A stretch of DNA of 64,000 bases from Sodaliphilus sp. (GTDB lineage Bacteria; Bacteroidota; Bacteroidia; Bacteroidales; Muribaculaceae): assembly GCA_041815985.1 (NCBI GenBank), contig JBGYAB010000022.1, positions 4,796-68,795 of the forward strand, read 5' to 3'. Position numbers and translations under genes: made by a program. Below are positions 1 through 64,000 of the stretch, in pieces. Under the pieces are notes generated by a model, which had not been told where the DNA came from, searched no databases, and saw nothing but the letters and a program-made list of their open reading frames with translations. The first letter of the stretch is position 1. The number at the start of each line of letters is the position of its first letter.

Positions 1-297
1 GGAGAAAATGATGCTGAGTGCACCTTTGAACAATTCCGGCCTTAGAGTGAGAACGATGCCAAAGCACAAGCCGCCAATGGCAGGAATGATGCCCATGAAT
101 TCGATTATTTTGCGTTCTGCCCGTTGCAATGACACCATTCCGGCAAACAGCAATGAGGGAATGATGAATACAATGCCCAGAATTTGAGCTACAATTTTCA
201 TGAGTTCATTTCCATTGTCTTTGGAGAAAAACAAGAATAAAACGCCTGCTGCCAGTAATATCAAGTTAATGAGCAAGGCCGGGAATGCTTTTTTCAT
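1..297 (-). CDS. hypothetical small membrane protein, truncated by the window edge
   Basis: Not in the ORF track. My own reverse-strand translation from the ATG at 295-297 gives MKKAFPALLINLILLAAGVLFLFFSKDNGNELMKIVAQILGIVFIIPSLLFAGMV... It stays open to position 1 and consists of hydrophobic helices. Confidence 0.5.
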   Translation of the reverse strand, partial: MKKAFPALLINLILLAAGVLFLFFSKDNGNELMKIVAQILGIVFIIPSLLFAGMVSLQRAERKIIEFMGIIPAIGGLCFGIVLTLRPELFKGALSIIFS

Positions 298-449
298 TTG
301 AGTTGTCATTTTTTAGCTTTTGTTGGTTTCTACATGCGCTCGAGTGTTGAAAGAAGGGCTGTCGGCTTTTGCATGTCGTTGCCACCTGTAAAGTTTTTCA
401 AAGTTACACATTTCTCAAAGAAAAGGGCATGAATTTGCTCGGAATTTTG

Positions 450-457
450 TAAGTTTG
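450..457 (+). promoter_or_regulatory. candidate Bacteroides-type -7 promoter box (TAAGTTTG)
   Basis: Exact match to TAnnTTTG 20 nt upstream of the ATG at 477. Confidence 0.4.
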
Positions 458-476
458 CCAAAATTTTCTCAACAAC

Positions 477-1400
477 ATGTTAAAGCTATTAGCAATCATC
501 AACCCAAAATCCGGAACAGGAAAGAAGACCAATGTGGCAACTTTAATAGAAAAGGTCATTGACAAGGACGTTTTTTTTGTTGATTTTCGCACGGTTTCGG
601 CCGAAGGCGATGCTTTTAAGTTTGCCACCGAGGCAGTCGAAAATGCCTATTATGGTGTGATTGCCGTGGGAGGCGATGGCACCATCAATGGCGTAGCCTC
701 GGCACTCATTGGCACCGATGTGGCTCTTGCCATTGTGCCGGTTGGCTCGGGCAACGGACTTGCACGGCACCTGAAAATTCCCATGAAGATTGAAGACGCT
801 TTGATGGTTGTAAACAAAAACTTAATCGAGAAATTTGACTATTGCACAGTAAATGATCGCCCCTTCATGTGCACTTGCGGAGTGGGCTTCGATGCGCAGG
901 TCGCCTATGATTTTGCCGAAGACGGGAAACGCGGGCTTACGACCTACCTTAAAAAAACGATTGGAGACTATCTGCACTACGAGCCACAAAAGTATGTCAT
1001 TGAGCTCAATGGGCAGCAAGTAGAGGAAAAGGCTTTTGTGATCACCTGCTGCAATGCCGCTCAATATGGCAACAACTCCTTCATTGCTCCGCATGCCAGT
1101 GTTCAAGATGGTTTGCTCGATGTAACAATGATAACCCCATTTCCATTCTTTATCGCCCCATTTGTGGGCTTGAGTCTCTTTTTGAAAAACATTGATAAAA
1201 ACCATTATGTGCAAATTTTCAGAGCAAGCGAAATTAAAATTCACCGCAAAGAAACCGGCCCGATGCACATTGATGGAGATCCGGTCGAAATGCCTGCCGA
1301 TTTGCACGTTAAGTGTCACCCCGGTGGCTTGAAGATGTTTAGCCCCGGCTTGGGCGAAAACAATGTGCCACACAAATGCGCTGTCGCATCAAAGAAATAG
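477..1400 (+). CDS. diacylglycerol kinase family lipid kinase (YegS/BmrU-like)
   Basis: 307 aa. LAIINPKSGTGK and GGDGTINGV motifs of the DAGK catalytic domain. Confidence 0.85.
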   Translation: MLKLLAIINPKSGTGKKTNVATLIEKVIDKDVFFVDFRTVSAEGDAFKFATEAVENAYYGVIAVGGDGTINGVASALIGTDVALAIVPVGSGNGLARHLKIPMKIEDALMVVNKNLIEKFDYCTVNDRPFMCTCGVGFDAQVAYDFAEDGKRGLTTYLKKTIGDYLHYEPQKYVIELNGQQVEEKAFVITCCNAAQYGNNSFIAPHASVQDGLLDVTMITPFPFFIAPFVGLSLFLKNIDKNHYVQIFRASEIKIHRKETGPMHIDGDPVEMPADLHVKCHPGGLKMFSPGLGENNVPHKCAVASKK

Positions 1401-1427
1401 TTTTTTCTTGAATTGCTCGTGCTGTTA

Positions 1428-1466
1428 TACCGATAAAGTTTTTCCTTAATTTATCGGTACTTTTTC
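1428..1466 (+). terminator. rho-independent terminator after the lipid kinase gene
   Basis: 10-bp stem taccgataaa/tttatcggta (1428-1437 and 1450-1459) followed by cttttt. Confidence 0.6.
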
Positions 1467-1554
1467 CTACATTTTGTTTTGCAAAACTCATAATTAATGT
1501 GTAAATTCGTGTCGAAACCAAAAGATAACCATACTAATATAACACAAACTCACA

Positions 1555-3501
1555 ATGAGCTATTTAAAATTTGACAAGAACCTGATGATTAATCTTGAGC
1601 AATCTCTTCCCAAAGAGATGTTGCGCACCAATCATTTGGGGGCTTATCATTGTACAACAATCGTGGGAAGCAACAGCCGCAAGCAGCATGGTTTGCTGGT
1701 AATACCCATTCCTGAACTTGACGACAATCATCACATTTTGCTGTCGTCACTCGACGAAACGGTTATTCAGCATGGTGCACCGTTTAATTTGGGATTGCAC
1801 CGATATGCAGGCAATGTGTTTAGTCCCAACGGACACAAATATATTCGCGAGTATGATTGCGAACGGGTGCCCACTCACACCTATCGCGTGGGAGGAGTGA
1901 TATTGAAGCGCGAAAAATTGTTCATCACCGATGAAAACCGCATTCTCATTCGCTACACGCTTGTAGAGGCACACTCTAAAACCACACTTCGTTTCAAGCC
2001 GTTTCTTGCTTTTCGCAATGTTAATGAGCTTTGTGTTGAGAATAATGTCGCAAGCACCGGTTACGAAATGGTTGCAAACGGCATTTCCACTTGCATGTAC
2101 GATGGTTACCCTTCGTTATACATGCAATTGAGCCGTAAACCCAAGTTTGTTTTTGAACCACATTGGAACAAAGGCATTGAGTATTTTAAAGACGAGGAAA
2201 GAGGTATTCCATATAAAGAAGATTTGTATGTGCCGGGATATTTTGACATTGACATTAATAAAGGGGAGAGCTTGATTTTTTCGGCAGGAACCAGCGAGGT
2301 AAAGCCGAGAAACCTCGGAAAGATGTATGAGTATGAACTGAGTATCCGCACTCCACGCACAAGTTTTTACAATTGCCTGAAAAACAGTGCAAAGCAGTTT
2401 TGTATTAGAAATGGCGAAGATAGCTATGTACTGGCAGGTTATCCGTGGTTCACGACAAGAGCTCGCGATCAGTTCATTGCACTCCCCGGTTGCACGCTTT
2501 CTACTCATTGCCAAGAAAAGTTTGAAGCAACAATGGAGACCGCTTCTCGGGCATTCGACAACTGGATTAACCATGGTGTAATCGATATCCGACTGCAAGG
2601 CCTTGATTTGCCCGATGTGCCATTGTGGGCAATTTGGGCAGTCCAGTGCTATGCCCATTACAATGGTATGACCAAAACGCGCAATCGCTATGGTGCATTG
2701 TTGTATGGTTTAATTAAGTTTGTGATTAATGGTAAACACCCTAATTTGTCGTTGAACGCCAACGGACTTGTGTGGACCGATGGAACAGATAAACCCATGT
2801 CGTGGATAGATGCTTCGAGATCCGACGGAAAGCCCTTGATAGCGCGCACAGGCTTTTTGGTTGAATTCAATGCTCTATGGTACAATGCACTGATGTTTTT
2901 GCAGGAACTGTTTGCCGATGACGAAAGTTATGAGCATGAAATTGCTTGTTGGCACAAGTTGAGCGTAAAGTGCAGAGAGGCGTTTGTTGAAATGTTCTTG
3001 AATGAACATGGCTACCTCTATGACTATGTGAACGGAACTTATGCCGATTTGAGCGTTCGTCCCAACATGGTCATAGCCATAGGACTTGACCATTCGCCAC
3101 TCAACCGCAGTCAGTGCAAGCGTGTACTCGATATTGTCACACGAGAATTGCTCACTCCCAAAGGATTGCGCACACTAAGCCCCAAGAGTTATGGCTATAA
3201 CCCTTGGTACGTAGGCAACCCCGAACAGCGTGAGCAGGCCTACTATTCCGGCTCTGCACGACCGTGGCTCATGGATTTTTATTGTCACGCCTACATTAAG
3301 GTGTTTGGCATGAGTGGTGTTTCTTTTGTTGAGCGCATGATGATTGGGTTTGAAGACGAGATGTCGCAAGGAGGCATTGGTACGCTCTCGGAACTTTACG
3401 ACGGAAATCCTCCCTTTACAGGACGAGGAGCCGTTAGTTTTGCCGCCAATGTCGGAGGCATTTTGCGTGTGCTTCGAATGCTCAAGAATTTAGATGTGTA
3501 A
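1555..3501 (+). CDS. glycogen debranching enzyme-like protein (amylo-alpha-1,6-glucosidase family)
   Basis: 648 aa. The AGYPWFTTRARDQFIALPG segment resembles the GDE C-terminal catalytic core. Syntenic with GT4 and GH57 genes. Confidence 0.75.
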   Translation: MSYLKFDKNLMINLEQSLPKEMLRTNHLGAYHCTTIVGSNSRKQHGLLVIPIPELDDNHHILLSSLDETVIQHGAPFNLGLHRYAGNVFSPNGHKYIREYDCERVPTHTYRVGGVILKREKLFITDENRILIRYTLVEAHSKTTLRFKPFLAFRNVNELCVENNVASTGYEMVANGISTCMYDGYPSLYMQLSRKPKFVFEPHWNKGIEYFKDEERGIPYKEDLYVPGYFDIDINKGESLIFSAGTSEVKPRNLGKMYEYELSIRTPRTSFYNCLKNSAKQFCIRNGEDSYVLAGYPWFTTRARDQFIALPGCTLSTHCQEKFEATMETASRAFDNWINHGVIDIRLQGLDLPDVPLWAIWAVQCYAHYNGMTKTRNRYGALLYGLIKFVINGKHPNLSLNANGLVWTDGTDKPMSWIDASRSDGKPLIARTGFLVEFNALWYNALMFLQELFADDESYEHEIACWHKLSVKCREAFVEMFLNEHGYLYDYVNGTYADLSVRPNMVIAIGLDHSPLNRSQCKRVLDIVTRELLTPKGLRTLSPKSYGYNPWYVGNPEQREQAYYSGSARPWLMDFYCHAYIKVFGMSGVSFVERMMIGFEDEMSQGGIGTLSELYDGNPPFTGRGAVSFAANVGGILRVLRMLKNLDV

Positions 3502-3539
3502 AGTGAGATTGTATCATGAATTACTTATAAAATATAGTT

Positions 3540-4802
3540 ATGAAAGCATTAATGTTTGGCTGGGAGTTTCCTCCTCACATTTCGGGCGGTCTTGGTACGG
3601 CAAGCTATGGGCTTACCAAGGGTATTACCGAGAATGGCAACATGGAGATAACTTTTGTGATGCCCAAGCAATGGGGCGATGAGCCAAAAGAATATACTCG
3701 CATTATTGGTGCGAACACAACGCCTGTTGCATGGCGCGATGTGAATTGGCAATATGTGCACGGTCGCTTGGGCGATGTTGTTGACCCGCAATTGTATTTC
3801 GACTTGCGCGACCACATTTACAGTGATTTCAACTACATGAACACCAACGATTTGGGGTGTATCGAATTTTCGGGACATTATCCCGACAATCTGTTGGAAG
3901 AAATCAACAACTATTCCATTGTGGCCGGGGTTATTGCTCGCACAGTGCCTTGCGATGTCATTCACTCGCACGATTGGCTCACCTATCCGGCCGGCATTCA
4001 TGCCAAGCAAGTGACAGGAAAACCGCTTGTCATTCATGTGCATGCAACCGATTTTGACCGTAGTCGTGGCAATGTAAATCCCACGGTATTCAACATTGAG
4101 CGCGATGGCATGACGCACGCCGACCACATTATTACCGTGAGTAATCTCACTCGGCGCACCGTGATTGAAAAATATGGAATTCCTGCCGAAAAGGTGACAA
4201 CTGTGCACAATGCCGTGGAGCCGTTAAGCAAAGATTTACTCAATATTCAAGTACCTCCCAAACGTGGCAAGATTGTGACTTTCTTGGGACGCATCACCAT
4301 GCAGAAGGGACCGGAATATTTTGTAGAAGCCGCAGCACAGGTGCTCCACAAAGTTGGTGACGTGCAGTTTGTGATGGCCGGTAGTGGCGATATGATGAAC
4401 AAGATGATAAATTTGGCCGCAAAACGCAACATCAGCGACAGATTTCATTTCACCGGTTTTTTGAAGGGCAGGCAGGTGTATGAAATGTTGAAGGCAAGCG
4501 ATGTCTACATCATGCCCTCGGTGAGTGAACCGTTTGGCATATCGCCTCTTGAAGCCATGCAGATGGGAGTGCCTTCCATCATTTCAAAGCAGAGTGGTTG
4601 CGCCGAGATTTTAAATAATGTGATCAAGGTCGATTATTGGGACATTGATGCGATTGCCGATGCTGTCTATTCTATTCTTAGCTATCCTGCAATGTACACC
4701 CAATTGCGCGAAGAGGGACTTGCCGAAGTCAACCAAATTGTGTGGAAAAAAGCAGGAGCCAAGTGCATTAAAATATATAAAGATTTGATTAACAAGTATT
4801 GA
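3540..4802 (+). CDS. glycosyltransferase family 4 (glycogen-synthase-like GT-B enzyme)
   Basis: 420 aa. N-terminal FPPHISGGLGTA and C-terminal EPFGISPLEAMQMGVP (E-x7-E) motifs. Confidence 0.8.
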   Translation: MKALMFGWEFPPHISGGLGTASYGLTKGITENGNMEITFVMPKQWGDEPKEYTRIIGANTTPVAWRDVNWQYVHGRLGDVVDPQLYFDLRDHIYSDFNYMNTNDLGCIEFSGHYPDNLLEEINNYSIVAGVIARTVPCDVIHSHDWLTYPAGIHAKQVTGKPLVIHVHATDFDRSRGNVNPTVFNIERDGMTHADHIITVSNLTRRTVIEKYGIPAEKVTTVHNAVEPLSKDLLNIQVPPKRGKIVTFLGRITMQKGPEYFVEAAAQVLHKVGDVQFVMAGSGDMMNKMINLAAKRNISDRFHFTGFLKGRQVYEMLKASDVYIMPSVSEPFGISPLEAMQMGVPSIISKQSGCAEILNNVIKVDYWDIDAIADAVYSILSYPAMYTQLREEGLAEVNQIVWKKAGAKCIKIYKDLINKY

Positions 4803-4818
4803 TAAAAGGAATTAAGCG

Positions 4819-6210
4819 ATGAAAGCAATTTGTTTTTATTTTCAAATACATCAACCATTCAGGCTGAAGAATTATCGATTTTTCGACATAGGCAACGATC
4901 ATTACTACTATGACGACTTTGCCAACGATGAAATCATCACCCGCATGGCACAACGTTCCTATTTGCCTGCCAATCGCATGCTTCTTGACATGATTGAACG
5001 CTATGGCAAGAAGTTTAAAGTAGCTTTTTCTATCAGTGGCACTGCTCTGGAACAGTTGGAGCAATATGTGCCGGAGTTTATCGAGTCGATGAAAACTCTT
5101 GCCAATACCGGCAATGTGGAGTTTTTGAGCGAAACCTATGCCCATTCGTTGAGTTCGCTTGAAGCTCCCGAAGAGTTTTTGGAACAAGTGAAAGAACACG
5201 ACAAAAAGATTTTCTCTCTTTTTGGGCAACACCCCAAGGTGTTTCGCAATACCGAGTTAATCTATGATGACGACATCTCGGCATTGGTTCAATCCATGGG
5301 GTTTAAAGGAATTGTGACCGATGGCGTAAAGCACATTTTGGGTTGGAAGTCTCCTAATTATGTCTACAATTCTGCGGTTGCTCCTCAATTAAAACTTATT
5401 CTGAAAAACTCTAAATTGAGCGACGATATCACTTATCGTTTCAGCAACACCGGTTGGGCGAGTTATCCGTTGACGGCCGATAAATTCATCGACTGGATTG
5501 CAGATTTGCCCGAAGATGAACAAATTGTGAACCTGTTCATGAACTATGAAACCTTTGGAGAGTTGCAACCGCAAGAAAGCGGAATTTTTGAGTTCATGAA
5601 AGCATTACCGCGTTTTGCCACCGAAAAGAAAATTGAGTTTTGGAAACCAAGTGAAGTGATTGCCAAAATGAAATCGGCAGGCAACCTCGAAATCCCTTAT
5701 CCCATTTCATGGGCCGACGAGGCACGCGACACCAGTGCTTGGCTTGGCAATACCTTGCAGCAAGAGGCAGTGAAAAAATTATATTCTGTTGCAGAGCGAG
5801 TGCGATTGTCGCAAGACCGTCGTTTAAAGCAAGATTGGTATTACTTGCAGGCGAGTGACCATTTTTTCTATATGAGTACCAAGCATGCCAATGACGGTTC
5901 GGTTCATTCGCATTATAGCCCTTACGATTCGCCCTATGCGGCTTTTACCAATTATATGAACGTGTTGAGCGATTTCATGATTCGCGTTAATGAACAGTTT
6001 CCGCAATCAATCGACAATGAAGAGTTGAATGCCTTGTTGCTCACTATTCGCAATCAAGAAAAAGAAATCAGCGATCTCAATCGTGAAGTGAAAATGTTGA
6101 GGAATAACATTGTTAAGGGTGCGATTGATGATTTTCCGATCTTGGAAGATCTTGACAAGGGCAAGATAAAACAAAAAACCACTCGAAAAACGACAAGGAC
6201 GAATAAGTAG
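4819..6210 (+). CDS. glycoside hydrolase family 57 protein
   Basis: 463 aa. N-terminal ICFYFQIHQPFRL motif typical of GH57 alpha-glucan-active enzymes. Confidence 0.8.
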   Translation: MKAICFYFQIHQPFRLKNYRFFDIGNDHYYYDDFANDEIITRMAQRSYLPANRMLLDMIERYGKKFKVAFSISGTALEQLEQYVPEFIESMKTLANTGNVEFLSETYAHSLSSLEAPEEFLEQVKEHDKKIFSLFGQHPKVFRNTELIYDDDISALVQSMGFKGIVTDGVKHILGWKSPNYVYNSAVAPQLKLILKNSKLSDDITYRFSNTGWASYPLTADKFIDWIADLPEDEQIVNLFMNYETFGELQPQESGIFEFMKALPRFATEKKIEFWKPSEVIAKMKSAGNLEIPYPISWADEARDTSAWLGNTLQQEAVKKLYSVAERVRLSQDRRLKQDWYYLQASDHFFYMSTKHANDGSVHSHYSPYDSPYAAFTNYMNVLSDFMIRVNEQFPQSIDNEELNALLLTIRNQEKEISDLNREVKMLRNNIVKGAIDDFPILEDLDKGKIKQKTTRKTTRTNK

Positions 6211-6248
6211 TAGGCACACGGTGGCCGCATATTATCGACAATGAAAAT

Positions 6249-6290
6249 AAACTACCCCCAAGAGTTATTTCACTTTCGGAGGTAGTTTCT
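6249..6290. terminator. hairpin between convergent GH57 and PatB genes (possible bidirectional terminator)
   Basis: aaactacc (6249-6256) pairs with ggtagttt (6281-6288). U-rich sequence lies on both flanks. Confidence 0.45.
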
Positions 6291-6312
6291 TGTTGGTCAA
6301 ATTCTTTTTGAG

Positions 6313-7482
6313 TTAACCGAGAGTGTTCACAACTTGAGCAATTCGTTGCAATCCTTCCATCATTCTTGCACGCGGACAAGCCATGTTGATGCGAATATAG
6401 CCTTCTCCGTCTTTTTGCCCGTATATGGTACCGCTGTTGACCCAAACTTTGGCTTTATCGAGCATCTCTTGTGCGAACCGGTCACTTGTTTTGCCCGAAG
6501 AAGAAATATTTATCCATGCAAGATAGGTGCCTTCGAGTTTGGTAACTTTGAATTGAGGCAAATTTTTCTCAAAGAAATTTTTAAGCTCTTGATAATTCCC
6601 CCAAATGTATTCACGCAGTTCATCGAGCCATTCCTCGCCTTGATTATAGGCGGCGATGAGAGCTTCTACCCCAAAGGGGTTTATATCGCACACTTCGTTG
6701 ACATTGATGGCTTTATCAATTTTTTTACGCCACAAAGCATTGTTGGTGACGATGTTTGCCACTTGCAAACCTGCAATGTTAAACGACTTGCTGGGTGAAA
6801 TGCAGGTGATGCAGTTGTTGAGCATCTCTTGCGCCAATGAAGCAAACGGCACGTAGTCATAGCCCGGCATAGTTAATTCATTGTGAATTTCATCACTCAC
6901 CACAACAACGTGATTTCTGTTGCATATTTCTCCCACTTTCAGCAACTCTTCACGAGTCCACACTCGGCAAGCCGGGTTGTGAGGGTTGCAGAGGAGCAAA
7001 ATTTTTACAGCTTCATCTTTTGTTTTTTCCTCTAAATCGGCAAAATCGATCACAAATGTGTCATCTTTTGCAATGAGTGCACTTTCAACAATTTCGCACT
7101 TATTGTTGCGTATAGAAGAGAAAAAACAGTTAAACACCGGTGTTTGCACCAGTACTTTGTCGCCGGGCTTGGTGAGCGCTTTGATGATGGCCGAGATAGC
7201 CGGAACAACACCGCTTGTGTAGATAATCCAGTCGCGCTCAATTGTCCAGTGATGTCGGCGTTCAAACCAGTTGATGGTGGCATTGTAAAAAGCATCAGGA
7301 ACGGCTACATAGCCAAAGATACCGTGTTTCACGCGTTCTTGCAGAGCATGTGTGATGGCCGGTGCAGTCTTGAAATCCATGTCGGCAACCCACATGGGAA
7401 TGATGTCGCTGTCGGTGGCAATGTTCCATTTATGGGAATTTGTGCCTCGACGTTCTGTCAGTTCATCAAAGTTGTGTTTCAT
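6313..7482 (-). CDS. MalY/PatB family PLP-dependent C-S lyase (class I/II aminotransferase fold)
   Basis: 389 aa. ERRGTNSHKW N-terminus and SPSKSFNIAGL PLP-lysine motif. Confidence 0.85.
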   Translation of the reverse strand: MKHNFDELTERRGTNSHKWNIATDSDIIPMWVADMDFKTAPAITHALQERVKHGIFGYVAVPDAFYNATINWFERRHHWTIERDWIIYTSGVVPAISAIIKALTKPGDKVLVQTPVFNCFFSSIRNNKCEIVESALIAKDDTFVIDFADLEEKTKDEAVKILLLCNPHNPACRVWTREELLKVGEICNRNHVVVVSDEIHNELTMPGYDYVPFASLAQEMLNNCITCISPSKSFNIAGLQVANIVTNNALWRKKIDKAINVNEVCDINPFGVEALIAAYNQGEEWLDELREYIWGNYQELKNFFEKNLPQFKVTKLEGTYLAWINISSSGKTSDRFAQEMLDKAKVWVNSGTIYGQKDGEGYIRINMACPRARMMEGLQRIAQVVNTLG

Positions 7483-8324
7483 TTTCTTGTTTCAATCACG
7501 CAGTTGGCAGGTTGCTTAATGTTTTCATCGATAGTGATGCTTCCTATCTCATCGGCAACGATATGGCCGCTTGCAGGGTTTTTGATGTTGGTTACAGCTC
7601 CCTTGATGTTGGCTTCAAGTGTTGAATATTCAAATGCACGGTCGCAGTCGGGACCAAATGTGCAATCTTCAATCACGAGATCATGTGCGTAGCACAGAGG
7701 TTGTTCGCCGGTAATGTGGCAACGCACCAGCTTCAAGTTCTTGGAATGCCAGCCCAAATATTCACCGTTTAATTCAGAGTCGTAGATTGTTACATTCTCA
7801 ACCTCCCAAAAAGCGTCTTTTGTCGAGATTTTGGCATTGTGTATCTCTACGTTTTTCACATATTGGAAAACATATTTGCTGTCGCTCTTTAACCCGTCGA
7901 TTTTAATGTTTTGGCTACCCATGAATGGATAAGTGCCGTTGTGCAAGGTCACGTTGTTGATGGTCAATCCGTCGATATTCCAAAATGTTTCATCGGCATC
8001 GTTGATGACCACATTGTTCAGTTCAAGATTTTTCATCTCACGAAACAGCTTGGGAGCATCAATCACGGTGTCGCTCATCACCATGTCGTTGGAGTACCAT
8101 ATTGCCGAACGTGAACCGGGAGCAAAATAACAATTAGTGATCTTGGAGCCATATACATGCCAAAACGGATATTTGCCTTCGAAACGGCAATGGTCGGCTT
8201 CGATGTTGCTACACTCCTTTATACCCGATTCGCCTTGCCCGATGGTTACGTTTTCCAGTCTCACGTTGTGTGCTTCAAATAGTGGGCGTTCGCCCTCAAA
8301 AGTTTTGTCTTTGATAATTTCCAT
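7479..8324 (-). CDS. DUF3737-like beta-helix repeat protein
   Basis: 281 aa. Repetitive N-x-V-I/L turns (NVRLENVTI, NNVVINDAD, INNVTLHNG, VENVTIYDS) typical of a right-handed beta-helix. Its stop overlaps the PatB start (ATGA). Confidence 0.6.
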   Translation of the reverse strand: MEIIKDKTFEGERPLFEAHNVRLENVTIGQGESGIKECSNIEADHCRFEGKYPFWHVYGSKITNCYFAPGSRSAIWYSNDMVMSDTVIDAPKLFREMKNLELNNVVINDADETFWNIDGLTINNVTLHNGTYPFMGSQNIKIDGLKSDSKYVFQYVKNVEIHNAKISTKDAFWEVENVTIYDSELNGEYLGWHSKNLKLVRCHITGEQPLCYAHDLVIEDCTFGPDCDRAFEYSTLEANIKGAVTNIKNPASGHIVADEIGSITIDENIKQPANCVIETRK

Positions 8325-8369
8325 AACTGTATGTTGTTAAAAGTGTTTTTTCTATATGTTGTGAAGTTG

Positions 8370-8377
8370 CAAATATA
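8370..8377 (-). promoter_or_regulatory. candidate -7 promoter box (TATATTTG) for the DUF3737-patB operon
   Basis: The reverse complement of caaatata is TATATTTG. It lies about 45 nt upstream of the ATG at 8324. Confidence 0.4.
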
Positions 8378-8521
8378 ATCATGTTTTTGTTCTGTTGCAT
8401 GACTCATATTACATTTATATTTGTCCGTTTCACGGTTTTTAAGAATAAAAGTCATAAAACCATTGTTGCAACGAAAATGAAAAGCTTGCAAGTGTGTTGC
8501 CAAGATTGAGCTACAACGGGG

Positions 8522-9952
8522 TTATGTATCTTCTTTAATCTTAATCCATTTTCCCGAATGCAACCGATATAAATAAATGCTGCCTCTGAACATGAGTTCG
8601 ATACACATGGCTGTCCATGCTCCGGCGAGTCCCATGTCTGAGTAAAGTACAAAAAAGGCAGTGAGCGTGAGTCGCACTCCCCACATGCTCACGATGTTCA
8701 TGCCACATGGAGTCAGCGTGTCGCCCGCTCCCACAAAAATGCCATAGCACACAATTGCAGCGGCAAACATGGGTTCGGCCCATGCCTCGATGCGCAATGC
8801 TGTCACGCCTTGCTCAACAATGCCTTGCACCGGCGACATGATGCTCATCATCACCGGTGCCCCTATCCACATGAGCACTCCCATGAGGGTCATGACCATC
8901 ATGCCCAGTGCAACGGTAATATAGGCAAACTGTTTGGTGAGTTTTTTGCGTTTTGCACCAATGCTTTGCCCAATCAAGGTTGTAGCCGCATCCGAAATGC
9001 CATGTCCCGGCATGTAGCACAAACTCTCGGCCGTGATGGCAAAGGAGTTGGCGGCAAGGGCAATGCTGCCGAGAGGTGCCACAATTGCTGTGATGGCAAT
9101 TTGTGCACTGCACATGACCACTTGTTGCAACCCCATTGGAGCACCAATCTTCACCGCTTTGTTCAAGCATTGCTTGGTGGGCTTGAAACTGCCCTTGTCT
9201 TGTGTGAGCTTTAATTCCTTTGACTTGAAGCACAAGTAGGATAGCATGCCAATGCAAGTGACAGTCTCGGCAAGCAAAGTGCCAATCGCAGCTCCCTCTA
9301 CACGCAGTCCGGCACCGGGCAGCGTGATTGTTGTGCCAAAAACATTAAAGTGATGATCGGGAAAAATGAGGAAGTAGTTAAACACGACATCAAGCACCGC
9401 CATCATGATGTTGAGAATACTCGGCACCTTTATATTGCCACTGCATCGCAACATGCCACTGCACAAGAAGTCTAATGCAAGAACCGGAATGGCAAGCGAA
9501 AAGATGAAAAAATAGGTTGAAGCATTGCCGGCGATAGCGTCATGCCCGCCTAACCAAAAAGGCAAGAACGGACTAATGATGCACCCTGCCAATCCCAAGG
9601 CCAAACCAAAAATGAGTACCATGACCAGCGATTGGCGCAACACCGAGCGACTCTCGGCTTGCTTGTTCGCTCCAATCAAGTGTGCGACTTGAACCGAAAA
9701 GCCCGTTGCGACAGCGGCGCAAACGCCACCAAACAACCATGTGGTTGTCGACACTAAGCCAATTGATGCAGAGTCGTCGGCTCCAAGCTGTCCAACCATC
9801 GAGGCATCGATATATTGCATCAAGATTGATGTTAATTGTGCTAATATGGCCGGGACGCTCAACAAGGCAGTAAGACGCAGTTGCTGTTTTACCGTCATTG
9901 GCTTGCCTTCCCTAATCATAGCAAGCAATTCATCTTTTTTTAATTTTGGCAT
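8522..9952 (-). CDS. MATE family efflux transporter
   Basis: 476 aa polytopic membrane protein. N-terminal QLRLTALLSVPAILAQLTSILMQYIDASMVGQLG is typical of MatE. Confidence 0.85.
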   Translation of the reverse strand: MPKLKKDELLAMIREGKPMTVKQQLRLTALLSVPAILAQLTSILMQYIDASMVGQLGADDSASIGLVSTTTWLFGGVCAAVATGFSVQVAHLIGANKQAESRSVLRQSLVMVLIFGLALGLAGCIISPFLPFWLGGHDAIAGNASTYFFIFSLAIPVLALDFLCSGMLRCSGNIKVPSILNIMMAVLDVVFNYFLIFPDHHFNVFGTTITLPGAGLRVEGAAIGTLLAETVTCIGMLSYLCFKSKELKLTQDKGSFKPTKQCLNKAVKIGAPMGLQQVVMCSAQIAITAIVAPLGSIALAANSFAITAESLCYMPGHGISDAATTLIGQSIGAKRKKLTKQFAYITVALGMMVMTLMGVLMWIGAPVMMSIMSPVQGIVEQGVTALRIEAWAEPMFAAAIVCYGIFVGAGDTLTPCGMNIVSMWGVRLTLTAFFVLYSDMGLAGAWTAMCIELMFRGSIYLYRLHSGKWIKIKEDT

Positions 9953-10086
9953 TGTGAACGAAGTGTGTTACTCTCTCTGAAAACAGAGTGCAAAATTCGA
10001 TATTTCTTGCGACAAATACAAATGATTGCTTCAAATGCTTGTATTAAATTTTGTTGAAAAAGTAAATTTTATTTTTAATCTCAATA

Positions 10087-10108
10087 GTTATTAGAAACCA
10101 ATTTGGGT
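10087..10108 (+). repeat. solo terminal repeat of the MITE-like family, abutting copy A
   Basis: gttattagaaaccaatttgggtt matches the right-end terminus (gttctaataaccaatttgggtt). It sits directly before the TA and the left end of copy A, forming a palindrome. Confidence 0.6.
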
Positions 10109-10310
10109 TAAACCCAAATCGGTCATTAGAACCCGTACTGATTTTGTTTGAATGTTGAACAAATTGGTTGTCTTTTTTTTGAAGACGTAGCGGGCTACGT
10201 CAAGAAAAAACGACAACCAAGATGCCAACAAGCAGACAAAAGCAGTCGGGAAGCAACGCGATGGACCGTTCTTTGTAAACCTTAGCGTTCTAATAACCAA
10301 TTTGGGTTTA
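10109..10310 (+). mobile_element. MITE-like repeat, copy A (long form, 198 bp plus TA flanks)
   Basis: Left TIR AACCCAAATCGGTCATTAGAAC (10111-10132). The reverse complement of the right end (10287-10308) is AACCCAAATTGGTTATTAGAAC, 20/22 identical. TA on both flanks. Internal core shared with copies B, C and D. Confidence 0.8.
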
Positions 10311-10344
10311 ATGATGTTGCCTTCTGTTTTGAGAAAAGCAGATG

Positions 10345-10374
10345 CGAAAAAAAGCCCCGCATTTGCAGGGCTTT
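10345..10374 (-). terminator. rho-independent terminator of the ompA-family gene
   Basis: The minus-strand RNA reads agccctgcaaatgcggggct followed by a U-run (A-run 10347-10353 on the plus strand). Confidence 0.65.
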
Positions 10375-10401
10375 TAAATCTTAATTAATCAATCGTTAAG
10401 A

Positions 10402-11634
10402 TTATTTGTTGCGATTGATTGTTACGGCACGACCCAAAGATGCGCTCTTAGGACCAACGTTGTTCAAGTTGCCATCGTTGATTTGTGCATCGAGGCGACC
10501 GGCTTCAACACCGAGAGTAGTGAGGCGGTTCTTAACAGTAGCAACACGAGCTTTACGCAAGCGAGTGTTGATCTTGTCGTTACCGGTCCAGTTGTCAGCC
10601 CAACCTGTCAAAGTGTAGTTGTCGTTTTCGTTCTTCATCACTTCAGAAACTGCATCTACAACATTCTTTTGAACACCAACAAGTTTAGAAACGTTGATTG
10701 GGAAGTAAACGATTGCCAATGGAGCTTCAGCAGCCTTTTCAGGTTCCGGAGCTTTGCGGTTGCGGCATTCGTCGAGTTGTTGTTTCAGGTTGGCAATGTT
10801 TTGGTTAGCAGCTTCCAATTTAGCGCGGAGATCATCAACATAAGCGTCGCTGTATTTAACTTCCGGGCATACGGGAACGATAGGAGCACTCCATTCTGTT
10901 TTGTTGAATTTGTAAGCAAAACCGAGGAGAACCGAAGGATATTCAGTCCAAGTTCTGCTACCCCAACCGTCAACATGCTCTTGCATTTCTTCGAAACGAA
11001 GGTCAAGAAGAAAGTCGAAGTTGTTGCTCAGACGGAATGTGTTGAGCAAACCAGCACGAGCACTGAAATTGCGTGAGTGCTTGCCACCTTCGTTGGCTGC
11101 ATATTTCCAGTCACCCTTGTCTTGTTGGTTTTCTTCGCGAGAGAATACCCAGTGAGTACCGAAACCTGCATAGAGAACACCATTGTAGAAGCGACCGGGC
11201 TTGTAACCCATGAGCCAGTTGGTGAGGTTGAACATAACGTCACCGGCTACGCCAATGTTGTTGAATTGTTGCTGGTGGTAACCATCTTTCAACATTTTGT
11301 AGCGGTAACCGAGTGCAGAAAATTGGTTGGAAATTGTTGCACCTTTCATTTGGTTGAATTCACCGCCAATGCGGATACCCAACAGTGGAGAGAACCATTT
11401 GCCAATGTAGAGGTTGCCCTTCCAGCCAATACGATCGCCAAATTCAGCGTGTTTGTCTGATTTAGACATCATAACACCGGCACCGCCTTCGGCGTTGATA
11501 AACCAGTTGTCTTGCATTCTGTTGAAGAGATAGCCTTGAGCCGGATCTTCAACATAAGTCACCTCTTGAGCGTTAGCTGCAACAGGTGCCATCAACATAG
11601 CACATGCACATGCTAATAATGTAATCTTTTTCAT
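10402..11634 (-). CDS. OmpA family outer-membrane protein (beta-barrel N-domain, coiled-coil linker, C-terminal OmpA domain)
   Basis: 410 aa. Signal peptide MKKITLLACACAMLMAPVAANAQ. C-terminal TLTGWADNWTGNDKINTRLRKARVATVKNRL OmpA-like peptidoglycan-binding region. Confidence 0.85.
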   Translation of the reverse strand: MKKITLLACACAMLMAPVAANAQEVTYVEDPAQGYLFNRMQDNWFINAEGGAGVMMSKSDKHAEFGDRIGWKGNLYIGKWFSPLLGIRIGGEFNQMKGATISNQFSALGYRYKMLKDGYHQQQFNNIGVAGDVMFNLTNWLMGYKPGRFYNGVLYAGFGTHWVFSREENQQDKGDWKYAANEGGKHSRNFSARAGLLNTFRLSNNFDFLLDLRFEEMQEHVDGWGSRTWTEYPSVLLGFAYKFNKTEWSAPIVPVCPEVKYSDAYVDDLRAKLEAANQNIANLKQQLDECRNRKAPEPEKAAEAPLAIVYFPINVSKLVGVQKNVVDAVSEVMKNENDNYTLTGWADNWTGNDKINTRLRKARVATVKNRLTTLGVEAGRLDAQINDGNLNNVGPKSASLGRAVTINRNK

Positions 11635-11700
11635 AGACTTACGTTTTTGTTATTGTAATTAAACATTAATAAATAGATATTTCTCGTATAATTTACAGTG

Positions 11701-11708
11701 CAAATATA
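11701..11708 (-). promoter_or_regulatory. candidate -7 promoter box (TATATTTG) for the ompA-family gene
   Basis: The reverse complement of caaatata lies 67 nt upstream of the ATG at 11634. A T9A8 tract (11713-11729) sits immediately upstream on the minus strand. Confidence 0.4.
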
Positions 11709-11767
11709 TATCTTTTTTTTTAAAAAAAACTATCTTGATGAAAAAAACACCATTTTATGCATTATTT

Positions 11768-13810
11768 TCAGCATTTATACGTTTTTTTAACCTCTTGGGC
11801 AATGTTTTCGGCGGTAAATCCGAATTTTTCCTCCAATACCTTATAGGGAGCCGATGCTCCAAAGTGGTCGAGCCCAAAGATGTGCCCGTTGGGAATAACA
11901 CTGCGCAAGGTCGAAGGCAGGCCTGCCGTAAGACCGAAACATGGTTTTCCTTGTGGAATAATCTGCTCTCGGTAGGCTTGATCTTGGTTGAGATAAAGAC
12001 CAATTGAAGGTACCGATACGATTTGTGCTTTTATGCCATCGGCTTCCAAAAGTTTGGCCACCTCTACCAGTGTTGACACTTCGCTACCGTTGCCCACCAA
12101 GATAATGTCGGCCTCATTTTCCTTTTTAATAATGTATCCGCCTTTTTCGGCTTGGAGTGCATCTTTGTAGCGTGCGGCATAGCCTTCGCCGTTTTGCGAT
12201 GGAATATCGGCAATGTTTTGGCGCGAAAGAATGAGGGCTGTGGGAGTTTCGGTATTTTCCATAGCCATTTTCCAAGCCACAGTTGTTTCGGCGGCGTCGG
12301 CCGGACGCAACACGAGCATACTGTTCTTGCCATGCAGGTTTTTGAGTTCTTCCATTAAGCGTATTTGAGCTTCATGCTCAACCGGCTCATGAGTGGGACC
12401 GTCTTCACCAACGCGGAAGGCATCGTGTGTCCAAATGAATTTCACCGGAAGTTCCATCAATGCCGAGAGGCGGACGGCGGGTTTCATGTAGTCGCTGAAC
12501 ACGAAGAATGTGCCACAAGCCCCAATTACACCGCCATGCAGTGCCATGCCATTGATGAGAGAGGCCATGGCGAGTTCCGAAACACCCGCGTGCAAGAATG
12601 CACCGCTGAAGTCGTGTGGCTTGAGTGCGCCGGTTTGTTTGAGGAATGCGTCGGTCTTGTCGCTGTTGGCAAGATCGGCCGAAGATACGATCATGTTTTC
12701 AAGCTGTTCGCCAAGGATTGCCAGCACATCGGCCGAAGCGGCTCTTGTTGCAATGTTGGGCTTGTGCTCGATTGTGGCGTAGTCGATCTCGGTGACTTTC
12801 CCGGCAATATAGTCGTCTAAGCGCGATGCCATTTCTGGGTTTTCATTGCGCCATTCTTGCTCTTTGGCTTTGCGTTCGGCGGCAATTTTTGCGAGAGCCT
12901 CGTTACGCTCCTTGTAAAGTTGTGCGACTTCGGGGAATGTTGCCCAAGGATCGTTCAAGTTACCGCCCAAGTTTTCGACGGTTTTTTCATAGCTAGCCCC
13001 CGATTTGCTCAATGGGTTACCGTGAGTGCTGCATTTGCCCTCGAAGTTGCTGCCGTCTTCGGTCACGCAACCGCGCCCCATGATGGTGTGACCAACGATG
13101 AGGGTGGGGCGTTGTGTTTCTTTTTGTGCTTTTTCGATGGCTTCGGCCATTGCCACAGGGTCTGAACCGTCGACTTCAATCACGTTCCAGTTCCATGCGC
13201 GATATTTCATTGCAGTGTCTTCGCAACTCACCTCGTTGCAGTCGGTTGAGAGCTGCACGTCGTTGCTGTCATAGAACATGATGAGGTTGCTCAAACCAAG
13301 ATAGCCGGCCAATCGGCCAGCTTCCTGCGAAATGCCTTCTTGAATGCCACCGTCGCTGATGAACGCATAGGTTTTGTGGGCAAACACCTCACTGAAGTGT
13401 GTTGCGATGAATCTCTCGGCAATTGCACTGCCAATGGCCATTACATGTCCTTGCCCCAGTGGCCCTGATGTGTTCTCAACACCATGTATAGGGTCAAATT
13501 CGGGGTGACCGGGGGTGATGCTGCCCCAGCTGCGGAAACCCTTGATGTCGTCAACGCTATATTTGCCGGTGAGATGCAACACGCTGTACAGCATGGGCGA
13601 CATGTGCCCGGGGTCTAAATAGAACCGGTCGCGTGAAAACCATGTGGGGTCGTTGGGGTCTTGGATGAGATAACGAGAGTAGAGGACGTTGACAAAGTCG
13701 GCACCGCCCATTGCACCGCCGGGGTGCCCCGATTTTGCTTTTTCTACCATTGTTGCAGCCAAAATTCTAATGTTGTCGGCCGCCTTGTTCATCACTTCTT
13801 TGTTTAACAT
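11768..13810 (-). CDS. tkt: transketolase
   Basis: 680 aa. AKSGHPGGAMGGADF TPP-binding N-terminus, with full-length collinearity to bacterial Tkt. Confidence 0.95.
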   Translation of the reverse strand: MLNKEVMNKAADNIRILAATMVEKAKSGHPGGAMGGADFVNVLYSRYLIQDPNDPTWFSRDRFYLDPGHMSPMLYSVLHLTGKYSVDDIKGFRSWGSITPGHPEFDPIHGVENTSGPLGQGHVMAIGSAIAERFIATHFSEVFAHKTYAFISDGGIQEGISQEAGRLAGYLGLSNLIMFYDSNDVQLSTDCNEVSCEDTAMKYRAWNWNVIEVDGSDPVAMAEAIEKAQKETQRPTLIVGHTIMGRGCVTEDGSNFEGKCSTHGNPLSKSGASYEKTVENLGGNLNDPWATFPEVAQLYKERNEALAKIAAERKAKEQEWRNENPEMASRLDDYIAGKVTEIDYATIEHKPNIATRAASADVLAILGEQLENMIVSSADLANSDKTDAFLKQTGALKPHDFSGAFLHAGVSELAMASLINGMALHGGVIGACGTFFVFSDYMKPAVRLSALMELPVKFIWTHDAFRVGEDGPTHEPVEHEAQIRLMEELKNLHGKNSMLVLRPADAAETTVAWKMAMENTETPTALILSRQNIADIPSQNGEGYAARYKDALQAEKGGYIIKKENEADIILVGNGSEVSTLVEVAKLLEADGIKAQIVSVPSIGLYLNQDQAYREQIIPQGKPCFGLTAGLPSTLRSVIPNGHIFGLDHFGASAPYKVLEEKFGFTAENIAQEVKKTYKC

Positions 13811-13879
13811 TTGGTTGTTTTTTTGTAGGTTATATAATGTTCAATGATAATATTCTACGAAAGTACAAAATAATTCAGT

Positions 13880-13943
13880 CAAAGCCAAATTTAACTCGGT
13901 AAATCTCGTGAATGCTCACGAAATACGGTTGCATTTGGCTTTG
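13880..13943. repeat. nested inverted repeat (11-bp outer stem, 6-bp inner stem)
   Basis: caaagccaaat (13880-13890) pairs with atttggctttg (13933-13943). Inner stem tcgtga/tcacga lies at 13906-13921. Confidence 0.5.
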
Positions 13944-13971
13944 CTGTTCCTTTAAATGAAGACTTTTTTAT

Positions 13972-15285
13972 TTATTCGGTAGGAATGTCTTTGTTCACAT
14001 TCTTGTAGCCCACGAGGGCATAGAACAAAATGTAGGCGGCACACCCAATCACGCTCACGAAACTAATCATGTAGGAGTGAGAAACGTCGGCAATCCAGCC
14101 TTGTAATGGAATGAGGATTGCGCAACCAAACACCATTGTCATGAATGCACCCGAAGCAATGCTGGTGTATTTGCCAAGCCCTTCTACTGCCATGTTGAAG
14201 ATGCCACCCCACATCACCGAAGTGAACAATCCTATGAGGATAAAGCACATTACGCCGATGGGAACTTGGGCAGTTATGACTTTTAAGTTTGCCCAGTCAA
14301 CTCCGGGCATGGAAACGGTGCTCGATTGTGGCAAGAACATGCCGAGTAGCAATAAAACAATGCTGATGCTTGAAACGGCGATGATTTGCGTGCGGCTGCT
14401 CACTTTGCCGGCAACCATGCCACCCATGAGACGACCCACCAGCATCAAGAACCAATAAACGGCTACAATGGTGCCGGCAATGGTGGCATCAATGCCAAGA
14501 CCGGGCGTGGTGGCATTGGTGGCGGTTGTGAGATACTGGAGTACATAGGTTGGTGGCCCTACCTCCAAACCCAAGTACATGAAAATGGCAATAATACCAA
14601 GGTTGAAGTGGCGAAATGAGAATGCGCTGTAATGGCCTGTTGTGTCGGTCGACTTTTGGGCATTGTCTGGTTTCTTGTTGGCTTCAGGCTCTTCGATGTG
14701 AGTGAACAAGAGGACAATAAATGCCAAGATAAACACCCCAAGGGCAATGAATAGTGCAGGAGTTGCATCGGCAATGTGAGCCTTGGCCGCATCGCCAATG
14801 AGTGCTCCCATGATGATGGTTACAGCCACTGCGGCAAGTGAGTTGCACACGCCACCAAACTGCACGAGCTGATTACCCTTGTTGCCACCGCCGCCAAGGG
14901 TGTTGAGCATGGGGTTGACAACAGTGTTGAGCATGCACATGGTGAAACCCGAAATGAATGCACCAATGAGATATACCCAAAAACTTTGAATGCTTTCCCA
15001 CCCCGACATGTACTGAATGAACACCCCGATGATGCCCACAGCAATTGCGAGCAAAGCTGTTTTTTTATAGCCTGTTTTTTTAAGGAGCATACCGCTTGGA
15101 ATGCCCATTACAAGGTAGGCGATGAAGTTGGCAGAGTTGCCGAGTTGTGCGGCGAAGTTAGATGATCCGAACTGATTTTTAACAATCACTGCCATGGGTG
15201 AGCACAGGTTGGTCACGAAGGCAATCATTGCAAATAGGAAGAACATCATGACGATGGCCGCCCATTGTTTTTTTTGTTGTGCCAT
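13972..15285 (-). CDS. sugar MFS transporter (glucose/galactose-fucose permease type)
   Basis: 437 aa, 12 predicted TM helices. The N-terminus MMFFLFAMIAFVTNLCSPMAVIVKNQF resembles the GluP/FucP family. Confidence 0.8.
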   Translation of the reverse strand: MAQQKKQWAAIVMMFFLFAMIAFVTNLCSPMAVIVKNQFGSSNFAAQLGNSANFIAYLVMGIPSGMLLKKTGYKKTALLAIAVGIIGVFIQYMSGWESIQSFWVYLIGAFISGFTMCMLNTVVNPMLNTLGGGGNKGNQLVQFGGVCNSLAAVAVTIIMGALIGDAAKAHIADATPALFIALGVFILAFIVLLFTHIEEPEANKKPDNAQKSTDTTGHYSAFSFRHFNLGIIAIFMYLGLEVGPPTYVLQYLTTATNATTPGLGIDATIAGTIVAVYWFLMLVGRLMGGMVAGKVSSRTQIIAVSSISIVLLLLGMFLPQSSTVSMPGVDWANLKVITAQVPIGVMCFILIGLFTSVMWGGIFNMAVEGLGKYTSIASGAFMTMVFGCAILIPLQGWIADVSHSYMISFVSVIGCAAYILFYALVGYKNVNKDIPTE

Positions 15286-15400
15286 TGTTGTTATTTTTAC
15301 TTGTAACTTGTTTGTTCAATTATATATAGTGAAAGTGAAAGAGCAAAGTTGAGGCTTGTGCTGCATTTTTACGGTTTTGACTGCAAAGAGAATTTGTTGC

Positions 15401-16075
15401 TCAATACTCTCTTTCACCAAATATGTCGGTGCCTATTCTCACCAGAGTGGCTCCTTCTTGCACTGCCAAAGGCCAATCTTGGCTCATTCCCATGCTCAGC
15501 TCCTTGAAGTGAGGGGCGTTGGTAAAATATTTGTCTTTAAGCAAGTTAAAGATTTCTTTTACCTTATGAAATTCTTGTGCCACAAGATGCCGATTGGTGG
15601 TGTTGGTGGCCATTGCCATGAGGCCGCAAATGCGCACATGGTCGAAACCTTCGAATGCGCCTTGTTCAAACTCTTGCACAAGTTCTTCGATGGAGAAACC
15701 GCTCTTTGTTTCTTCTTGTGCCACATGCAGTTGAATGAGTGCGTCTACGCTTCGATTGATGCGGGCGGCTTCTTTATTCACCGTTTTGAGCAACTTCATG
15801 CTGTCGATGCTTTGAATCATGGCAACGTGTGGCATGAGCATGCGCACTTTGTTGGTTTGCAGGTGTCCTATGAATTGCCATTTCACGTCAGTTGGCATTT
15901 GAGGAGCTTTAAAAACCAGTTCTTGAACATGATTTTCACCAAAGAGTCGTTGCCCGGCAGCGTAGGCTTCCATCAGTTTTTCGATGGGGTGATATTTCGA
16001 AACAGCTACCAGTCGGACATCTACGGGTAACTGTTTGGTTATTTTTTTTATGTTTTCTTCAATTTTCGACATCAT
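15401..16075 (-). CDS. yggS: YggS family pyridoxal-phosphate homeostasis protein
   Basis: 224 aa. VAVSKYHP (PLP lysine) and FGENHVQEL motifs. Confidence 0.9.
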   Translation of the reverse strand: MMSKIEENIKKITKQLPVDVRLVAVSKYHPIEKLMEAYAAGQRLFGENHVQELVFKAPQMPTDVKWQFIGHLQTNKVRMLMPHVAMIQSIDSMKLLKTVNKEAARINRSVDALIQLHVAQEETKSGFSIEELVQEFEQGAFEGFDHVRICGLMAMATNTTNRHLVAQEFHKVKEIFNLLKDKYFTNAPHFKELSMGMSQDWPLAVQEGATLVRIGTDIFGEREY

Positions 16076-16098
16076 TTTTTCGGCTCTTTTCGGCCTTT

Positions 16099-16566
16099 TT
16101 ATGCATTGTTTTTGGCTTCTTTGTCGGCAAGGGTTTCGCTCAAGTTGGCCGAGAACACGTCCATGAGTGCAGTTTCGGTGATTGAAGCGATTTCGTAGTC
16201 GAACAGAGTTTCTTTCATTCCTTTCAAGAACTCATCGAGAGCTTGCTTGAAATCGCAGGCTTGTACCAACGAGAATGAAGGGGTTTTCTTCTCGGCGGCA
16301 GTTTTTTCATCAATGGTGATCATGTTTATTTTTACCTTATACCAGCGATCGCCGCCTTCGTTCCAAAAAATGTCGTCGAGTTTCACTTTCTTCACGGCGG
16401 CCACGGTAAATTCTCCCGAAATGTAGGGTGTCATTTCCTCGGTAATGCGAGCCTCGGCTTCGGTAAATGATAGCGCATCGATCAAGTAGGGTTCTGTTAC
16501 CGTTTTTACTGCTCCTGTTTCAAGAGTTTTGTCATATTTTACTTTTGTTTCAAACCACTGTGACAT
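16099..16566 (-). CDS. DUF4494 domain protein
   Basis: The track ORF runs 16099-16653. I prefer the internal ATG at 16564-16566 (MSQWFETKVKYDK...), which matches the usual family N-terminus. The upstream extension overlaps the divergent promoter region. Confidence 0.7.
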   Translation of the reverse strand: MSQWFETKVKYDKTLETGAVKTVTEPYLIDALSFTEAEARITEEMTPYISGEFTVAAVKKVKLDDIFWNEGGDRWYKVKINMITIDEKTAAEKKTPSFSLVQACDFKQALDEFLKGMKETLFDYEIASITETALMDVFSANLSETLADKEAKNNA

Positions 16567-16640
16567 AGTTGCTGATTTTGTTTTAAGTATATTATAATAA
16601 TGTGTATTGTTTAGCATTGACCGATGGGCAATGTTCATTG

Positions 16641-16648
16641 CAAAGTTA
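16641..16648 (-). promoter_or_regulatory. candidate -7 promoter box (TAACTTTG) for the DUF4494 gene
   Basis: The reverse complement of caaagtta lies 75 nt upstream of the ATG at 16566. Confidence 0.35.
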
Positions 16649-16681
16649 AACATTTATTTCAATTTTTCGTCCACAAAGTGT

Positions 16682-16689
16682 AACTTTGC
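16682..16689 (+). promoter_or_regulatory. candidate -7 promoter box (TAACTTTG) for yigZ
   Basis: Exact TAnnTTTG only 7 nt before the ATG at 16697, which implies a leaderless or near-leaderless mRNA. Confidence 0.35.
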
Positions 16690-16696
16690 AACAACG

Positions 16697-17296
16697 ATGA
16701 GTGATTTTTTCAAAACGATAAAAGCAAAGTCGCAAGGGGTGTATAAAGAGAAAATGAGCAAGTTCATCTCTTTTGCAGTGCCTGTTGTCACGGCCGATGA
16801 AGCCAAGCAAGTGGTGAAATCGCTGGCCAATGAATATCATGATGCCCGCCATTGTTGTTGGGCCTACATGATTGGCACCGAACGCAATGAGTTTCTCACG
16901 AGCGACAACGGCGAGCCGTCGGGTACAGCAGGAAAACCCATTTTGGGGCAAATCAATTCACATGAATTGACTAATGTGGTGATTGTTGTTGTGCGCTATT
17001 TTGGCGGCATCAAGCTGGGAACATCGGGACTTATTGCCGCCTATCGAGAGGCGGCGCGACAAGCGATTGAAAACGCTGTGATTCTCGAATGTCACGAACA
17101 AGCACGACTGATGTTTAATTTTCCTTATTTGAGCATGAACGACATCATGAAAATCGTTAAAAACTCCGATTTGAGAGTTATATATCAACAGTTTGACAAT
17201 AATTGCACAATGACTGTTGAGTGTGATGCCGACAAAATTCCGGCATTGAGAGAAAGCATTTTGACGGTAGCCGGAACTGCCGTTATCGCCGATTGA
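16697..17296 (+). CDS. yigZ: YigZ / IMPACT family protein
   Basis: The track ORF starts at 16607. I prefer the ATG at 16697 (MSDFFKTIKAKS...). HDARHCCWAYM and GEPSGTAGKPIL motifs of UPF0029. Confidence 0.85.
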   Translation: MSDFFKTIKAKSQGVYKEKMSKFISFAVPVVTADEAKQVVKSLANEYHDARHCCWAYMIGTERNEFLTSDNGEPSGTAGKPILGQINSHELTNVVIVVVRYFGGIKLGTSGLIAAYREAARQAIENAVILECHEQARLMFNFPYLSMNDIMKIVKNSDLRVIYQQFDNNCTMTVECDADKIPALRESILTVAGTAVIAD

Positions 17297-18044
17297 ACAA
17301 AAATCTTGCCCTGCAATGGCAATTCTTGCCGTTGTCGAGCGACAGTTTGCAATCCATCGGGTTGCTGTCGTCAAGATTGATTTGTAAAGTTTCTCCAAAC
17401 CGTGTTTCTTTCACAAAAGCGATTTCCATGCGACTGATAAAATTTTCGTCATATTTTTCAAGAGAGAATTGGTTGAGAAACAGTTCCAAATACCGCACTG
17501 TGTTCACATGGCGGTTTAGGTCACAGTCTACATATTTAAAAGTGTAGTTCTCGCTTTTGCCGTTTGCCGTGCGCAGGTGGCTTTGTGGTTCTATCGGGCA
17601 ATCTTTGTCGGCAATGATTTCTTTCATGTAGTCCAGTTTGGTGAGGTCTGCACTTTGACGTGTTTCATAACTGATCACCATCCACACTGTGCGTGCATAG
17701 CCTATGATTATTCCGTCTTTGTCCTTAATTTCCATGTTGCGGAGCGAAAAATGACGGTTATAATCTTCAATCCATGTGGTGATGCTGTAGTTTTCGTTGA
17801 TTTTAGGATATCGTTTCATTTCGGTGGTCACTCTGGTGAGCACCCATGAGTTGTTGTTTTCAATGAGTTTTGCGAAGCCTATGCCGAGAGTATTGGCATG
17901 TAGTGTCGAGACTTCGATGAGGCGGTTCATCAGCAAGGGTAGTGGCATTTCTTGTTCGGGATTACCCTCGCTTGCTGTGAGAAAATATGGTTGGGTAAAT
18001 TCTTGCGCTATCATTTGTTTTTTCGATGTTTTATTGGTTGTCAC
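17283..18044 (-). CDS. acyl-[acyl-carrier-protein] thioesterase
   Basis: 253 aa with a double hot-dog layout. N-terminal YFLTASEGNPEQEMPLPLLMNRLIEVSTLHAN is typical of FatA/B-like bacterial thioesterases. Confidence 0.8.
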   Translation of the reverse strand: MTTNKTSKKQMIAQEFTQPYFLTASEGNPEQEMPLPLLMNRLIEVSTLHANTLGIGFAKLIENNNSWVLTRVTTEMKRYPKINENYSITTWIEDYNRHFSLRNMEIKDKDGIIIGYARTVWMVISYETRQSADLTKLDYMKEIIADKDCPIEPQSHLRTANGKSENYTFKYVDCDLNRHVNTVRYLELFLNQFSLEKYDENFISRMEIAFVKETRFGETLQINLDDSNPMDCKLSLDNGKNCHCRARFLFNRR

Positions 18045-18165
18045 TCTGCGTTCATGTTTTCCTTTGCGGAGTGAGGAGAGTGAGCACTATGATTTATTGA
18101 AGAATATAATTGTTCATGAATGGCAAATTTTATAAATTCCCTTGCCAAAGATACGCATTTTTTAT

Positions 18166-18173
18166 TAATTTTG
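18166..18173 (+). promoter_or_regulatory. candidate -7 promoter box (TAATTTTG)
   Basis: Exact TAnnTTTG 27 nt upstream of the ATG at 18200. Confidence 0.4.
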
Positions 18174-18199
18174 TTTTCAAAATCAACTGTTAAGTAAGT

Positions 18200-18937
18200 A
18201 TGTTTAATTTTTTTAAACGAAATAAAGAAAACGTTAAATTATTCTATCACACCGATGTTCATTGTCACATCATGCCCGGTGTGGATCATGGCTCTCAAAG
18301 CGTAGAGCAGTCTTTGGAAATGCTTCAAGCCGAGATTGACATGGGCATTCGTCGTGTTATTTTAACGTCACACACCACAGCGATTACATTTGAAAACACG
18401 CCCGAAACGCTTGCCGAAGGGTTCAAAGTCATTTCACAAGCCGTGAAGGAAGCCGGGCTTGACATTGAACTGCATTATTCGTCGGAATATAGAATCGATG
18501 AGTATTACAACGAACTCTATGCACAAGGGCGCATTGTGCCCATGCCGGGAAACTATCTTTTGCTCGAAAATTCGTTTGCACAAGAGTTGATTGGCATTGA
18601 CGACATGCTTTTTGATGTTCAATGCAGGGGTTATCACCCAATTTTGGCGCACCCCGAGCGTTATCGTTATTACAATGTGCGACACGATCGTTATTTCAAA
18701 CTCCACACTTCCGGCGTAAAGTTCCAACTCAATTTACTCTCTTTGGCAGGCTATTATGGCAAAGGTGCTCGAGAAAATGCAATTTGGTTGATTGACAATG
18801 GGCTTTGCGACATGTTTGGCAGCGACATGCACAACATGAATCATGCCGAGGTGCTCAAAGAGTATTTGCGTTCTAAGGATTGGCGCAAGATTTCCAACAA
18901 GGTTTCGGATCGCATTGTCAACGACATGGTAAGATAG
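18200..18937 (+). CDS. CpsB/CapC-type PHP-domain tyrosine-protein phosphatase
   Basis: 245 aa. HTDVHCHIMPGVDHGS metal-binding N-terminus and LAHPERY motif. Confidence 0.8.
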   Translation: MFNFFKRNKENVKLFYHTDVHCHIMPGVDHGSQSVEQSLEMLQAEIDMGIRRVILTSHTTAITFENTPETLAEGFKVISQAVKEAGLDIELHYSSEYRIDEYYNELYAQGRIVPMPGNYLLLENSFAQELIGIDDMLFDVQCRGYHPILAHPERYRYYNVRHDRYFKLHTSGVKFQLNLLSLAGYYGKGARENAIWLIDNGLCDMFGSDMHNMNHAEVLKEYLRSKDWRKISNKVSDRIVNDMVR

Positions 18938-18972
18938 AAAGAAGTTCCGCCCAAGAATGGAGCTTCTTTTTT
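18938..18972 (+). terminator. rho-independent terminator after the cpsB-like gene
   Basis: aaagaagttcc (18938-18948) pairs with ggagcttcttt (18959-18969) with one G-U pair, followed by ttt. Confidence 0.65.
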
Positions 18973-18985
18973 AATAAGCGTGTGC

Positions 18986-19837
18986 TCATTCTGCCACAAG
19001 CGCAAATTCTGTTTGTTTGTTATTTTGATTTAGGTATCCTCGATAAATCCTGCCGTTAAATTCTCCTGAAAATGTTCCCATGAGATTGTTGCGAGTGTCA
19101 TACATCGAAACTGTGAGGTTAGGCCCATCTTGAATGCCAAGCAGGTGCATTGTCGTTTTTTCTTTGTTATGTCCGGCATAGCGTGCTGTGCCTTTCACGT
19201 TTTGCGGATCTTTTAGATTGAGTGCCATGACAATTTCTGTTGCTCCCATTTTCCCGACCAATTTCACCATGCTGTTACCGGAGAAGGAGCGATTTTGTTG
19301 CTGTGGGCTTGCATGAGAGGCAACGATTTCATCGGGAAGAGAAGAGGTTGACATTCCTGCAAGTGCACCGCCCGACATCATTTGTTCCATCATGGCATTC
19401 ATCATGCTGTCGGTTTGTTGCATTTCGGTCATGGCAACCTGCATGATGGAGTCGGCATCGGTCGAAGAAATATTGCCGTTTGTTGTAATTTGAATTGTTC
19501 CGCCCGGCACTGCCACAATTTGTGTTGTTGTTTGCTCTTGTTTTTGTTTTGTCTTTTTGCTATTGTTGCCGGGCATCAGCCAAGAAATGAGTACCGCCAC
19601 GACTATTACAACAAGAGGCAACACATAGATAAGCCATTGGCGTCGTTTGTGTGATCGTTGCGGTAAGGGTGGGGGAGACATGAATGTTCCGCTATGTTGC
19701 GAAGAGAGAGGAGCAGTTTCTTCCCAAAACTTCTTGTCATCTTTTTGAGGAGCGTTTGCCGTGGGAGTGTTGCAATGCCGACACACTTTTGCACCGGCGG
19801 GCAGAGGCTTGCCACAATTGTTGCAAATTAATTTCAT
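18986..19837 (-). CDS. zinc-ribbon, single-pass membrane protein with a Met-rich extracytoplasmic segment (function unknown)
   Basis: 283 aa. N-terminal CNNCGKPLPAGAKVCRHC zinc ribbon, TM helix WLIYVLPLVVIVVAVLISWLM, and 10 Met in 31 residues (MQVAMTEMQQTDSMMNAMMEQMMSGGALAGM). Confidence 0.6.
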   Translation of the reverse strand: MKLICNNCGKPLPAGAKVCRHCNTPTANAPQKDDKKFWEETAPLSSQHSGTFMSPPPLPQRSHKRRQWLIYVLPLVVIVVAVLISWLMPGNNSKKTKQKQEQTTTQIVAVPGGTIQITTNGNISSTDADSIMQVAMTEMQQTDSMMNAMMEQMMSGGALAGMSTSSLPDEIVASHASPQQQNRSFSGNSMVKLVGKMGATEIVMALNLKDPQNVKGTARYAGHNKEKTTMHLLGIQDGPNLTVSMYDTRNNLMGTFSGEFNGRIYRGYLNQNNKQTEFALVAE

Positions 19838-20481
19838 TGGTTTACTGCATTTTTAACAAAATCAGTAATAAGCTTTGCCGTCTTTTCAACTCCCAAGATA
19901 GAGATGTCGACACACAAATTGTAGCTTGCCGCATCGCCCCATTTTTTATCGGTGTAGAAATTGTAGTATTCTGCACGCAGTTTATTTTTCTTTTCTGCCA
20001 AATCTTGTGCCTCCTTTGGTGTCGAGGCATCGCCTCGCGCCATGATGCGTTGAATGCGGTCGTCGATTGAGGAGTGTACAAACACGCTAATCAGAGTGCA
20101 ATGGTCACGCAAGATGTAATCGGCAGTGCGTCCCACAATCACACACGGTCCCCGGTCGGCAAGTTGTGTCATCACGTCGCTTTGCGCCTTGTAGATGCTG
20201 TCGTCGCTCAATGGTGTATTGCCAATGAAGTAGGCACCCGTGTTGAATCCTAGATTGAACGACCACAAACTACTAAAGAAATGTGGGCTTCGCTCATCGG
20301 CCGCCTCAAAGAAATCTTTGTTCACTCCGCTTGCTTCGGCAGCTTCGTGGAGCAATTCTTTGTCGTAGTAGTTTATGTTGAGTTCTTTGGCTATGAGTTG
20401 CCCGATTTCACGGCCTCCGCACCCAAATTGACGACCGAGTGCTATCACATATGTTTTGTTGTTGTTCATTGTTGTTTTCAT
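19834..20481 (-). CDS. cytidylate kinase-like family protein
   Basis: 215 aa. IALGRQFGCGGREIG P-loop-like N-terminus typical of the Cytidylate_kin2 family. Its stop overlaps the next start by 4 nt. Confidence 0.75.
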   Translation of the reverse strand: MKTTMNNNKTYVIALGRQFGCGGREIGQLIAKELNINYYDKELLHEAAEASGVNKDFFEAADERSPHFFSSLWSFNLGFNTGAYFIGNTPLSDDSIYKAQSDVMTQLADRGPCVIVGRTADYILRDHCTLISVFVHSSIDDRIQRIMARGDASTPKEAQDLAEKKNKLRAEYYNFYTDKKWGDAASYNLCVDISILGVEKTAKLITDFVKNAVNQ

Positions 20482-20500
20482 TTAGGTTTTAACAAATATA

Positions 20501-21172
20501 CTAATTTTCGTTGATAGTTCCAAAAATTACATTCTTTTCTTCAACTGCAGGTTCAGTGGTCGGTGCTTCTTCGCCTTGCTCTGTGTTGTTATTGTCTGTT
20601 GCATTTAATTTGTTTTCTCCGGCGATAGTTTTTTCTGTGACGGAGAATTGACGGTCTTTCCATGTGGCTTTGACAATTGTGGGCTGGCGCAGAATAATGT
20701 CGGTGACCATTTCAAATACACGCACAAATTTTGTTTTGCCTTTGCTTTTTTTTACCATTCCTTTCAGTAAATTGGCATTTTGGGGAGTTTCTTGCAAGAT
20801 AAAGTAGCAACGGCCGTGCTTGAACACACCGGTGAGTTGCTTTCTTGCCTCATCAACTTCTTTCATGGGGTCGAAGTTGTTCACTTCTATTTTCACCGCT
20901 TGGTTTTCTGTTGTTACATCGAGTTTGTAGACGAAGTGGTTGTAATCCTCGCGAGTTAGTTCGTCCATTAAAGGTTGCAGTTGCTCAACGAGTGCAAATT
21001 GTTCGCCGGTCGGGTTCAAGGCGTAGTTTTGCATTTTAAATTCATCGGTCTTTTCGGGAAGTTGCCTGCGTTGGCTCAAAACATATTGCTGAATCATGAT
21101 CACGTCGTCACCACCGGCGGCAACCGAGAGGGCGACTATCGCAAGCATTGTGGTCAATAACATTCTTTTCAT
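20501..21172 (-). CDS. hypothetical secreted protein
   Basis: 223 aa. Signal peptide MKRMLLTTMLAIVALSVAAG. No motif that I recognise. Confidence 0.6.
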   Translation of the reverse strand: MKRMLLTTMLAIVALSVAAGGDDVIMIQQYVLSQRRQLPEKTDEFKMQNYALNPTGEQFALVEQLQPLMDELTREDYNHFVYKLDVTTENQAVKIEVNNFDPMKEVDEARKQLTGVFKHGRCYFILQETPQNANLLKGMVKKSKGKTKFVRVFEMVTDIILRQPTIVKATWKDRQFSVTEKTIAGENKLNATDNNNTEQGEEAPTTEPAVEEKNVIFGTINEN

Positions 21173-21204
21173 TGTTCAGGAATTTGAAGAATACATATTT
21201 TGTT

Positions 21205-21212
21205 CAAAAATA
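21205..21212 (-). promoter_or_regulatory. candidate -7 promoter box (TATTTTTG) for the three-gene unknown operon
   Basis: The reverse complement of caaaaata lies 33 nt upstream of the ATG at 21172. Confidence 0.4.
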
Positions 21213-21296
21213 GTGCATCTTTTGCAATTTTCAATTTTCTTTGATGCATAAAATTATCTAAAATGTTTCAAAAATTCATCAAAGCGACCATGCAGA

Positions 21297-21340
21297 CAAA
21301 AAAATAATGAGCCACTTTGCAAAAAAACGAGTGGCTCATT
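21297..21340 (-). terminator. rho-independent terminator of the nqr operon
   Basis: 10-bp stem aatgagccac/gtggctcatt (21306-21315 and 21331-21340), followed on the minus strand by a U7 run. Confidence 0.7.
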
Positions 21341-21359
21341 AGTTTGTGTGGAGTATAAA

Positions 21360-22649
21360 TTAACCAAAATTGTCATACATGATGCTTTCCGGATCTACGC
21401 CTATGCTGTCGAGATAGTCGGTAACCGTCTTGATGAGCATTGGAGGACCGCACAAGTAGTATTCGCAATCTTCGGGAGCTTCGTGATCCTTGAAATAGGT
21501 GTCGCGCACACAGTTCACCGCAAAGCCGGTATAGTATTTCACGCCCTGTTCGTCGGCAATGGGGTCTTGGCGGTCAAGCGACAAGTGGAAGTGGAAATTG
21601 GGGTATTCCTTTTCCAGCTCCCAAAAGTCTTCGAGGAAGAATGCTTCGTTGAGAGCGCGTGCACCATAGAAGAAGTGCATTTCGCGGTCGCGCGTGTGCA
21701 ACGTTTTCAACATGTGCATGATTTGACTGCGCAATGGAGCCATGCCGGCACCACCCCCAATCCATATCATTTCTTTTCCCGAAGTGAAATTGGGGTGGAA
21801 GTCTCCATAAGGACCACTCATGGTCACTTTGTCGCCGGGTGTCAGCGAGAAAATAAACGAAGAGGCGATGCCGGTGGGCACATCTTGAAATCCTACTTGT
21901 GGCCGTGGTAAGAAAGGTGTGGTGGCAATGCGCACGGTGAGCGTGATGATGTCGCCTTCGTCGGGATAGTTGGCCATGGAGTAGGCACGGGTTGTTTCTT
22001 CGGCATTATGCGCTTTGAGCGAGAGAATGTTGAAGTTTTCCCATGTTGCCATGTAGTCCGGCCCAATCAAGTCTTTGTCGAAGTCCTTGTCATAGTCAAT
22101 GCAGTCATATTGTGGAATCTTGATTTGTGCATAGCTGCCCGGAACAAAGTCCATGTGTTCGCCCGGAGGCAATGCCACCTTAAATTCCTTGATAAAGCTC
22201 GACACATTCTTGTTGCTAATCACTGTACATTCCCATTCCTTGACTTCAAGTACCGAGTCGGCAACTTGAATTTTCAAGTCGTTTTTCACTTTCACTTGGC
22301 AACCGAGACGCCAATGAGCCTTTTGCTCCTTGCGAGTGAAGTGAACGGTTTCGGTGGGCAAAATTTCACCGCCACCCTCAATCACTTGCACCTTGCACTG
22401 TCCACAGCTGCCTTTGCCACCACAAGCACTTGAGAGCATCACGCCCTCTTCATGCAATGTGTTCAGCAAGGTGTTGCCGGTAGCGACTTTAAGCTCCCTT
22501 TTGCCGTCATTAATGTTGATGTGCACTTTTCCCGAGGCTACGAGATAGTGTCTTGCTACAAGAAGCAAAATCACGAGCAACAATGTGATGATTAAAAAAA
22601 CGATTGCACTGCTGGCTATGGTTAGCCCTGTTGTTTCTGCTAATATCAT
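21360..22649 (-). CDS. nqrF: Na+-translocating NADH:quinone oxidoreductase subunit F
   Basis: 429 aa. N-terminal TM helix, 2Fe-2S motif CGGKGSCGQCKV and FAD/NADH-binding RAYSMANYP. Confidence 0.95.
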   Translation of the reverse strand: MILAETTGLTIASSAIVFLIITLLLVILLLVARHYLVASGKVHININDGKRELKVATGNTLLNTLHEEGVMLSSACGGKGSCGQCKVQVIEGGGEILPTETVHFTRKEQKAHWRLGCQVKVKNDLKIQVADSVLEVKEWECTVISNKNVSSFIKEFKVALPPGEHMDFVPGSYAQIKIPQYDCIDYDKDFDKDLIGPDYMATWENFNILSLKAHNAEETTRAYSMANYPDEGDIITLTVRIATTPFLPRPQVGFQDVPTGIASSFIFSLTPGDKVTMSGPYGDFHPNFTSGKEMIWIGGGAGMAPLRSQIMHMLKTLHTRDREMHFFYGARALNEAFFLEDFWELEKEYPNFHFHLSLDRQDPIADEQGVKYYTGFAVNCVRDTYFKDHEAPEDCEYYLCGPPMLIKTVTDYLDSIGVDPESIMYDNFG

Positions 22650-22656
22650 GTTGTCA

Positions 22657-23271
22657 TCAAAGTTTAATGCCCAGGAAGCTCATGAAGGCGATGCCCATAA
22701 GTCCAGTAATAATGAATGTGATACCAATGCCTCTCAATGGCTTGGGAATGTCGCTGTAAGCCAATTTCTCGCGAATGGCGGCCAAGCCCACGATGGCAAG
22801 GAACCAGCCAATGCCACTGCCGGCACCATACACGGTTGCTGTCCATGCCGAACCGAAGTCCTTTTGTTGCATGAAAAGGGCACCGCCCAAGATGGCGCAG
22901 TTCACGGCAATAAGTGGCAAGAAAATGCCAAGAGAGTTGTAGAGGCTTGGCGAGAATTTCTCGACTGCCATTTCAACGAGCTGTGTGCCCGAGGCAATCA
23001 CAGCGATAAACATAATCAGACCCAAGAAACTCAGATCAACATCTTTAAAGCTGTCGCTAATCCACGACAAAGCTCCGGCTTGAAGCACATACTTGTCGAG
23101 GAGGTAGTTGACCGGCAGGGTTACTATTAGCATGAATGTAACAGCCAACCCAAGGCCAAATGCCGTTTTTACATTCTTGGAAACCGCAAGGAAAGAGCAC
23201 ATTCCCAAGAAGTAGGCAAATATCATGTTGTCAATGAATATTGACTTTACAAATAGATTTAATTCTTCCAT
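22657..23271 (-). CDS. nqrE: Na+-translocating NADH:quinone oxidoreductase subunit E
   Basis: 204 aa polytopic protein of the NqrDE/RnfAE family, in operon position. Confidence 0.93.
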
Positions 23272-23294
23272 TTTCTTTGATATTTAGTTGGTTG

Positions 23295-23903
23295 TTACTG
23301 TTCTTCTTGAAGATCTTTGTTGCGGGCACGTTGCACCCAAATGATGCAAGCCACAACAATGAGTGCCATTGGCGGTAAAATCATCAAACCATTGGTGTAG
23401 TCCTCGGGATAGATTCTGAAACCGAGCAATGTTCCGGAACCAAGCAGCTCGCGGAAGAAAGCTACAATCACAAGCACAATGGCATAGCCCAGACCATTGC
23501 CAATGCCGTCGAGGAACGAAGGCCAAGGCTTGTTGCTCATGGCAAACGCTTCGAGACGGCCCATCAAAATACAGTTGGTGATGATGAGACTGATGTAAAC
23601 CGAAATTTGCTTGCTCACTGAGTAGCTGTAAGCCATGAGAAACTGTTGCACTAAAATAACAAGTGCGGCAACAACCACAAGTTGCACGATGATGCGGATT
23701 GTGGGAGGAATTGTTTTGCGCATGAGCGAAATGATGACATTGCTGAATGCCAGCACCGCAATCACCGAAATGCTCATGACAAGAGCAGGTTTCAAACTCA
23801 CCGTTACGGCCAGGGTAGAGCAGATGCCAAGCACCTGAACCAGAACAGGATTGTCCTTACTGAACGGGTTAAATAAGATTTCTTTGCTTCGTTTTGATAA
23901 CAT
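23295..23903 (-). CDS. nqrD: Na+-translocating NADH:quinone oxidoreductase subunit D
   Basis: 202 aa polytopic protein. NPVLVQVLGICSTLAVT motif. Confidence 0.93.
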   Translation of the reverse strand: MLSKRSKEILFNPFSKDNPVLVQVLGICSTLAVTVSLKPALVMSISVIAVLAFSNVIISLMRKTIPPTIRIIVQLVVVAALVILVQQFLMAYSYSVSKQISVYISLIITNCILMGRLEAFAMSNKPWPSFLDGIGNGLGYAIVLVIVAFFRELLGSGTLLGFRIYPEDYTNGLMILPPMALIVVACIIWVQRARNKDLQEEQ

Positions 23904-23912
23904 AATCCTGAT

Positions 23913-24650
23913 TTATTTAACGGTTGAACTTTGCAATTTCTTGAAAAATGCGTCGTAAGGAGCCAGGCAGTCTTTGATCATGTTAGACACACCGCGACTG
24001 GTGATGGTTGCACCCGAAATGGCATCGACCGTTTCGGCACCATCAACACTTTTTTGTCCTTTTTTCATGACTTCAATGCTCTTGAAAGCTCCTTCTACAT
24101 AGATGTGTTTTCCTTTAAACTCATCTTTGAACTGACTTTCAGTGATTTTTGCTCCCAAGCCCGGGGTTTCGCTTTCGTGCGAGAAATTGGTGCCAATCAC
24201 TGTTTTACCATCGGCATCAAGTGCCACGTAACCCCAAATTGGCCCCCAAAGACCTGCTCCATAGCAAGGTATTACATATTTCACCGAGCCATCGTCGAGC
24301 GTTGCTTCAAACACGGGTAGTTTTCGCTTGGCAACGTCTAATTTCACGTTTTGCTTCAAGTTCACCGAAAATGCTACATTTTTGGTGGTATCCACCACAT
24401 TGCCTTGAACATCTACAAGATATTCCTTGGTGATATATTTGCCAAATTTTTCTTCAATGCCTTTGCCTTCAAGATCGTCTGTCGACACGTTGAGCGCACC
24501 CAAAATTTGACTGCGTGTGTCGTTAGCCACATTCATGTCTTGCTTGGGTTTCAATGTCATGTAAACGAAAGCCAAGAGCACACCAACTACAATGACCATG
24601 ATGGCTGAGTAGAGAATTTGATATGTATTGCTGTTTTTGTTCATTGTCAT
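23913..24650 (-). CDS. nqrC: Na+-translocating NADH:quinone oxidoreductase subunit C
   Basis: 245 aa. FMN attachment motif ISGATITSRGV. Confidence 0.93.
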   Translation of the reverse strand: MTMNKNSNTYQILYSAIMVIVVGVLLAFVYMTLKPKQDMNVANDTRSQILGALNVSTDDLEGKGIEEKFGKYITKEYLVDVQGNVVDTTKNVAFSVNLKQNVKLDVAKRKLPVFEATLDDGSVKYVIPCYGAGLWGPIWGYVALDADGKTVIGTNFSHESETPGLGAKITESQFKDEFKGKHIYVEGAFKSIEVMKKGQKSVDGAETVDAISGATITSRGVSNMIKDCLAPYDAFFKKLQSSTVK

Positions 24651-24661
24651 TCCCTCCTTAA

Positions 24662-25873
24662 TTATTTAGCGTTTGTGGCGCGTTTCAAGCGACGGTTAAT
24701 GTTGGAGTTTACCACACAATAGTCGATGAGCGGAGCAAAGGCATTCATGAACAATACCGCAAGCATTGCACCTTCGGGGTAGCCACCGTTGTAAACGCGA
24801 ATTAAAATAGCCAATACGCCAATCAGGAAACCATATACATATTGTCCGGTTTTAGTCCTTGCACCGGTCACAGGATCGGTTGCCATGAACACCGCGGCAA
24901 AGGCAAAGCCGCCAAAGCATACTTGGGCAAACGGATCGAGCAACGATGCCGGATAGGTTGGAGTGGCAAAGGTGTGAGCAATGAAGCCCATTGCAAGGCC
25001 GCCGGCAAACACCGAGCACATTACACGCCACGAGGCGATGCCCGAAATGAGGAGAATAGCCGCACCTATCAAGATGGCGACCATCGAAGTTTCGCCGGGA
25101 GAGCCTGCAATTGTTCCCCAAAAAGCATCTGTCGTTCCTATGCTGTCGCCGGTAACACCGGTGAGCTGAAGACTGTCGCCAATGTTGGCAGTAACCTGCC
25201 CCAATGGAGTTGCGCCGGTGAAGCCGTCAACCACGTTGCCGCTTCCAAAACCAAAGGCCGAATCAAGTTTCACAAAAGCCGAGTCGCCACTCATCTTCGA
25301 AGGATAGCTGAAGAAGAGGAACGCACGCGTGATTAATGCCACGTTGAAGATGTTCATGCCTGTTCCGCCAAACACCTCCTTTGCAAAGATAACTGCAAAT
25401 GCCGTGGCCACAGCTGTCATCCACAGCGGAGTGTTGATGGGCACAATGAGCGGAATGAGAAAACCGGTCACGAGAAACCCTTCTTGTATCTCTTTGTGGT
25501 GGATTTGTGCGCTGATGAACTCAATGCCAAGCCCCACAACGTAGCTGACCACAATCACGGGAAGCATGGCAAGAAAACCAAAGAGCCACATGTTAAGCCA
25601 ACCGGTGTGTGCTGCCTCGCCAATAGCCATGTAGTGCTGCAAGCCTGTGTTGTACATGGCAAACAGCATGGCCGGAACAAGTGCAATCACCACCATGATC
25701 ATTGTGCGCTTCATGTCGTTGCTGTCATGAATGTGCGCACCCGAACGCGATGTTGTGTTCGGCGTGAACAAGAATGTTTCAAAACCATCGTACACCGATT
25801 GAAGTTTGGCAAGTTTGCCTCCTTCATGAAACGTTGGCCCAATCTTGTTCAGGAAATTTCTTAGACTTTTCAC
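24662..25873 (-). CDS. nqrB: Na+-translocating NADH:quinone oxidoreductase subunit B
   Basis: 403 aa polytopic protein of the NqrB/RnfD family, in operon position. Confidence 0.93.
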   Translation of the reverse strand: MKSLRNFLNKIGPTFHEGGKLAKLQSVYDGFETFLFTPNTTSRSGAHIHDSNDMKRTMIMVVIALVPAMLFAMYNTGLQHYMAIGEAAHTGWLNMWLFGFLAMLPVIVVSYVVGLGIEFISAQIHHKEIQEGFLVTGFLIPLIVPINTPLWMTAVATAFAVIFAKEVFGGTGMNIFNVALITRAFLFFSYPSKMSGDSAFVKLDSAFGFGSGNVVDGFTGATPLGQVTANIGDSLQLTGVTGDSIGTTDAFWGTIAGSPGETSMVAILIGAAILLISGIASWRVMCSVFAGGLAMGFIAHTFATPTYPASLLDPFAQVCFGGFAFAAVFMATDPVTGARTKTGQYVYGFLIGVLAILIRVYNGGYPEGAMLAVLFMNAFAPLIDYCVVNSNINRRLKRATNAK

Positions 25874-25928
25874 TGTTGTATTTTTACTTTAAAGTTTATT
25901 ACTTAATTAGTTGATTTCAACAAAATTT

Positions 25929-27257
25929 TTACTCAACTTCTTTGCGCATTTTGTCAAGACCTTCACGCACGATGCGTTGAAGTTCGAGTTTCGATGTGTC
26001 GGCATATTCGGCAAGGGCGAAATCTTCGGGAGCCACTTCGTAGATGCCCAATTGCTCCATTTTGTCGATGTTAAAGGCAATAATGGCCTTAATCAAAAAT
26101 TCTGAGTAAATGTCCATGGGAAGCATGCGGTCATATTCGCCACTCATCACGATTGCACGCTCGCCGCCATTGATTTTTGCATCCATTTTCACCGGCTTCT
26201 TGTTACCGAAAATCCAGCTTGTGAAATCGCGATACACACTGAATTTCTTGGGACTGAGCGAAGCCCACCCCATGAACTCGTCTTCTTTCTCTACTTCGGG
26301 AATTACTGTGAGCTGACAGTAGGGGGCGCGAAGGTAGCCGTCGGTAGTCACCTGCTTGCCGGTGAGTACATTGCCACTGATGTAGCGTTTTGCTTTGCCG
26401 TTCTCGTTGATGTTTCCTCTCACGAGGTCCGACATCGGCACACCTGCAATGGTCTTGATATATTCCGGCTTCACAACCTCAGAACCGGTAATGCCCACTG
26501 TTGTGCTGAAATCGACCTTACCGGTCGCAAACAGTTTGCCAATCTTTGCCAAAGTAATGACATTTAATGTCCAAACAACTTCACCTTTGTTCACCGGTTT
26601 AATGTTTGCAATCTGCACTCCGGCGTTACCGGCAGGGTGAGGGCCTTCAAACACGTTGGTGATTGCACCACTTGCTTCGATCACATGCGTCGGGTTGCAA
26701 CCCAAGTACACGTTGCCGTCGGTGAGCTTGCTTAGCATCTCTACACCTTTATTAATATATTGCTCGTCATCGCCCAGCACAATTTTGAACGAGGGTGCCA
26801 GCGGAGCTGAGTCAAAACAAGTAACAAAGATGTCGCGAGGTTTTACTTCGGGCGAAGGAACCACGTCGTATGGGCGTTGTCGCAACATGGCCCATAGTCC
26901 ACTTTCAAGTAGTAATTCTTTGGGAGAGGTTTTTACGTCAAATTCCCTGACTTTGCCATTGGTGTCGCACTCAATGACAATCGACTCGATTTTTCGGCGG
27001 TTGCCGCGATTGATGGCTTTGATGGTGCCACCGACAGGACTCACAACTTTAATGCTGTCGTGGGTTTTGTCATGGTAAACCACTTCGCCGGCAGCAACGG
27101 TCTCGCCCTCTTTCTTGTCCAGTCGGGGAGTGATGCCGTTGAAGTCGTCGGGCACGATGGCGCATTGCTGTGGCGCATTGGCTTGCTTCACGCTTTCATT
27201 GGCAATTTCACCCTCCAGGTTTAGGTCATAACCTTTTTTCAGTTTAATTGTCGCCAT
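25929..27257 (-). CDS. nqrA: Na+-translocating NADH:quinone oxidoreductase subunit A
   Basis: The track ORF extends to 27278. I prefer the ATG at 27255-27257 (MATIKLKKGYDLNLEG), the usual NqrA N-terminus. Confidence 0.93.
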   Translation of the reverse strand: MATIKLKKGYDLNLEGEIANESVKQANAPQQCAIVPDDFNGITPRLDKKEGETVAAGEVVYHDKTHDSIKVVSPVGGTIKAINRGNRRKIESIVIECDTNGKVREFDVKTSPKELLLESGLWAMLRQRPYDVVPSPEVKPRDIFVTCFDSAPLAPSFKIVLGDDEQYINKGVEMLSKLTDGNVYLGCNPTHVIEASGAITNVFEGPHPAGNAGVQIANIKPVNKGEVVWTLNVITLAKIGKLFATGKVDFSTTVGITGSEVVKPEYIKTIAGVPMSDLVRGNINENGKAKRYISGNVLTGKQVTTDGYLRAPYCQLTVIPEVEKEDEFMGWASLSPKKFSVYRDFTSWIFGNKKPVKMDAKINGGERAIVMSGEYDRMLPMDIYSEFLIKAIIAFNIDKMEQLGIYEVAPEDFALAEYADTSKLELQRIVREGLDKMRKEVE

Positions 27258-27288
27258 GGATAAAAAATAATTGTACATTTTTACGATG

Positions 27289-27296
27289 CAAAGGTA
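27289..27296 (-). promoter_or_regulatory. candidate -7 promoter box (TACCTTTG) for nqrA-F
   Basis: The reverse complement of caaaggta lies 32 nt upstream of the nqrA ATG. Confidence 0.4.
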
Positions 27297-27463
27297 GGTA
27301 AAATATATTTAATAAGGTTAATTTTCCCTTGATATTATTGTGTTTTTTGTCGTTTTTCGAGACTTAGATTTTTACAGATGATTTTTGACCTTTTTGCGAG
27401 TAAAAAAAACTTTAAAAAAGCATTTTTTGATTGCATGTCGTTGTATTATTAAAATAATTGTAA

Positions 27464-27471
27464 TACATTTG
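27464..27471 (+). promoter_or_regulatory. candidate -7 promoter box (TACATTTG) about 260 nt upstream of exbB
   Basis: Exact TAnnTTTG. If used, it gives a long 5' leader or a separate small transcript. Confidence 0.3.
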
Positions 27472-27731
27472 CGAATGATTTCGTGGATTAGGTTCGCGTT
27501 TAGTCAGCATGCTGGCTGTGAATGTCACGTTAAATTGGTGTACTTAAATCACATATTAATTAGTTTGCGTGGCAGAAATAATAAAACTGCCACCCGTTCG
27601 TTCGGATCATAAAGAAGCTTTTTCTTTTAAGCCAATGTCATATTGCCTTGGCAACAGCGATTGAGAATTAAAACAAAACGATTAATAACTTTTAATTATT
27701 TAATTTTTTAACAATTTATTTATTTTAAATT

Positions 27732-28655
27732 ATGGAAGCTACAAAACCAAATGCTCCTCAGCAACCTAACGCACAGGCTAAACCTGAAGTTAAAAAAGCT
27801 GACTTTAAAAAGGCTGACACCAAAACTGTTAGCAGCAATGTAAAGGGTATTAAGAATGCGATCTGGGTAATCATCCTTTGCTTCATCCTTGCAGAACTTT
27901 TCTATCTTTTCGTTCTCGGACAGGGCGCAAACTTCAAGTTCAGCGATGCTCAGAACTATTTCATTCACTGGGTTAAGCCGGACGCTGTAGTGAGCACACC
28001 ACAAAACCTTCCCGGTACCATGTACATGGGTGGTTTCGTTGTACCTTTCATTCTCACTTGCTTGTTCACAGTAATTGTTCTTTCGGTAGAACGCTTCATC
28101 GCTCTCGGCAAGGCAGCCGGCAAAGGTAGCCAAACCAAGTTTGTTGCTAACGTGAAGAAAGCCCTCAACAACAAGAACGTTGCCGAAGCCGAAGAACTTT
28201 GCCGCAAGCAACAAGGCACCGTAGGCGCAATTGTTTACTCAACTCTTCAAAAATACAAAGAAATGGAGAGCTCAAACTTGCCAAAAGAGCAAAAGCTCGG
28301 CATCATTCAACAGCAACTCGAAGAAGCCACTGCTCTTGAAATGCCTTCTTTGCAACAAAATCTCCCCATCTGTGCTACGCTCACAACACTGGGTACGCTG
28401 CTCGGTCTGTTCGGTACAGTAATCGGTATGATTCGCTCTTTCTCTGCTCTTTCTCAATCGGGTGCTCCCGACTCTACTGCACTTTCAACCGGTATTTCTG
28501 AGGCTCTTGTGAACACAGCCTCCGGTATTGCTACCGCTTCTCTCGCTCTTATTTCTTATAACTACTTCACAAACAAGATCGATAACCTCACCTACGCCGT
28601 TGATGAGCTTGGTTTCGCTATCGTGAATGCTTATGCTGCTAATCACGAGAAATAA
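27732..28655 (+). CDS. exbB: MotA/TolQ/ExbB proton-channel family protein
   Basis: 307 aa. C-terminal LGTLLGLFGTVIGMIRSF ... GISEALVNTASGIA core of ExbB/TolQ, with a long N-terminal extension. Confidence 0.9.
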   Translation: MEATKPNAPQQPNAQAKPEVKKADFKKADTKTVSSNVKGIKNAIWVIILCFILAELFYLFVLGQGANFKFSDAQNYFIHWVKPDAVVSTPQNLPGTMYMGGFVVPFILTCLFTVIVLSVERFIALGKAAGKGSQTKFVANVKKALNNKNVAEAEELCRKQQGTVGAIVYSTLQKYKEMESSNLPKEQKLGIIQQQLEEATALEMPSLQQNLPICATLTTLGTLLGLFGTVIGMIRSFSALSQSGAPDSTALSTGISEALVNTASGIATASLALISYNYFTNKIDNLTYAVDELGFAIVNAYAANHEK

Positions 28656-28707
28656 TCAGTTATTTCTATAGATTTTCAGTTTATTAATTATATAAGAAAT
28701 AAAATCA

Positions 28708-29385
28708 ATGGGAAAAGTTAAAGTAAAGAAAAAAGACACGCGCATCGACATGACTGCGATGAGCGACGTTACCGTTCTTCTGCTGATCTTCTTCTTGTTG
28801 ACTTCAACCTTCCTTCAGAAGGAACCTGTTACCGTTATCACTCCTCAGTCGGTTTCTGAGGAAAAAGTGCCCGACTCAAAGCTTATGACTATCTTGATTA
28901 GCCCCAAAGGTCAAGTTTACATGGAGCTGTTTGGTACTGTCGACACAACAGTGATGTCTTCTGAAAACCTGCGAAAGAATGTTCTCGGCATCATGTGTCA
29001 AAAACACAATGTGCAATTGACGCAAAAAGAAGCCGAAGAATTTTCAAAAACCGTTGCCTTTGGCGTGCCGATGAACAAGCTGAAAGAATGGCTTGCACTC
29101 GATGCCGACGAACGCGACAAAGCATTGAAGGAGGGACCGGGCATACCCATCGCATACACTGAGTATCAAGGCAAGAAAACTGAATTCCAAGAATGGGTTC
29201 AGGCCGTCAGTGAAGTGATGGAAAGCGTTGGTGAAGCCAATGATATCAGAGACGGTAAAGGTATTGCAGTAAAGGCCGACGCCTCTACGCCATACCGCTT
29301 GGTCGAATTAGTGATGAACAACTTGCAATCTATCAACCGTAATAAGTTTACGTTGATGACTGCATTAAAGAAGGAAGGAGAATAA
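28708..29385 (+). CDS. exbD: ExbD/TolR family biopolymer transport protein (long form)
   Basis: 225 aa. N-terminal IDMTAMSDVTVLLLIFFLLT ExbD anchor and C-terminal DASTPYRLVELVMNNL. Confidence 0.8.
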   Translation: MGKVKVKKKDTRIDMTAMSDVTVLLLIFFLLTSTFLQKEPVTVITPQSVSEEKVPDSKLMTILISPKGQVYMELFGTVDTTVMSSENLRKNVLGIMCQKHNVQLTQKEAEEFSKTVAFGVPMNKLKEWLALDADERDKALKEGPGIPIAYTEYQGKKTEFQEWVQAVSEVMESVGEANDIRDGKGIAVKADASTPYRLVELVMNNLQSINRNKFTLMTALKKEGE

Positions 29386-29389
29386 TACA

Positions 29390-30097
29390 ATGTCAAAGGA
29401 TTTAAGTCGTCAGAAAAAATTCGATACCCGAATCGACTTTACACCTATGGTCGACATGAACATGCTTCTCATTACTTTCTTCATGTTGTGTACCACTATG
29501 TTGAAGTCACAGACTTTGAAAATTGCACTTCCCACCAACAGTGACGATAGTAAGATTGAGAAAAATCAAAACCAAGCTGCCGAATCTCAAGCTATCACCA
29601 TCATCATCGATGGAAAGGAAGTTGAAAACCCCAACGGAAACGTTTCCAGTCCTATGGACGCTAAGTTCTACTACTATGAAGGTCAATTGAACCTGCAAGA
29701 CCCCAACTCTTTCAAAGAGGCAAAAGGCATCTCGCTTGCCGACAGCAAAGACATGGGATATTTGCGTTCAATTCTTCAAGACAAGAACAAGGAAGCTTTG
29801 AAGCTTATTGCTGCCGAAAAGGTAAAATGGCAAAATCATGAGTACAGCAAGATTGAGGCCGCCAACGACTCTCTCTATCAGTTGGCAACCGCCCAAATTC
29901 GTTCTCGCAACGACTTGCACCCACCCATTGTCATGATCAAGCCTTCAGGTCGCGCAAGCTACAGTGATGTTGTTGCTATCCTCGATGAAATGCAGATTAA
30001 TAACATTAGTCGCTTCCAAATTGAGACGCTTAGCAAAGACGATTCTACCGCTTTAAGGAGCAAAGGCGTTAATTTGCCTCCTGTTCCCAAGAAGTGA
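29390..30097 (+). CDS. exbD: ExbD/TolR family biopolymer transport protein (second paralogue, long form)
   Basis: 235 aa. IDFTPMVDMNMLLITFFML anchor and C-terminal SGRASYSDVVAILDEM. Confidence 0.8.
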   Translation: MSKDLSRQKKFDTRIDFTPMVDMNMLLITFFMLCTTMLKSQTLKIALPTNSDDSKIEKNQNQAAESQAITIIIDGKEVENPNGNVSSPMDAKFYYYEGQLNLQDPNSFKEAKGISLADSKDMGYLRSILQDKNKEALKLIAAEKVKWQNHEYSKIEAANDSLYQLATAQIRSRNDLHPPIVMIKPSGRASYSDVVAILDEMQINNISRFQIETLSKDDSTALRSKGVNLPPVPKK

Positions 30098-30145
30098 TTT
30101 TGGTGTCAGATTTAAATATGTTGAATTTTAAAAATTAAGATTATC

Positions 30146-31021
30146 ATGTCAAATGAAGTAGATCTTTCATCAAAAGAATGGTGTGACCTTATTTTTGAAG
30201 GTAAGAATAAAGATTTCGGTGCTTATGTCTTGCGTCAAACCTCTACGCAACGCCATAACAAAGCCGTTCTCTATACAATTATTGGTTTCATTGCGGTAGT
30301 TCTCTTGGCTTATGCTTGGAATACCTATCAGGCATGGGAAGCCGAGCGTGAAGCCGCCAACAATGTAGAGCAAGAAACAACTGCAATCGACTTTGGAGCT
30401 TCGGAAGAGGAATCGGAAGAAGAACAAGAGATGATTGAACAAAAGGAGGAAACTCCTGAACCCGAAGTTGAAGAAGTTGCTCAACAGGCTGTAACGGAAT
30501 TGAAGATTGTGCCCGACGACAAGGTAACAACTCCTCCTCCAACAGTCGATGAAATCAAGGAAAATGAAGCTGCAATTGGTACGCAAAACATCGAAGGAGC
30601 TATTGGTGGTCTTAATACGCCTCCTCCAACAGCAGCCCCCGTTGCAAAGGTTGAAACAACCATTGCAATTAAACCGGTTGAAGAAAAGAAGGAAGAAAAA
30701 AATGAAGTCTTCACTTCGGTTGAGCAAATGCCTCAATTCCCCGGTGGCGAAGCTGCACTGTTGAAGTACATCGCTTCTCACTTGCAATATCCGGCTATGG
30801 CTGCCGAGCAAGGTATCGAAGGTCGCTGCGTTGTGCAATTCGTTGTAACCAAGAATGGCTCTGTAGGCGAAGTAAAAGTTGCTCGCTCATTAAGCCCCGA
30901 TTGCGATGCCGAGGCAAAACGCGTGTGCAAGGGCTTGCCTAAGTTCACTCCCGGCCGTCAAAACGGTCAAGCGGTGAATGTGTGGTACACCTTGCCCATC
31001 ACCTTCAAGTTGCAGAAGTAA
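30146..31021 (+). CDS. tonB: energy transducer TonB
   Basis: 291 aa. TM anchor, a Glu/Pro-rich spacer, and a C-terminal TonB domain MPQFPGGEAALLKYIASHLQYPAMAAEQGIEGRCVVQFVV. Confidence 0.85.
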   Translation: MSNEVDLSSKEWCDLIFEGKNKDFGAYVLRQTSTQRHNKAVLYTIIGFIAVVLLAYAWNTYQAWEAEREAANNVEQETTAIDFGASEEESEEEQEMIEQKEETPEPEVEEVAQQAVTELKIVPDDKVTTPPPTVDEIKENEAAIGTQNIEGAIGGLNTPPPTAAPVAKVETTIAIKPVEEKKEEKNEVFTSVEQMPQFPGGEAALLKYIASHLQYPAMAAEQGIEGRCVVQFVVTKNGSVGEVKVARSLSPDCDAEAKRVCKGLPKFTPGRQNGQAVNVWYTLPITFKLQK

Positions 31022-31066
31022 TATTAATCTCTTGCATAAATTCCCTTAGAGGGATTTATCATAACA

Positions 31067-31112
31067 ATAAGTCGCAGGTCTTTTTAAGGCTTGCGACTTA
31101 TGTTGTTTTTTT
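31067..31112 (+). terminator. rho-independent terminator after tonB
   Basis: 10-bp stem ataagtcgca/tgcgacttat (31067-31076 and 31092-31101) followed by gttgttttttt. Confidence 0.7.
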
Positions 31113-31175
31113 GCCAAAGCATGCGTTGTTGCTTCAAATCGACGATTCGGTGATAATCTCTGTCAAAAGAATGAT

Positions 31176-31300
31176 TAATCCCCAATCGGTCATTAGCGTT
31201 TGCACTGATTTTGTTTGAATGTTGAACAAAAACTGTCGGGAAGCAACACGATGAATTGAAAAATGTAACCCTTAGCGGTCTAATGACCGATTGGGGGTTA
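31176..31300 (+). mobile_element. MITE-like repeat, copy B (short form, 121 bp plus TA flanks)
   Basis: Left TIR ATCCCCAATCGGTCATTAGCG. The reverse complement of the right end is ACCCCCAATCGGTCATTAGAC. TA on both flanks. Lacks the 77-bp internal module of copy A. Confidence 0.8.
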
Positions 31301-31585
31301 TCGGCATGTTGTGCCAAGCAAATTGAACATAAAAAGCCTAAACTCCTCATGAAAAGATTTTGATGTCTATGTGAAAGAGACAGGAAATCCGTTTATATTC
31401 TTGTGTGCGTGTGTGCGCGATCTTATCTTTGTTAAGATTTTATAATTACATGGGATTTTCAATGATTATTTTGGTAAAAATAATTACCTTTACCAATTAA
31501 AATAACTACTTTTATCCATATTAAAAGCTCGGCGACGATAAACCTTTGTTTTATCTTTTCGTCTAAGTAAGAAAATTACGATTTA

Positions 31586-31882
31586 ATGAACAATAGTGGT
31601 AATGGACTATTTCGGGGAATAAGGGTGTTTTTTGGCATTTTCATGGTGCTGGTTTACTTCGGAATGGCTTATTTGATGGTTATTAATTTTTTCGGTTGGA
31701 GGCAAGCACCTTTCACTTGGTTGCGTTGGTTTTTTGCGTTGGTATTTGGGCTTTATGGCATCTATCGTTGCTACCGTCAGGTGAAAGGCATAGATTACTA
31801 TCGTCTCAACAATGACCGCAAAAGCGAAAAAAGCGACAACCGCATTGATGAACTTATTAAAGAAGAACATAAAGATGAATAA
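31586..31882 (+). CDS. small two-helix membrane protein (unknown function)
   Basis: 98 aa with two hydrophobic helices. Its stop overlaps the start of the PstS-like gene (ATGAATAA). Confidence 0.55.
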   Translation: MNNSGNGLFRGIRVFFGIFMVLVYFGMAYLMVINFFGWRQAPFTWLRWFFALVFGLYGIYRCYRQVKGIDYYRLNNDRKSEKSDNRIDELIKEEHKDE

Positions 31883-32861
31883 GTTTTTTAATATACAGCT
31901 TTGTTTTGTCCTGCTCTTGTCGGTGCTTGCTTCGTGCTCGAAATACAGCGACAGGCCTAATGGGGCTGTTGTTGGCATGGCAAAGGTCTATTGCGATGAA
32001 TCGTTTAAAAACGTGCTTGAACAGGAAATTCAGGTTTTTGAATTTCAGTATCCGCAAGCCTTCATCAAAGATCGATACATGAGCGAATCGGCGGCTCTTG
32101 ATTCTCTCATGAAGGGCAAGGTAGACCTAATTATCACTTCGCGCGACCTCACTCAGCAGCAAAAACACTATCTTGCCACTCACGACCGTGCTTACAGATC
32201 GCGCATGATAGCCGTTGATGCAGTAGCCATTATCGTAAACAAAAACAGCGACATTGACGAACTCTCGATGAGTGAGTTAAAGGACTTGTTCACCGGCAAA
32301 TATCGCAAATGGGGGCAATTGGTGCCCACCAACATGCGCAACGACTCCATTAAGTTGCTTTTCGATGGCAATGCCACCGGGGTTATTCACTATATCAAGG
32401 ATAAATTTTTGGGAGGAAAGGATTTTCCGTTTCAAGTATTTTCGGCACATTCTACCGATGAGGTTTTCAAGACCATCGAGAAAAATCGCAATGCCGTAGG
32501 GTTCATTGGCGTGAGCTGGATTGCCGATGACATGGGAGCCAGTCAAAAAGAAGCCGGTGAACGCTACAAGGAATTGAATCAAGAGCAAAAGGAGGCTTCG
32601 CTCATCGATTTCACCGGTCGGGTGAAAGTGCTCAAAGTGCGACGCAACGACTTGCTCAAAGGTTGCAAGCCCTATCAAGCCTACATCAACGATGGCACCT
32701 ATCCGCTGTTTCGCAAAATTTTTGCAATCGATGCCGCTCCTCTTGGTACAATCGATCATAGTTTTTTCACTTTCCTTACTGGAACGATAGGACAAAAGAT
32801 TATTTTGCAAACGGGCATCATGCCCGGTGCCGAACCTGTGAGAGCGGTAGAGGTAGAATAA
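31875..32861 (+). CDS. PstS-family (PBP-like 2) substrate-binding lipoprotein
   Basis: The track ORF starts at 31812. I prefer the ATG at 31875 (MNKFFNIQLCFVLLLSVLASC lipoprotein signal). DLIITSRDLT and AVDAVAIIVNKNS motifs of phosphate-binding-protein-like domains. Confidence 0.8.
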   Translation: MNKFFNIQLCFVLLLSVLASCSKYSDRPNGAVVGMAKVYCDESFKNVLEQEIQVFEFQYPQAFIKDRYMSESAALDSLMKGKVDLIITSRDLTQQQKHYLATHDRAYRSRMIAVDAVAIIVNKNSDIDELSMSELKDLFTGKYRKWGQLVPTNMRNDSIKLLFDGNATGVIHYIKDKFLGGKDFPFQVFSAHSTDEVFKTIEKNRNAVGFIGVSWIADDMGASQKEAGERYKELNQEQKEASLIDFTGRVKVLKVRRNDLLKGCKPYQAYINDGTYPLFRKIFAIDAAPLGTIDHSFFTFLTGTIGQKIILQTGIMPGAEPVRAVEVE

Positions 32862-32965
32862 ATGCCAACGGCATAGAACTCTTTTTTGCCTCGAATGTTA
32901 GTGATTTGTTACACTCAAACATTGATTATAATATTAAAAATAATAATTTAAATTTTACTGAAAAA

Positions 32966-34597
32966 ATGAAAGCTAAATTCTTAATCGCATCTCTTCTCGT
33001 GGGAGCATCCATCACTGCCTTTGCGCAAGGCTACAAAGATGGTATCGACTTTTACAAGATTGGTGATTACGAGAATGCCAAAACCATTCTTGACCGTAAC
33101 ATTAACACTGCATCTAACAAAGCCGAAGCCTATTACTACTATGGGCAGATTGCTTTCTTAGAGGGCAAACTTGATGAAGCCAAGAAATACTTCGACATGG
33201 GCTTGGCCACCGATGCAAACTATCCGTATAACCTGGTGGGCAATGGTGCGGTGCTCTTGAAGAAAGGTGACAAATCGGGAGCTGAAATGATTTTTAAAGC
33301 TGCACGCAAATTGACGAAAAAAGATGCAAAGCTCGAAATTGCCATTGCAAGAGCATATTTTGCCGCCAATCCCACTGCTAACGACAAAGAAATTCAAAAG
33401 TGCATTAAAAATGCACGCAAATGGGCTCCCAATGATCCGGATGCCTACATCTTTGAGGGCGACATGAGCGAAACTGTTGAAGACTGGGGCAACGCACAAG
33501 GAAAGTATGAAATGGCCATGACATATGACCCTGCCAACATTGAGTCTACCGTCAAATATGCCGACACTTACTATCGTGTTAATCCCGATTTGGCACTCGA
33601 TCGCCTCAAAGGCATTTCGGCCGCTAACCCAAATTCTGCTTTGGTGCAACGTCAGCTTGCCGAGAAACTCTACGACCATGGCGACTTTGCCGAGGCTGCC
33701 ACGACCTACGGTAAGTATATCGGCAATTCGCAAAATCACTTCCCCAAAGATGAAGCACGCTACTCGCAATTGCTCTATTTTGCCAACGAGTTTCAGGCCA
33801 GCTATGATCAGGCTGTTAAATTGAAAAAATCAATCGATTCGAGTAATCCTTACTACATTGTTGCCGATCGACTGTTGCTTTACAGCTTGGCCAATCTTGG
33901 TAAATTTGAAGAAGCTGCCGAAGTGGGACGCGAAATGTTTGGTCTCAAAAATGCGACAAACGCCGAGAACTACAACTACAAAGACTATGTGATGTTTGCC
34001 AAGGTGCTTGAAGAAGCCAAGAAACCCGAAGAGGCTGTTATCTACTACGATAAGGCCATCGAAATGAATCCCGAGAACACTGAGTTGGCTCACAGCCTTG
34101 CAACACAATATCTTGGTGCGAAGAATTTTGACAAAGCCCTTCTTTATGCCAACAAGGTGATTGACGCCGGCAACGCATCGGGTGCCGACTATGCAACGCT
34201 TGCAAGCATATACTATCAAAAAGCTGTTGATTCCAGTGCAACCGAAGCCTCTAAGGCTGCCGATCTTGCCTCTGGTCTTGCCGCTGTGGAAAAAGCTTTG
34301 CAAACCAATCCTTCAAACATGACTTTCTTGTACTACAAGGCCAATCTTCAAGCAGCAGGCGAAACCAAGAACAATGGTGCCGCCCTCAACACAATGAATC
34401 AGCTGATTGCCGAAATCAAGAAACAGGAAGACCAAAAGCCCTACTATGGCACTTTGACCTATGCTTATAGCTATGTGGCACTTTACTACTTTGGACAGAA
34501 GGATTACAGCAAAGCCCTTGAATATTTCCAGGCTTGGCGTGAGATTGAACCCAACAACCAAGGTGTGCTCGACGCAATCAAGCAACTCTCTAAATAA
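32966..34597 (+). CDS. tetratricopeptide repeat (TPR) protein, secreted
   Basis: The track ORF starts at 32906. I prefer the ATG at 32966 (MKAKFLIASLLVGASITAFAQ signal peptide). Repeated A-x-x-Y-Y/F-x-G TPR-like helices throughout. Confidence 0.8.
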   Translation: MKAKFLIASLLVGASITAFAQGYKDGIDFYKIGDYENAKTILDRNINTASNKAEAYYYYGQIAFLEGKLDEAKKYFDMGLATDANYPYNLVGNGAVLLKKGDKSGAEMIFKAARKLTKKDAKLEIAIARAYFAANPTANDKEIQKCIKNARKWAPNDPDAYIFEGDMSETVEDWGNAQGKYEMAMTYDPANIESTVKYADTYYRVNPDLALDRLKGISAANPNSALVQRQLAEKLYDHGDFAEAATTYGKYIGNSQNHFPKDEARYSQLLYFANEFQASYDQAVKLKKSIDSSNPYYIVADRLLLYSLANLGKFEEAAEVGREMFGLKNATNAENYNYKDYVMFAKVLEEAKKPEEAVIYYDKAIEMNPENTELAHSLATQYLGAKNFDKALLYANKVIDAGNASGADYATLASIYYQKAVDSSATEASKAADLASGLAAVEKALQTNPSNMTFLYYKANLQAAGETKNNGAALNTMNQLIAEIKKQEDQKPYYGTLTYAYSYVALYYFGQKDYSKALEYFQAWREIEPNNQGVLDAIKQLSK

Positions 34598-34646
34598 TGA
34601 GAAAAGAATAGACGAGTTCTGTAAAACATGAACTGTCGCTCTTTAA

Positions 34647-34690
34647 ACTCCGGTTTTGTCATCGATTGCAGAACCGGAGTTTTTTCTTTT
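34647..34690 (+). terminator. rho-independent terminator after the TPR gene
   Basis: 9-bp stem actccggtt/aaccggagt (34647-34655 and 34672-34680) followed by tttttctttt. Confidence 0.7.
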
Positions 34691-34758
34691 AACCCAAATG
34701 AGAAGACGATACACCCCCAAAAGCGTAAGTCTTTGCTGTCTAATGATCAATTTGGGGT
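34690..34758 (+). repeat. MITE-like repeat, copy E (decayed mini-copy, ~67 bp)
   Basis: The left end TA-ACCCAAATG and the right end gtctaatgatcaatttggggt match the family termini. The interior is largely lost. Confidence 0.55.
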
Positions 34759-34824
34759 CAATCCTTTGATGTTGGTTTAAAACGATTACATTCGATTTCG
34801 ATTGTGCCATTGAGCCTTTTTACT

Positions 34825-34832
34825 TATTTTTG
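34825..34832 (+). promoter_or_regulatory. candidate -7 promoter box (TATTTTTG)
   Basis: Exact TAnnTTTG 26 nt upstream of the ATG at 34858. Confidence 0.4.
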
Positions 34833-34857
34833 TAGTTGAAAATTTAAAGTCGAGAAT

Positions 34858-36990
34858 ATGAAAAAAATCACATTCCTGTGTGCAGTCTTATTGGGTTTTC
34901 TCCTGATGAATGGGAGCAATGTTCTCTCGCCTGCATCACGCATCTACATGCAACAACTTAAAAGTGGCAAGCTGCACAAAGTCGCTTCGCAATGCACAAC
35001 GCAAACCATCATTGTGGTTGATGGCGACGAAGGACTGAAAGCGTTAAAAGTCGCCGGCATCAATGTAGAAAGTGCTGTTGGCGATGCTGTGATAGCCACG
35101 GTTTCCGACCGTCAATTACAATCAATTGGCGAAATGCCTCACATCAAGTATGTAGACCGTGCGCACCGCATTCATTTGCTCACCGATGCAGCACGCAATC
35201 TCACTCATGTGGAACAAGTGCTCAATGGAACCGGCCTCAGTTCTGCTTATACCGGCAAGGGAGTAGTCGTGGGCATTGTTGACTGTGGATTTGATTTCAG
35301 TCATTTGGCGTTTCGGGCAAGTGATGGCACCACACGCATAAAAGCGGTTTATCTGCCCGATGACATGAATGGAAATTCTCCGGTGATCGATGGCAACACT
35401 TTGCCCGGTTCTGAATACACTGCACCGGAAGATATTCTTGCGCTCACCACCGACAACGGCCGGCAATCGCATGGTAGCCACACGGCAGGAATTGCAGTGG
35501 GGTCTACTGTGGGGAATTATGGCGGAATGGCACCGGAGGCCGACATTGTGCTTTGTGGCATGAGTGATTCTTCTTTGACCGATGCCAATGTAATTAATTC
35601 GACGATGTATGTTGCCAACTATGCCAAGAGCAAGGGCAAGGCTTGTGTAATCAGTTTAAGTCTTGGCAATCACGATGGACCGCATGACGGAACCGGATTG
35701 TCGGCTCGAGCTTTCGATGAAATTTCAAAGCAAAGCAATGCCATTGTGGTGCTTGCTGCCGGGAACGAGGGAAATAATCATATATACATGAACAAAAAGT
35801 TCACCGATGGCGACTTGTTGCTTAGCTCTTGTGTCGATGCCATGAGCTCTAACGGCGATGTACAAGTGGAAGTAGATGCTTGGAGTCGCAACGATGCCCC
35901 GATTGCGGTACAATTTCATGTGGTAGACCGTTCAAGGCACAAGGTGCTTTGCAGCACAGATTTCGTTGCCACCGACACGGTGCTTAATTTTGCCGATGTC
36001 GATGCTTTGAAAGACTATGCAACAGGAACCATTGCGGTGGGCACGGCAAAAAGTACCATAAACAATAGAATGGAATTACTTTTTGATACTGATATAAATC
36101 TCTTGTCTTCTTCCTATATTCTTGGTTTTAGTTATAAAGGAATGCCCGGGCAGGAAATTGATGTTTGGGAAACGTCCGGACAAAACAATTTTGTGTCTTC
36201 ATCGGTCAAAGGCTTTGTGGACGGCAGCAACGAATGTTCTATCAGCGACATGGCCACCGGCGAACGAACGGTTTCGGCAGGAGCCTATGTGTCACGGCAG
36301 TCTTATGAAAATGCCTATGGTTCAACAGTCTCTGTAACTCGTTTGCCCATAGGCTCAATTGCTCCATTTTCCAGCTACGGCAAAGCCCTCAACGGCAAGC
36401 TCTATCCGCTGGTTACTGCCCCGGGAGTGGGAGTGATTTCGGCATTGAATAGTTACGGACCTTACAGCGGTTCGCCTGCCATGACAGCAAACAATCTCGA
36501 GGGACGAAAAAATAGTTGGGGGGCTAAGAATGGAACATCTATGGCAACTCCTTGTGTTGCCGGCATCATTGCACTTTGGTTGCAAGCCAACCCCAAGCTC
36601 GATATTGAAGCCGTGAAGGAAATTATTCGCACAACTTCAATGAAAGATGCCTTTGTCACGAGTGGCGGTATTGAATGGGGAGCAGGAAAAATCGATGCCT
36701 ATGCCGGCTTGCAAAAGGCTCTTACTTCGGGAATTGATGAAAATGCGAGTGATAGCCGTGAAGTTTCTGTTTTCTATGACCGAGAGAGCGATTGTGTCCA
36801 TGTAGCAGGCACAGCTCTTGCAGGTTCTGTTGTTTCGGTTTACAATGTGTATGGACAGCTGATGAGCCGCGTTGGTCTCTCCGGTGAGAGCAATGCTTTT
36901 AGAGTGAATATGCTTGATTATCCGGCAGGACTGTATTTCGTCAAACTCGACACACAACAATATAGTAAAACCGCTAAATTATTTAAATAA
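34858..36990 (+). CDS. S8 family (subtilisin-like) serine peptidase with a T9SS C-terminal sorting domain
   Basis: 710 aa. Signal peptide. Catalytic triad contexts VGIVDCGFD (Asp), HGSHTAGIAVG (His) and GTSMATPCVAGIIAL (Ser). C-terminal VSVYNVYGQLM...GLYFVKLDTQQYSKTAKLFK Por-type tail. Confidence 0.9.
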   Translation: MKKITFLCAVLLGFLLMNGSNVLSPASRIYMQQLKSGKLHKVASQCTTQTIIVVDGDEGLKALKVAGINVESAVGDAVIATVSDRQLQSIGEMPHIKYVDRAHRIHLLTDAARNLTHVEQVLNGTGLSSAYTGKGVVVGIVDCGFDFSHLAFRASDGTTRIKAVYLPDDMNGNSPVIDGNTLPGSEYTAPEDILALTTDNGRQSHGSHTAGIAVGSTVGNYGGMAPEADIVLCGMSDSSLTDANVINSTMYVANYAKSKGKACVISLSLGNHDGPHDGTGLSARAFDEISKQSNAIVVLAAGNEGNNHIYMNKKFTDGDLLLSSCVDAMSSNGDVQVEVDAWSRNDAPIAVQFHVVDRSRHKVLCSTDFVATDTVLNFADVDALKDYATGTIAVGTAKSTINNRMELLFDTDINLLSSSYILGFSYKGMPGQEIDVWETSGQNNFVSSSVKGFVDGSNECSISDMATGERTVSAGAYVSRQSYENAYGSTVSVTRLPIGSIAPFSSYGKALNGKLYPLVTAPGVGVISALNSYGPYSGSPAMTANNLEGRKNSWGAKNGTSMATPCVAGIIALWLQANPKLDIEAVKEIIRTTSMKDAFVTSGGIEWGAGKIDAYAGLQKALTSGIDENASDSREVSVFYDRESDCVHVAGTALAGSVVSVYNVYGQLMSRVGLSGESNAFRVNMLDYPAGLYFVKLDTQQYSKTAKLFK

Positions 36991-37037
36991 AAGGATTTAA
37001 TAAAATTCTGCAACTCTTTTAAAAGACGAAAAAAGCA

Positions 37038-37622
37038 ATGTTTGACTATATTTCAGGTTCTATTGCCGAGCTTACTCCTGCCTATGCAGTCGTCGACAAT
37101 CATGGAATGGGGTACATGATTAATATTTCTTTAACCACCTACAATGAACTTCAACTTCTTAAAGGCGAAGTGAGACTCTATGTGCACGAAGCTATTCGCG
37201 AAGATGCCCATGTGCTTTATGGATTTCATGCCAAGCGAGAACGCGAAGTTTTTTTGTTGTTGATCAGTGTATCGGGTGTGGGGCCTAATACCGCACGCAT
37301 GATTTTGTCGGCGTTACCTCCTGCCGACTTGGAACAAAGCATTGCAACTGGCAATGTGGGTGTTCTTAAAGCGGTGAAAGGGATAGGGGCAAAAACGGCT
37401 CAACGCATAATTGTTGATCTCAAAGATAAAATAAAAGCACCTGCCGGTGCGTTAATAGATAAGAGCCAAACCGCAGGAGAGGTGTACGAAGAAGCTCTTG
37501 CCGCTCTTGTCATGCTTGGTTTCACGCAGCAAATGTCGCAAAAGGCCTTGAAACGGCTTTTTGCCCGAGAACCATTATTAACGGTTGAAGATGCTGTGAG
37601 AAAAGCATTGAAAATGATGTAA
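37038..37622 (+). CDS. ruvA: Holliday junction branch migration complex subunit RuvA
   Basis: 194 aa. MFDYISGSIAEL N-terminus and HhH motifs SVSGVGPNTARMILS / VKGIGAKTAQRII. Confidence 0.95.
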   Translation: MFDYISGSIAELTPAYAVVDNHGMGYMINISLTTYNELQLLKGEVRLYVHEAIREDAHVLYGFHAKREREVFLLLISVSGVGPNTARMILSALPPADLEQSIATGNVGVLKAVKGIGAKTAQRIIVDLKDKIKAPAGALIDKSQTAGEVYEEALAALVMLGFTQQMSQKALKRLFAREPLLTVEDAVRKALKMM

Positions 37623-37665
37623 TTATGTTTCGATGCTTCATTTAGAAACTATATTGAATTAATAG

Positions 37666-40600
37666 ATGTCGATTAGACGGAATTATAGTAAAATATCATT
37701 TACTCTGTTTGCTTGCTTAATAGGTTTCTATTTTGCAACGTCTGTTTCTTCTTATGCTCAAGACAAGAAGTTTGAAACAAAAATAACTCCTCCACCTTCG
37801 GTTCCCGATATTAGAAAAGGAAATGGCAATGACACCATCAAGTTGCCCTACGGCGTTAAGGACAAGTTGTCAAATGCCTACGGAGACATTCGATTGGTGA
37901 ATGATGCCACCGATTTGAAAAATCCCGGCAATGTCACAACCACAGCCGAGTTTGACCCCGAAACGGGTTATTATATCATACACACCCGCATAGGCGACAA
38001 CGACATCATAACTCCATTTTTGCTTTCTCCGCAAGAGTATAACGACATTGCCCTTAGGCAGTCTATGCAAGAATATTATCGGCAAAAAATGTCGGAATCT
38101 ATTGAGAAAAAGAAAGACGAACCTTTCAATTTCTTGGATATGCAATTTGGCTTAGGCCCTTTGGAGTCGGTGTTTGGCCCCGGTGGCGTACAGCTCAAGA
38201 CTCAAGGTTCTGTAACCATCAACATGGGAGTTAAAAGCAATAAAACAGACAACCCGGCATTGTCGGTTGCCGCCCGCCGTAAAACCTATTTCGATTTCGA
38301 CCAGAAAATTCAAGCAACAGTTGCCGCATCGGTTGGCGACAAAATGAAGTTTAACATGACTTATAACACCGATGCTACTTTTGAATTTGATAACAAGAAC
38401 CTTAAACTTGCCTACGAAGGCAAGGAAGATGAAATCATCAAAAACATCGAGGCCGGCAACGTGAGCATGACCACCGGGTCATCACTCATTAGGGGTAGTG
38501 CGGCACTGTTTGGCATCAAGACCAAGTTGCAATTCGGCAAACTCACCGCAACAGCATTGGTTTCTCAACAAAATTCAGAATCACAAACTGTTAATACCAA
38601 AGGTGGTTCTCAAACGACTCCATTCTATGTGACCGCTGACAATTATGACCAAAACCGTCACTTTTTCTTGTCACATTTTTTCCGCGACAACTACGACAAT
38701 TGGTGCTCACGCCTACCGTTGGTGTCTTCGGGAGTGAATATTAATCGATTGGAAGTTTGGGTAACCAACAAGCGTGGCAACTTTAACGAATCGCGCAATA
38801 TTTTAGCTTTTATGGACGCAGGAGAGAACAAGCGGCTTGCAAGCGACCATTGGGTGCCCAACCTTGCAGCCGACAACCCATCGAACTCCTCAAACAATGA
38901 ATTGGAAGAAATAAAAACCAACTATCCCGAGGCTCGTTATATCGACAAGGTTGCTACAGCTTTGCAACCGCTCGAAGCCTATGGCATTCAAGGAGGTCAG
39001 GATTATGAAAAGGTGGAGAGTGCGCGCTTGTTGTCGTCTTCGGAGTACACCTTGAACAGTGCGTTAGGCTATATTTCGCTTAACACGGCACTGAATGCCG
39101 ATGAAGTTCTTGCAGTTGCCTACCAATACACCTATCGTGGCAAAACCTATCAAGTGGGTGAGTTCTCGGGCGACATCGACAGCACTTCGCAATCTCTTTA
39201 TGTGAAAATGCTGAAAGGCACAACCGCTTCGCCTGCAAAGCCCATGTGGGACTTGATGATGAAAAACGTTTATTCCTTAGGAGCCTATCAAGTGTCTAAA
39301 ACTAATTTTAAACTGAATATCAAGTATTTGAGCGATACCACCGGCACCGAGTTAAACTATGTTCCTGCCGGCAACATCAATGGCACACCATTGCTCCAAG
39401 TCATGAATCTCGATCGGTTAGATGCCAATAACGAACGAAACATCGACGGTCGCTTTGACTATATTGAAAATTACACCGTCAACAGCTCAAAAGGTAAAGT
39501 GATATTCCCTGTTGTAGAACCATTTGGTTCGCACCTTTACAGCAAGATGGGAGGAGGGGCTATTGCTGACCGTTATGTTTTTCAAGAACTTTATGATTCT
39601 ACCTTGACCGTAGCTCGGTTGTATTCCGACAAGAACAAGTTTGTGCTCGAAGGCGAGTATCAGGCATCATCGGGCAATGTCATCAAGCTCAATGCCATGA
39701 ATGTGCCACGAGGTTCGGTTGTGGTGACTGCCGGCGGTGTGACTTTGACCGAGAATAGCGACTATACCGTCGATTACAGCATGGGAACGGTGACGATTAC
39801 CAACCAAAGCATCATCGATGCCGGCACCAGCATCAGCGTGTCGATGGAAAATCAATCGATGTTCAACACCCAACGCAAAACTTTGATGGGATTGGACTTG
39901 AACTATGCTTTCAACAAGAATTTTCATGTTGGCGGAACTATCATGCACTATGGCGAAAAAGCTTTGACCGAAAAAGTGTCGATTGGCGATGAACTTGTGA
40001 ACAACACCATTTGGGGAGCTAACGTATCCTATAATTCCAATTTCATGTGGCTCACCAATTTGCTCAACAAAATTCCCACAGTAAATGCAACTGCCCCCTC
40101 TTCGTTGAACTTTACCGGGGAGTTTGCACAATTAATTCCGCATCAGGCTTCTACCGGCTCTAATGCCGGCAGTTCCTACATCGATGATTTTGAATCGACA
40201 CAATCGGGCATCGACCTCCGTTCTCCTTATTCATGGTTTTTAGCATCGACACCCTATGATGGCAGTGCCAACGCTTTGTTTCCCGAAGCTGCACTTTCAG
40301 ACAACATTGATTATGGTAAAAATCGTGCTCTGCTTTCATGGTACTATATCGATCGTTTGTTTACTCAGCGCAATTCTTCTTATGCTCCCGGCTACATTAA
40401 GAATGATCTTGACCAACTGTCGAACCCGTATGTTCGTGAAATTCCTTACAGTGAAGTTTTTCCCGGACGCGAATTGAACTATGGCGAATCTTCGATGATT
40501 CAAACCCTAAACCTGTCGTATTACCCTTCGGAACGCGGCCCTTATAACCTCGATGCTGCCAACATTGCTCCCGATGGCAACCTCTTAAATCCCGAGAAAC

Positions 40601-43600
40601 GATGGGGAGGCATCATGCGCAAACTCGATAACACCAATTTTGAGTCATCTAATATTGAATATATCCAGTTTTGGCTACTCGATCCATTTCTTGATGAAAC
40701 GGCCGATAATAAAGAAGGCGGTGATTTCTACATCAACTTGGGTGAAGTGAGTGAAGATATTTTGAAAGATGGATTGAAAGCCTATGAAAACGGATTGCCC
40801 ACCGATGGCAGTTCCTCCTATATCAAGAATACGACATGGGGCAAGGTGTCGTCACAAACGTCCTTAACCTATGCTTTCGACACCTCTTCGGGCTCTCGCA
40901 TTGTGCAAGACGTGGGCTTGAATGGCTTGTCGACCGAAGAAGAGAAAAACTTTTCGACCTATAAAAACTTTGTTGACCGCCTGCGTCAAACCTTGCCTTC
41001 GACAACCATTGCAGAAATGGAAGCCAATCCGTTCTCGCCAATCAACGACCCGGCCGGCGATAACTATCATTTCTATCGTGGCTATGACTATGATGAACAA
41101 AAAATGTCCATTCTCGACCGATACAAGCATTATAATGGAACAGAGGGCAACTCTCTCTCACAAGACGATGCACGAGAAGCACTCTACCAGTCGGCACGTA
41201 GTGTGCCCGATGTCGAAGACATCAATCAGGACAACACGTTGAACGAGTATGAACGCTATTTCCAATATCGCATTTCCATTCGTCCCGAAGACTTGGTTGT
41301 TGGCAAAAACTACATTGTCGATAAGCACACCACAAAACTTTCTACTCGCAATGGGCAAAATAAAGAAGTAACGTGGTATCAGTTCAGCATTCCGTTGAGT
41401 GAATATGAAAAAGTGGTTGGTTCGTTGAGCGATTTCTCTACAATCCGCTTTATTCGCATGTTCATGACCAACTTCAAGAAACCCACTCACCTGCGTTTTG
41501 CAACACTTGAACTTGTGCGTGGCGAGTGGCGTAATTATGGTTATGACTTAAATCAAAACGGCAATGTTCCTGCCCGAGGTGCAATCACGGTGAATGCGGT
41601 TAATATTGAAGAAAATGCCAGTCGCGAGCCGGTGAACTATGTGCTTCCTCCCGGTGTGAATCGCATTGTCGACTCGGGACAATCGCAAATTACCCAACTC
41701 AACGAACAGTCGATGCAAATGAAAGTCGAGGGCTTGCTCTCGGGCGATGCTCGTGGCGTATATCGCAACACAAGTCTTGACCTGCGCACCTATAAACGCT
41801 TGCAAATGTTTGTACACAACGAGGCATTTATCGACGATGCAACCTCACTGAGCAATGGTGACGTTTCGGTGTTTGTGCGATTGGGTACAGATATCAAGAA
41901 CAATTACTACGAATATGAAATTCCATTGACGGTAACTGCGCCCAACAGTCATTATAGCACCAACAGCTCGGCCGACCGGTTGAAGGTGTGGCCGGAAGAA
42001 AACATGCTTGATATTGACCTGGGAGTTCTCACCGGAGTGAAGAAAAACCGCAATGCCGCCAAGATGGCAGGCCAAGCCGATGTGTCTTACGGCTCTCGAT
42101 ATACCGAACAAGATCCTTCTCACCCCAACGACAGGATAACCGTGAGGGGCAACCCATCGTTGAGCGATGTGAGGGTGATGATGATTGGTGTGAGAAACAA
42201 CTCCAATGCCACCAAGAATTGCGTGGTGTGGGTCGACGAACTACGTGTGACCGACTTTGACCAAGAAGGCGGTTGGGCGGCAAAGGTCAATGCTAACTTG
42301 AATTTGAGCGACATTGGCACGGTGAACTTCGGTTTCCACAAAGAAACCACAGGATTTGGTTCTGTCGACCAGAGTTTGACACAACGCCGCCTCGACAACT
42401 ACGATCAAGTGAACGTCGCCGTGCAGGTAGACATGGGACGTTTCCTTCCCGAGAAAGTGAAGTTGAAAGCTCCGGTCTATTATTCTTATACAAACGAAAA
42501 GACTACGCCAAAATACAATCCGCTCGATCAAGACGTGCTGTTGAAAGATGCCATTGAGGCTTGCAACACCAAGGCGCAAAAAGATTCAATCAACGATTAT
42601 GCCTTAGTGCGCCACACGGTTCAAAGTTTCTCTGTATCGGGGTTGAAGTTTGATGTAAAGAGTAAAAATCCCATGCCTTGGGATCCTGCCAATTTCACGT
42701 TCAGCTATTCGTTTAACAAGCAGCACACGAGTGACCCTAATAATGTGTATGAGAACACCAACGATTATCGCGGTAGTTTTCAATACAGTTGGACGCCCTA
42801 TGCCAAACCGTTCAGGCCGTTCAAAAAATTGATTAAGGAAAAGAACAAGCACATGAAATTTTTCAGAGAATGGGAATTTCTTTGGTTGCCGGCCTCTATT
42901 GCATTTAACAGCAACATCTCGCGCTACTACTACGAACAGCAAACTCGCAATTCTACCGATGTCAACATTGAGTTGCCGGTGTCGGTGAGTAAGAATTTCT
43001 TGTGGGATCGTCAGTTTGCATTGTCGTGGAACTTTACGAAATCATTATCGGTTTCACTGAACACCAACACCACGGCTCACATTCTCGAACCGGTGGGGCA
43101 GGTGAACAAGCAACTTTTCCCCGATGCTTATCGTGATTGGAAAGACTCGGTGTTGACCAGCATAAAACATTTGGGCACGCCGTGGGCCTACAACCAAACG
43201 TTTACGGCTTCTTATAGGGCACCTTTCAACAGTATTCCGATTTTGAGTTTTATTTCGGCCAATGCAACCTACAATGCAACCTATAATTGGGATCGTGGAA
43301 CAACGGTAGACGATGTGTTTGCCGGAAACACGATTGCCAATCAAGCTTCGTTCAATTTTGATACCCGCCTGAGCATGGAGCAACTCTACAACAAAATTCC
43401 GTATTTAAGAGAGGTGAACAAGCGTTTCTCCAACAGCGGCAGCAAGCGTCAGGGGCAAAACCAAAACAGCAAGGAACCCAAGAAGAAACCCAAAAAGTTT
43501 GATCGCACATTCAAGCTGTCCAACGACTCATCTATCGTCATCAGTCACAACATGAATGTGGATAAAGTGCGTGTCACAGCTACCACAACCGATGGAAAAC

Positions 43601-45147
43601 GTTTCCCTGTGAAATTCAAGGTGAAAGATAAAAATAGCATTGAAATTGAAAATAGGGGAGACCAAAACATCAAGTTTGTCATCACCGAAATCCAGAAGAT
43701 TGAAAAGAAGACTTTCCTTGATGAATTTGCACAATATGCGGCTCGTTTTGTGATGAGCACAAGGAGCGTGAGCGTGAGATTTCGCAACACTCGGCAACTT
43801 TCATTGCCACAATTCATTCCCAATGTGGGCGATGTCTTCGGGCAAAATAATCACTACGATGTGATGGCTCCGGGACTTGACTTTGCTTTTGGTTTGACCG
43901 ATGAAAGCTACATTGAAAAAGCACGCGACCGAGGGTGGTTGTTGCGTGATGAAAACATGACCAGTCCTGCCATTTTCAGCCGAACGCAAGAGTTCAACGC
44001 CGAGGTGCAGCTCGAACCGATTCGCGGGCTTAAAATCACCTTGACCGGCAACCGCACCGACAATCGCACCAATCAAGTGCAGTTCATGTTCGACGACATG
44101 ACTACACTTTATTCCGGCAGCTATACCAAAACGCACATGGCCATTAAAACGGCCTTGCGCAGGGTGAGTAGCGACAACAATTATGAAAGTGCGGCTTTCG
44201 CTCAATTTTTGACCAATATTCCCATTGTTGCCGGCAGAATACAATCGCAGTATCATGGGCGTAATTATCCTAATGCAGGATTTATTGCCGGTACGGTCTA
44301 TGCCGGGCAACCATTTAGCGACACCAACGGTTCGGTCAGCTCCACCAGTAGCGATGTGCTCATTCCGGCTTTCTTGGCAGCCTATTCGGGCAAGAGTGCC
44401 AAAAACGTTTCTCTAAGTCCTTTTCCGGGATTGAAAGATATCATGCCAAACTGGCGAGTAACCTACGATGGCTTGACAAAAATTCCATTCTTCAAAAAGC
44501 ATTTCAAGAGCTTTACGCTCAATCATGCCTATCAGTGCACCTATTCTGTTGGTTCTTTCTCAAGCTATAGCGATTGGGTGGCAATCGGGCAAGGGCTTGG
44601 ATTTACCCAAGATGCTTTGACGGGCAACCCGGTGCCTTCTTCGCCCTACAACATTTCATCGGTCACCATCACCGAGAAGTTTGCACCATTGATAGGCTTG
44701 AATGCAACGCTAAGTAACAACATGACGTTTAATTGTGAGTATCGCGACAGTCGCACTCTTTCGTTGAACTCTTCGGCCGGTCAGCTTGTTGAAGCATTGT
44801 CCAAATCGTTTGTGATGGGTGCCGGCTACAAGATTGCCGATTTTAATTCTGTTTTGAAAATCAGGAAAAAACAGCAAGGCGTGAGCAATGATCTCACGTT
44901 AAATCTCGACTTCCAGTTGAGCAACAACACGGCATTAATACGAAAAATTGAGACCAACACGGCACAGGCAACAAGTGGTACACGCACATTGAGCTTTAAT
45001 TTTACTGCAAATTATGTGATGAGTAAGCGTGTGACCATCGGTGCATTCTTTGACCATCAGGTCAATACACCATTGGTTTCTACAAGTGCCTATCCCACGA
45101 CAAGCAGTAACTTTGGTCTCTCTTTTAACATGAACCTTGCCAAGTGA
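37666..45147 (+). CDS. sprA: type IX secretion system translocon SprA (Sov)
   Basis: 2493 aa giant outer-membrane protein with a signal peptide. The size, beta-strand-rich composition and ruvA-adjacent position are characteristic of Bacteroidota sprA. Confidence 0.9.
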   Translation: MSIRRNYSKISFTLFACLIGFYFATSVSSYAQDKKFETKITPPPSVPDIRKGNGNDTIKLPYGVKDKLSNAYGDIRLVNDATDLKNPGNVTTTAEFDPETGYYIIHTRIGDNDIITPFLLSPQEYNDIALRQSMQEYYRQKMSESIEKKKDEPFNFLDMQFGLGPLESVFGPGGVQLKTQGSVTINMGVKSNKTDNPALSVAARRKTYFDFDQKIQATVAASVGDKMKFNMTYNTDATFEFDNKNLKLAYEGKEDEIIKNIEAGNVSMTTGSSLIRGSAALFGIKTKLQFGKLTATALVSQQNSESQTVNTKGGSQTTPFYVTADNYDQNRHFFLSHFFRDNYDNWCSRLPLVSSGVNINRLEVWVTNKRGNFNESRNILAFMDAGENKRLASDHWVPNLAADNPSNSSNNELEEIKTNYPEARYIDKVATALQPLEAYGIQGGQDYEKVESARLLSSSEYTLNSALGYISLNTALNADEVLAVAYQYTYRGKTYQVGEFSGDIDSTSQSLYVKMLKGTTASPAKPMWDLMMKNVYSLGAYQVSKTNFKLNIKYLSDTTGTELNYVPAGNINGTPLLQVMNLDRLDANNERNIDGRFDYIENYTVNSSKGKVIFPVVEPFGSHLYSKMGGGAIADRYVFQELYDSTLTVARLYSDKNKFVLEGEYQASSGNVIKLNAMNVPRGSVVVTAGGVTLTENSDYTVDYSMGTVTITNQSIIDAGTSISVSMENQSMFNTQRKTLMGLDLNYAFNKNFHVGGTIMHYGEKALTEKVSIGDELVNNTIWGANVSYNSNFMWLTNLLNKIPTVNATAPSSLNFTGEFAQLIPHQASTGSNAGSSYIDDFESTQSGIDLRSPYSWFLASTPYDGSANALFPEAALSDNIDYGKNRALLSWYYIDRLFTQRNSSYAPGYIKNDLDQLSNPYVREIPYSEVFPGRELNYGESSMIQTLNLSYYPSERGPYNLDAANIAPDGNLLNPEKRWGGIMRKLDNTNFESSNIEYIQFWLLDPFLDETADNKEGGDFYINLGEVSEDILKDGLKAYENGLPTDGSSSYIKNTTWGKVSSQTSLTYAFDTSSGSRIVQDVGLNGLSTEEEKNFSTYKNFVDRLRQTLPSTTIAEMEANPFSPINDPAGDNYHFYRGYDYDEQKMSILDRYKHYNGTEGNSLSQDDAREALYQSARSVPDVEDINQDNTLNEYERYFQYRISIRPEDLVVGKNYIVDKHTTKLSTRNGQNKEVTWYQFSIPLSEYEKVVGSLSDFSTIRFIRMFMTNFKKPTHLRFATLELVRGEWRNYGYDLNQNGNVPARGAITVNAVNIEENASREPVNYVLPPGVNRIVDSGQSQITQLNEQSMQMKVEGLLSGDARGVYRNTSLDLRTYKRLQMFVHNEAFIDDATSLSNGDVSVFVRLGTDIKNNYYEYEIPLTVTAPNSHYSTNSSADRLKVWPEENMLDIDLGVLTGVKKNRNAAKMAGQADVSYGSRYTEQDPSHPNDRITVRGNPSLSDVRVMMIGVRNNSNATKNCVVWVDELRVTDFDQEGGWAAKVNANLNLSDIGTVNFGFHKETTGFGSVDQSLTQRRLDNYDQVNVAVQVDMGRFLPEKVKLKAPVYYSYTNEKTTPKYNPLDQDVLLKDAIEACNTKAQKDSINDYALVRHTVQSFSVSGLKFDVKSKNPMPWDPANFTFSYSFNKQHTSDPNNVYENTNDYRGSFQYSWTPYAKPFRPFKKLIKEKNKHMKFFREWEFLWLPASIAFNSNISRYYYEQQTRNSTDVNIELPVSVSKNFLWDRQFALSWNFTKSLSVSLNTNTTAHILEPVGQVNKQLFPDAYRDWKDSVLTSIKHLGTPWAYNQTFTASYRAPFNSIPILSFISANATYNATYNWDRGTTVDDVFAGNTIANQASFNFDTRLSMEQLYNKIPYLREVNKRFSNSGSKRQGQNQNSKEPKKKPKKFDRTFKLSNDSSIVISHNMNVDKVRVTATTTDGKRFPVKFKVKDKNSIEIENRGDQNIKFVITEIQKIEKKTFLDEFAQYAARFVMSTRSVSVRFRNTRQLSLPQFIPNVGDVFGQNNHYDVMAPGLDFAFGLTDESYIEKARDRGWLLRDENMTSPAIFSRTQEFNAEVQLEPIRGLKITLTGNRTDNRTNQVQFMFDDMTTLYSGSYTKTHMAIKTALRRVSSDNNYESAAFAQFLTNIPIVAGRIQSQYHGRNYPNAGFIAGTVYAGQPFSDTNGSVSSTSSDVLIPAFLAAYSGKSAKNVSLSPFPGLKDIMPNWRVTYDGLTKIPFFKKHFKSFTLNHAYQCTYSVGSFSSYSDWVAIGQGLGFTQDALTGNPVPSSPYNISSVTITEKFAPLIGLNATLSNNMTFNCEYRDSRTLSLNSSAGQLVEALSKSFVMGAGYKIADFNSVLKIRKKQQGVSNDLTLNLDFQLSNNTALIRKIETNTAQATSGTRTLSFNFTANYVMSKRVTIGAFFDHQVNTPLVSTSAYPTTSSNFGLSFNMNLAK

Positions 45148-45234
45148 TGCCACTTGTTGATGCTTGAGGCTGTTTTTTGTAATGACCCCATATAAGTTGT
45201 TGCGATGAAACAATTTTTTTTCCTATAATTTTGT

Positions 45235-45242
45235 TATATTTG
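45235..45242 (+). promoter_or_regulatory. candidate -7 promoter box (TATATTTG)
   Basis: Exact TAnnTTTG 57 nt upstream of the ATG at 45300. Confidence 0.4.
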
Positions 45243-45299
45243 CATGATTTTAGGAGGCAGCATGTCTCATGACTTTCTATTAACCAAAACATCAGAAAA

Positions 45300-45674
45300 A
45301 TGGATGAAATTTTAATGAAGAAGTTGAGGAAAGACCCTAACGGTTTAATGACCTATGAGTATATTGCAAACAATATAGGCCACATCGATCAAGAAATGCC
45401 CGAGCTGGTTGACAATATTATTGCAGTCGACTCCACCGGGCAATTTGTGGTCAGCACTGCACGTTATCTTCATGCCATTGACCCAAAGAAATATGCCACT
45501 TGCATCGATGCGCTCATCAAGGCAGCCATAGCTCGTGATCGCGAGCATGTTTATTTGGGAGATCTTGCCGCCACAATATGGGGGCAAGATTACAAAGAAC
45601 GGGCAGTTGAGTTGAGTGCTCAAGACGATAATTTTCGCCGCATCTACAAGCGTCTTTATCCTGTTGGAATTTGA
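45300..45674 (+). CDS. hypothetical cytoplasmic protein (124 aa)
   Basis: Clean ORF with its own promoter-like box. No signal peptide and no motif that I recognise. Confidence 0.5.
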   Translation: MDEILMKKLRKDPNGLMTYEYIANNIGHIDQEMPELVDNIIAVDSTGQFVVSTARYLHAIDPKKYATCIDALIKAAIARDREHVYLGDLAATIWGQDYKERAVELSAQDDNFRRIYKRLYPVGI

Positions 45675-45719
45675 CACCGTTTTTTAAATTCATCACCGAA
45701 CATTATCTTTTTTTGTTAT

Positions 45720-46568
45720 ATGCATAATCTTACACGTATAATCGTTTTGTTGCTATCTCTTACTTCGGTAGCTTGCCTTTCGGCATCGGCACAAAACACT
45801 AAATTAAGTAATAAATTGGAACAGAACACTAAAGTCTTGCTCGAGACTTCTATGGGCAACATCACTGTTGCTCTCTACAACGAGACACCGTTGCATCGTG
45901 ATAATTTTGTTAAGTTGGTCAACGAGGGATACTACGATGGCGTGCTTTTTCATCGTGTCATCAAGGATTTTATGATCCAAACTGGGGATCCCAATTCAAA
46001 AACTGCCGACTCTACGGCAATGCTTGGCGAGGGCGATCCCGGTTACACCATTCCTGCCGAAATCAAGTTTCCCGAATGCTATCACAAACGTGGTGCACTA
46101 GCAGCTGCCCGCACCTCCGATCAAGTAAATCCCGGTCGCAGGAGTAGCGGTTCGCAGTTCTATATCGTAACGGGTCGCGTTTACTCCCATCAAGACATCG
46201 GCATGACCGAAATGAAGCTGGCATCTGCCATGAAGCAGAATATTTTCACTCGTTTAGTAGACTTGAAAAAGGATTTAGTACAGGCATTAATTGCAAAAAA
46301 TGACACAGCTGCTGTCGAAGATTTGCAAAACGACATCGTTGCTCAAACCGAAGCCGAATATTCGATGAAACCTGCTCGCTACACCGATGAGATGAAAAAA
46401 ATCTACACTACAGTTGGTGGTACTCCTTTCCTTGATGCCCGGTACACTGTTTTTGGTGAAGTGCTGGAAGGTATGGACGTGGTGGATCGCATTCAGCAAG
46501 TTGCCACCGGCAATGCCGATCGCCCCATTGAAGATGTGAAAATCGTCAAGGCAACCATTGTTAAGTGA
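45720..46568 (+). CDS. cyclophilin-type peptidyl-prolyl cis-trans isomerase, secreted
   Basis: 282 aa. Signal peptide, FHRVIKDFMIQTGDP and SQFYIV cyclophilin motifs, and an inserted helical segment. Confidence 0.9.
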   Translation: MHNLTRIIVLLLSLTSVACLSASAQNTKLSNKLEQNTKVLLETSMGNITVALYNETPLHRDNFVKLVNEGYYDGVLFHRVIKDFMIQTGDPNSKTADSTAMLGEGDPGYTIPAEIKFPECYHKRGALAAARTSDQVNPGRRSSGSQFYIVTGRVYSHQDIGMTEMKLASAMKQNIFTRLVDLKKDLVQALIAKNDTAAVEDLQNDIVAQTEAEYSMKPARYTDEMKKIYTTVGGTPFLDARYTVFGEVLEGMDVVDRIQQVATGNADRPIEDVKIVKATIVK

Positions 46569-46631
46569 GCATAAACCATTCTGATTTTTCAGCAGAATGC
46601 GCTTTGTCTTTGACCGACAATCAAACAACAG

Positions 46632-47873
46632 ATGATTTCTGTAAACACTCATAAACTAAAAAATGGCCTCCGTTTGTTGCACCACTACGATGATGCTACT
46701 CAAATGGTGGCCGTCAACCTTCTATATGATGTTGGTTCCCGTGATGAACAACCGGGTAAAACCGGACTTGCCCACCTCATGGAACACTTGATGTTCACCG
46801 GTTCAACGAATGCACCCGGCTTCGATGCCGCATTACAAGCGGCAGGAGGCGAGAGCAATGCTTGGACCAATGTTGACATGACCAACTTCTACGAAACCCT
46901 TCCGGCTCACAATGTGGAAACAGCCTTTTGGCTGGAATCTGATCGATTGCTCAACTTGTCGCTTTCGCACGAGAGCATTACCACACAAAAGAGTGTGGTA
47001 ATAGAGGAGTTTAAACAGCGTTGCCTGAATGTGCCCTACGGCGACTTGGTGCACATTGTAAATCGTTTGGCATTCACCAACCACCCCTATCGCTGGCCAA
47101 CGATAGGGGCAAAAATCGAAGACATTGAAAATGTGTCTTCACAAGAAATTTTAGATTTCTTTCATCGACATTATGCGGTGAATAACCTCATTTTGTGTGT
47201 GTCGGGTCATATCGACTTTGAACAAACTGTTTCTTTAGCACAAAAATGGTTTGGCTCCATACAGCCACGTGCGCTCAATCCAAGGAGATTGCCCGTGGAA
47301 CCACGGCAACAAGAACCGCGTTTTATGCAGATAGGGAACGCTGAAGTTCCGCAAGACTTAATTTACATGATTTATCACATGTGTGGACGTGGCGATGCCG
47401 ATTATCAAGCTTGTGATCAGTTGAGTGACATCTTGTCGAATGGAACGTCTTCGCGTTTCTATCGCAACATATTGGTGAAGACAGGATTGTTTACCGAACT
47501 TGATGCTTCAATAACGGGAACTTACGACCCCGGTTTATTCTTGATTAGAGGTCGCCTTGCCGAGGGTGTAGGCTTTGACGAAGCCAAAGCCGCTGTTGCA
47601 TTGGAACTCAGGCATCTGCTTGACCATGGAGTAACGGAACATGAACTGGAAAAATGCTCTAACAAATTCCAATCTTCCTCTTTGTTTGAAACTGTGGGCT
47701 ATGCCGAAAAAGCGGTGAAACTGTCTAAATATGAACTGTTGAACAAAGCAGAGGACATTAACTTCGAGATAGATAAATATCGAGCATTAACACCCGAACG
47801 CATCGGCACTGTGGCGACAAAATTGTTTGACGAGCGCAATTGTTCCACACTTTATTATGGTCCAAACGCTTAA
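46632..47873 (+). CDS. M16 family (pitrilysin-like) metallopeptidase
   Basis: 413 aa. Inverted zinc motif HLMEHLMF (HxxEH). Confidence 0.85.
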   Translation: MISVNTHKLKNGLRLLHHYDDATQMVAVNLLYDVGSRDEQPGKTGLAHLMEHLMFTGSTNAPGFDAALQAAGGESNAWTNVDMTNFYETLPAHNVETAFWLESDRLLNLSLSHESITTQKSVVIEEFKQRCLNVPYGDLVHIVNRLAFTNHPYRWPTIGAKIEDIENVSSQEILDFFHRHYAVNNLILCVSGHIDFEQTVSLAQKWFGSIQPRALNPRRLPVEPRQQEPRFMQIGNAEVPQDLIYMIYHMCGRGDADYQACDQLSDILSNGTSSRFYRNILVKTGLFTELDASITGTYDPGLFLIRGRLAEGVGFDEAKAAVALELRHLLDHGVTEHELEKCSNKFQSSSLFETVGYAEKAVKLSKYELLNKAEDINFEIDKYRALTPERIGTVATKLFDERNCSTLYYGPNA

Positions 47874-47972
47874 ATCACGAAGTTTCATGCTTTAATCTTG
47901 CTTTTAAAAAGCTTTTTTAATGCACTTATTCTAAAAAAAACATTTATTTTTTGACCAGATTTTTTTTTTTTG

Positions 47973-47980
47973 TATATTTG
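47973..47980 (+). promoter_or_regulatory. candidate -7 promoter box (TATATTTG) preceded by a T12 tract
   Basis: Exact TAnnTTTG 57 nt upstream of the ATG at 48037. A T12 homopolymer at 47960-47971 fills the spacer. Confidence 0.4.
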
Positions 47981-48036
47981 GAGTTAAAATCAATGGCACA
48001 CTTTAATTTTGATTGTGCCACTTAAAAATAATTAAT

Positions 48037-49929
48037 ATGGAATCGCGTGAACAATCCCAATCGAACAAAGATTTCGAAAAGGATGTAACCCTTAATCCTG
48101 AGTCTGCAAAAGAGCAAAATACAGACTCTGCCAATCAACCTGAAGTTGCCAAGGTTGCAACTCCAGAAGTCGTTAACCCTGCCACAGAAATGGCTGAGCC
48201 TGCTCCTACTGTCGCCGAAGCCATGGTAAACTATGCTTCAATGACAAAAACAGAGCTTGTGGCCGCCCTTGAAGAGTTGAAAGAAAAGCCCATCGAAGGC
48301 GTGAAGGACGATGTTGCTCAAATCAAGTCGGCTTTCTTTGCCATTCGCAAAGAAGAACTTGCTAAAGAAAAAGAAGAGTTTTTGGCCAAAGGCAATGAAG
48401 AAGCAGCTTTTGCTGCCATGGAAGATGTCGAAGAAAACAAAATCAAAGAACTCTTGAATGAACTTAAAGAGAAAAAAGCAGAGTTCAATGCGGCTCAAGA
48501 TGCCCAACGAGCCGAAAATCTTGAAAAGAAACAAAAAATTATTGACGACATCAATACCATTGTTGCCGACCCCGATAATGTAAATCGCGAATACAACCGC
48601 ATTCAACAGTTGCAACAAGATTTTAAGGCGATAGGCGAAGTTCCTGCAACTCATGTTACCGATTTGTGGAAAAGCTATCAGTTGGCTGTTGAAAAATTCT
48701 ATGACTTGCTCAAGATGAACAAAGAGTTGCGCGACTACGACTTCAAGAAAAATCTTGAAATCAAGCAGCAATTGTGCATCGAAGCCGAGGCTCTCGACGA
48801 TGAAAATGACGTTGTGGCAGCTTTCAAGAAACTGCAAGAACTGCACAACACGTGGCGCGAAACAGGACCGGTAGCCAAAGACATTCGCGAAGAACTTTGG
48901 ACACGCTTTAAAAATGCTTCTTCGGTCATAAACAAAAAGCATCAATCGTTCTTTGAAGAACGCAAGGCCAAGGAAAAAGAAAATGCCGATGCCAAGATTG
49001 CCCTTTGTGAAAAGATTGAGACCGTTTCTACCGAAGGGCTTAAAACCTATGCCGATTGGGACGAAGCAACTAAGGGTATTATTAACCTTCAAGCCGAATG
49101 GAAAAAACTGGGTTTCACTTCACGCAAGTTGAATAGCGAGTTGTTTGCGCGTTTTCGCAAGTCGTGCGATGAGTTTTTTGCACAAAAGGCAGCTTTCTTT
49201 AAATCGATGAAAGAAGAGTTGGCAGCCAATTTGGCTAAAAAAACAGCTCTTTGTGAAAAGGCCGAAGCCTTGAAATCATCGACCGAATGGAAAAAGACAG
49301 CCGATGCTTTCGTTGCTTTGCAAAAGGAATGGAAAACAATCGGCCCGGTGGTTAAGAAACACAGTGATGCCGTGTGGAAACGCTTTATTGCCGCTTGTGA
49401 CGAATTTTTTGAAGAAAAAAAGAAACAAACAGGCAGTGTGCATGCTGTTGAGCACGAGAATTTAAAGACTAAAAAAGAGATTATCGCCAAGATTAAGGCG
49501 ATTGTCGAAGCCAATAATCCCGATGAAGGTCCGGCACAAGTCAGAGAATTGATGCAACAGTGGCAATCGGTAGGTCATGTGCCTTACAAAGAAAAAGATA
49601 AAGTCTATGCCGACTATAAGGCAGTGGTTGATCAAGCGTTTGAAGTTCTCGACATGAAGGCGACTCGGGCTCGCATGGCAAACTTTGAAACAGCCATCAA
49701 TCAAATGTCGGGTTCCGATAAGGTTTATCGTGAAAGAGAACGTCTTGTGCGTGAATATGAGCGCAAAACGCAAGAGTTGAAGACCTATGAGAATAACATG
49801 GGCTTCTTTAATGCTCAATCGAAAACGGGCAATTCACTTGTGAAGGAAATGGAACGCAAGATTGCCAACATTAAGGAAGACATCGCTGTTCTCGAACAAA
49901 AGATAAAAATGATTGACAATAAAATTTGA
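48037..49929 (+). CDS. DUF349 domain-containing protein
   Basis: The track ORF starts at a TTG at 48013. I prefer the ATG at 48037 (MESREQSQ). Repeated helical units with a conserved W...F pattern (ELWTRFKNA, ELFARFRKSCDEFF, AVWKRFIAACDEFF). Confidence 0.8.
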   Translation: MESREQSQSNKDFEKDVTLNPESAKEQNTDSANQPEVAKVATPEVVNPATEMAEPAPTVAEAMVNYASMTKTELVAALEELKEKPIEGVKDDVAQIKSAFFAIRKEELAKEKEEFLAKGNEEAAFAAMEDVEENKIKELLNELKEKKAEFNAAQDAQRAENLEKKQKIIDDINTIVADPDNVNREYNRIQQLQQDFKAIGEVPATHVTDLWKSYQLAVEKFYDLLKMNKELRDYDFKKNLEIKQQLCIEAEALDDENDVVAAFKKLQELHNTWRETGPVAKDIREELWTRFKNASSVINKKHQSFFEERKAKEKENADAKIALCEKIETVSTEGLKTYADWDEATKGIINLQAEWKKLGFTSRKLNSELFARFRKSCDEFFAQKAAFFKSMKEELAANLAKKTALCEKAEALKSSTEWKKTADAFVALQKEWKTIGPVVKKHSDAVWKRFIAACDEFFEEKKKQTGSVHAVEHENLKTKKEIIAKIKAIVEANNPDEGPAQVRELMQQWQSVGHVPYKEKDKVYADYKAVVDQAFEVLDMKATRARMANFETAINQMSGSDKVYRERERLVREYERKTQELKTYENNMGFFNAQSKTGNSLVKEMERKIANIKEDIAVLEQKIKMIDNKI

Positions 49930-49950
49930 AAATCTACATGATGAATGAGC

Positions 49951-49985
49951 ACACTCTCTGCAACACAAAAAGTTGCAGAGAGTGT
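49951..49985 (+). terminator. perfect 14-bp hairpin after the DUF349 gene (terminator-like, no U-tail)
   Basis: acactctctgcaac (49951-49964) and gttgcagagagtgt (49972-49985) with a 7-nt loop. Confidence 0.45.
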
Positions 49986-50006
49986 TGATATGTAATAAAT
50001 AGCTGA

Positions 50007-51386
50007 ATGAGGACAAAAGGAAGATATGGACCATTTCTGCGTTGGATTTTTTCAAGCGTAGATTTCCTTATTTTGAACATTGTTTATTTAATAATTTGTT
50101 TCTTCACGCCGGAGGTTGAAGGTTTTTTTAACCGCAAAGTGTGGTTGATGGCCAACATCTCATTTGTTGCTGTCAGCTATTTTTTCTCCGATATTCACTA
50201 TCGTCGGGTTGTCTATGCCGATCATGTTTTTTTGCAAGTCATCAAGGCAGTGGCTTTGCATGCAGTGCTTTTTCTTTCTCTCGAATTTTTCTTCATTGAG
50301 CTTGAAAAAACCTCGTGGATTACATTGACCAAGTTCTATGGCATGTTTTTTGTCTGTCTGTCGGCATGGTGGATTGTGTCGAGAAAAGTGTTGAAAATTT
50401 ATCGCACATCGGGACACAACTACAAGCGAGTGATCGTTATTGGCGGTGGCACGGTAGGGGTGCGACTTATTCAAGAACTGCAAGCCGACATGGGCTATGG
50501 CTATCGCATTATAGGAGTTTTTGACAATGATCGCAAAACCGGGGTCAAGAACTATAAAGGGGGACTTGACAAAGTGGCTTCGTTTTGCAAAGAGAATTTG
50601 GTTGATGAAATGTATTGTGCCATTCCCGACACCGACGACGAATGGGTGGCTACCTTGGTTAACATTGCCGATAATACGGCTGTTGATTTCTACTATGTAC
50701 CCCAATTTGGCCGACGTGTCACCCGCCGGTTTGAATTGCTTTCCATTGGCAAAGTGCCGGTTATGTCGATACGCTCCAATCCGTTAAGCAATCCTTTTAA
50801 TGCTTTGCTCAAGCGGTTGTTCGATTTGATTGTGTCTACTGTCATGTTGATTTTATCGCCAATTGTTTTAATTCCTGTTCTTATTGGCACCAAACTGTCT
50901 TCGCCGGGGCCTGTTTTTTTCAAGCAAAAGCGCACGGGATTGCGTGGAGAAGAATTTTATTGCTACAAGTTTCGCACCATGCGTGTAAACAAAGACAGCG
51001 ACACGTTGCAAGCAACCAAGAACGATCCGAGAAAAACCAAGTTTGGCAATTTCTTGCGTAAAACGAGCATCGACGAGTTGCCGCAATTCTTTAATGTGTG
51101 GAGAGGTGACATGTCTATTGTTGGGCCTCGTCCTCACATGGTGACACACACACAGGCTTATCGAGCATTGATCGACAAATATATGCTTCGTCACACCATC
51201 AAGCCCGGTATAACCGGCTGGGCACAAGTCAACGGTTTTCGGGGGCCTACCGACAAGTTGTGGAAAATGGAAAAACGCATAGAACATGATGTGTGGTATG
51301 CCGAAAACTGGAATTTCATGCTCGACATGAAAATCATTTTCCTCACGGTGTTCAATGCTCTCAAAGGCGAGAAAAACGCTTTTTAA
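50007..51386 (+). CDS. undecaprenyl-phosphate hexose-1-phosphate transferase (WcaJ/WbaP-type priming sugar transferase)
   Basis: 459 aa. N-terminal TM helices. C-terminal bacterial sugar transferase domain KRLFDLIVS...PGPVFFKQKRTG...DELPQFFNVWRGDMSIVGPRP. Confidence 0.85.
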   Translation: MRTKGRYGPFLRWIFSSVDFLILNIVYLIICFFTPEVEGFFNRKVWLMANISFVAVSYFFSDIHYRRVVYADHVFLQVIKAVALHAVLFLSLEFFFIELEKTSWITLTKFYGMFFVCLSAWWIVSRKVLKIYRTSGHNYKRVIVIGGGTVGVRLIQELQADMGYGYRIIGVFDNDRKTGVKNYKGGLDKVASFCKENLVDEMYCAIPDTDDEWVATLVNIADNTAVDFYYVPQFGRRVTRRFELLSIGKVPVMSIRSNPLSNPFNALLKRLFDLIVSTVMLILSPIVLIPVLIGTKLSSPGPVFFKQKRTGLRGEEFYCYKFRTMRVNKDSDTLQATKNDPRKTKFGNFLRKTSIDELPQFFNVWRGDMSIVGPRPHMVTHTQAYRALIDKYMLRHTIKPGITGWAQVNGFRGPTDKLWKMEKRIEHDVWYAENWNFMLDMKIIFLTVFNALKGEKNAF

Positions 51387-51401
51387 AAACTTCTCTTGTT
51401 C

Positions 51402-53249
51402 ATGGAAAACGCCCCAACAGACCTCTATTTGCGTGCTTCGGGCATTCTACGCAAGTTTTATGGCTACACCAACTTTCGCCCCATGCAATATCAAATTATT
51501 GAACATGTGATGAATGGAGGCGATGCGGTTGTGCTCATGCCCACAGGAGGAGGAAAATCGATTTGTTATCAAATTCCGGCCTTGTTGCTCCGTGGCAAGT
51601 GCACGATTGTAGTTTCGCCTTTGCTTTCTTTGATGAAAGATCAGGTTGATGCCTTGCTCTCGATGGGCATTCCTGCGGCAGCTGTGAACAGTCAGCAATC
51701 TGAAAATCAAAATCGTGAAATCATCGAAAATGCCTATAAAGGTATCATCAAGTTGATTTACATTTCACCGGAGCGACTGTTGACCGAGGTTAATGAATGG
51801 TCGCTGGCAGGAAGAATCGGACTTATTGCGATTGATGAGGCACATTGTATCTCGCAGTGGGGGCATGACTTCAGACCCGAATACACCCAACTCACGACTT
51901 TAAAGCGACTTTATCCCGATATTCCCGTTATGGCACTCACCGCTACTGCCGACCGGCTTACTCGTGACGACATTAAGAAACAACTCAACATTCCTGATGC
52001 GAAGATGTTTATCACGTCTTTTGACCGCCCAAACATTTCGCTGAATGTGCAAAGCGAAATTTCGGGACGAAAGAAAGTGAACATGATTGCCGGTTTCATT
52101 GAGCGTCATGCCGGCCAAAGTGGAATCATCTATTGCACGGCACGCAAGTCGACAGAAGCTCTTGCCTCTAAGCTGAAAGGGCTTGGAATTAATGCCGAGG
52201 CATTCCACGCAGGTTTGCCCACCGACACTAAAATCGACATTCAACAACGTTTCATCAACGATGATGTGCAGGTGATATGTGCAACCATCGCCTTTGGCAT
52301 GGGCATTGACAAAAGCAATGTGCGATGGGTCATTCACAACAACATGCCTAAAAACATCGAAGGTTATTATCAGGAAATAGGTCGTGCCGGACGCGATGGA
52401 CTGAGGGCCGATGCATTGATGTTCTATTCCTATGGCGATGTTGTCACGCTCATGAGTTTTGCCAAGGATTCGGGACAAAGTGTTGTGAACATGGAAAAAT
52501 TGCGCCGAATGCAGCAATATGCCGAGTCCACAGTTTGTCGACGTCGCATTTTGCTTAGTTATTTCAACGAACGTTATGAGCATGATTGTGGCAATTGCGA
52601 CGTGTGCAACAATCCGCCGGAACGTTTCGATGCAACTATTTTGGCACAAATGGCTTTGAGTGCGATCATGCGCACCGGTGAGCAGGCAGGAATGATTTCG
52701 ATTATCGACATTTTGCGTGGTTCAAAAAAGGCCGAACTCATTGCTGCCGGTTGGGACAAGTTGAAGACGCACGGCGTGGGACACGACCTCTCTTTTGCCA
52801 CATGGAGCAACTACATGTTGCAAATGTTGCAGTTAGGACTTTTCGACATTGCCTATCAAGAAGGAAATCACTTGAAAGTAACAAACTATGGGCGAGATGT
52901 GCTGTTCAATGGCATCAAGGTATTGCTTGCCAAATATGAATATGGCAAGCGACTTTCAAAGACAAAGGAGAAGACCAACAATGAAGTTCGCTCCGAAATG
53001 AATGCCTCTTTATTAAGCCAATTGAAAGATTTGCGCCGAGCCATTGCCAAAGCACAAGGGGTATTCCCTTACATTGTTTTCAGCGATAAGGTTTTGCATG
53101 TGATTGCCACCGAGAAACCCACAACACGCATTCAATTCGGGACGCTCTATGGAGTGGGAGAGCGCAAAACCGAACTCTATTGGCGTCAATTCACTTCGTT
53201 GATTAAGAAATGGAATGATGAGCACAACCGGCCGTCACTCGATTTTTAG
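51402..53249 (+). CDS. recQ: ATP-dependent DNA helicase RecQ
   Basis: The track ORF starts at a TTG at 51396. I prefer the ATG at 51402. FRPMQYQII, MPTGGGKS, DEAHCISQWGHDFRPEY, a zinc-binding CGNCDVC motif and a C-terminal HRDC region. Confidence 0.95.
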   Translation: MENAPTDLYLRASGILRKFYGYTNFRPMQYQIIEHVMNGGDAVVLMPTGGGKSICYQIPALLLRGKCTIVVSPLLSLMKDQVDALLSMGIPAAAVNSQQSENQNREIIENAYKGIIKLIYISPERLLTEVNEWSLAGRIGLIAIDEAHCISQWGHDFRPEYTQLTTLKRLYPDIPVMALTATADRLTRDDIKKQLNIPDAKMFITSFDRPNISLNVQSEISGRKKVNMIAGFIERHAGQSGIIYCTARKSTEALASKLKGLGINAEAFHAGLPTDTKIDIQQRFINDDVQVICATIAFGMGIDKSNVRWVIHNNMPKNIEGYYQEIGRAGRDGLRADALMFYSYGDVVTLMSFAKDSGQSVVNMEKLRRMQQYAESTVCRRRILLSYFNERYEHDCGNCDVCNNPPERFDATILAQMALSAIMRTGEQAGMISIIDILRGSKKAELIAAGWDKLKTHGVGHDLSFATWSNYMLQMLQLGLFDIAYQEGNHLKVTNYGRDVLFNGIKVLLAKYEYGKRLSKTKEKTNNEVRSEMNASLLSQLKDLRRAIAKAQGVFPYIVFSDKVLHVIATEKPTTRIQFGTLYGVGERKTELYWRQFTSLIKKWNDEHNRPSLDF

Positions 53250-53263
53250 CCTCAGTTGATCAT

Positions 53264-53464
53264 TAAACCCAAAACGGTCATTAGAGTCCGCTAAGGCTTA
53301 CAATTATTGATTCATCGTGTTGCTTCCCGACTGCTTTTGTCTGCTTGCCGGCATCTTGGTTGCCGTTTTTTCTTGACATAGCCCGCTACATCTTCAAAAA
53401 AAGCCAATCAGTTTGTTCAACATTCAAACAAAATCAATACGGATTTTAATGACCGATTGGGATT
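53264..53464 (-). mobile_element. MITE-like repeat, copy C (long form, ~199 bp, inverted relative to copy A)
   Basis: TA then AACCCAAAACGGTCATTAGAG at the left. The right end is taatgaccgattgggatt. The interior is collinear with the reverse complement of copy A, including the 76-bp module. Confidence 0.8.
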
Positions 53465-53516
53465 GAACTGCTTAGGTTTTTTGAGAGTTTTTTTACACAT
53501 ATTTAGGGAACAAAAG

Positions 53517-53556
53517 CAAGAAAGTCGCCTTGTGCAAAAGCGACTTTCTTGTTTTT
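53517..53556. terminator. bidirectional terminator between recQ and the C1 peptidase gene
   Basis: 12-bp stem caagaaagtcgc/gcgactttcttg (53517-53528 and 53540-53551). ttttt on the plus side and cttttg on the minus side. Confidence 0.7.
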
Positions 53557-53570
53557 ATGTTTGTTTAAGA

Positions 53571-54770
53571 TTAAAATCCCATTTTCTTGGCAATTGCCTT
53601 GGGTACAGCTTCTTTGTTCACGAGAATGTCCATTGTTTTTGCTTTAAAGAACGTTTCGCTCACGTAGAAGAAACCATCATAGAGTTGGTTGGTGTTCCAG
53701 CTGTTTTGAACTTTGAAATATTTGTTACCTTTTTGGTCAACAGCTTTGCCAACGATTACCATACCGTGGTCGTCGGTGGTTTCTTTGTTGTCAAACATTT
53801 CTTGGCGAATTTCTTGAGTAATTACCATTTCTTCAACGGGACCGGTGATTTTGTTCTTTTCTTCTTCTTGATCTTTGTCGCTCATTTTGGTCCAGCGATC
53901 CATGTCGCTACCCTTCAAATCGGGCACCTCTTTCTCGGCAGGAAGCACAGCATAACCTTTGCGCCACTTGAAGCCCTTTTCGCTCACATCGGCACCCCAT
54001 GCAACAGTGTAACCCTTGTCAATAGCATTGTTTACGATTTCAACAAGTTCATCGATTTTAACATTCTGATAGGTCGACCACAACCAGTTGTCGGCAACTT
54101 CGAGAATGAATGGCTTGTAGAATGGGTGATGGGTGAATGATGCGATGCCAATGTAATCGTCCATATTGAGAGGAAGAGAGGCCGCATAAGATTGTGGAGT
54201 GTAGGTTTTGCCTTCCCAAGTGAATGTTTCGGGAATTTCGCCCATGTAAGCGTCAATAATGCCTTTGTAACCTTTGAGCCATGCAGGAGTGAGTTTTTTG
54301 AGCTTTTTTTGATTGATAACACCCACGTATGCTTCGAGAGTGGCTGTTAATTCGCCGGTGTCGAACTTCTTGTCGCCATAGGTCATGCCGGTGTAAACCT
54401 CGTTGGGCATGGCACCATATTTTTCCCAAACGTATCTCACGTCTTCGGCGGCTCCGCCTTCGGCAAAGTTGATTTTGCCATCCATTCTGATGAATTTTTG
54501 AGCTTTGTCGTAGTAGCAGTGATTTACTACAAATCCTTCGCTCAAATGAAACTCTTTGCCGGTTTTACGCAAAAGTTCATTTTCAAAAAAGGTGTTGGTC
54601 GAATAGCACCAGCAAGTTCCCGATTTGTTTTGATCTTTTACCGGTGTTGTTTTCACAACTTTAATGTCTTTGAATTTGAAGCCTGTACTGTCAGGGTTCA
54701 CAACTTTGTCATCGGCCATGGCGTTGAATGTCAATCCAAATGCCAAAAGACTGCATACGAAATACTTCAT
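53571..54770 (-). CDS. C1 family cysteine peptidase (aminopeptidase C / bleomycin-hydrolase-like), secreted
   Basis: 399 aa. Signal peptide and catalytic Cys context DQNKSGTCWCYS. Confidence 0.85.
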   Translation of the reverse strand: MKYFVCSLLAFGLTFNAMADDKVVNPDSTGFKFKDIKVVKTTPVKDQNKSGTCWCYSTNTFFENELLRKTGKEFHLSEGFVVNHCYYDKAQKFIRMDGKINFAEGGAAEDVRYVWEKYGAMPNEVYTGMTYGDKKFDTGELTATLEAYVGVINQKKLKKLTPAWLKGYKGIIDAYMGEIPETFTWEGKTYTPQSYAASLPLNMDDYIGIASFTHHPFYKPFILEVADNWLWSTYQNVKIDELVEIVNNAIDKGYTVAWGADVSEKGFKWRKGYAVLPAEKEVPDLKGSDMDRWTKMSDKDQEEEKNKITGPVEEMVITQEIRQEMFDNKETTDDHGMVIVGKAVDQKGNKYFKVQNSWNTNQLYDGFFYVSETFFKAKTMDILVNKEAVPKAIAKKMGF

Positions 54771-54826
54771 GTTTCTTAAAAAAATGTATTAATGAATATT
54801 CTTGAGTATCTGTTTTATTTGGTGTG

Positions 54827-54834
54827 CAAATATA
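54827..54834 (-). promoter_or_regulatory. candidate -7 promoter box (TATATTTG) for the C1 peptidase gene
   Basis: The reverse complement of caaatata lies 57 nt upstream of the ATG at 54770. Confidence 0.4.
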
Positions 54835-55022
54835 GCAATAAACTCTAAGATTTACAACATTTTTCACGATCTCGTGCCAGCCCATTAATGCAAATGGAAT
54901 TGAAAATACTGCATGAGGCATTTTTGTATGTTCAAAAATAAAAAAATGTTTTTACTTGTTCTTTAAATGTTAATGCTAATTAATAATTGCTATTTCTTTT
55001 ATGTTTTTTGCTCGAAAAATAG

Positions 55023-55030
55023 TATTTTTG
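55023..55030 (+). promoter_or_regulatory. candidate -7 promoter box (TATTTTTG)
   Basis: Exact TAnnTTTG 45 nt upstream of the ATG at 55075. Confidence 0.4.
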
Positions 55031-55074
55031 TCATCTATATGCAATTGTATTAACAAAGTAATATTGTCATTATT

Positions 55075-55764
55075 ATGAAGAAATTTATGTGTGTTTTCCT
55101 GAGTGCCGCCATGATGCTTGGTTTCTCGGGATGTGGTTCGATGAACAATGCAACAAAGTTTGGACTGGGTGGCGGTGGCGTTGGTGCCGCTGTTGGTGCC
55201 GGAATTGGTGCATTGATTGGAAAAGGTAAAGGTGCCGCCATTGGTGCCGCCATTGGTGCCGTTGCCGGTGGAACAGCCGGAACGCTCATTGGCAAGAAAA
55301 TGGATAAACAGGCGCGTGAGTTGGCTGAAATTGAAGGTGCACAAGTCGACACTGTTACCGATCAAAACAATCTTACTGCAATTAAGGTGACATTTGATAA
55401 CGGTATTCTTTTCGGTTTCAATAAAACCAATTTGAGTGCAAGTGCAAAAACTTCTTTGAACAAGTTTGCAGCTTCTTTGAAAAACAATCCTCAAACCAAT
55501 GTGCAAATTTGGGGCTTCACCGACAATAAGGGCAGTCGCGAAGTAAACGATCGCATCAGTGCAGAGCGTGCATCGGTAGTGAAAACGTATTTGAATAATG
55601 CCGGTGTGAGCAGCAACCGCATGACAAGTGCAGGCTATGCATGGGACAATCCTGTTGCCAGCAACGACACCGAAGCCGGACGTGCTCAAAATCGTCGTGT
55701 TGAAATCTACATCACTGCCAACGAGCAGATGATTCAACAGGCCAATGCCGGAACACTCAAGTAA
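55075..55764 (+). CDS. OmpA family lipoprotein with an N-terminal glycine-zipper segment
   Basis: 229 aa. Lipobox LGFSGC, a GGGGVGAAVGAGIGALIGKGKGAAIGAAIGAVAGG glycine zipper, and a C-terminal OmpA domain (GFTDNKGSREVNDRISAERA...NRRVEIYI). Confidence 0.85.
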   Translation: MKKFMCVFLSAAMMLGFSGCGSMNNATKFGLGGGGVGAAVGAGIGALIGKGKGAAIGAAIGAVAGGTAGTLIGKKMDKQARELAEIEGAQVDTVTDQNNLTAIKVTFDNGILFGFNKTNLSASAKTSLNKFAASLKNNPQTNVQIWGFTDNKGSREVNDRISAERASVVKTYLNNAGVSSNRMTSAGYAWDNPVASNDTEAGRAQNRRVEIYITANEQMIQQANAGTLK

Positions 55765-55795
55765 TTGAGCTGACAAAGCATTAATAAAATAGACC

Positions 55796-55838
55796 ATTGC
55801 AGCCAATGATGTTTTTTTTCATTGGCTGCAATTGTTTT
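55796..55838 (+). terminator. rho-independent terminator after the OmpA lipoprotein gene
   Basis: 13-bp stem attgcagccaatg/cattggctgcaat followed by tgttttcg. Confidence 0.65.
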
Positions 55839-55903
55839 CGAGTTCTCTCTTCGATTGCACTGCAACATGTTGTGTGAACGCAAAAAAACAGTTACTTTTG
55901 CAT

Positions 55904-55978
55904 TAACCCAAATCGGGCATTAGAGATTGCACAGAAATGGTTGAGAGGGCTTTTTTGTGGTTTTCAATCGGTTGCTTC
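55904..55978 (-). repeat. MITE-like repeat, copy F (truncated half-copy)
   Basis: TA then ACCCAAATCGGGCATTAGAG, and further in ttcaatcggttgcttc (compare ttcatcgtgttgcttc in copy C). No second terminus is found. Confidence 0.55.
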
Positions 55979-56035
55979 AACTTTGGCGCATGGCCCTATA
56001 TTTCATGATGTCCATTTTTTAACAACAAGTTTCAA

Positions 56036-57232
56036 ATGATGTTTTCATGCAAAACTAAATATCTGTGTTTGAGCATTATGTGCTTTACTGCATCGTTGTT
56101 TTGTGCTATGGCACAAGATTTTACGAGTGTCGATACGCTAAAATTCTATAATGCCCTTGACTTTAAGTTAATCAACAAAGGTTTTCATGACAGTGAAACT
56201 CCTTATTTCCGCATTCCTGCCACCATTAAAGATAGTGTAAATACAACTCTTTATGAACGTTCAAAATGTACGGCCGGCGAAGGGATTAGGTTTCGCACCA
56301 ATTCGCATTGTGTAGCGGTGCGATACCGCTTGTTGACCAACATGCACATGGCTCACATGGCCGATACAGGCATCAAGGGAGCCGACCTCTACATTCTTGA
56401 TGAGGGAAAGTGGCGTTTTCTCAACTGCAACCGTCCGTGCAAAGACTCTGTTCAATGCAAAGTGTATATCGACAAGCTTGATGGCACCATGCATGAGTTC
56501 ATGCTTTATCTTCCGCTTTATGATGGCGTGAACCGAATGGAGATAGGGATTGAAAAAGACGCTGTGATTGAAATGCCCAAGATCAACAATCCGCGACAAG
56601 AAATTAGTTTTGTGTTCTATGGCACAAGCATTATGCAAGGCGGTTGTGCAACACGCCCGGGCATGGCGGCGACCAACATTCTACAACGTGAACTCAATGC
56701 CGAGTGTGTTAACCTTGGCATCAGTGGTGAAGGCAAGATGGTTTCTGCTTTGGCTCATGCTATGGCTAAGATTTCTTCCGTTAAGGCATTCATTATCGAT
56801 CCTGTCCCCAATTGCACAAAATTGCAATGCGACACTTTAACCTATAATTTTATAAAAATTCTGCGAGAGGCACGCCCAGAAGTCCCCATTTTCATGGTAG
56901 AAGGATTGATGTATTCTTATGCGAAGTACAGCAGTTATTACAATAAGTATTTGCGTCAGAAAAACTACGAATTTCACAAGAATTACTTGAAATTGAAAGC
57001 CGAAGATGCTCGTAATCTTTATTATATAGATTGCAAAAATATCTATGGGCCTGACAATGAGGGTACTGTCGATGGCATACATCTCACCGATGTGGGATTT
57101 TATTGGTATGCTCAAAAGTTGAAGCCTTATTTGCAAGCAATACTCAATGGTGCTAAGGTGCCTTTTCAAGAGAAGGTTGATTTGCCTTATCCCGAAATTC
57201 CCAATCCCGATGATTACACGTGGACAAAATAA
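56036..57232 (+). CDS. SGNH/GDSL hydrolase family protein (carbohydrate esterase-like), secreted
   Basis: 398 aa. Signal peptide. FVFYGTSIMQGG (block I Ser), NLGISGEG (block II) and DGIHLTD (block V Asp/His). Confidence 0.75.
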   Translation: MMFSCKTKYLCLSIMCFTASLFCAMAQDFTSVDTLKFYNALDFKLINKGFHDSETPYFRIPATIKDSVNTTLYERSKCTAGEGIRFRTNSHCVAVRYRLLTNMHMAHMADTGIKGADLYILDEGKWRFLNCNRPCKDSVQCKVYIDKLDGTMHEFMLYLPLYDGVNRMEIGIEKDAVIEMPKINNPRQEISFVFYGTSIMQGGCATRPGMAATNILQRELNAECVNLGISGEGKMVSALAHAMAKISSVKAFIIDPVPNCTKLQCDTLTYNFIKILREARPEVPIFMVEGLMYSYAKYSSYYNKYLRQKNYEFHKNYLKLKAEDARNLYYIDCKNIYGPDNEGTVDGIHLTDVGFYWYAQKLKPYLQAILNGAKVPFQEKVDLPYPEIPNPDDYTWTK

Positions 57233-57885
57233 TGGTTGAATTGAAAGAAAAAGGATACATAGAACAACTCATTGCCGAAGGCGAACATGAGCATCAAGAT
57301 TTTAAATATCAAATCACCGATGCCAAGAAAATCGCACGAAGCATTTCGGCGTTTGCCAACAACTCGGGAGGACACCTGTTGGTGGGCGTGAAAGACAACG
57401 GGCACATTGCCGGAGTGCGTAGCGAAGAAGAAATCTACATGATAGAACAGGCAGCAACATTGTGTTGTCGTCCCGAGCAAAGGGTAGAGTTCTCTATTTT
57501 TAAGATTGAAGGGAAAAGCGTTTTGAAAGTCGACATTGCCGAGGCTTGCGACAAGCCGGTAAAAGCCCTTGATGAAACCGGGCGATGGAAAGCCTACTAC
57601 CGTGTTGCCGATGAAAACGTGCTTGCAAGTGGCATGCATGTGAAAGTGATGCAACAACAAAATGCCGATTGTGGCAATGCTGTCATTAGCTTTTCTGATA
57701 GAGAAAAAACGCTTATCGACTATTTGAATACACATGGCGGTATTTCTTTAAACGGCTATATGAAACTTGTTCATATTTCACGCCGTTCTGCAGAAGAAAG
57801 TATGCTCAAACTGTGTGAAATGGGTGTTATTAAGCTCAATTATCACAATGGGCATTGCGTGTTTACCAAAGGCGAATTTATTTAA
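57232..57885 (+). CDS. AlbA_2 (Schlafen-type) domain protein with a C-terminal winged-helix region
   Basis: The track ORF starts at a GTG at 57220. I prefer the ATG at 57232, which overlaps the upstream stop (TAATG). EHEHQDFKYQI...ISAFANNSGGHLLVGVKDNGHIAGV is typical of the AlbA_2 domain. Confidence 0.65.
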   Translation: MVELKEKGYIEQLIAEGEHEHQDFKYQITDAKKIARSISAFANNSGGHLLVGVKDNGHIAGVRSEEEIYMIEQAATLCCRPEQRVEFSIFKIEGKSVLKVDIAEACDKPVKALDETGRWKAYYRVADENVLASGMHVKVMQQQNADCGNAVISFSDREKTLIDYLNTHGGISLNGYMKLVHISRRSAEESMLKLCEMGVIKLNYHNGHCVFTKGEFI

Positions 57886-58006
57886 CTCAAATCGGCTATT
57901 AGACGACTAAGATTTACATTTTTCGGCTCATCGCGTTGCTTCCCGACTGCTTTTGTGCAACATTTAAACAAAATCTGTGGGATCTCTAACGAGCGATTTG
58001 GATTTA
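57883..58006 (-). mobile_element. MITE-like repeat, copy D (short form, ~120 bp plus TA flanks)
   Basis: TA then ACTCAAATCGGCTATTAGACG at the left. The right end is ctaacgagcgatttggatt then TA. The core gttgcttcccgactgcttttgt is shared with copy C. The left TA plus the first A form the stop codon of the AlbA_2 gene. Confidence 0.75.
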
Positions 58007-58009
58007 ATG

Positions 58010-58054
58010 CAAGAGAGGCGTGCGACACTTTTGCAATGTGGCACGTCTCTCTTG
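58010..58054. terminator. hairpin between the convergent AlbA_2 and fbp genes (possible bidirectional terminator)
   Basis: caagagaggcgtgc (58010-58023) pairs with gcacgtctctcttg (58041-58054) with one G-U pair. Confidence 0.5.
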
Positions 58055-58092
58055 TGTGTTTGCCTCTTAAAAATGCACGATGCGTGAAGAAA

Positions 58093-60105
58093 TTATTGCT
58101 TGTTGGTGATGGGTCTCCATGCACGTTCTTTGATATCGCCATTCCTGTAAGCTTTGAGCAACTGTTTGAGATCGGCGATTTGGCTGCAAAGTTCCATGCC
58201 TATATCGGTGTCTTTCACCATCATTCTGTGATCGGCCATCTCCACAAGTTGAATGGTTGACTTGATGTCTTGCCCTTCTTCAACAGCAGTGTCAATTGAT
58301 GTGAACGGTTGATGTTGAACCAATTGCAAACCTCTGCTGTGATATACGAGCGTGTAGCCGGCAATGCCGGTTTCGGGTTGATATGCCTTTGAGAAACCAC
58401 CATCAATCACCATGAGTTTGCCGTTACCTTTCACCGGATTTTCTCCTTTAATGGTTTTCACGGGAACATGACCGTTGATGATGTGGCAAAATTTACCGGT
58501 TACACCAAACTCTGCCAAAATCATATCGCAAATCTTTTCTTCGTTGCGCAAAGTGTAGTAAGCTCCTTTCACCTCTTTGTGAGTTTCTTTTTCGGCAAGG
58601 AAATAGCGTTCGAAAGTCGCCATTTTTTCTTTGTCGAAGACCGGAGAATCTTTACCACACCACAAGTACCAGATGTAGTCTTTGGCAAAATCTGCCTCTG
58701 CGGGATCTTCACAACCAAAGTAGGCCGCACGAATGAGCATGCCAACTCGGTTGAGCAAAGAACGACCGTGATATTTCTTCCCTAAAATTTCAATATCTTT
58801 CAATGTGCCGTTCTCGTTTAGCGGAATTGATGCGTGATAAAGCAAGTTGCCATTGGTCACGCTGTAAATGCAACCGTTGCGGAACATGCACTCCATGTGA
58901 CGTTTCAATTTTTCGCTATGAACGAATGAATTGTGCAGTTTTTCAACAACTTCTTGTTCCTCAGCACTCAATTTAAATGGATTTTTGCGATCGATAGTGG
59001 GGAAGTTTTTGTCGATCAATTCATATTCCTTACCATCTATTTTAATGATATTTCGCTTGTAGTCTATTTTATCCAACAGCAACCGATCATTCATTTCAAA
59101 TTCCGGATGACGCTTGATTGCGGCCGCCTCGACCTTAAATTGAATAATGGCAATAGCTTTGTGCATCTTGGCACACAGTTTTGCAAATCTTTCTCGTTCA
59201 GGATCATCGGCACTGCCGTCTTTGGGCAAAAAACGCTGACATTCATCGTGCTTGTATTGTTCAAGCGCAAAGGTGGCAAGAGGCAGCAAGTTGATGCCGT
59301 AGCCATCTTCAATGGCACTTTGGTTGCCATACCTCAATGCAATGCGTATCACATTGGCAATGCTGGCATCGTTGCCACTGGCGGCTCCCATCCACAAAAT
59401 GTCGTGATTGCCCCACTGAATGTCGAAGTTGTGATAGTTGCACAAAATGTCCATAATTTTATCGGGGCTTGGTCCTCGGTCGTACACGTCGCCAAGAATG
59501 TGCAACACGTCGATTGTTAATTGTTGAATGAGGTAGCACATGGCGATGATGAACGAGTCGGCACGTCCGGTTGAAATGATGGTACGCACAATCACGTCAA
59601 CATAGGCTTGCTTGTTGTGGTCCGAAGCGTTTTCGTGCAACAATTCTTGAATAATGTAGGAGAAATCTTGTGGCAAAGCCTTGTGCACTTTTGACCGTGT
59701 ATATTTCGACGACACGTTGCGACACACTTTCACCAAGCGATTGATGGTAATGAAATACCAGTCGTTTAAATCAACATCGTCGTTGATCAATGCCTTTTCT
59801 ATCTCCAATTTTCTTTCGGGATAGTAAATGAGCGTGCACAGTTCTTTTTGTTCTCGTGTACTCAGCGTTTCGTTGAAAATTTCTTTTACTTTGCGCTTGA
59901 TGGTGCCCGACGCATTGCGCAACACATGCTGGAATGCTTCATATTCTCCGTGCAAATCGGCCAAAAAGTGTTCGGTGCCTTTGGGCAGATTGAGAATGGC
60001 TTCAAGATTGATAATCTCGGTACTGGCGGTAGCAATGTTTGGAAAATTGCGCGACAGTAATTTCAAGTATCTCACGTCCTTGTTTAAGTTTTGTGGTTCT
60101 TCCAT
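58093..60105 (-). CDS. fbp: fructose-1,6-bisphosphatase, class 3
   Basis: 670 aa. N-terminal YLKLLSRNFPNIATASTEIINLEAILNLPKGTEHFLADLHGE, characteristic of class III FBPase (metallophosphoesterase). Confidence 0.9.
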   Translation of the reverse strand: MEEPQNLNKDVRYLKLLSRNFPNIATASTEIINLEAILNLPKGTEHFLADLHGEYEAFQHVLRNASGTIKRKVKEIFNETLSTREQKELCTLIYYPERKLEIEKALINDDVDLNDWYFITINRLVKVCRNVSSKYTRSKVHKALPQDFSYIIQELLHENASDHNKQAYVDVIVRTIISTGRADSFIIAMCYLIQQLTIDVLHILGDVYDRGPSPDKIMDILCNYHNFDIQWGNHDILWMGAASGNDASIANVIRIALRYGNQSAIEDGYGINLLPLATFALEQYKHDECQRFLPKDGSADDPERERFAKLCAKMHKAIAIIQFKVEAAAIKRHPEFEMNDRLLLDKIDYKRNIIKIDGKEYELIDKNFPTIDRKNPFKLSAEEQEVVEKLHNSFVHSEKLKRHMECMFRNGCIYSVTNGNLLYHASIPLNENGTLKDIEILGKKYHGRSLLNRVGMLIRAAYFGCEDPAEADFAKDYIWYLWCGKDSPVFDKEKMATFERYFLAEKETHKEVKGAYYTLRNEEKICDMILAEFGVTGKFCHIINGHVPVKTIKGENPVKGNGKLMVIDGGFSKAYQPETGIAGYTLVYHSRGLQLVQHQPFTSIDTAVEEGQDIKSTIQLVEMADHRMMVKDTDIGMELCSQIADLKQLLKAYRNGDIKERAWRPITNKQ

Positions 60106-60130
60106 AATATAAATATCCTTGAATTTTTTA

Positions 60131-60138
60131 CAAAATTA
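60131..60138 (-). promoter_or_regulatory. candidate -7 promoter box (TAATTTTG) for fbp
   Basis: The reverse complement of caaaatta lies 26 nt upstream of the ATG at 60105. Confidence 0.4.
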
Positions 60139-60231
60139 AGAAAGATAAAATCAAAAAGCAATTAAAATGCCTTTTAATTTGTTTTTAAGTTTTGAAGTAA
60201 TGCGATTTTAGCAGTGAAGTCGAAATTGTGC

Positions 60232-60720
60232 TCAATCTTCTGTGGGGTAGTTTAAATTTTCCTCTGTGAGGTTATTCAACACTTCAAAGAGGAATTTGCG
60301 AGCTTCCCATTTGGCCATGGGCAAGTTGTTGAGCATGTAGTTGCCGCAATCGTGAGCGTTGGCTCCGGGAATGTCGCCTTCATATTCTGCAATAAAATTG
60401 AAAGTCTCTCGCATCAATTCAACAATGTCGCTCGAACAAAAATCACCCTTGACAAGTAAATAATTACCCGTGCAACAACCCATTGGCCCCCAATAGATGA
60501 TTTTAGAGCTCCATGTGGGATGATTGCGCAGAAATGTCGCGGCCAGGTGTTCGATGGTGTGCAAAGCCGAGATGCTCACTGCCGGTTCTCGGTTGGGCTG
60601 TTTCATGCGAATGTCAAAAGTGGTGATGATATCGCCACCATCAAGAATGTCTTTGCGCGAGACGAAAATTCCTCGTTGCAATTTAATGTGATTGATTGTA
60701 AAACTTGCTATTTTTTCCAT
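60232..60720 (-). CDS. luxS: S-ribosylhomocysteine lyase (AI-2 synthase) LuxS
   Basis: 162 aa. Metal-ligand motif HTIEHL and downstream GPMGCCTG cysteine. Confidence 0.9.
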   Translation of the reverse strand: MEKIASFTINHIKLQRGIFVSRKDILDGGDIITTFDIRMKQPNREPAVSISALHTIEHLAATFLRNHPTWSSKIIYWGPMGCCTGNYLLVKGDFCSSDIVELMRETFNFIAEYEGDIPGANAHDCGNYMLNNLPMAKWEARKFLFEVLNNLTEENLNYPTED

Positions 60721-60729
60721 ATCCTTGAA

Positions 60730-61407
60730 TTAAAGCGTTAATAAAAGCCGATGAAGCAATTCAAACGTGTGTTGAGGGGCTTCTTCCCAAAAGTCGATGT
60801 ATTGTTGTGTGTTGTTGTGGCTTGCTCCGGGAGAATCACTAATCACACGCATGCTCAAAAACGGAGTTTTTTTGATTTCACACGTTTGAGCAATTGCTCC
60901 CGATTCCATGTCGACTGCCAGTGCCTGTGAAAAGTTTTTTTTGATTTTTTGAACAGCCTCAATGCTGTCGACAAACCGGTCGCCCGATGCAATGAGCCCT
61001 ACTTTGATGTCGTCGCGCTTGGGCAACAGGTTGATGAGGCGGGTGTCGCCGGAATAAAATAAAGGCAATCCTTGCACCATTCCCCAAGGGCTTTCGGGGC
61101 CACACCACACATCGTGATAGGCCACACGCTCACCCACCACAAGATCCATCACGTTCACCGTTTTGTCGGCACCTCCTGCAACACCGGTGTTGATCACCAA
61201 TTCGGGATTGAAACGGCCTATGAGCGCAACGGTGCCAATAGCTGCGTTCACCTTGCCAATACCGCATTGCATGGCAGTGACTTCGTGGTTGCCAATGTAG
61301 CCGGAGTGGAAAATTTGTCCGTCAAATTCTTGAATGACCGGATTGCGCAAGAGTGGCTTGAGCAATGCCAGTTCCTTTTTCATTGCAACAATGATACCTA
61401 TTTTCAT
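60730..61407 (-). CDS. mtnN: 5'-methylthioadenosine/S-adenosylhomocysteine nucleosidase
   Basis: 225 aa. MKIGIIVAMKKELALL N-terminus, GIGKVNAA, and VDMESGAIAQ catalytic region. Confidence 0.9.
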   Translation of the reverse strand: MKIGIIVAMKKELALLKPLLRNPVIQEFDGQIFHSGYIGNHEVTAMQCGIGKVNAAIGTVALIGRFNPELVINTGVAGGADKTVNVMDLVVGERVAYHDVWCGPESPWGMVQGLPLFYSGDTRLINLLPKRDDIKVGLIASGDRFVDSIEAVQKIKKNFSQALAVDMESGAIAQTCEIKKTPFLSMRVISDSPGASHNNTQQYIDFWEEAPQHTFELLHRLLLTL

Positions 61408-61432
61408 AATCAGTCTGTTCTCGTTTTTTTTC

Positions 61433-61440
61433 CAAAATTA
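61433..61440 (-). promoter_or_regulatory. candidate -7 promoter box (TAATTTTG) for mtnN-luxS
   Basis: The reverse complement of caaaatta lies 26 nt upstream of the ATG at 61407. Confidence 0.4.
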
Positions 61441-61503
61441 ATCAAAAAATGCCGCTTGAACAAAAATGAGAGCGTTAAACAGTTTTGTTTGGGCTTTATT
61501 GTG

Positions 61504-61511
61504 TACCTTTG
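61504..61511 (+). promoter_or_regulatory. candidate -7 promoter box (TACCTTTG)
   Basis: Exact TAnnTTTG 21 nt upstream of the ATG at 61532. Confidence 0.4.
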
Positions 61512-61531
61512 TATAAAATAACTGATTTGCA

Positions 61532-62203
61532 ATGATTCATGTAACGTTAGACAAACGCATTATAGAAGCATGTCCCGAGGTGTGCATCGGTCTCATTCGT
61601 GCCTCTGTTGTCAATCCTGATACTTGCGATGAGCTTTGGGCTGAAATTGAAGATGCCGCCGATGAAATCAAAACCAAATATGAACTGCTCGAAATTAACA
61701 AACGTCCTGCAATAGCAGCGGCACGTCGTCTGTATAAATCGTTGGGTAAAGACCCCGGACGCTATCGTGTGTCGAGCGAGGCTTTATGCCGTCGCATTGT
61801 GCGCGACTTGGGCATTTATCGCCTAACTACACTCATCGATGTGGTTAATTTGGTTTCAATCAAGAGTGGTTATTCCATTAGCGGATTAGATGCCGATTGC
61901 ATTGTTGGCGACACGCTGACAATGGGAGTGGGAGAGCACGAAGAGGAATATTATGGCATTGGTCGCGGTTTACTCAACATTGAGGGACTGCCGGTCTATC
62001 GCGATGCCGTTGGCGGTATTGCAACCCCGACAAGCGATGAAGAACGCACGAAATTTACATCAGATACTAAAAATGTTCAAATCAACATTAATGGCTTTGC
62101 CCCCGAAATGCCCATGCAAGAGGCTGTTGACATGATGGTTGGCTTGCTTGTGAAATATGCTTCGGCAACCAATGTTGAAACATCTGTCATCAACCATTTT
62201 TAA
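61532..62203 (+). CDS. B3/B4 tRNA-binding domain-containing protein
   Basis: 223 aa. Pattern (RPAIAAARRLYKSLGKDPGRYRVSSEAL...LIDVVNLVSIKSGYSISGLD) typical of stand-alone PheT B3/4-like proteins. Confidence 0.75.
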   Translation: MIHVTLDKRIIEACPEVCIGLIRASVVNPDTCDELWAEIEDAADEIKTKYELLEINKRPAIAAARRLYKSLGKDPGRYRVSSEALCRRIVRDLGIYRLTTLIDVVNLVSIKSGYSISGLDADCIVGDTLTMGVGEHEEEYYGIGRGLLNIEGLPVYRDAVGGIATPTSDEERTKFTSDTKNVQININGFAPEMPMQEAVDMMVGLLVKYASATNVETSVINHF

Positions 62204-62211
62204 AGATTTCC

Positions 62212-62820
62212 ATGGCTGCTATACTCCAACTTATGCCCGATAACTTGAATGAACGCCACATTTTGCAAATTGTGGACACTTTGCGAAATGGTGGAATTAT
62301 CATTTATCCCACCGACACGGTCTATGCCATTGGTTGCGATGCTTTGAACAATCAGGCGATAGAAAAAATTTGCTCTATAAAGCAAATGAAATCGGCGAAG
62401 ACAAATTTCACGATTATTTGCCATGAAATTGCTGAAGTTACGCAGTATGCAAAATTTGGCAATCGTGAATTCAAGGCAATGAAGGCTCATTTGCCGGGAG
62501 CTTTCACTTTTATTTTTCCGGCATTATCGAAGTTGCCCAAAGCGTTTAAAGGACGACGTACGGTAGGAATTAGGATTCCCGACAATGAAATCGCGTGCCG
62601 AATTGTGAAAGAATTGGGGCATCCCATTTTATCAACATCGGTTGAGGGGCGTGATGTTGATTATATGTGCGAACCTGAATTACTGGCCGAGACCTATGGG
62701 CATGACGTCGACATTGTGATTGATGCCGGCCGGGGAGGAACAATTCCTTCTACGGTCATTGATTGCACAAGCGGAAGTTTTGAAATCGCACGTGAAGGCA
62801 AGGGAGAATTCTCCCTTTAA
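62212..62820 (+). CDS. L-threonylcarbamoyladenylate synthase (YrdC/TsaC/YwlC family)
   Basis: 202 aa. GGIIIYPTDTVYAIGCDA and RTVGIRIPD YrdC-domain motifs. Confidence 0.85.
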   Translation: MAAILQLMPDNLNERHILQIVDTLRNGGIIIYPTDTVYAIGCDALNNQAIEKICSIKQMKSAKTNFTIICHEIAEVTQYAKFGNREFKAMKAHLPGAFTFIFPALSKLPKAFKGRRTVGIRIPDNEIACRIVKELGHPILSTSVEGRDVDYMCEPELLAETYGHDVDIVIDAGRGGTIPSTVIDCTSGSFEIAREGKGEFSL

Positions 62821-62835
62821 ATCTGAAAACAAGCC

Positions 62836-64000
62836 CTATTCAGATTCCGGCTTGGCAAGGCTTATTCTCACTTTCTTGCCTTTGATTTTGTGTTGCTGAA
62901 TGTTGTTGAGCACACTTTGCGCCTTACTTGCTGGCACAGCAACGAGTGCATAGTGATCACTTAGGTAAATTTGTCCTATTTCCTTGGCATCGATTCCACC
63001 ATGACCGGCGATGAAGCCCACAATGTCGCCTCTTGATATTTTTTCTTTTTTCCCTCCCTTGAAATAAAGTGTAGCCATTGGGCTGTTGATGCTTGAATTG
63101 AGTTTTTTCTCTTCAAGATCATAGATTTCGTTGCTTTTTACAAAGTTGGGCAATTGCTCCTCGGGGCCTTGAATGACATAGGCGTTGCCTTGTGCATCTA
63201 CTCTGGCTGTACGCCCGTTGCGATGGGTGTAAGACTCGGGGCTGAGAGGCAGGTGATAGTGAATGATGTGTTGCACGTTGTCTATGTCAAGCCCTCTTGC
63301 TCCCAAGTCGGTCGCAACAAGCACTTGAAAAGAGCCGTTGTTGAACATGGCGATGGCTTTTTCTCTGTCTATCTGTTCGAGTGCACCATGATATATTCCC
63401 GATGAGATACTGTGCTTTTGCAGATAAGTATATATTCGGCCTACCGCTTCTCTGAAATTGGCGAAAACGATGATTTTTCCGTGAGGCAGAGAAAATAGCA
63501 GTTGTTTTAAAGTCTCGAGTTTGTCTTTATTGTCCGATTTCACACAGAAAGTTTTGAGACGTGTCTGAGGACTGTTTTCTTTTTCAAGAAAATCGAGAAC
63601 AATGGTATTGTGCATTTTCACATAGCTTGGCACTTGCTCGAGTGTTGTGGCCGAGGTGAGAATACGCCTTGACAAGTTGGGCATGAACCTGCTCAATTTC
63701 TTCATTTCATCTTCAAAGCCCAGTTCAAGGCATTTGTCAAACTCGTCGATGATGAGTTGTCGCACGTTGGTGATTGAAATGTGTCTCCGTTTCACATGAT
63801 CGAGCAAACGTCCCGGTGTAGCAATGAGAATTGTGGGTGGCACAAGCAATGATTGCTTTTCATCGACAACGCTGTGCCCTCCATAAACACATGTAACTTT
63901 CCCTTCGGTGCAAATGTCTCTCATGACGTGATATATTTGCACAGCCAATTCTCTTGATGGTGCGAGCACCACGGCCTGCAACTTTTCAGGCGTGAAGTTT
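62836..64000 (-). CDS. DEAD-box ATP-dependent RNA helicase with a DbpA-type C-terminal RNA-binding domain (N-terminus outside the window)
   Basis: The frame stays open to position 64000 (...NFTPEKLQAVVLAPSRELA). Motifs PSRELA, DEFD (motif II variant), SAT and HRNGRTAR. C-terminal GGKKEKISRGDIVGFI DbpA-like domain. Confidence 0.9.
   Translation of the reverse strand, partial: NFTPEKLQAVVLAPSRELAVQIYHVMRDICTEGKVTCVYGGHSVVDEKQSLLVPPTILIATPGRLLDHVKRRHISITNVRQLIIDEFDKCLELGFEDEMKKLSRFMPNLSRRILTSATTLEQVPSYVKMHNTIVLDFLEKENSPQTRLKTFCVKSDNKDKLETLKQLLFSLPHGKIIVFANFREAVGRIYTYLQKHSISSGIYHGALEQIDREKAIAMFNNGSFQVLVATDLGARGLDIDNVQHIIHYHLPLSPESYTHRNGRTARVDAQGNAYVIQGPEEQLPNFVKSNEIYDLEEKKLNSSINSPMATLYFKGGKKEKISRGDIVGFIAGHGGIDAKEIGQIYLSDHYALVAVPASKAQSVLNNIQQHKIKGKKVRISLAKPESE

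Follow-up and report, generated by a model that had tools for sequence, protein, structure and literature searches.

The genes of the 64-kb window (the window being the whole stretch of DNA that was analysed) are housekeeping genes, which include those for glycogen enzymes, transketolase, the NQR operon, ExbB-ExbD-TonB, RuvA, RecQ, a class 3 FBPase and LuxS, and the GC content of the window is 43-49%. Between these genes lies a repeated element in four full copies, two of ~200 bp (A and C) and two of ~120 bp (B and D), together with the remnants E and F (Table 1). A preliminary description of this DNA had listed these six sites, and each of them does hold the element. Eight long copies were combined into an nhmmer profile, which on the window returned A, B, C and D as strong matches, E (E = 0.07) and F (E = 0.04) as weak ones, and nothing further, so that the list is complete at this sensitivity. 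The core GTCGGGAAGCAACRCGATG occurs four times in the window against 0.02 occurrences expected, while the terminus AACCCAAATCGGTCATTAG, with up to 3 mismatches, is found ten times, also against 0.02 expected. In the repeat search, A was paired with C over 114 nt at 89% and over 73 nt at 88%, and B with D over 119 nt at 80%; the same search detected terminal inverted repeats of 25 nt (92%) in A and of 21 nt (95%) in B.

Table 1. Copies of the repeated element in the 64-kb window and the parts of copy A.
Feature	Position	Strand	Remarks
Solo right-end terminus fragment, TTATTAGAAACCAATTTGGGTT	10087-10108	+	Adjoins copy A
Copy A, long form	10108-10311	+	Element proper 10112-10307 (ACCC...GGGT); nhmmer E = 1e-55
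Left terminal inverted repeat of A, ACCCAAATCGGTCATTAGA	10112-10130	+	Partner at 10289-10307
Internal imperfect hairpin of A, stem of ~60 bp	10132-10250	+	RNAalifold
77-bp segment (upper hairpin)	10164-10240	+	In long forms A and C; missing from short forms B and D
Mostly unpaired region of A, ~40 nt	10251-10288	+	Window copies read GGGAAGCAACRCGATG...
Copy B, short form	31176-31300	+	Between a tonB-like gene (stop at 31021) and a PstS-like gene
Remnant E	34690-34758	+	Left end reduced to 9 nt, right end to ~35 nt
Copy C, long form	53264-53465	-	nhmmer E = 3.5e-53
Remnant F	55904-55978	+	Left terminus and ~30 nt of the interior retained; right end lost
Copy D, short form	57882-58006	-	Element 57885-58003; TTA flanks at 57882-57884 and 58004-58006

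As judged from open reading frames and Pfam domains, every copy in the window is intergenic and lies 0-157 bp from a gene end, in line with the location near gene ends that had been noted before. Copy C begins 15 bp past the stop codon of the RecQ gene, in convergent arrangement with a C1 peptidase gene, and the TAA stop codon of the AlbA_2 gene (57883-57885) consists of the flanking TA plus the first A of copy D. Remnant E is placed directly 3′ of a terminator-like hairpin, and copy A is antisense to both neighbouring genes. The element was held to be non-coding and, indeed, every reading frame is interrupted in most of the eight long copies, and none stays open through all of them. Likewise, the window was said to contain no transposase; a Pfam scan of ~50 window genes yielded neither a transposase nor an integrase domain.

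The copies are delimited by terminal inverted repeats of 18-20 bp (5′-ACCCAAATCGGTCATTAG...CTAATGACCGATTTGGGT-3′). Read in the orientation of copy A, the unit consists of the terminus ACCCAAATCGGTCATTAG, a long hairpin, whose apex GACGTAG-CGGG-CTACGTC is found at ~10183-10200, a mostly unpaired stretch of ~40 nt and the inverted terminus. The unpaired stretch is conserved among the window copies and variable between lineages. Long forms (A, C) and short forms (B, D) coexist in the family, as had been described, and the short form corresponds to the long form minus exactly 77 bp. This segment is bordered by ACAAA direct repeats (10159-10163 and 10236-10240), and the deletion junction is common to B and D. 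Such a shared junction could go back to a single slippage deletion, copies of which later spread, or to a hot spot at which the deletion recurs. Folding is still possible for the short forms. As for the solo terminus abutting copy A, its presence is clear, but its last 14 nt (AACCAATTTGGGTT) are identical (14/14) to the right end of A (10294-10307) and carry both private substitutions of that end. Thus, this fragment is more likely a local duplicate of the right end of A than an independent old copy.

The family extends beyond the window, as had been supposed: two further copies are located on another contig of the same species (L078). They were reached by searching protein collections with a spurious 69-residue ORF that spans copy A and that matched one called ORF. 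The first of the two is a 157-bp variant with 98% identity to A over the left 102 nt, and the second is a half copy whose terminus provides the TAA stop codon of a DegT-family gene. In independent assemblies the contigs break inside copies A and B, one Logan contig stopping inside copy B at the very position from which long and short forms differ, and the contigs of a related species (L080, L082) break inside its own copy; contig ends of this kind are an expected effect of multi-copy repeats. The closest sequenced relatives present in the collections are the near-identical draft GCA_041822825.1 and one Logan assembly, while the nearest named homologue comes from a Muribaculaceae bacterium (62% identity). 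We found no empty site for A, B, C, D or F in either GCA_041822825.1 or the Logan assembly, their contigs being identical to the window or ending inside the copies. Since all checked sites are occupied in the near-identical strain, no recent movement is seen within the species. Finally, a 19-nt core was compared with species-representative genomes (27 matches) and metagenomes (49 matches); all of these matches are due to chance according to a BLAST check, mostly in high-GC genomes, and the species of the window is evidently absent from both collections.

Relatives with 68-73% protein identity keep the order OmpA-lipase-AlbA_2, followed by the convergent pair FBPase-LuxS. Three orthologous spacers are shorter in these relatives by approximately the length of an element, the sequences being too diverged to align; for the window copies, spacer length thus gives indirect evidence of empty sites. 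The RecQ/peptidase spacer measures 321 bp in the window, with copy C accounting for 201 bp, and 101 bp in L083; the OmpA/lipase spacer, which is the site of remnant F, measures 271 bp in the window and 135-137 bp in the relatives; and the AlbA_2/FBPase spacer measures 207 bp in the window, where copy D occupies 119-124 bp, and 95 bp in L083. In L081 this last spacer extends over 270 bp and contains a diverged long-form copy (75% identity to A), placed just past the FBPase terminator and oriented in the same way. Copy D and this L081 copy share the same site and could be one old inherited insertion. A mini copy of ~70 bp is also present in L081.

The same termini occur on phage and mobile-element contigs of Bacteroidales type. 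Scanning IMG/VR with CCAAATCGGTCATTAG gave 28 loci, ~20 of which display TA followed by 1-2 nt and CCCAAATCGGTCATTAG. The terminus-bearing viral and mobile-element contigs have a GC content of 30-58% and, on at least 20 of them, these termini enclose mutually unrelated interiors, the elements measuring ~30, 58, 66, 150 and 190-200 bp. Homologues of the long copies A and C (L085, L086, L093, and L115) are found together with 150-bp elements (L102 and L112), with minis of 66 bp (L098/L111), 58 bp (L100), and 30 bp (L088), and with one-ended copies located directly after a stop codon on phage contig L096 and others. A BLAST search of plasmids and GenBank phages with copy A and a 30-nt terminus detected only one solo terminus, on a Prevotella replicon. 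Going by these sequence matches, the family is widespread beyond its source genome.

Two comparisons of occupied and empty sites document how such elements insert. In L112 the occupied site reads ...CGCCAAAGCAA-TAA-(ACCCAAATCGG...150 bp...CCGATTTGGGA)-TAA-AATGGGATTTC..., the parentheses enclosing the element, and in the related phage L164 the empty site reads ...CGCCAAAGCAA-TAA-AATGGGATTTC.... The flanks of the two are 94-99% identical, and the difference between them amounts to the 150-bp element plus a duplicated TAA. The second case concerns L097 and L101, which are the same integrative element (98.8% identity over 2.7 kb): the breakpoint in L097 falls exactly at the terminus (...CCAGAA-TA/AACCCAAATCGG, with the slash at the breakpoint), and L101, like 14 other contigs, has this site intact. 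For L102 and L098, scans for empty sites returned occupied contigs only. Elements with these termini, here represented by two sister subfamilies, thus insert precisely and duplicate a short TA-containing target, and we infer that the subfamily of the window moves in the same way. The presence/absence polymorphism and the target duplication that had been expected are therefore observed in the sister subfamilies, but a strict 2-bp TA duplication is not established.

The length of the duplicated target was considered across the family. The first base of the element is A, and for this reason the L112/L164 pair agrees equally well with a duplicated target of 2, 3 or 4 bp; symmetric ends of the type N-CCC...GGG-N are obtained under 3 bp (TAA) only. 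Identical 3-bp flanks, TTA or TAA, surround nine complete copies (L102, L112, L098, L093, L078a, D, L085, L100, and L088), and every copy with pristine termini falls among these nine. The left TA is preceded by T in all TTA cases (7/7), and the right TA is followed by A in the TAA cases, namely L112 and L085 (2/2). Two more copies are flanked by TTAA, namely L086 and A, the latter on both sides (10108-10111 and 10308-10311), and four older copies (B, C, L081a, and L115) have imperfect flanks. As far as can be read from these flanks, the target duplication is best taken as 3 bp, TTA or TAA, and sometimes as TTAA. The TA flanks reported at the outset are always there, but they are better read as parts of TTA/TAA or TTAA direct repeats around N-CCC...GGG-N ends.

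The interior of the element was analysed on an alignment of eight long copies, for which the RNAalifold consensus consists of a terminal helix and one long hairpin. In this alignment, whose sequences are few and related (3-4 lineages) and from which the structure itself was derived, 14 of the 40 pairs of the internal hairpin are compensated on both sides, 16 vary on one side, mostly through G-U pairs, and 4 are broken only (92.6% of the cells paired); the corresponding figures for the 19 pairs of the terminal helix are 1, 3 (again mostly G-U), and 10 (87.5% of the cells paired). The covariation score of the whole structure was matched by none of 500 shuffles, and slid controls left 35-47% of the cells paired. 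Overall, the interior is conserved as structure and the termini are conserved as sequence; a terminal helix with one compensated pair and ten that are broken only fits a protein-binding site. As to the strand, G-U cells outnumber A-C cells (43 vs. 12), the consensus folding energy is -58.6 for the forward and -41.6 for the reverse strand, and, of the 8 copies, 5 are more stable on the forward strand and the other 3 about equally stable on both. For a MITE in decay, so well conserved an interior is unusual, which counts against a MITE, and DNA-level processes can also maintain palindromes. A role of the hairpin as an intrinsic terminator was discarded, as the T-run comes before the stem and the A-run after it, on both strands, and no terminator is called inside A. 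A retron-like non-coding RNA was discarded too, the copies being dispersed and no reverse transcriptase being nearby. As had been stated, the element belongs to no Rfam family: no match reached the gathering score in the whole window, and for copy A a permissive E-value brought up only sub-threshold matches to generic hairpins or terminators.

The compensatory changes in the hairpin, its many G-U pairs and the forward-strand bias in energy and among the copies would suit a structured non-coding RNA gene or a cis-regulatory RNA, the inverted repeats being its closing helix and the copies paralogous genes. However, a closing helix almost devoid of covariation and conserved as sequence, unrelated interiors bounded by the same termini and an insertion polymorphism with target duplication all speak against this possibility, as do the lack of an Rfam match, the antisense position of copy A relative to both neighbours with no promoter identified, and the small set of eight sequences from 3-4 lineages that supplied both the structure and its support. 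We consider it quite unlikely. There is a somewhat better, although still low, chance that the hairpin and the adjacent lineage-variable single-stranded stretch form a functional strand-specific RNA or ssDNA module riding on transposon ends, that is, a mobile gene for a small or structured RNA which spreads among Bacteroidales chromosomes and their phages, so that the MITE would be more than a decayed insertion sequence. Handling of the copies by a RAYT (IS200/IS605-like) transposase, as extragenic palindromes of the REP/BIME type, is barely conceivable: the copies are intergenic, repeated and hairpin-forming, but the 18-20-nt terminus is not itself palindromic, two inverted ends 30-200 bp apart with a duplicated target are not a product of single-strand insertion of the IS200/IS605 type, and Pfam detects no Y1 transposase in the window.

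The preliminary description had derived the copies from a TA-duplicating transposon of the IS630/Tc1-mariner type, moved by the transposase of that transposon. TA does precede every well-preserved end, and formally the L112/L164 pair would allow a duplication of just TA (2 bp). However, a TA model makes the two ends unequal in most copies (1 nt vs. 2 nt between TA and CCC) and requires that the T (7/7) or the A (2/2) beside TA be a coincidence; because of these two points, both explained by a 3-bp model, the signature of this group is not established. With 3-bp repeats around nine copies and no IS630-type or other transposase seen with these termini, such an origin appears rather unlikely. Indeed, neither the window nor at least 28 viral loci nor plasmids yielded a transposase with these termini, the whole-genome collections having been scanned with the core motif only, and none is enclosed by terminus pairs among the IMG/VR loci. 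A 3-bp duplication of TNA or TWA is a trait of the IS5/IS1031 families in bacteria and of the PIF/Harbinger Tourist-like families in eukaryotes. Judged by these family traits, the TTA/TAA repeats around symmetric ends in the nine complete copies, with TTAA in two more, point to an IS5-superfamily-like enzyme. A parent of this type (IS1031-like; PIF/Harbinger Tourist-like), or one from another unsampled family, is possible, although we propose it tentatively: no such transposase was retrieved or linked to these ends, duplications of 2, 3, and 4 bp are not rigorously separable in an element that starts with A, and four older copies have imperfect flanks. Very unlikely, on the other hand, is an insertion sequence of the IS982 family. 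A transposase of this family, recognised through a 25-residue peptide match, adjoins a ACCCAAATCGG terminus in L097, the ends of the family likewise begin with 5′-AC, TA flanks some of its copies, and MITEs derived from it occur in Bacteroidota (MITECca01 of Cardinium; PMC9769881). Yet the L097 copy is a separate insertion sequence with its own ends (ACGTGAGTTCGACGAA), nested ~165 bp inside the other element. Moreover, ~18 Bacteroidales copies on plasmids and viral contigs all end with AC[CG]T[GC]AGTTCG[GA][GA]ATAAG, which agrees with ACCCAAATCGG in the first AC only, and their target duplications are longer (5, 6, and 8 bp). IS982 parentage was therefore rejected.

Taken together, inverted termini, a length of 120-200 bp, the non-coding nature, copies dispersed in one genome (six in the window and two on L078) and the insertion polymorphism of the sister subfamilies make it very probable that the copies belong to a Bacteroidales family of non-autonomous DNA transposons (MITEs), in keeping with the MITE-like character first ascribed to them. 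The enzyme that moves them is probably other than the IS630/Tc1-mariner type originally proposed. The terminal inverted repeats would be the binding and cleavage sites of a transposase encoded elsewhere, which would insert the element at short A/T sites, TTA or TAA and in some cases TTAA, and duplicate them on entry. With this target preference, copies would accumulate just past stop codons and terminators, where the first A of the element may complete a TAA stop codon. The ~200-bp form would be the original one, its long internal hairpin being kept by selection on one strand, as RNA or single-stranded DNA, while the ~120-bp form would have arisen through slippage deletion of the upper hairpin between the two ACAAA repeats. 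Among the roles that the hairpin may have, the processing or stability of read-through transcripts, or a step in the propagation of the element itself, would be the most likely. The internal hairpin, with its compensatory changes and strand bias, and the 77-bp deletion that gives the short form are new to the present analysis; the preliminary description had missed the conserved hairpin and the wide spread of the family beyond this genome.

In general, MITEs remodel the ends of genes, interrupt assemblies and can connect phages with their hosts. The termini are common to a Muribaculaceae-like chromosome and to phage contigs of 30-58% GC; with ends conserved this far, an active transposase should circulate widely in gut Bacteroidales. 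A correct annotation of the family would remove the spurious small ORFs drawn across its copies, one of which has entered public protein collections, and would account for stop codons to which the element contributes part of the sequence. Should the hairpin prove to be a functional RNA, the family would exemplify how transposition can spread a structured RNA.

Among known systems, the parallel drawn earlier with the Correia elements of Neisseria (CREE/NEMIS) is a fair one as far as architecture is concerned. Both are short, non-coding elements with terminal inverted repeats and TA-containing flanks, both fall into a long and a short class set apart by an internal deletion, both are intergenic near gene ends, and for neither has a mobilising transposase been identified. 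They differ in phylum, in the duplication, which is more likely 3 bp here, and in the interior, where Correia elements have an IHF site and the present family has a covarying hairpin of ~60 bp; neither promoters nor RNase III processing are in evidence for the latter. The likeness is architectural only, since, to our knowledge, the 26-bp Correia terminal repeat has no sequence similarity to the present termini. The ERIC/IRU-type repeats of enterobacteria and Yersinia also share an intergenic location, size variants due to indels and a transcript stem-loop formed by the whole unit; their sequence is unrelated, and in our family, unlike in theirs, the termini are common to unrelated interiors and the insertion polymorphism is precise. 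With the Tourist-like MITEs and the IS5 superfamily the common trait is the 3-bp TTA/TAA duplication, as the best reading of the flanks; here, however, no transposase is linked to the ends, and the assignment is drawn from the duplication pattern and general family traits alone.

Within Bacteroidota, MITECca01/02 of Cardinium are manually curated IS982-derived MITEs of ~240 bp, for which, unlike here, a parent with matching termini (ISCca4) is present (PMC9769881); the IS982 termini do not match those of our family. A recent census (NAR 2024) counted 81,380 distinct MITEs in Bacteroidota and reported MITEs common to Bacteroides or Prevotella and their phages (PMC11602168). The same pattern of sharing between host and phage is seen here, whereas the hairpin, termini and duplication of the present family are not described in that catalogue. 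In the text of published papers on Bacteroidales MITEs and on these termini we found no description of the family, which is apparently an unnamed MITE. As Bacteroidota MITEs, including those shared with phages, have already been catalogued in bulk, it joins a known kind of element. By analogy, its closest kin are the Correia/ERIC-type repeats in architecture and the Tourist-like MITEs in the flanks.

Copies of the element fragment short-read assemblies, as shown by two contigs of Logan assembly SRR28738886, from the same species, which stop inside copies A and B (L136 and L137, respectively; Table). The end of L137 falls exactly at the position from which the long form and the short form differ. 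Annotation is affected as well: the public protein record P0001 (46 aa), called on another contig of the species (L078), is a spurious ORF across an element copy, and ORFs of this kind, 69-88 residues long, run across window copies A, B and D.

The edge of the element coincides with the stop codons of neighbouring genes in the window, in L078 and in a phage contig (L096). At copy D, the AlbA_2 gene ends in a TAA stop that consists of the flanking TA plus the first A of the element, and so does the DegT-family gene in L078. In the phage, the element directly follows a TAA stop. When the element inserts into T-W-A at the very last bases of a gene, it creates an immediate stop, and such sites may be tolerated for this reason.

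In the window region 31300-31900, copy B is separated from the PstS-like gene by about 500 bp. Here, the start of one ORF is overlapped by another in a different frame; the start may have been mis-called, or the overlap may reflect a frameshift or pseudogenisation of the 5′ end.

Coordinates of the features discussed and of a long window ORF
Feature	Sequence	Position	Strand	Remark
End of L136	window	~10234		window equivalent
End of L137	window	~31229		window equivalent
Overlapping ORF	window	31586-31882		
ORF with overlapped start	window	31812-32861		
Single ORF, 2493 residues	window	37666-45147	+	after ruvA
AlbA_2 stop	window	57883-57885		
DegT-family stop	L078	2376-2378		
P0001	L078	9154-9294		
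Phage stop and element edge	L096	1533-1541		
CATTAGAAAAA copies, possible start	L097	100-250	-	
Solitary terminus	L113	3001-3017		intergenic

A perfect 17-nt terminus (CCCAAATCGGTCATTAG) stands alone in Prevotella sp. oral taxon 299 (L113, NC_022111.1), with no recognisable partner in that intergenic region; PLSDB classes this replicon as a plasmid, yet it is 1.77 Mb in length.

On an integrative element from Bacteroidales (L097/L101), an IS982-family insertion sequence is nested within an element of the ACCCAAATCGG type. Immediately inward of the L097/L101 element's terminus, CATTAGAAAAA occurs three times (once inverted), followed by a possible start, ATG CGA AAC TGT GAC ATA AAG TTT GTA AAT. 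This start is interrupted by the IS982 insertion and may represent the broken 5′ end of a putative autonomous element. The IS982-family observations cover L097 1-96, L101, L130-L134 and L138-L157. The nested insertion sequence has ACGTGAGTTCGACGAA as its ends, and its transposase of 324 residues belongs to a protein cluster with 1262 member sequences. Duplications at the IS982-family copies are of 5, 6 and 8 bp, and the termini common across the family read AC[CG]T[GC]AGTTCG[GA][GA]ATAAG.
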